A DNA stretch of 20,000 nucleotides from NCBI RefSeq assembly GCF_004010195.1, contig NC_057758.1, positions 8,269,834 to 8,289,833 of the forward strand. Reading direction: 5' to 3'. The DNA comes from Chiloscyllium plagiosum. Its lineage: Eukaryota. The notes under the pieces are model-generated. The model was not told the origin of the DNA. It saw nothing but the letters and a program-made list of their open reading frames with translations, and ran no database searches. Made by a program: the position numbers and the translations under genes. Position 1 is the first letter of the stretch. Each line of letters opens with the position of its first letter. Of this stretch, positions 1-20,000 are shown one piece after another.

Positions 1-108
1 GGATAGAACAGCAGTGTACACAGCCCGCCGAATAGCATCCGAGTGCGCCCGAAATATTCTGGGAGATTCTGTGACCTTGGAATTCGACTTTCTTCCCCAT
101 GCTTCCAG

Positions 109-320
109 CGAGCCGAACAGACGAACAAACTGTTTGCTTCCTTACCGATTATGAAAATGACTGTAAAAAAGCTAGTGCCATGTGCTCAGTCAATGTGTGC
201 CCAACAGTTTAGGTATAACCTGTTCTGAGGCTGTGCCAGCCTGAAGAACACTGTTGCAAGAATCGGCGATCTCAGACACAAGTGCCGCACGAGAGCCATG
301 AGGATACTGACTTCAGTTGA
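109..320 (+). pseudogene. Beta-defensin-like mature-domain exon (copy A), disrupted by two in-frame stops
   Basis: Polypyrimidine tract and acceptor ctttcttccccatgcttccag| end at 108. The phase-1 reading gives xSRTDEQTVCFLTDYENDCKKASAMCSVNVCPTV*V*PVLRLCQPEEHCCKNRRSQTQVPHESHEDTDFS*, i.e. C-x6-C-x4-C-x11-C-x5-CC. Stops are TAG 210-212 and TAA 216-218. This frame is absent from the ORF track. Confidence 0.8.
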
Positions 321-339
321 TTCTTAATTTGACTGTGGA

Positions 340-571
340 GTCAAAGTAAGGTCGGACTGTTTAACCGATGTTCACGGAGAGGTGTGACTTAAAACTAGCT
401 GAATTGTTAACCAGTCCTTGTCCATGCCGCATTCGGTGCCAAATGCACAGAGAAGTCTAAGTAAGGTCGGACTGTTTAACCGATGTTCATGGAGAGGTGG
501 GACTTAAAAAACCAGCTGAATTGTTAACCAGTCCTTGTCCATGCCGCATTCGGTGCCAAATGCACAGAGAA
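340..571 (+). repeat. Tandem duplication, 2 x ~116 bp (340-454, 455-571)
   Basis: The unit gtc(a/t)aagtaaggtcggactgtttaacc...aaatgcacagagaa occurs twice here and once in the paralogous copy (about 11504-11618). Confidence 0.95.
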
Positions 572-849
572 CACTGGTGAAAGCACAGGACGTCTGGTAG
601 TTTTAGCGCACAGAGAGGAAATCAGAATTAGCATTTTGAGTCTGGTTGGACTTTTCTGCAGAGAGAAACCCCAACTATTCTGGCAGCAAATACATGCAGA
701 GTGAGAAATGAAGGGGGGTGGAGGGAGAGAGTGAGAAAGAGAGAGAGAGAGCGAGAGAGGGATAACACAGAGGGCGGAATATTGTTCAAGATCAAGGAAT
801 GAAAGATTATCGCAAATGCAGAGGAATATGATTTAGAATGAAAACAGCC

Positions 850-1035
850 ATGATCAGGGATTTGATTAAAAGTTACAGAATACTCAACGACCTGGATAGA
901 ATGGGCATGACGAAGATGTATCCGTCTTTGGGAAAGGCTGGGATCCGAGGGCAAAGCCTCAGAGTAACGGGGCACACCTCGAGAATTGATTAAGGAATAA
1001 CTTCTTCAGGCAGAGAATTGGTGAATCGTGAAACT
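850..1035 (+). mobile_element. CR1-type LINE ORF2 C-terminal fragment, decayed; 3' end resumes at about 1821-1970 (paralog about 11897-12082 and 12868-13017)
   Basis: Degenerate RGDLI.YKIL..LDR...KMFP...RGHSLR...RNFF.QR.VN.WN pattern. The resumed part ends in a tatgattctatg tail. Confidence 0.7.
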
Positions 1036-1039
1036 AATA

Positions 1040-1820
1040 TGAAGCCCATCCCACCTACACTATTCCATGAATGTCCAATGACGACTTAAATGCACTTTAA
1101 CTTGGCGAATCTACTAGCGATGCAGGCAAAGCATTCCATACCCTTACTACTCTCTGCGTAAAGAACCTACATCTGACATCTGTCTTATACCTATCTCCCC
1201 TCACTTTAAAGTTGTGTCCCCTCGTGTTTGCCGTCTCCATTCTTGGAAAAAGGCTCTCCCTGTCTACCTTATCTCACCCTCTGATTATCTTTTATGTGTC
1301 TATTAAGTCACCTCTCAACCTTCTTCTCTCTGACGAGAACAGCCTCAAGGCCCTCAGCCTTTCCTCGTAAGACATTCCTTCCATACCAGGCAACATCCTA
1401 ATAAATCTCCTCTGCACCCTTTCCAAAGCTTCTGCATCCTTCTTATAATGCGGTGATCAGAGCTGTACACAATACTCCAAGTGTGGCCGTATCAGAGCTT
1501 TGTACAGCTGCAGCATAACCTCCTGGTTCCGGAAATCAATCCCTCTATTAATAAAGGCCAAAACACCGTATGCCTTCTTAACAACCCTGTCAATCTGGGT
1601 GGACATTTTCAGGGATCTGTGTACATGGACACCGAGATCTCTCTGCTCAGCTTCACTCCCAAGAATCCTACCATTAGCCCACTACTTTGCATCCCGATTA
1701 CTCCAGTCAAAGTGAATCACCACACACTTGTCCGCATGAACTCCATTTGTCACCGCTCAGCCCAGCTCTGCATCCAATCTATGTCTCTCTGCAATCTACT
1801 ACACCCTTCGTCAGTTTCCA
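1040..1820 (-). mobile_element. CR1-type LINE (RT C-terminal region to 3' end)
   Basis: Reverse strand encodes LQRDID..QSWAE.WQMEF, QRDLGVHVH, VVKKAYGVLAFINRGI, LYKALIRPHLEYCVQ, LERVQRRF motifs with stops and frameshifts. Confidence 0.92.
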
Positions 1821-3298
1821 GATAGACAGGCTCTTGATTGGTAAGACGATCACGAGTTACTGTAGGGGTGGGGTCGGTTGGAACGCATGAGGTCTGATCG
1901 AATGTTGGAGCATGTCCAGGAGCAATATGGTCAAATTCTGCATTTAAGTTTCACAATTGTATGATTCTATGGAATGAGGCAGCAGGCTTAATGACCAAGT
2001 GAACGACAATGGTCCCTTATGCGTGTATCTGCAGCTGTTAAGTGCAAATGGGGCTTCACATTGTCAGGCGTCAGTGGTAATGAATGTGAGCGAGTCGAGG
2101 TTGACCAAAAAGAGAGTACCGCAGTTTCCGAGAGCTCACACTGAGAAAATGATCTCACTGTCAGTGGGCTAAAACTGTGGGAGTGCCGCATTATCGGAGT
2201 GTCAGTGTAACTTGAATAGAACGGGGGAGTCATGAGAATTTACAAGCCGCTCTGCACAGTCATGTCAAAGTGTCAGTAATGAGGGAGCAAAAAATCAGTC
2301 TGTCGGATGGGCTGCACTGGGGTCAGCACTCGGTACTGGAAAGCCAGATCTGGTGGAGCACCACACTGTTGGAGAGTCAGTTCTTATGTAATCCTGCACA
2401 TACACAAGTGCAATCCAGCATGATTTGCTGAATGATGGTGAGTTAGGTTGGAATACACATGGCGGGGTAGAAGCAGGAAATTGAGCAAGGGTTGCTCTGC
2501 ACAGAGATCTCCAGACATACCAGGATGACCACAAAATGGCGAGACGATTATATTGATATTTCTGATTCCTGTAGTTATTCCGTGCCCTCACTGACCAACA
2601 GACAAATTCATTAACACATTTATCCCGTGAGAATCCAAACCATCATACCTGACAGTTCCAAACCATCTTCTTGGCATGTCTATCTGACGACAGGGTCGAA
2701 CCATCCAGAGTGGGCTGCAAAGTGGCAAACCAATGGGAGGAGATTCCAGTCGGTTGGAGCAATTCTCGGGTCCCAAGAATTGATTGGACCAAACGTGGCC
2801 GATGGCAGAGGTGGGGGCCTTGAATGTGCACCCATCCGAGAAACACTGGGAAGAGATAAAGGAATACTACCGCAGGAGAAAACATCAGTGTTAATCTCGC
2901 ATTCGACAGCAGCTTTTGAAACATACGTTTGTGTGTGTGTGTGTTTGCTCTTCTAATAAAAACTTGTTCAAGCATTATTAATAAAAGTCAATCAGAAATC
3001 AGTTTTAATGGGCGGAGAAGTTATAGACATGCATCGTTTTTACTCACTCATGCCACGTGAGCATCTCTGGCTATCCAGCATTTAATGCCCAACTTTAGTT
3101 TCCCCCTTAACAAGGTGGTTGTGAGTGCTTGCTCGCCATGGTCTCACATTGCTATATGGGAGACTGTTCAGAAATGAGACTCAGTGACATGGAAGGAAAG
3201 GCCGGTTTGGATTGGGGAAGATGACTCAGAAATCCATTACAGTTCAGACTTGTTTCAAACATCGACAAAATAACTGAATTTCAGAGCTGAAATGAAGG

Positions 3299-3602
3299 TC
3301 GCAAAACTGGTCTCAATGGATATCAAGGGGCAAACTCTCCATTGGTTAGGGTGGTAATCACAAGATATGCCAAATGTCAAGGTTGTTGGAGGTCAGTAAC
3401 CTCAGAACCAGAACATCTCTCCTCAGGATAGTGACCAAGGCTAAATTATCGTCAGCTACTCTACCATAACGTCATGATTACGGATGTTGCTGATGACTGC
3501 CCAATGTTCATCATCATTTGCATCTACCTAGTTACGGAAGCAGTCCATTTTAAAGTGCAACAATATGAGTACGATGTCTAGGCTCGGCTGGCAAGTGGCA
3601 AG
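3299..3602 (+). mobile_element. Decayed LINE RT fragment (paralog of 14395-14698)
   Basis: KLVSMDIKGQTLHWL, VVGGQ and ADDC remnants. Confidence 0.7.
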
Positions 3603-3776
3603 GCAAACAGAAGACTGCAGATTCTAGAGATAAGAGCCCAGAGTGTGGTCTGGAAAAGCATCACTGGCCAGACAGCATCTGCGGAGCAGGAAAATCAACG
3701 TTCAGATTAAAGCACTACCTCAGGGCTTTTGCCCAAAACATCGATATTCCTGCTCCTCGAACGTTGCCTGGTTTGC
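3603..3776. mobile_element. Decayed fold-back Penelope-like terminal repeat remnant, cut by the gap (paralog of 14699-14898)
   Basis: Similar to the 19618-19997 repeat. The second half is an inverted copy of the first. Confidence 0.65.
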
Positions 3777-4276
3777 NNNNNNNNNNNNNNNNNNNNNNNN
3801 NNNNNNNNNNNNNNNNNNNNNNNNNNNNNNNNNNNNNNNNNNNNNNNNNNNNNNNNNNNNNNNNNNNNNNNNNNNNNNNNNNNNNNNNNNNNNNNNNNNN
3901 NNNNNNNNNNNNNNNNNNNNNNNNNNNNNNNNNNNNNNNNNNNNNNNNNNNNNNNNNNNNNNNNNNNNNNNNNNNNNNNNNNNNNNNNNNNNNNNNNNNN
4001 NNNNNNNNNNNNNNNNNNNNNNNNNNNNNNNNNNNNNNNNNNNNNNNNNNNNNNNNNNNNNNNNNNNNNNNNNNNNNNNNNNNNNNNNNNNNNNNNNNNN
4101 NNNNNNNNNNNNNNNNNNNNNNNNNNNNNNNNNNNNNNNNNNNNNNNNNNNNNNNNNNNNNNNNNNNNNNNNNNNNNNNNNNNNNNNNNNNNNNNNNNNN
4201 NNNNNNNNNNNNNNNNNNNNNNNNNNNNNNNNNNNNNNNNNNNNNNNNNNNNNNNNNNNNNNNNNNNNNNNNNNNN
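3777..4276. other. Assembly gap (500 N)
   Basis: Run of exactly 500 N. Confidence 1.
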
Positions 4277-4506
4277 CCCCAAAGTCTCCATTTCATTCAT
4301 ACACTGTGGTGATCCGGTCTGAACATGGTCTTCTGACTGCCGTGTAACCAAATGTCTACACAGCAGCTAAGCTGCAACAAAGACAATGTCATCGCGGTAT
4401 CCTGCCTATTCTCTGACCATTGCTTTCGTCCCTGTCATTATGTTAGAACTCTGATCTGAATGGGAAATGAAATTTGGACAATTTATGTTTGTTGATGTCG
4501 TTTAGT

Positions 4507-4512
4507 TTTATT
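4507..4512 (-). promoter_or_regulatory. Putative polyadenylation signal of the minus-strand defensin-like gene
   Basis: tttatt on + is AATAAA on -, about 100 nt after the TGA at 4611-4609. Confidence 0.45.
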
Positions 4513-4608
4513 CATATGTGTGAGAAGGCAGTGCGTCAGGACTCATTGTATTGAGACCATGAAATGAAGATTGAATTGGTGAGATGACAGATCTCTCCAT
4601 TCGGAAAC

Positions 4609-4775
4609 TCAAAGGCTTTCCAGAGGTGCATGTTTCCTTTTCTTCATCGCTGGCAAGAAAGGCATGCAGCACACTTAGAAGTGTGGGCATGCCCCATCGG
4701 TCCTCACTGAAATTGTCTCATTACATGGTACTTTACTGCAGTAACTTCGCTCTAAAACACATGGAATGATTGGAT
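4609..4775 (-). pseudogene. Beta-defensin-like mature-domain/terminal exon with one premature stop
   Basis: Minus strand: long pyrimidine tract ttttttctcttttgttctgtctccgag| (GAG acceptor, atypical). Phase-1 reading is xPIIPCVLERSYCSKVPCNETISVRTDGACPHF*VCCMPFLPAMKKRKHAPLESL*, the same C-x6-C-x4-C-x11-C-x5-CC spacing. Premature TAA at 4677-4675. AATAAA lies about 100 nt downstream. Confidence 0.82.
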
Positions 4776-5164
4776 CTCGGAGACAGAACAAAAGAGAAAA
4801 AATATTCTTCAATGTTAACATTCCACACACTGGATATCCTCCTGTGGTCTCACTGGGGGGCATAAAGCCAGAAAATGCAGATTGCAGTCTCTCGTTTCTA
4901 ATAGTAATTTGTTGGGGTCGCTGTTGTACATATTGCTTGAAGTGGTTTCCATTATTGTTTGTGAATACCAGACCTGCATGCAGTGCTGCAGCTCTGACCT
5001 GCTATTGATATAGCCGATTGGGAACTGATCAGTTTGTTCACAGTGTGTAAATATTTGGGAAGACGGACTGCAACGTTTCTGAGCACGTTGCTTCAGGAAC
5101 TGAGAATCGATAGGAAACATCAGCTGGCTTAAAGGTGAACAGATCCCCTGGTCCGTAACTCAGT

Positions 5165-5405
5165 GACTTCATTATTCAGAGAGTTGTTGGGATATGGAAC
5201 ATCGCTGCCAAGGAGAGAAGTGGAGGCAGATTCGACAGAAGCTTTCAAAAGAGAATTGGATATTCATTTGAAGGGGATGAATTGAGAGGGATATGGAGGT
5301 AGGGATGGAGAATTGTGTTAACTTTGCAGCTCTTACTGGAGCCGGGGCAGAAACAATGGATAGAATGGTCGCGCTCTGAACTGGAAATTCTATGATTATT
5401 ATATG
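5165..5405 (+). mobile_element. CR1-type LINE 3' end, decayed
   Basis: QRVVGIWN..P...VEADS..AFKRELDIHL remnant and an attctatgatt tail. Confidence 0.75.
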
Positions 5406-5674
5406 ATGGGCAGCTGATGAAGCCTTGCTAAAAGCGGGGTGATTACAGACCAATCTTAAAGGTGGAAATAGAAGTGGTTAGTGTTAAATAATTTCTTGTG
5501 CAACAGAAGTCTTGAGGCACGGGCAACATAGACAGTTTTAATAATACAGCTTAGATCAAAGAAGACCGGACTTGGCGGAATTCAGATATTGTAAAAGCGT
5601 TCAAACTGCAGCCACTGCAGATATCAGATCAACTACACCCACAACTACAATTTCCAGGCTTTTCCCAATACTTC

Positions 5675-6190
5675 AGCGATTCCCTTACTGCTTGAAAAAT
5701 CTGTCAGTCTCACCTTTGAACACACAATTCTCTTGGGGAGAGAATTGCCTGCATTTACAACAATCCAATAGAAGAAACTTCACACCAAGAATGTTTTAAA
5801 TTGTCAACACTTCATTTTAAGACGAGGCCCTCTGGTCCTACATTCTCACATAAGATCAATCGACCTCTCACCAGTTAAACTGAAAATACGTTTAAGAGCC
5901 ATTTATTATTCAATAAGCTCACCTTGTATTCTTCGAAACTCCAACGAGTCCTCGTCTAACCTACGGAACATCTGATTAGACCGTCCGTCCATAACTGGAA
6001 TCAGCCCAATGAACTTTCTGTGGTCTGCCTTTCTTCAGGTATGCTGCCCGAAACTGTTCACAATATTCCATTATGCCGACTCGAGTCGTGTTTACCTTCA
6101 GTGAAACCTCTTGAATTTCATAATCCAATCCACTTGAATTTAAAGTCCGGCAAAGCCATGCGTATATTTAAACAAATCTGGTGAACTGTT
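5675..6190 (-). mobile_element. CR1-type LINE ORF2 C-terminal fragment, heavily decayed
   Basis: Reverse strand shows EYCEQF, SLEFRRIQGELIE and RTRGPRLK remnants. Confidence 0.7.
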
Positions 6191-6300
6191 TGCAAATGCT
6201 TCTGCGACAGATATTATTACACAACTTTGAAACATGTAGAATTTGAAACCTCCATTGCATCACAACATTCGCCCTTTCACTGAGTTGTCGCATGAATTGC

Positions 6301-6436
6301 ACATCTGCTTGGCGATCAATATTTGCAATAAGAAAAAAATGCAAGCATACGATTTTTTGTACAGACTAGAAATTATGATCGACATCTTTCTGTGCGCAAT
6401 TTTTTTTTTCTTCCAAGATTACAGAGAAAGGAACGA
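6301..6436 (-). pseudogene. Decayed beta-defensin-like exon, candidate partner of the 6582-6645 signal exon (145-nt intron)
   Basis: Acceptor taatatttcag|. Phase-1 reading FVPFSVILEEKKNCAQKDVDHNF; after a 1-nt frameshift it continues VCTKNRMLAFFSYCKY*SPSRC. C1, C3 and C4 are kept with x11 between C3 and C4. C2 (CAT) and C5 (AGC) are mutated. Confidence 0.4.
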
Positions 6437-6581
6437 CTGAAATATTAACGTGAATGAACACACATGATCAACCCAAATAGAAGCAAAGAGCATAGTGACC
6501 ACCGTTCAAAGCAGTGCTGCCCTCGTTTGACCACATGAAGTTGTGCAAATCTCTGTAAGGAAGTTTAACTGGGGTACTTAC

Positions 6582-6645
6582 AATTTTTCTGGCCTTCCAC
6601 CAACACCAGCTTTCCAATCAGCAAAAGCAGTGTCAACCACTTCAT
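6582..6645 (-). CDS. Signal-peptide exon of a small secreted protein (likely defensin-like gene), intact
   Basis: ATG at 6645 reads MKWLTLLLLIGKLVLVEGQKN plus 1 nt, followed by a consensus donor T|GTAAGTA (phase 1). It has a basic N-terminus, a hydrophobic core and a V-E-G cleavage-type motif. Upstream acceptor-like sites (ctgtgtttcag near 6677, ccacaacag near 6648) suggest a separate 5' UTR exon. Confidence 0.75.
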
Positions 6646-6929
6646 CACTGTTGTGGCGAGAGGAAAAATGACAAGACTGAAACACAGATCATCATTTTAT
6701 GGTTTCAAAGATGGCCCTGTTTTTCATCACAGACATAACTATGACTGGCACCAGTTTGAATTATGTTGAAAATTATCTCACTAACTGAGACAGGGAGTGA
6801 ATGGAACGGAAGTTCAAAGCTATCTCCTTAAAGTTTACATGTTGTACCGAACAAAGTTACCGGCCTGAGTAATGAGAGAACTAAAGAAGATCGAAATAAT
6901 TTATTTCTCGGAAATCAGTAGCACGATGA

Positions 6930-7185
6930 ACCCGTTTAGTTCCTCGAAACTGCGCAGCTGCTCGGAAGACCATGTATATTCTGTGGGTGATCTCCATATG
7001 CCTGCCTTGAGAACACATCCCTTGACATCCTTCCTCAATAAAAATGTGTCTATCTCAGATTTAAATCTAAGAATTGAAATATCATCAGCCGCCATTTGAA
7101 GATGGCATTTCTGAACCGACACTACTCTGTGTGTAGAAGTGCTTTCTATTACCTCTCCTGAATGACGCTGACAGAATTCTTAGGT
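6930..7185 (-). mobile_element. CR1-type LINE 3' end, decayed
   Basis: ORF 6901..7122 remnant RFKSEIDTFLLRKDVKG, typical of the CR1 ORF2 terminus. Confidence 0.7.
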
Positions 7186-7204
7186 AATTTGGACATCGTT
7201 TACT

Positions 7205-7340
7205 GGAACCAGCATTTATTGCTTGTTCTCAGTTGCCCTCTCGAGAAAGTGGTAGTAAGATGCCTTCTTGAACTGATGCAGTCTGAGTGCTGCAGGTTGA
7301 CTTACAATACCCTTCGGAAGGGAATTCGTCCCAGCACAAT
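7205..7340 (-). mobile_element. LINE 3' end fragment, same family as 16622-16795 (related pieces at about 3060-3200 and 14156-14296)
   Basis: ccagcatttattgc...ttcttgaactgatgcag is the reverse complement of the motif at 16700-16770. Confidence 0.6.
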
Positions 7341-7453
7341 TTTTGACTTTTAATTCAAATTGTGGACATTGTTTCTGTTTATCTCCCCTGACTTTCGCTA
7401 CTGACTCCCTGAAGTCGTTGATTAGACCATCCTTTCACGGTTCAGATTCCGAG

Positions 7454-7651
7454 ATGAAAAGGCTCTCATCACTCCTCAGAAATTAAGACGTGATGTTCAG
7501 GGTTTGTGCTTGTGCTCTTGTAATGAAATCTTTCCAATGCCTAAAGCTCCTTCCTGAAGACGTTGGCAGAGGAAATGGTTTGTGTTTCGGGTATTCCCAG
7601 AGGATTGGAGTTCTGTTGCTATCCGTTGTATTATATAATGGACTCTGTCAA
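7454..7651 (+). pseudogene. Decayed two-exon beta-defensin-like gene (candidate)
   Basis: ttcag|..ATG MKRLSSLL.. to CAGG|gtttgt (7501), then aaag| at 7546. Allowing small frameshifts, it reads (R/C)WQRNGLCFGx(F/C)PEDWSSVAIRCIIxNGLCQ. Several repairs are needed and the intron is only 45 nt. Confidence 0.35.
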
Positions 7652-7681
7652 TGGAGAATGGAAGCAGATCTCGAATGACAA

Positions 7682-7933
7682 AATCCCTACAGTGTGGAAG
7701 TCAGTGATTCGGCCATCGTGTCCACATCGACTGTTTGAAAAACATCCCACTGAGACGCACCAGAAAACTTTGATCCTGTCAGCCTGCATTTCCGATGCTA
7801 TGGAGGCTGATCACCAGGAGGCAACGCAAGCAAATGCAGGGAGAAGTTCAAACAATTAGTCACCCATTTGTGGAATCGACACGAGGTCCCTGGCACTGTT
7901 AAGCAGCAGGGCTAATCACTGAGCACCAGTGCC
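7682..7933 (-). mobile_element. Old HE1/V-SINE-like tRNA-derived SINE
   Basis: Reverse complement resembles 18314-18611 (tail ttccacactgtaggga, head ggtgctcagtgattagccctgctgc). Confidence 0.7.
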
Positions 7934-8029
7934 TCATGGTGTATTAAACAAATATTTAGGAAAGTAACAAAACTCCCACTTGACCAGAACAATGGAAGAA
8001 ATGGAAGGTATCGAGGAAATGTATACCTT

Positions 8030-8737
8030 GATGAATGATAGTGAACGTGCCTTTGTGCGGGGCAGACCATGTTTCACAAGCCTAATGGAACTATTTGAGA
8101 ATGTGGCAAAACACATTAATCAGGGCAGAGCACTTGATGTACTCGAGATGAATTGCAGCATGGCGTTTGCTAATTCAGAAAGTAACAACGCGTGAGATTC
8201 AGGGAAATCTCGCTGTCTGGATATAGATTTGCCTGGCCCACAGAAGAGGAGAATAGTCGTAGATAGAAAGTATTCAGCCTGGATCTCAGTGGCCAGTGGT
8301 GTTCTGCAGGGGTCTGTTCTGGAAAATTTGTTCATTGTGATTTTTATAAATGACTCGCATGTGGAAGTGAAAGGGTGTTTAGACAAATATGCCGATGACA
8401 CAAAGGTTACTGCGGGTCCTGATATGTGGAGTGCTGTTATAGGTTGTAACGGGAGACTGACAGGATGTACAGCGGGTCTGAGAGGTAACAGGCAGATTCT
8501 AACTAGAAAAAGCGTAAAGTGTTTCATTGTGAAATTTGGAATTATAATGTTGATTACAGGGGTAAAGGCAAGATTTTTGTCATTGTGGTGGAACAGAGGG
8601 ATCTTGGGATGCACGCACATAGATTCCTGAAAGTTGCCACCCAAGTTGAAAGGGTTGTTCAGAAGGTGTATGATGTGCTGGCTATTGTTAGCAGCGGAAT
8701 CAGATTACGAACCGCAAGGTTATGCTGCATGTCTATG
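8030..8737 (+). mobile_element. CR1-type LINE reverse transcriptase, decayed; 3' end continues at about 8958-9260
   Basis: ORF remnants FVRGRPCFTSLMELFE..QGRALDV, SGVLQGSVL..FIND..YADDTKV, EQRDLG and RKNFFSERAIDLWNSL. Confidence 0.93.
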
Positions 8738-8957
8738 AACCCACCCATTCCCCTACGCCTAACACTGCGGGCAATTTAGCACGGTCAATTCACCTGACCT
8801 GCACATCTTTGGACTGTGGGAGGAAACCGGAGAAAACCCACGCAGACACGGGGAGAATGTGCAAACTCCACACAGTCAGTCGCCTGAGTCGGGAATTGAA
8901 CCAGGTCTCTGAGCGCTGTGAGGCAGCAGTGCTAACCACTGTGCCACCGTACTGCCC
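8738..8957 (-). mobile_element. HE1/V-SINE-like tRNA-derived SINE inserted in the CR1
   Basis: Minus strand: A-box tggcacagtgg, B-box ggttcaattcc and core tgtggagtttgcacattctcccc. Close match to 18314-18611. Confidence 0.93.
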
Positions 8958-9386
8958 AAAAGGGATGCTTCCTCAGGTCGGGATTTGTAGAAGGATAGGT
9001 CCATGTTTTAAAATAAAGGTATGAATTCAGAACATAGATGAGGAAGAATTTTTTTTCTGAAAGAGCCATCGATTTGTGGAACTCTCTGACGCGGGATGCA
9101 GTGAATGCTGGGATACTAGTAAACGTAAAGAAGAGGTGGACAGATTTTTACCTGACTTCGGCTGAAGAGATGGGACTGGAATGTAGAGTTGGCGGTTGGG
9201 AAAAGGTCAACCATGATTACATTAAATGACCGCTGGCTTGAGGGATTTCCTATCCTTCTCCTTTTCCTTGTTCTTCACCTCTCACACAACACAATTAACC
9301 CTGGGCTCATTTATTATAATGAGACACTGGCACGTTCCCTGCACCCTTTCCTCCAGCAAACCAACTCTGTTACCGAAATGATTTAA

Positions 9387-9870
9387 AAGTAAACAGGAGT
9401 TTGGCATCTTGCATGTTCAACTTTGCAAGTCATGCGACAGAGTTACTGGCTGAACCCTCAAATGTTTGCTGTTTTTCCACACCGTTCACACAAAGGGACG
9501 TGAGATACTGTTTCCAAATTTGTGGATGGCAGAAAGATAGCCCGAAAGAAAAATAACTCAATAGTAATCCTTGGACGTGATGTAAGTAAATTTCATGAAG
9601 GCTGGATATCAGGTGCTCCTGCGCAGATATAGAATGTTCAGTGTGCAAGCACGGTATACAGGCATGGAGAGAAGAACGATTGCTCGGGCAGGAAGTAAAC
9701 AGGAGTTTGGCATCTTGCATGTTCAACTTTGCAAGTCATGGGACAGAGTTACTGGCTGAACCCTCAAATGTTTGCTGTTTTTTCCACACCGTTCACACAA
9801 AGGGACGTGAGATACTGTTTCCAAATTTGTGGATGGCAGAAAGATAGCCCGAAAGAAAAATAACTCAATA
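9387..9870 (+). repeat. Near-identical 177/178-bp direct repeats (9387-9563, 9693-9870) around a 129-bp unique spacer
   Basis: Direct comparison shows one substitution and one 1-nt indel. Confidence 0.95.
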
Positions 9871-9884
9871 AGACAGTTCTGAAC

Positions 9885-10205
9885 ATGAGTGCAGAATTAG
9901 ATTTAACATTGATAAGTTTAGGAAACGCTCTTGGGAAGAAGAATCATGGTAGGAGAGTACTCAAGATTCGTGGGTCATGAGAAGGCTCAAAGGAATAGAG
10001 GAATCTTCGGAGCGTGTCCACATGTTAATGGTAGAATTAAGAAGGACCGTGTTGTCTTTACCATTCGACACATCGCTTATGAAAGCAGGAGGTTATGTTG
10101 GATCTGTACAGAACTTCAGTTTGGGCAGAGATGAAATATTGTGCGTACTCCTGGTAATCACGCAATGGGAAGGATATCTTGTACTGGAGGGAGAAAAGAG
10201 GAGGT
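9885..10205 (+). mobile_element. CR1-type LINE RT C-terminal fragment, heavily decayed
   Basis: EVMLDLYRT..EMKYCAYSW..KD..LEG remnants. Confidence 0.7.
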
Positions 10206-10499
10206 GGCAAATTTAATTGAGTTACAAGCTTGCAGAGAAGCAAATATCTGCACATTTCTGTCTTAATTCGGAAGTCCCTTATTCTCAAACTATTGCCTGC
10301 CGTTCTCGATATACCGAGGAGAGGAAAAATCAGCTCGAACATAAATTTGACTTTCTTTTTAGGCAGATCACACAGACTCACAGATTCATACAGTCTGGAG
10401 AATATTGTTTTGTTAACATAGAAAAAAATGCAAGAGGAAGAAAACTATACTTCAGTAATACAGGGCATTGGTGACACTGCAACTTGGAGAACTGAGCAG

Positions 10500-11225
10500 T
10501 GAACAATTTCGATGCATGCAGATGACTCGAAACCTGGGAGAACAGTAAACTGTGTGAAGGACAGTACAGAGATTCAAAAGGACACTAGCAAATTGGTAGA
10601 GTTGGCAGGTAAGAGGTAGACACATTTCAATTCAGAGAAGTGAAAGGGGACGCACTTTATTGGAAGATCACTGAAAGGCAATATAAAATTGGGATTGGGT
10701 GGTACAGGTGGCAGAAATTTAAAGGGGGGCAGGCGCAAAGAAACATGCATGTATCTGTGTGCAGATAATAGACCTTGGTAGGACAAAGGGAGACAACAGC
10801 AAAGAAAGAATAAACTGGTGCAACTGCTTTCCCTGGAGAGAAAATGGCTGAGAGGAGATATGACGGAGATTTCAAAATCATGGCATGGGGTTGAACTGTG
10901 TACACAGGGAGAAGGCTTTACCATTTGTAAAAGAATCAAGAATGAGATGGGCGTATGGTCGCATCGTTAAGGTGGGTGCAAATGAAACAATAGTGAAGAC
11001 AGTAAGATCTTTTCCACCCAGTGAGTACTTAGGGTTTGGAATGCATGGCCTGGAGGTATACTCATGGCAAGTTCAATTAATAGTTTCAAGACGGAAGTCG
11101 GGTATTTGTTGGTGTGGAAATGAGATGCAGTGATCTGGGGAAAGAGTCACGAAGTTTACATCGGGGATAGAACAGCAGTGTACACAGCCGGCCGAATAGC
11201 ATCCGAGTGCACCCGAAATATTCTG
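10500..11225 (+). mobile_element. CR1-type LINE (ADD motif to 3' end), decayed, internally deleted
   Basis: ADDSK, IQKD..KLVE, FNSEK, FSLE..WLRGD and VWNA remnants. Its 3' end abuts the acceptor of the defensin-like exon. Confidence 0.75.
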
Positions 11226-11272
11226 GGGGATTCTGTGACCGTGGAATTCGACTTCCTTCCCCATGCTTCCAG

Positions 11273-11484
11273 CGAGCAGAACAGACGAACAAACTGTTTG
11301 CTTCCTTGCCGATTATGAAAATGAATGTAAAAAAGCTGGTGGCATGTGCCCAGTCAATGTGTGCCCATCGGTTTAGGTATAACCTGTTCTGAGGCTGTGC
11401 CTGCCTGAAGAACACTGTTGCAAGAATCGGCGATCTCAGACACAAGTGCCGCACGAGAGCCATGAGGATACTGACTTCAGTTGA
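11273..11484 (+). pseudogene. Beta-defensin-like mature-domain exon (copy B), disrupted by two in-frame stops
   Basis: Acceptor cttccttccccatgcttccag| ends at 11272. Phase-1 reading is xSRTDEQTVCFLADYENECKKAGGMCPVNVCPSV*V*PVLRLCLPEEHCCKNRR..., including the typical C-xxx-GG-x-C motif. Stops at 11374-11376 and 11380-11382. Confidence 0.82.
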
Positions 11485-12086
11485 TTCTTAATTTGACTGT
11501 GGAGTCTAAGTAAGGTCGGACTGTTTAACCGATGTTCACCGAGAGGTGTGACTTAAAACTAGCTGAATTGTTAACCAGTCCTTGTCCATGCCGCGTTCGG
11601 TGCCAAATGCACAGAGAACACTGGTGAAAGCACAGGACGTCTGGTAGTTTTAGCGTACAGAGAGGAAATCAGAACTTGCATTTCGAGTCTGGTTGGACTT
11701 TTCTGCAGAGAGAAACCCCAACTATTCTGGCAGCAAATACATGCAGAGTGAGAAATGAAGGGGGGTGGAGGGAGACAGTGAGAAAGAGAGAGAGGGCGCG
11801 AGAGAGGGATAACACAGAGGGCGGAATATTGTTCAAGATCAAGGAATGAAAGATTATCGCAAATGCAGAGGAATATGATTTAGAATGAAAACAGCCATGA
11901 TCAGGGATTTGATTAAAAGTTACAGAATACTGAGCGGCCTGGATAGAATGGGCATGACGAAGATGTATCCGTCTTTGGGAAAGGCTGGGATCCGAGGGCA
12001 AAGCCTCAGAGTAACGGGGCACACCTCGAGAATTGATTAAGGAATAACGTCTTCAGGCAGAGAATTGGTGAATCGTGAAACTAATG

Positions 12087-12867
12087 TGAAGCCCATCCCA
12101 CCTACAGTATTCCATGAATGTCCAATGACGACTTAAATACACTTTAACTTGGCGAATCTACTAGCGATGCAGGCAATGCATTCCATACCCTTACTACTCT
12201 CTGAGGAAAGAACCTACCTCTGACATCTGTCTTATACCTATCTCCCCTCACTTTAAAGTTGTGTCCCCTCGTGTTTGCCGTCTCCATACTCGGAAAAAGG
12301 CTCTCCCTGTCTACCTTATCTCACCCTCTGATTATCTTTTATGTCTCTATTAAGTCACCTCTCAACCTTCTTCTCTCTAACGAGAACAGCCTCAAGGCCC
12401 TCAGCCTTTCCTCGTAAGACATTCCTTCCATACCAGGCAACATCCTAGTAAATCTCCTCTGCACCCTTTCCAAAGCTTCTGCATCCTTCTTATAATGCGG
12501 TGATCAGAGCTGTACACAATACTCCAAGTGTGGCCGTATCAGAGCTTTGTACAGCTGCAGCATAACCTCCTGGTTCCGGAAATCAATCCCTCTATTAATA
12601 AAGGCCAAAACACTGTATGCCTTCTTAACAACCCTGTCAATCTGGGTGGAAATTTTCAGGGATCTGTGTACATGGACACCAAGATCTCTCTGCTCAGGTG
12701 CACTCCCAAGAATCCTACCATTAGCCCACTACTTTGCATCCCGATTACTCCAGCCAAAGTGAATCACCACACACTTGTCCGCATTAACTCCATTTGTCAC
12801 CGCTCAGCCCAGCTCTGCATCCTATCTATGTCTCTCTGCAACCTACTACACCCTTCGTCAGTCTCCA
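12087..12867 (-). mobile_element. CR1-type LINE (paralog of 1040-1820)
   Basis: Same motifs. ORF 12797..13045 ends EGCSRLQRDIDRMQSWAER. Confidence 0.92.
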
Positions 12868-13970
12868 GATATACAGGCTCTTGATTGGGAAGACGATCAC
12901 GAGTTACTGTAGGGGTGGGGTCGGTTGGAACGCATGAGGTCTGATCGAATGTTGGAGCATGTCCAGGAGCAATATGGTCAAATTCTGCATTTAAGTTCCA
13001 CAATCGTATGATTCTATGGAATGAGGCAGCAGGCTTAATGACCAAGTGAACGACAATGGTCCCTTATGCGTGTATCGGCAGCTGTTAAGTGCAAATGGGG
13101 CTTCACATTGTCAGGCGTCAGTGGTAATGAATGTGAGCGAGTCGAGGTTGACCAAAAAGAGAGTACCGCAGTTTCCGCGAGCTCACACTGAGAAAATGAT
13201 CTCCGTGTCAGCGGGCGAAAACTGTGGGAGTGTCAGTGTAACTTGAATAGAACGGGGGAGTCATGAGAATTGACAAGCCGCTCTGAGCTGCACTGAGCAC
13301 AGTCATGTCAAAGTGTCAGTAATGAGGGAGCAAAAAATCAGTCTGTCGGATGGGCTGCACTGAGGTCAGCACTCGGTACTGGAAAGCCAGATCTGGTGGA
13401 GCACCACACTGTTGGAGAGTCAGTTCTGATGTAATCCTGCACATACACAAGTGCAATCCAGCATGATTTGCTGAATGATGGTGAGTTAGGTTGGAATAAA
13501 CATGGCAGGGGTAGAAGCAGGAAATTGAGCAAGGGTTGCTCTGCACAGAGATCTCCAGACATACCAGGATGACCACAAAATGGCGAGACGATTATATTGA
13601 TATCTCTGATTCCTGAAGTTATTCCGTGCCCTCACTGACCAACAGACAAATTCATTAACACATTTATCCCGTGAGAATCCAAACCATCATCCCTGACAGT
13701 TCCAAACCATCTTCTTGGCATGTCTATCTGACGACAGGGTCGATCCATCCAGAGTGGGCTGCAAAGTGGCAAACCAATGGGAGGAGATTCCAGTCGGTTG
13801 GAGCAATTCTCGGGTCCCAAAAATTCATTGGACCAAACGTGGCCGATGGCAGAGATGGGGGCCTTGAATGTGCACCCATCCGAGAAACACTGGGAAGAGA
13901 TAAAGGAATACTACCGCAGGAGAAAACATCAGTATTAATCTCGCATTCGACAGCAGCTTTTGAAACATAC

Positions 13971-13974
13971 GTGT

Positions 13975-14040
<66 letters not shown>
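13971..14040. repeat. (GT)n microsatellite, about 35 units (only about 7 in the paralog at 2931-2944)
   Basis: Directly visible. Confidence 0.98.
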
Positions 14041-14045
<5 letters not shown>

Positions 14046-14394
14046 CTTCTAATAAAAACTTGTTCAAGCATTATTAAAAAAAGGCAATCAGAAATCAGTT
14101 TTAATGGGCGGAGAAGTTATAGACATGCATCTTTTTTACGCACTCATGCCACGTGAGAATCTCTGGCTATCCAGCATTTAATGCCCAACTTTAGTTTCCC
14201 CCTTAACAAGGTGGTTGTGAGTGCTTGATCGCCATGGTCTTACATTGCTATGTGGGAGACTGTTCAGAAATGAGACTCAGTGACATGGAAGGAAAGGCCG
14301 GTTTGGATTGGGGAATATCACTCAGAAATCCATTACAGTTCACACTTGTTTCAAACATCGACAAAATAACTCAATTTCAGAGCTGACATGAAGG

Positions 14395-15493
14395 TCGCAA
14401 AACTGGTCTCAATGGATATCAAGGGGCAAACTCTCCATTGGTTAGGGTGATAATCATAAGATATGCCAAATGTCAAGGTTGTTGGAGGTCAGTAACCTCA
14501 GAACCAGAACATCTCTCCTCAGGATAGTGACCAAGGCTAAATTATCGTCAGCTACTCTACCATAACGTCATGATTACGGATGTTCCTGATGACTGCCCAA
14601 TGTTCATCATCATTTGCATCTACCTAGTTACGGAAGCAGTCCATTTTAAAGTGCAACAATATGAGTACGATGTCTCGGCTCGGCTGACAAGTGGCAAGGC
14701 AAACAGAAGACTGCAGATTCTGGAGATAAGAGCCCAGAGTGTAGTCTGGAAAAGCATCACTGGCCAGACAGCATCTGCGGAGCAGGAAAATCATCGTTCA
14801 GACTAAAGCACTACCTCAGGGCTTTTACCCAAACCATCGATATTCCTGCTCCTCGAATATTACCTGGTTTGCTCTCGTTTCCAGCACCACACCCTCAACT
14901 GACAAGTTGCATGTCACATCCACGTCATGCACATGCCAAATTATCACCCCTACAAATAAGAGACAATCTAACAATTGACCCGACTCAGTCAATGTTGTTA
15001 CAATCAATAAGTCCTCAAAATGAACATCCTGCGCTTTATGTCTGATAAGGAACTCAACTGGACTCACCACGTAAACACATTAGCTACAGGAAGCGGTCAG
15101 CGACGAGGAATACTGTGGCTAATAACTCAGGTCTTAACTCCACTAAGCCTCGACATAATCTAAAAGGTACAGATCATGAGTGTGATGGACTACCACATCA
15201 CTTGTGTGGATAAGTGCAGCTGTAACAACGCTTAAGACGTTTTGAACCATCCAAGACAAAGCAGTGCATGAATGGCATTATGTTCCCAACTATTCAAACT
15301 CTCGAACGCCCAAGCTCAGGAGCAATAGTGTGTACTTTATATCGGATGTTATGTCAAAATTCAGCAAATTTCACTCAGATCGCACTGTCAAAATTCATGA
15401 CAAATTTGCCTTCCAAGAAAAAGTGTAGCAGATTAATGGTGAAGCTATCACCTGAAAGGTTTCCTCCAAGCCACTCATATCCTGACTTAGAAC
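14395..15493 (+). mobile_element. Decayed non-LTR LINE (second CR1-group family), RT region, interrupted at 14699-14898; 3' end displaced to 16622-16795
   Basis: KLVSMDIKGQTLHWL, PDDCPMF, ADKWQ, KELNWTHHVNTLA, KVQIMSVMDY and TIQDKA remnants. Confidence 0.8.
14699..14898. mobile_element. Fold-back Penelope-like terminal repeat remnant inserted in the LINE, with a 15-bp flanking duplication
   Basis: Inverted arms (ggagcaggaaaatc / gatattcctgctcc; ctggaaa / tttccag). Flanks are ctgacaagtggcaag (14684-14698) and ctgacaagttgcatg (14899-14913), 13/15 identical. Confidence 0.7.
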
Positions 15494-16621
15494 AAACAAA
15501 AGGAAGTATATCACAGGAACAGGCCCTCAGCCTTCCAAACCCTCGCCGAACATTATGCCCTAATTAAAATAAAACAAAAGCCTTATGTTCTTTTTCAGTC
15601 TGTATCCCTCTATTCCCTGCCAATTCACGTAATGATCCAAATGACTTTTAAATATTGCCTACGTGATTGTTTTCATCATCTCATGTGGCAGTTGTTCCAG
15701 ACTCCTACCCATCTTGCTGGAAGTTCTTCCCTCGCACGTCTCCATTAGTGAATACCGATGCAACGTTTTCATTAAAAATATTTCCAATTTCTGTGGTCCA
15801 TGCATAATTTCAAATGCACGCCCTTTATTCTCGGGTGTGCCTATTCTTTCCTTGCTACACTCTTGTTTCTCATCTATGCATGAAAAGTCCTGGGATTCTC
15901 CTTGACCCAATTTGCTGAAGACATTTCGTGGTCGTTTTAAGGATTCCTAATTCCACACTTAACCTCCTTACTAATTTACTCTGTACTCCCAAAGTGCGTT
16001 GTCAGTTTGTAACTGCCTAGATATATTGTACTCTTATTTTTACCCTTTTTAACTTCGCTTGCAATTCGCCTTGTTACCCACAATTCTGAATCTCGTCAGG
16101 CCTCAAAATTTCCAGATGCACATTGGCCCTCAAATAACCGTCCAATCTACATTCACCAGTCATTATCTAATTAAATGCAATTGGTCTTTTCTGAATTTAA
16201 CACTCTCATCAGACGGCCACTCTTGTCCATGACTGCTCGAAATCTTATGAAATTATAGTCACTAAGTCCAAAACGTTCTCCTACTGAAACATTGATCAAC
16301 TGTTCTGCCTCATTCAGTAATCTCAAGTCTAGTATGGACTCATCTCTCGTTGTATTGTCAATGCACTGTCGCAAAAGCAATCTTTCTGGACACTTCCAAT
16401 AATTTTGTCTCCATCTGATCCCCTGGATCTAAGTGAGTCCCAATCAATAACAGAAAGGTAACCAAGTACCCTGCTTTCTCCAAACGTTTTCAGTAACTCA
16501 CTACCTATCTGTGCCTCTGTCTCCTCCACTGACTCCGAGCCCAGCGACATCTCTCTGCCTATTCTAACTCTAACCTATGCCTATCTCAGTCTCACATTTG
16601 TCCCTACTCTCTCCCAAATAT
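15494..16621 (-). mobile_element. CR1-type LINE pieces (3' end and APE endonuclease region), nested in the + strand LINE
   Basis: ORF remnants TRDESILDLRLLNE..VGERFGLSDY (TR..LDL / SDH motifs) and IDWDSL..G.DG. CR1 3' end at about 15494-15745. Confidence 0.85.
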
Positions 16622-16795
16622 ATTTGGAACTATATAGTTGTTGCGTCACTGTCGCTGGGCCAAAATCACTTCCTGATATTATTGTGGGTCAACAATGGCC
16701 TGCAGCCGTTCAAGATGTATGCTCATCACCGTGTTCTGAAGGGAAGTAAGGATCGGCAATGAATGCTGGCCAACCAGTAAAACACACGCCCCACA
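16622..16795 (+). mobile_element. 3' end of the LINE that stops at 15493
   Basis: Resumes with ttggaactatat..cactgtcgctggg..gcagccgttcaaga..aatgctggcc, the expected continuation of ...cctgacttagaac. Confidence 0.7.
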
Positions 16796-16837
16796 ACCAC
16801 TGCTACAAATAAAATTCCATGTCATGTTCAAGTTCCA

Positions 16838-16980
16838 GTATACAAGTTCAGCGGGTAAGAGAGCAGTCAAGGAGAATATTGGCCGATATTTCAAAGAGAA
16901 TAGTGTCCAATATTAAGTTGATCAAACGATACAAGATACTATTCATGCAACTTCAGAAATTTTGCAAACAGTTTTCTTTC
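16838..16980 (+). mobile_element. CR1-type LINE RT C-terminal fragment, decayed
   Basis: QVQRV..ILADISK..LIKRYKIL..QLQKFCKQF resembles QVQQV..MLAFISK..LYKALVRPQLEYCEQF. Confidence 0.7.
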
Positions 16981-17901
16981 ATCGCTATGATAGAGAACGA
17001 TGTGCTTATTGGTTGGGCCAGAAGTTATGACTCATCCCTACTTTCCATCTGTCCATTGCCTACTCATCCAATATATATTTAACTATGTCAGCTCTGGTCA
17101 ATGATTCAAAACAGGTCATCTTTCAATCGAACATAACGAGCACGCGCCCAATACACGAGAATGGAAGATCTTGGACAGTGGGAATAGCGTTGCTTTTGAA
17201 GGTTTGTGTTGGAAGGTTTGCATTTTTAATCTGTCCAAAGCATTAATCATAAAGTAACTTATGGTGGACGCTGGAAATCTGAAATAACGCCGGCACAATG
17301 TCCCAGTAAAGAATTCTACACTGGAATGTTTACTATTTTATTTCCTCCCTCAAGTAATTCTATTCGACTTGACGTGTATTCCCGGGGTTTCGGGTGTAGC
17401 TTTCAGCGGAAAACTGTTGTTAAATCACCTTAAAGTTTCACTGCACATCTCTGGTCACCGCAGCCCTGATGCCTTTCCCACTATATGTATTTTTGTCTTC
17501 CTCATGTTAATCTGTCCACCACATGTAGTGTATCCAAATCATTCCATACAGATCATTTCTTACTCCTTGATCACTCTCTCCATTTGGAAGAAAGGTAAAG
17601 ATATACATACGTACAGCAAGATCCAGATTTTAGCTGACTCCTCTTCTACACATGCGTTTGCAACGACTGAATGGCTTTTCCAGCAAGAAATTTCCTAATT
17701 TTGTGACCGTATACCCCACTTTGCATTGAGTGTCTGATTTATTTTGTATGCGGCACACTTGGAATTTATAATCTGGTTCGACAGAGAATCATAGAACGTG
17801 ATTTGAAATCAACGCATTTGATTTTCTTCGAGTTTGGATTACTCTAATTTCATGGTGTGACACTCAAACACATTAATAATATCACGGGAGCGATTGCTCA
17901 A

Positions 17902-17908
17902 TATAAAA
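17902..17908 (+). promoter_or_regulatory. Candidate TATA box
   Basis: TATAAAAG in non-repeat DNA, with a donor-like AGG|gtatgt about 100 nt downstream (18010). Motif evidence only. Confidence 0.3.
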
Positions 17909-18313
17909 GTGACTTGCATTGAAGATGCGTCTATTTTGTCAGCAGTAACCATCAGTGAATCCACAACATAAGAGCCAACTTGAAGTAGTCAGTAATCTAA
18001 CAGATAGAGGGTATGTTTTACCCTATACTTGAAGCTATTGGTGTTACTTGTAAAACTATCACTCCAGTGTTGGTTATATAAGAAAATATTTAACTGTGTT
18101 TTAATGTTCATGAATAAAATTTAACATGTTTGCCAGAATTTACTCATTTCCAAGCCAAGTCATTCTCCCAGAGGCTGAACGGGCACGTCTTTTCTTGTTT
18201 TGCTCAGACTACAGAAATGTGACAGATTCATAAACACTGTGGAAGTTATGTAATTCCAAAATAAAACATTTGCTCTAAATTATTTCCTTTGTTAGATATA
18301 ATGGCATATGTGT

Positions 18314-18611
18314 GAGTGCAACGGTGGCACAGTGGTGAGCACTGCTGCCTCACAGAGCCAGAGACCAGCGTTCAATTCCCGCCTCAGGCGACTGCCTGCG
18401 TGGAGTTTGCACATTCTCCTCGTGTCTGAGTGGGTTTGCTCCGGTTTTCTCCCACAGTCCAAAGATGTGCAGGTTAGGTGAATTGGCCATGCTAAATTGT
18501 CCGTAGTGTTAGGTGAAGTGGTAAATGTATGGGTGGGTTGCGCTTCAGCGGGTCGTTGTGGACTTGTTCGGCCGAAGGGTCGGTTTCCACACTGTAAGTA
18601 ATCTAATCTAA
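18314..18611 (+). mobile_element. Full-length HE1/V-SINE-like tRNA-derived SINE with CR1-type tail
   Basis: Pol III A-box tggcacagtgg (18325-18335), B-box-like gttcaattccc (18370-18380), V-type core, and tail ttccacactgtaagtaatctaatctaa. Confidence 0.95.
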
Positions 18612-19239
18612 TTGGTTGAAAGAAATGCTTGATAAGTATCCTTGAGTGCGTTTACGAATGTTCTATTGAAAATACATAAATTAAATGATTAGATGTCACC
18701 GTAAGTCACTCGGTGACTATCTTTTCTTTATCATCATATTTTATGTGTCTCCTGACCGCCACACATAAATATACCTGCCAGTCTTGATGATGCATTGAAC
18801 CTGTTCTCATTTGCCACAGTTTTGACTGACTACAATATGAGTACACTGCATAGCAAAGTTTAGTTTAGTTACTTTTTGTTATATCATCCTTAACTGAGAG
18901 ATACAAGAAGTTAGGTTTAGAAACATCCGGGTAAGTGATTTCTTTTTTTTAATTTCCATCAGGCAAAAATAGTGTGACGTGTAATTATCTTGGATAAGTA
19001 CGCACACTGCATTATATCTGATGGTACATAAAGTATAAATCTAGAAGATGAATATTAGAATTATCTTATAATCAGTTGGAAAAGACGTGCTTTATTCGAT
19101 CTGTGTTCATTTGTGTCAAGCATTTACATATTGATATTGCCGTGTCGATGTTTTGTGTGTTGTAATCTGCATGGGTTACTCTGTCCATTTTTTTAACTCT
19201 ATCATCTGCATGTCAGATTTCACTCTGTGATCTTCTTCT

Positions 19240-19307
19240 ACTGATCACAAAGAATCTTTTCACTATATTTAGTTACACGGGACAATGAATCAAATCAAAT
19301 CAAATCA
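19240..19307 (+). mobile_element. Probable LINE/SINE 3' tail ending in (AAATC)n
   Basis: cttttcactatatttagttacacgggacaatgaatcaaatcaaatcaaatc: stem-loop-like end followed by a short tandem tail. Confidence 0.5.
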
Positions 19308-19676
19308 TAGACTGATCAGAAGAAAGTGGAATAATACTGTTAAGATGCAAAATCACGGTACATTTTAAGGAATAAAAGAAGTTTCAACTACAAAATGCCA
19401 TGAATTGCACGGAACCGACTGACATCACTCGCCGCATCCTATAACTGCATTCGCTATTCTATTCCTGTAGTATCTGGATTTTATGCCTGACCAGAAATGT
19501 AAATCCATCAACTGTGAAAGCAACTATGAACCAGCTAAAACAGGGCAGGGCCATAAGAAACAGACCAATTCTGAATGCGTACAGAGCGGTCATGTCCAAG
19601 ATTGCAACTGGGGAATGAGTTGAAACTTTCTTGCTGGAACAGCACAGCAGGTCAGGCAGCATCCAGGGAACAGGAG

Positions 19677-19712
19677 ATTCGACGTTTCGGGCACAGGCCC
19701 TTCTTCAGGAAT
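19677..19712 (-). ncRNA. Minimal type-I hammerhead ribozyme motif
   Basis: Minus strand AUUC-CUGAAGA-A-GGGC(CUGU)GCCC-GAAAC-GUC-GAAU: CUGANGA and GAAA boxes, 4-bp stem II, stem I AUUC/GAAU, GUC cleavage triplet, palindromic ACGU in place of stem III. Confidence 0.8.
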
Positions 19713-19962
19713 GAGCAGAGAGTGTTCAGCAGGAGAAGATAAAAGGTAGGGAGGAGGGACTTGGAGGAGGGGCGTTGGAAATGTGATAGGTGGAAAGGGG
19801 TCAAGGTGAGGGTGATAGGTCGGAGTAGGATGGAGGCGGAGAGGTCAAGAAGAAGACTGCAGAAGACTGCAAGAAAGTGAGGTCTGCAGATGCTGGAGAT
19901 CAAAGTTGAAACTTTATTGCTGGAACAGCACAGCAGGTCAGGCAGCATCCAGGGAACAGGAG

Positions 19963-19997
19963 ATTCGACGTTTCGGGCACAGGCCCTTCTTCAGGAA
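19963..19997 (-). ncRNA. Second minimal hammerhead ribozyme motif
   Basis: Identical core UUC-CUGAAGA-A-GGGC(CUGU)GCCC-GAAAC-GUC-GAAU. Confidence 0.75.
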
Positions 19998-20000
19998 ACT

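Follow-up and report, generated by a model that had tools for sequence, protein, structure and literature searches.

Decayed copies of a two-exon beta-defensin-like gene family in a shark genome

Beta-defensins follow the cysteine consensus C-X4-8-C-X3-5-C-X9-13-C-X4-7-CC, as given in an extract of PMC515299, and have the disulfide pattern C1-C5, C2-C4, C3-C6 (extract of PMC8231796). The human genes, as outlined in passages of PMC3978493, devote one exon to the signal peptide and encode the six cysteines together in another, an arrangement shared by the family described here. Tetrapod beta-defensin genes (Pfam PF00711) are clustered, as are the genes considered below, and large expansions of them are known, such as 63 genes in 5.5 Mb in a lizard (PMC12278569). 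For cartilaginous fish, the section on antimicrobial peptides (section 14) of a 2019 review (PMC6795676) names transferrin, squalamine and kenojeinin only, with no defensin in that section, and our literature search for shark beta-defensins found no report.

The window, which is the whole 20,000-nt stretch of DNA analysed here, was scanned for the spacing C-x6-C-x4-C-x11-C-x5-CC. The motif was located at 162-257 and 11326-11421 on the plus strand (type A) and at 4761-4666 on the minus strand (type B), in agreement with the first-pass annotation, which had reported this exact spacing in three exons of two types. The spacing of 6,4,11,5 falls within the beta-defensin consensus as quoted from PMC515299. 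No such motif arose in 300 windows simulated with an order-3 Markov model of the window. Only two of the three instances are independent, because positions 1-3776 and 11165-14872 form a duplication of 95-96% identity and the type A pair is a product of it. The six-cysteine exons, three in number, are genuine features of the window, and so is the signal exon. None of the three copies makes a six-cysteine peptide; all are pseudogenes, on the evidence of stops, lost acceptors and a missing first exon. No open frame runs through the six cysteines in any of them, and their lesions are common to their duplicated copies. With a probability of roughly 0.8, we consider the window to be a piece of a decayed tandem duplication within a very large two-exon beta-defensin-like family, in which the copies seen here are dead and the intact paralogs would encode secreted defensin-like peptides.

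The two type A second exons lie at 148-320 (copy 1) and 11312-11484 (copy 2), both on the plus strand. In 50 of the 55 family exons with an unbroken six-cysteine frame, the acceptor AG stands 14 nt before the first cysteine codon. At this site the window copies read CG (146-147 and 11310-11311), so that the homologous exons start at 148 and 11312, with the family acceptor lost. Starts at 109 and 11273 had been proposed in the first-pass annotation, the former behind an AG at 107-108 (+) that is off the family's acceptor position; in intact type A paralogs, the stretch 5′ of the family acceptor either is in the wrong frame or runs into an in-frame stop. The accompanying description of phase-1 exons behind pyrimidine-tract acceptors holds for type B (4775-4609) and is not supported for these type A starts. 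In-frame stops occur at 210-212 and 216-218 in copy 1, and at 11374-11376 and 11380-11382 in copy 2. For copy 1, the first exon is beyond the window's edge, in the vicinity of G000:C49:8266470 and some 3.4 kb upstream. A search upstream of copy 2 gave no first exon, leaving it an orphan pseudo-exon. Type A first exons in the family are long and code for an acidic pro-segment.

The type B gene occupies the minus strand. Its first exon (6582-6645; 64 nt, 21 codons plus 1 nt, phase 1) is open and is followed by a GTAAGT donor. Judged from hydropathy and conservation, it is signal-peptide-like, with a best 9-residue hydropathy of 2.6 and one Lys inside the hydrophobic stretch. An intact phase-1 signal-peptide exon between the cysteine exons had been claimed; the exon is indeed open but, being on the minus strand, it can serve type B only. 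Splice signals and paralogs point to a phase-1 intron of 1806 nt (4776-6581), for which a spliced read was looked for and not seen, leading to a second exon at 4609-4775 behind a pyrimidine tract. The six cysteines, the stop and the polyadenylation signal all fall within a single exon. The signal, AATAAA at 4507-4512 (-), is about 100 nt after the stop; among six compared paralogs it was found at the same place in four, 10 nt nearer in one and absent in one. From its position, about 50 nt upstream of the start codon, CATAAAA at 6695-6701 (-) may be a TATA-like element.

The TATA-like element, the polyadenylation signal, the first exon and its donor are all intact in this gene, and a dN/dS of 0.20 against intact paralogs indicates that the loss was recent. 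It could be supposed on these grounds that the gene is still active, yielding a regulatory transcript or a truncated peptide with four cysteines, or that its stop is a segregating allele. We regard this as very improbable. The premature stop, at 4677-4675 between Cys4 and Cys5, removes Cys5 and Cys6 and is common to four copies. Most close paralogs have TAG at the acceptor, which here has decayed to a weak GAG. Among copies that share this first exon and keep an open second exon, the nearest (L021) has itself lost the acceptor.

Duplicate 1-3776 (+) stops at a scaffold gap of 500 N (3777-4276), as would be seen if both haplotypes had been assembled in tandem across the gap and the second type A copy were an artefact. 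This too is very improbable. The two copies show 4-5% divergence, with indels. Two further copies, of 91-95% identity and one of them in inverse orientation, are found within 65 kb. The duplication takes in a unit of about 13 kb from which 3.2 kb has been lost internally. A SINE-like interspersed repeat at 8739-8950 (-), 89% identical to 18321-18534, is near the junction where this segment, with the type A first exon in it, is missing from the duplicate unit. The duplicated unit is a head-to-head pair, in which type B and type A occupy opposite strands, with about 3 kb between their first exons. On this basis the window holds the end of one unit (a type A second exon) and the whole of the next (the type B gene and the orphan type A exon).

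Second exons of the family were examined at 112 places in the genome, of which 50 (about half) appear intact. Examples of intact paralogs are those at G000:C49:7833586, 6510754 and 3821206. The tandem clustering of beta-defensin genes is matched: 32 places are on the window's 10-Mb scaffold, C49, and seven on C46, and searches beyond the 112 gave further matches on C49 and C50. All six copies at C49:8.20-8.29 Mb are broken, so that the window itself is not supported as a working cluster. Searches of protein collections found no member of the family, in keeping with the suggestion that the locus escapes automated annotation. The high copy number, the single copies on other large contigs (C8, C27, C33, C43 and C45) and an exon conserved no better than its 3′ flank might suggest chance motifs, or fragments belonging to a family of transposable elements. 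This explanation is already largely refuted and deserves hardly any weight. Besides the absence of the motif from the simulations, dN/dS among family members is mostly 0.2-0.5, below 1. Subfamilies with no more than 20-30% identity retain the cysteines, whose codons show synonymous changes, and paired exons keep matching phase across introns of differing length. The concentration on C49 and C46 is likewise at odds with it.

Defensin HMM searches of the stop-repaired window peptides, with stops read through as X, gave no Pfam match for any of the three exons, and none of ten intact eleven-spaced paralogs scored above cut-off against PF00711 or PF13841. PF00711 was matched by all three ten-spaced sister peptides. 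Since types A and B miss the Pfam model, we use the name beta-defensin-like. Structure prediction for an intact type A paralog, rather than a window peptide, gave a model (pLDDT 83) with a short helix and a three-stranded antiparallel sheet, as in the beta-defensin fold. Beta-defensins headed two fold searches with this model, with weak scores and an input alignment that included Pfam-positive types; those returned were hBD-1 (2nls), hBD-2 (1fd3), hBD-3 (1kj6), mallard AvBD3 (7lzl) and crocodile CpoBD13 (7t9q). The first-pass annotation had named the lack of an HMM or fold match as grounds for rejection; the HMM match is lacking, and the fold match is obtained by way of a paralog.

The type B model was poor and had no fold match. 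Together with the missing Pfam matches, the lack of any defensin among the matches of eleven-spaced profiles to PDB sequences, and a type A similarity that consists mostly of the cysteines, this would suit types A and B being a separate secreted six-cysteine family that resembles true beta-defensins and is interspersed with them on the scaffold. Such an origin seems improbable. Both types keep the acceptor offset, intron phase and two-exon plan of the Pfam-positive types, the type B profile match exceeds that of shuffles with fixed cysteines, and the type A paralog is predicted to adopt the beta-defensin fold. The peptide tree also places type A among the ten-spaced types, weakly, given few columns and long branches. 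The claim of a beta-defensin-like locus in an elasmobranch-type genome is supported by the spacing, the two-exon genes with their intron in phase 1, the existence of over 100 relatives, Pfam-positive sister types and the modelled fold of a paralog.

In the beta-defensin-like family as we interpret it, intact paralogs would be transcribed, spliced across the single phase-1 intron that their architecture displays, and secreted by way of the signal peptide. They would fold into a three-disulfide alpha-beta-beta-beta defensin core, as modelled for one type A paralog, with the disulfide pairing presumed, and the family would evolve by birth and death. By analogy with other vertebrate beta-defensins, we lean towards an innate-defence role at epithelia for the intact type A peptides and cationic ten-spaced types, exerted through attack on membranes or through immune signalling; we suggest it with less confidence for type B, which is near neutral. 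Net charges (K+R-D-E), counted over the second-exon peptide as a whole, were +2 to +6 for intact type A, -1 to +1 for intact type B and +1 to +8 for most ten-spaced types.

It is possible, though less probable, that the intact relatives are defensin-folded and not antimicrobial, with a function in the reproductive tract, in chemoattraction or in enzyme inhibition; the dead window copies are compatible with this. Mammalian beta-defensins have reproductive-tract roles. Intact type B peptides are near neutral with a long tail, type A first exons carry the acidic pro-segment, and one family member (L200) has a faint match to the Pfam I68 inhibitor (E 0.041). The fold of the type A model is common to helianthamide, tick carboxypeptidase inhibitor and defensin-like venom peptides, and anionic fish beta-defensins and chemotactic activity are described in passages of PMC3978493 and PMC8231796. 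Against this stand the cationic charge of type A second exons and of most ten-spaced types, and the ranking of beta-defensins above inhibitors in both fold searches. The family's birth-and-death expansion, of the kind typical of host-defence genes, also favours defence.

A broader scenario can be offered as speculation, and is on the whole unlikely. An unannotated shark superfamily, spread over multiple megabases and numbering over 100 members, genes and pseudogenes together, far more than in teleosts, would retain the two-exon plan that has been proposed as ancestral and contain a shark-specific head-to-head A/B pair, possibly with a shared promoter, that left antimicrobial chemistry for another secreted role. 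The window would be that pair's graveyard. Such a departure is suggested by the neutrality of type B and the acidity of the type A pro-segment.

Taken alone, the window carries little weight, as it holds three pseudogenes; it is the family that is of interest. If sharks have such a cluster, both beta-defensins and their large expansions would go back to the base of the jawed vertebrates. It has been proposed that teleosts gained an extra intron and that the two-exon plan is ancestral (extract of PMC8231796), and a two-exon plan in shark, as in mammals, would support this. The family would also offer dozens of natural peptides for assay.

The teleost beta-defensins, as described in passages of PMC8231796 and PMC3978493, are alike in several respects. 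Sea bass BD1 and BD2 have six cysteines ending in CC with eleven residues between Cys3 and Cys4, and their first exons end in phase 1 as here, at 55 and 58 nt compared with 64 nt (PMC8231796). The first-pass annotation had equated the spacing with that of teleost beta-defensin 1. According to the same extract, the cysteines of sea bass BD1 are at 31, 38, 42, 54, 60 and 61, a spacing of 6,3,11,5, and BD2 has 5,3,11,5, whereas the spacing here is 6,4,11,5. Teleost genes have three exons with the cysteines split over exons 2 and 3, compared with two exons here, and number three in zebrafish and seven in salmon, compared with more than 100 places here (extracts of PMC3978493 and PMC8231796).

Unlike the tetrapod beta-defensins, the window copies are dead, neither type A nor type B reaches the cut-off of the Pfam model, type B combines a near-neutral charge with a tail of 18 residues, type A starts with a long first exon that includes the acidic pro-segment, and A and B were duplicated as a head-to-head pair. 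In chicken, lizard and mammals the cluster adjoins cathepsin B (extracts of PMC515299 and PMC12278569). The cathepsin B propeptide here maps to another contig than C49, at C9:579 kb, 0.58 Mb from the contig start. Other peptides of the beta-defensin fold, namely the big defensin C-terminal domain (6qbk), helianthamide (4x0n), crotamine (1h5o), platypus defensin-like peptides (1b8w, 2mn3) and tick carboxypeptidase inhibitor (1zlh), ranked mostly below true beta-defensins and gave no match at the sequence level; we see no sign of a function in venom or as an inhibitor. Beta-defensins in sharks are to be expected, their number and divergent paired clades less so, and the window copies are new, dead members of a beta-defensin-like kind already known.

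A six-frame scan of the window recovered the spacing C-x6-C-x4-C-x11-C-x5-CC three times, as the first-pass annotation had described: on the plus strand at 162-257 and 11326-11421 (type A, copies 1 and 2) and on the minus strand at 4761-4666 (type B). When the window was simulated 300 times with an order-3 Markov model, a relaxed form of the pattern never occurred. Both type A copies lie within a single duplication (1-3776 against 11165-14872, 95-96% identity), so the number of independent six-cysteine observations is two. The phase-1 signal-peptide exon reported earlier was also found. This 64-nt signal-peptide-like exon (6645-6582, minus strand) has its phase-1 end at GTAAGT and points towards the type B cysteine exon, 1806 nt away. 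An AATAAA occurs about 100 nt past the type B stop.

All three cysteine exons in the window contain in-frame stops. Each type A copy has two, and both read CG at the acceptor position of the family; the AG previously taken as the type A acceptor lies 39 nt upstream of this position and is non-homologous. All four local type A copies have lost the acceptor and share the second stop; the first stop is found in three of the four. In type B the stop falls between Cys4 and Cys5 and is present in four copies, and the window acceptor is a weak GAG. Every run X2 contig covering window position 4778 carries the base of a TAG acceptor, whereas the window has GAG, a difference that may be restricted to this copy or this individual. 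In the assembly the window occupies G000:C49:8269834-8289833. Across C49:8.20-8.29 Mb, all six family copies were broken (129 kb surveyed, of which 9.5 kb was N). The window copies are dead, non-functional members of a beta-defensin-like family. The earlier observation was confirmed in part, and its interpretation partly supported.

Elsewhere in the window, short local tandem duplications of 95-99% identity occur at 339-571 (118 nt), 9387-9870 (178 nt) and 19618-19997 (94 nt). A SINE-like repeat is present twice, at 8739-8950 and 18321-18534, in opposite orientation and with 89% identity. By eye, decayed LINE-like reverse-transcriptase fragments cover much of the remainder, for example at 8196-8630.

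DNA searches of the 3.56-Gb assembly (101,977 contigs) matched the type A exon 15 times, the type B exon 39 times and the type B signal exon 30 times, and protein and family searches added further family types. A local profile search of the retrieved loci, which are only part of the matches, distinguished 112 places with a second exon, of which 50 are intact, 46 lack a six-cysteine frame, 11 contain stops and 5 have no acceptor. Scaffold C49 holds 32 of these, at 0.84-8.90 Mb; C46 has seven, C8, C27, C33, C43, C45 and C50 have one each, and 67 are on high-numbered contigs, treated as unplaced. Since the 55 unbroken frames encode 47 distinct core peptides, some places may be haplotype copies. 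Family exons span nearly the whole of the 10-Mb C49, with more groups at C46 3.76-4.40 Mb and C50 3.2-7.8 Mb, and all these small scaffolds may belong to a single region rich in defensins. A cathepsin B marker was located on C9, not C49 (propeptide exons at G000:C9:579039-579244, 0.58 Mb from the contig start). An alpha-globin exon from the assembly scored highest against PDB chains 1gcv (69.9 bits), 3mkb (59.5) and 1cg5 (55.5), the first two being shark haemoglobins and the third a ray haemoglobin; the next single chain reached 48.6, with engineered double-alpha chains, which match twice, excluded. The source is therefore probably an elasmobranch. Two globin matches of equal score were seen on different large contigs (G000:C1:41995839 and C21:6894506), and both contain an internal TAG.

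Cys3 and Cys4 are separated by ten or eleven residues (twelve in one member), and in 50 of the 55 unbroken frames, from both spacing classes, the acceptor AG stands exactly 14 nt before the first cysteine codon. At eleven loci an intact second exon is accompanied by a signal exon that is open and in phase 1. Six type B first exons (L025, L026, L028, L031, L036, L041) use a GC rather than a GT donor (GCAAGT), and some of them belong to genes whose second exon is intact. A lysine lies within the hydrophobic stretch of the type B signal peptide (window 6582-6645 and paralogs); related subfamilies carry alanine, serine or threonine at this place. Tandem duplication inside one gene was seen at L024 (G000:C97408; two first and two second exons) and at L112/L114 (G000:C46:3859743 and 3860126; second exons 383 nt apart). 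Copy groups at L065, L067, L119, L121, L123, L125, L126 and L128 share the loss of particular cysteines; most members keep an open frame, and they could be dead copies or reduced-disulfide variants.

A first exon specific to type A codes for a signal peptide plus an acidic pro-segment. Of its 26 genome matches, 12 share a contig with a type B first exon that lies 1.7-3.4 kb away in head-to-head orientation; short contigs account for many of the rest. In a self-comparison, this A/B pair forms a tandem unit of about 13 kb (C49:8260807-8273609, repeated from 8274110). The second unit is without a 3.2-kb segment containing the type A first exon, which leaves type A copy 2 with none; that of copy 1 lies 3.4 kb upstream of the window and has a weak donor. 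At most intact type B genes the neighbouring type A copy no longer has a start codon, and a search of up to 10 kb revealed no second exon at any of eight loci. Type A first exons (L180, L181, L015, L166, L183) occur in a longer and a shorter form, with a 2-nt difference ahead of the donor. In the shorter form another donor-like GT stands 4 nt farther upstream; its use would bring the exon back to phase 1 and may represent a compensating shift of the donor. What the window contributes is this head-to-head pair as a duplication unit, and a local graveyard of it.

The family consists of genes rather than repeats. In nine of 11 comparisons Nei-Gojobori dN/dS lay at 0.20-0.51, showing purifying selection on the paralogs; the exceptions were one group of three near-identical sequences (1.85) and one saturated, undefined comparison. 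The six cysteines are invariant although peptides of different types are only 21-32% identical. Counting against this reading, comparisons between most subfamilies show no higher conservation in the cysteine core than in the 3′ flank.

Intact members would undergo splicing and secretion, and oxidation would give them a defensin core with three disulfides, with family turnover probably by segmental duplication and decay. Innate defence would be the default function from family knowledge, but this is the least certain part: a cationic charge is seen in type A (+2 to +6) and most ten-spaced types (up to +8), but intact type B peptides are close to neutral (-1 to +1). RNA runs gave zero depth over type B exons in the few percent of reads examined (tissue unspecified).

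The protein collections searched yielded no member of the family, and no report of shark beta-defensins was found in the part of the literature searched. The antimicrobial-peptide section of one review gives no beta-defensin for cartilaginous fish (PMC6795676), and in the available text of a shark skin proteomics paper the word defensin is confined to the reference list (PMC10707392). The window copies are new, non-functional examples of an already known kind of gene; the interest rests instead on the undescribed family.

The spacing had been equated with that of teleost beta-defensin 1. This fails on both spacing and exon plan, as sea bass BD1 has 6,3,11,5 and three exons (PMC8231796), in contrast to 6,4,11,5 in the window and two exons in the shark family. 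Cysteines are reported to be spread over two exons in fish and placed in one in human (PMC3978493). Clusters of 63 beta-defensins within 5.5 Mb in a lizard (PMC12278569) and 13 within 86 kb in chicken (PMC515299) have been described. The exon plan of the shark family is that of mammalian beta-defensins, a plan that has been proposed as ancestral (PMC8231796).

Follow-up and report, generated by a model that had tools for sequence, protein, structure and literature searches.

On the minus strand of the window (the whole 20,000-nucleotide stretch of DNA analysed), an exon resembling a signal-peptide exon is followed by a phase-1 intron, an exon with six cysteines and a putative polyadenylation signal; related copies that lack both of the window's lesions occur in other animals. 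The six-cysteine exon (4775-4609), which is the second coding exon, is read in the coding frame 4773-4612 and closes with a TGA at 4611-4609. It encodes a core of six cysteines (codon starts 4761, 4740, 4725, 4689, 4671 and 4668) with a 6-4-11-5-0 spacing, the fourth cysteine (C4) preceded as G-A-C, followed by an 18-residue basic tail. The tail includes K-K-R-K-H at 4644-4630 and has a net charge of +3, the core is about neutral, and an N-E-T sequon lies at 4722-4714. Downstream, the 3' untranslated region (4608-4507) ends in AATAAA (4512-4507), a putative polyadenylation signal. The window copy has neither an open frame nor a canonical acceptor: a premature TAA (4677-4675) falls between C4 and C5, and the splice acceptor (4778-4776) reads GAG. 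This acceptor sits behind a tract with a pyrimidine fraction of 0.89 over 18 bases, which places it in the top 0.4% of 1119 minus-strand AG sites. The six cysteines, the G-x-C at C4, the basic tail, the N-E-T, the TAA, the GAG and the AATAAA had all been described in an earlier note on this DNA, and each was recovered here. The exon peptide quoted in that note is likewise correct, except that its frame begins at 4773 and not at 4775; bases 4775-4774 complete a codon split by the phase-1 intron, and translation from 4775 yields a different frame. About 330 bases separate the exon from a 500-N gap (3777-4276).

The first coding exon (6645-6582, minus strand) begins with an ATG at 6645 and comprises 21 codons plus one base. 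It resembles a signal peptide, with Lys at position 2, a Leu/Ile/Val core and Val-x-Gly before the likely cleavage site, which by the (-3,-1) rule is likely to follow residue 18; the signal peptide was judged by hydropathy scan only. That scan, for ATG-started hydrophobic exons with a phase-1 donor, returned seven candidates, among which 6645-6582 tops both hydropathy (2.64) and donor score. Under stricter criteria, which were fixed after 6645-6582 had been seen, one such signal-like exon is present in the window, and 400 simulated windows together contain 15, counting both strands. The exon is followed by a phase-1 donor, GTAAGT (6581-6576), and by a 1806-base phase-1 intron (6581-4776) that carries decayed repeat fragments and, in paralogues, a 10-base deletion near 4785. 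The 6645-6582 exon leaves one base over, which forms a codon with the two bases that open the cysteine exon, so that the reading frame continues across the junction. By sequence, the locus thus combines a putative signal peptide in an upstream exon with a phase-1 intron just 5' of the cysteines, two features expected of a vertebrate beta-defensin gene. The signal-peptide exon, 1.8 kb upstream and in matching phase, had not been part of the earlier note and upholds its assignment of the cysteine exon to a beta-defensin-type gene.

Two candidates exist for the 5' end (6701-6646), which may be set by a CATAAAA box at 6701 or lie behind the CAG acceptor (6650-6648) of a possible upstream non-coding exon. 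For the candidate non-coding first exon, the CAG with its pyrimidine tract lies two bases before the ATG, with a donor candidate at 7305 and a TATA-like box at 7637, both on the minus strand. A paralogous contig of set X5 (see below) diverges just upstream of the same CAG acceptor.

The cysteine spacing was evaluated against third-order Markov simulations of the window (n=400), using as pattern the published spacing of lizard beta-defensins, as given in the part of PMC12278569 that was available. This pattern has three matches in the window, one of which has at most one stop, compared with three in the 400 simulated windows. For a separate pattern of our own, 0.02 matches per window are expected (300 simulations). 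The six-cysteine motif is therefore far above chance.

To compare related copies of the locus, four of 24 candidate runs were aligned to 4290-6990; the best runs contain about half of the sampled words. X1 and X5 are public contig sets from two separate studies of organism A, X9 is one of organism B, and X19 is single-cell RNA; organisms A and B are two related species. Contigs from paralogues and orthologues span the signal-like exon 6645-6582 in all three contig runs. The nearest pieces diverge from the window by 2.7% (X1), 4.6% (X5) and 6.0% (X9); at such distances, those of X1 and X5 may be recent paralogues and not orthologues. A second contig class in organism A, about 12% divergent, is two to three times as deep and extends over both exons and the intron; the whole gene is therefore multi-copy. 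At 4563-4623, two X1 contigs match the last part of the tail and the 3' region and then continue unlike the window; their departure at 4623 may point to a paralogue that is more diverged and has a different tail.

These copies bear directly on the two lesions. At acceptor position 4778, contigs differ from the window at full depth in all three runs (209.4 of 209.4 depth units in X1, 160.3 of 160.3 in X5 and 121.6 of 121.6 in X9), and every covering contig reads TAG. At the stop codon, most related copies read CAA (Gln), with 188.1 of 188.1 depth units in X5, 72.2 of 72.2 in X9 and 327.7 of 380.1 in X1. The X1 depth missing from this count, 52.4, matches exactly that of X1 record 3, the piece nearest to the window. 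Record 3 also agrees with the window at 4722, and its start, 30 bases before 4677, is where a 31-mer contig would begin at a branch. Because of this match in depth and this branch-like start, one independent animal most likely carries the same TAA, the letter at 4677 being deduced from depth arithmetic. In X5, the piece that agrees with the window at 4722 has a depth of 27.8 and reads CAA. The TAA is thus likely to be real and segregating, present in some animals and absent from others, where the pieces compared may be recent paralogues. The GAG is private to the window and reflects a later mutation in its lineage or an error.

A gene that is intact in the sequenced animal, with both lesions introduced by assembly, is improbable on these data. 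Such errors would fit the lack of GAG in any covering contig of the three runs, the nearby 500-N gap and the multi-copy nature of the region. They would have to be two separate ones, however, and X1 record 3, which by the depth arithmetic has no G at 4677, begins exactly where a 31-mer contig at a branch would. At least 14 other places, among the differences listed, likewise set the window apart from every covering contig in the three runs, as a diverged lineage predicts. The earlier note had left inactivation, polymorphism and assembly error side by side; error is now unlikely for the TAA, which an independent animal's contig probably shares, and may account for the GAG. Contigs of the two related species carry TAG at the acceptor throughout the three runs and CAA at the stop in all but one piece. 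Its suggestion that the exon was intact until recently is borne out by the related copies in two other organisms, with CAA at the stop and TAG at the acceptor.

The cysteine exon is less diverged than its surroundings. In the high-depth X5 piece over this exon, 7 of 179 bases differ from the window, compared with 135 of 1098 in five high-depth flanking pieces (3.9% vs 12.3% divergence in paralogues; Fisher p 0.0005), a comparison that takes the high-depth X5 pieces as one group of copies. Of the seven exon differences, two are unplaced. The five with a known position affect the stop codon, the acceptor, the codon at 4722 (Asn to Asp) and, silently, two further codons; among the differences listed, none of these five hits a cysteine codon. 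This low exon divergence could reflect selection or gene conversion. Most organism A copies, and organism B, have lost the sequon through the change at 4722. The N-E-T sequon, which the earlier note had listed among the features kept by the exon, is thereby ruled out as a family trait.

The intron also discriminates between gene models. The 10-base deletion at 4785 accounts for 90.3 of 209.4 depth units in X1 and 126.5 of 160.3 in X5. This speaks to a single-exon gene starting at the in-frame ATG 4821, in which the pyrimidine tract would encode a hydrophobic start and the acceptor would be unnecessary. The frame is indeed open from 5001 to the TAA, with a hydrophobic stretch after ATG 4821. 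However, the deletion shifts that frame in paralogues whose cysteine exon is nevertheless highly similar, and a better signal exon is available at 6645. Harmless in an intron, the deletion is fatal to the frame from ATG 4821, and a single-exon gene is very unlikely.

The window contains two further six-cysteine exons, both on the plus strand. The neighbouring exon (11271-11484) shares the 6-4-11-5-0 spacing, has two stops and follows a phase-1 CAG acceptor ending at 11270. Its duplicate (107-320) carries the same two stops and lies inside a 95% duplication (1-3776 / 11165-14872); the six-cysteine cores are at 162-257 and 11326-11421. Because both carry the same two stops, these exons died before being copied. 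The pair has a seventh cysteine and an acidic lead-in, and its six differing codons are all non-synonymous. No signal exon for the plus-strand exons was found among 12 candidate donors at 4300-11270. Pairwise BLASTP between the minus-strand and plus-strand exons gave nothing significant, the shared positions being the six cysteines plus two others (15-18%). The enclosing duplication is direct, with about 95% identity and copies 11.1 kb apart; its first copy ends at the 500-N gap, and the join across the gap could be misassembled.

Pfam returned no family for any of the three exon peptides at E 10, and Rfam gave no match. A PDB sequence search with the short, divergent, X-containing query produced four weak matches, one of them a platypus defensin at E 0.74, which is not significant; a PDB search with a profile of the three exons gave one unrelated match, and one with the plus-strand exon gave none. 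Large protein searches detected no homologue at near length, none longer and none among 1.84 billion representatives. Two structure predictions (pLDDT 48.4 and 49.6) were too poor for a fold search. In the single-cell RNA (X19), of which about 2% was read and whose tissue is unspecified, one read aligned, on a repeat, and none on the exons, a result that says little about expression. Eight alignment joints, all from contig runs and lacking splice-like ends, were left out, and no splice junction was seen in these data. Membership in the beta-defensins accordingly rests on motif and gene anatomy, and not on a sequence or fold match.

The lack of any family, homologue or fold match is what a secreted six-cysteine peptide other than a beta-defensin, with another disulfide pattern or fold and a convergent motif, would predict. 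Yet short divergent peptides containing X routinely fall below such sequence searches. The spacing, the terminal CC, the Gly before C4, the signal exon and the position of the phase-1 intron, moreover, all fit a beta-defensin, and such an unrelated peptide is quite unlikely.

Comparison with known defensins places the locus more closely. According to the gene-structure accounts in PMC6362941 and PMC3978493, mammalian and avian/reptile beta-defensins (Pfam Defensin_beta clan) share the arrangement seen here, with a signal exon, a phase-1 intron and six cysteines in the next exon. The spacing falls within the C-X(6-7)-C-X(3-5)-C-X(8-14)-C-X(5-7)-CC that the motif description in PMC12278569 gives for lizard beta-defensins, with C5 and C6 here behind the stop. 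The clustered, duplicated and decaying copies also agree with the birth-and-death evolution outlined in PMC6362941. Unlike the mammalian, avian and reptile genes, this copy is broken and without a Pfam or PDB match, has 11 residues between C3 and C4, and carries its charge in the 18-residue tail, the core being neutral.

Teleost beta-defensins (types 1-3, e.g. sea bass), as presented in the relevant text of PMC8231796, likewise have six cysteines and a signal peptide of 18-26 residues, and the type 2 motif given there shares the five residues between C4 and C5, Pro first. Their genes, as described, differ in having three coding exons, short introns and cysteines spread over two exons; here the intron is 1806 bases long, and all six cysteines and the stop lie in 4775-4609 and are not split over two of three coding exons. 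The same text assigns three exons to teleost genes and two to mammalian ones, and lists birds and reptiles as three-exon (PMC8231796). The corresponding passages of PMC3978493 and PMC6362941 put the six cysteines in one exon in human and birds and across two in fish.

Invertebrate big defensins offer a second parallel. In the gene-structure portion of PMC7203481, a phase-1 intron 5' of the cysteine region is common to beta- and big defensins, and the big defensins share with this locus two coding exons and the placement of that intron where the cysteine module starts. Most big defensin genes have their coding region over exons 2 and 3 there, often behind a non-coding first exon, which is possible at this locus too (PMC7203481). 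The N-terminal hydrophobic domain of big defensins, in contrast, has no counterpart in the predicted gene model; three residues separate the likely cleavage site from the intron, and the phases of the two coding exons allow a direct junction. A single exon for all six cysteines, which the earlier note had contrasted with the teleost pattern, is therefore no oddity, being the layout reported for mammals, birds and big defensins in the parts of PMC3978493, PMC6362941 and PMC7203481 that deal with it.

Taken together, 4775-4609 is most probably the cysteine exon of a multi-copy, two-coding-exon gene of beta-defensin type, of which the copy in the window was recently disabled. In an intact form, splicing would yield a precursor of about 76 residues that would enter the secretory route and be cut after residue 18. 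The mature peptide would have about 58 residues, with bonds C1-C5, C2-C4 and C3-C6, and would be mildly cationic, with a neutral core and the charge in the tail. It might act at an epithelial or reproductive surface (body surface or duct) in an antimicrobial or signalling role.

In the window copy, the TAA would remove C5, C6 and the tail, so that two of the three bonds could not form and C1 and C3 would lack the cysteines with which they normally pair. Because the stop is in the last exon, the RNA would probably escape nonsense decay. GAG is a rare splice acceptor; it would weaken splicing or shift it to the next AG, 24 bases downstream and in frame, with loss of C1. The stop probably represents a true variant, allelic or between copies, that some organism A animals share; the GAG either arose later in the window's lineage or is an error. 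It is exceedingly improbable that the four-cysteine product of the TAA allele, or stop read-through, is functional. The position of the stop in the last exon and its seeming presence in an independent animal would suit such a product, whereas the unpaired C1 and C3, the decay of the window's acceptor as well and the ordinary decay of the neighbouring exons, with two stops each, argue against it. The window copy is best interpreted as a recent pseudogene or null allele.

Such copy turnover is ordinary for a birth-and-death family, and the family is little described in sharks. No paper describing shark beta-defensin genes was listed in searches of the open-access literature. Section 14 of a 2019 review deals with antimicrobial peptides of sharks and mentions no defensin among them (PMC6795676), and in the accessible text of a shark skin proteomics paper the word "defensin" occurs in the references only (PMC10707392). 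The locus supplies a complete gene model missed by protein databases and documents both duplication and decay of the family within 20 kb. It also places the one-exon cysteine layout in a lineage, apparently that of a shark, outside the bony fishes, which bears on whether the extra teleost intron is a gain. The broken copy represents ordinary turnover, and what makes it valuable is that it may be a natural null allele. A wider reading, possible though doubtful, is that sharks hold a large, fast-turning family with the ancestral big-defensin plan (a non-coding first exon, a signal exon, a phase-1 intron and one cysteine exon), from which the teleost form with three coding exons is derived, and that this locus is a null allele segregating across closely related shark lineages, with intact copies in some animals and broken ones in others. 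If this were true, natural knock-outs would allow the function of one shark defensin to be tested.

Elsewhere in the window, an inverted SINE-like pair (8739-8950 and 18321-18534), 89% alike, appears to resemble an elasmobranch SINE, and the genome accordingly looks like a shark's. Decayed LINE-like fragments lie at 1050-1820, 8100-8730, 10450-11130 and 12070-12860, presumably with reverse-transcriptase-like remnants, to go by resemblance. Near-perfect local duplications occur at 339-571 (a 117-base tandem unit) and, at 99%, at 9387-9563 / 9693-9870 (178 bases) and 19618-19711 / 19904-19997 (94 bases); these short duplications are possibly assembly echoes or very recent events.
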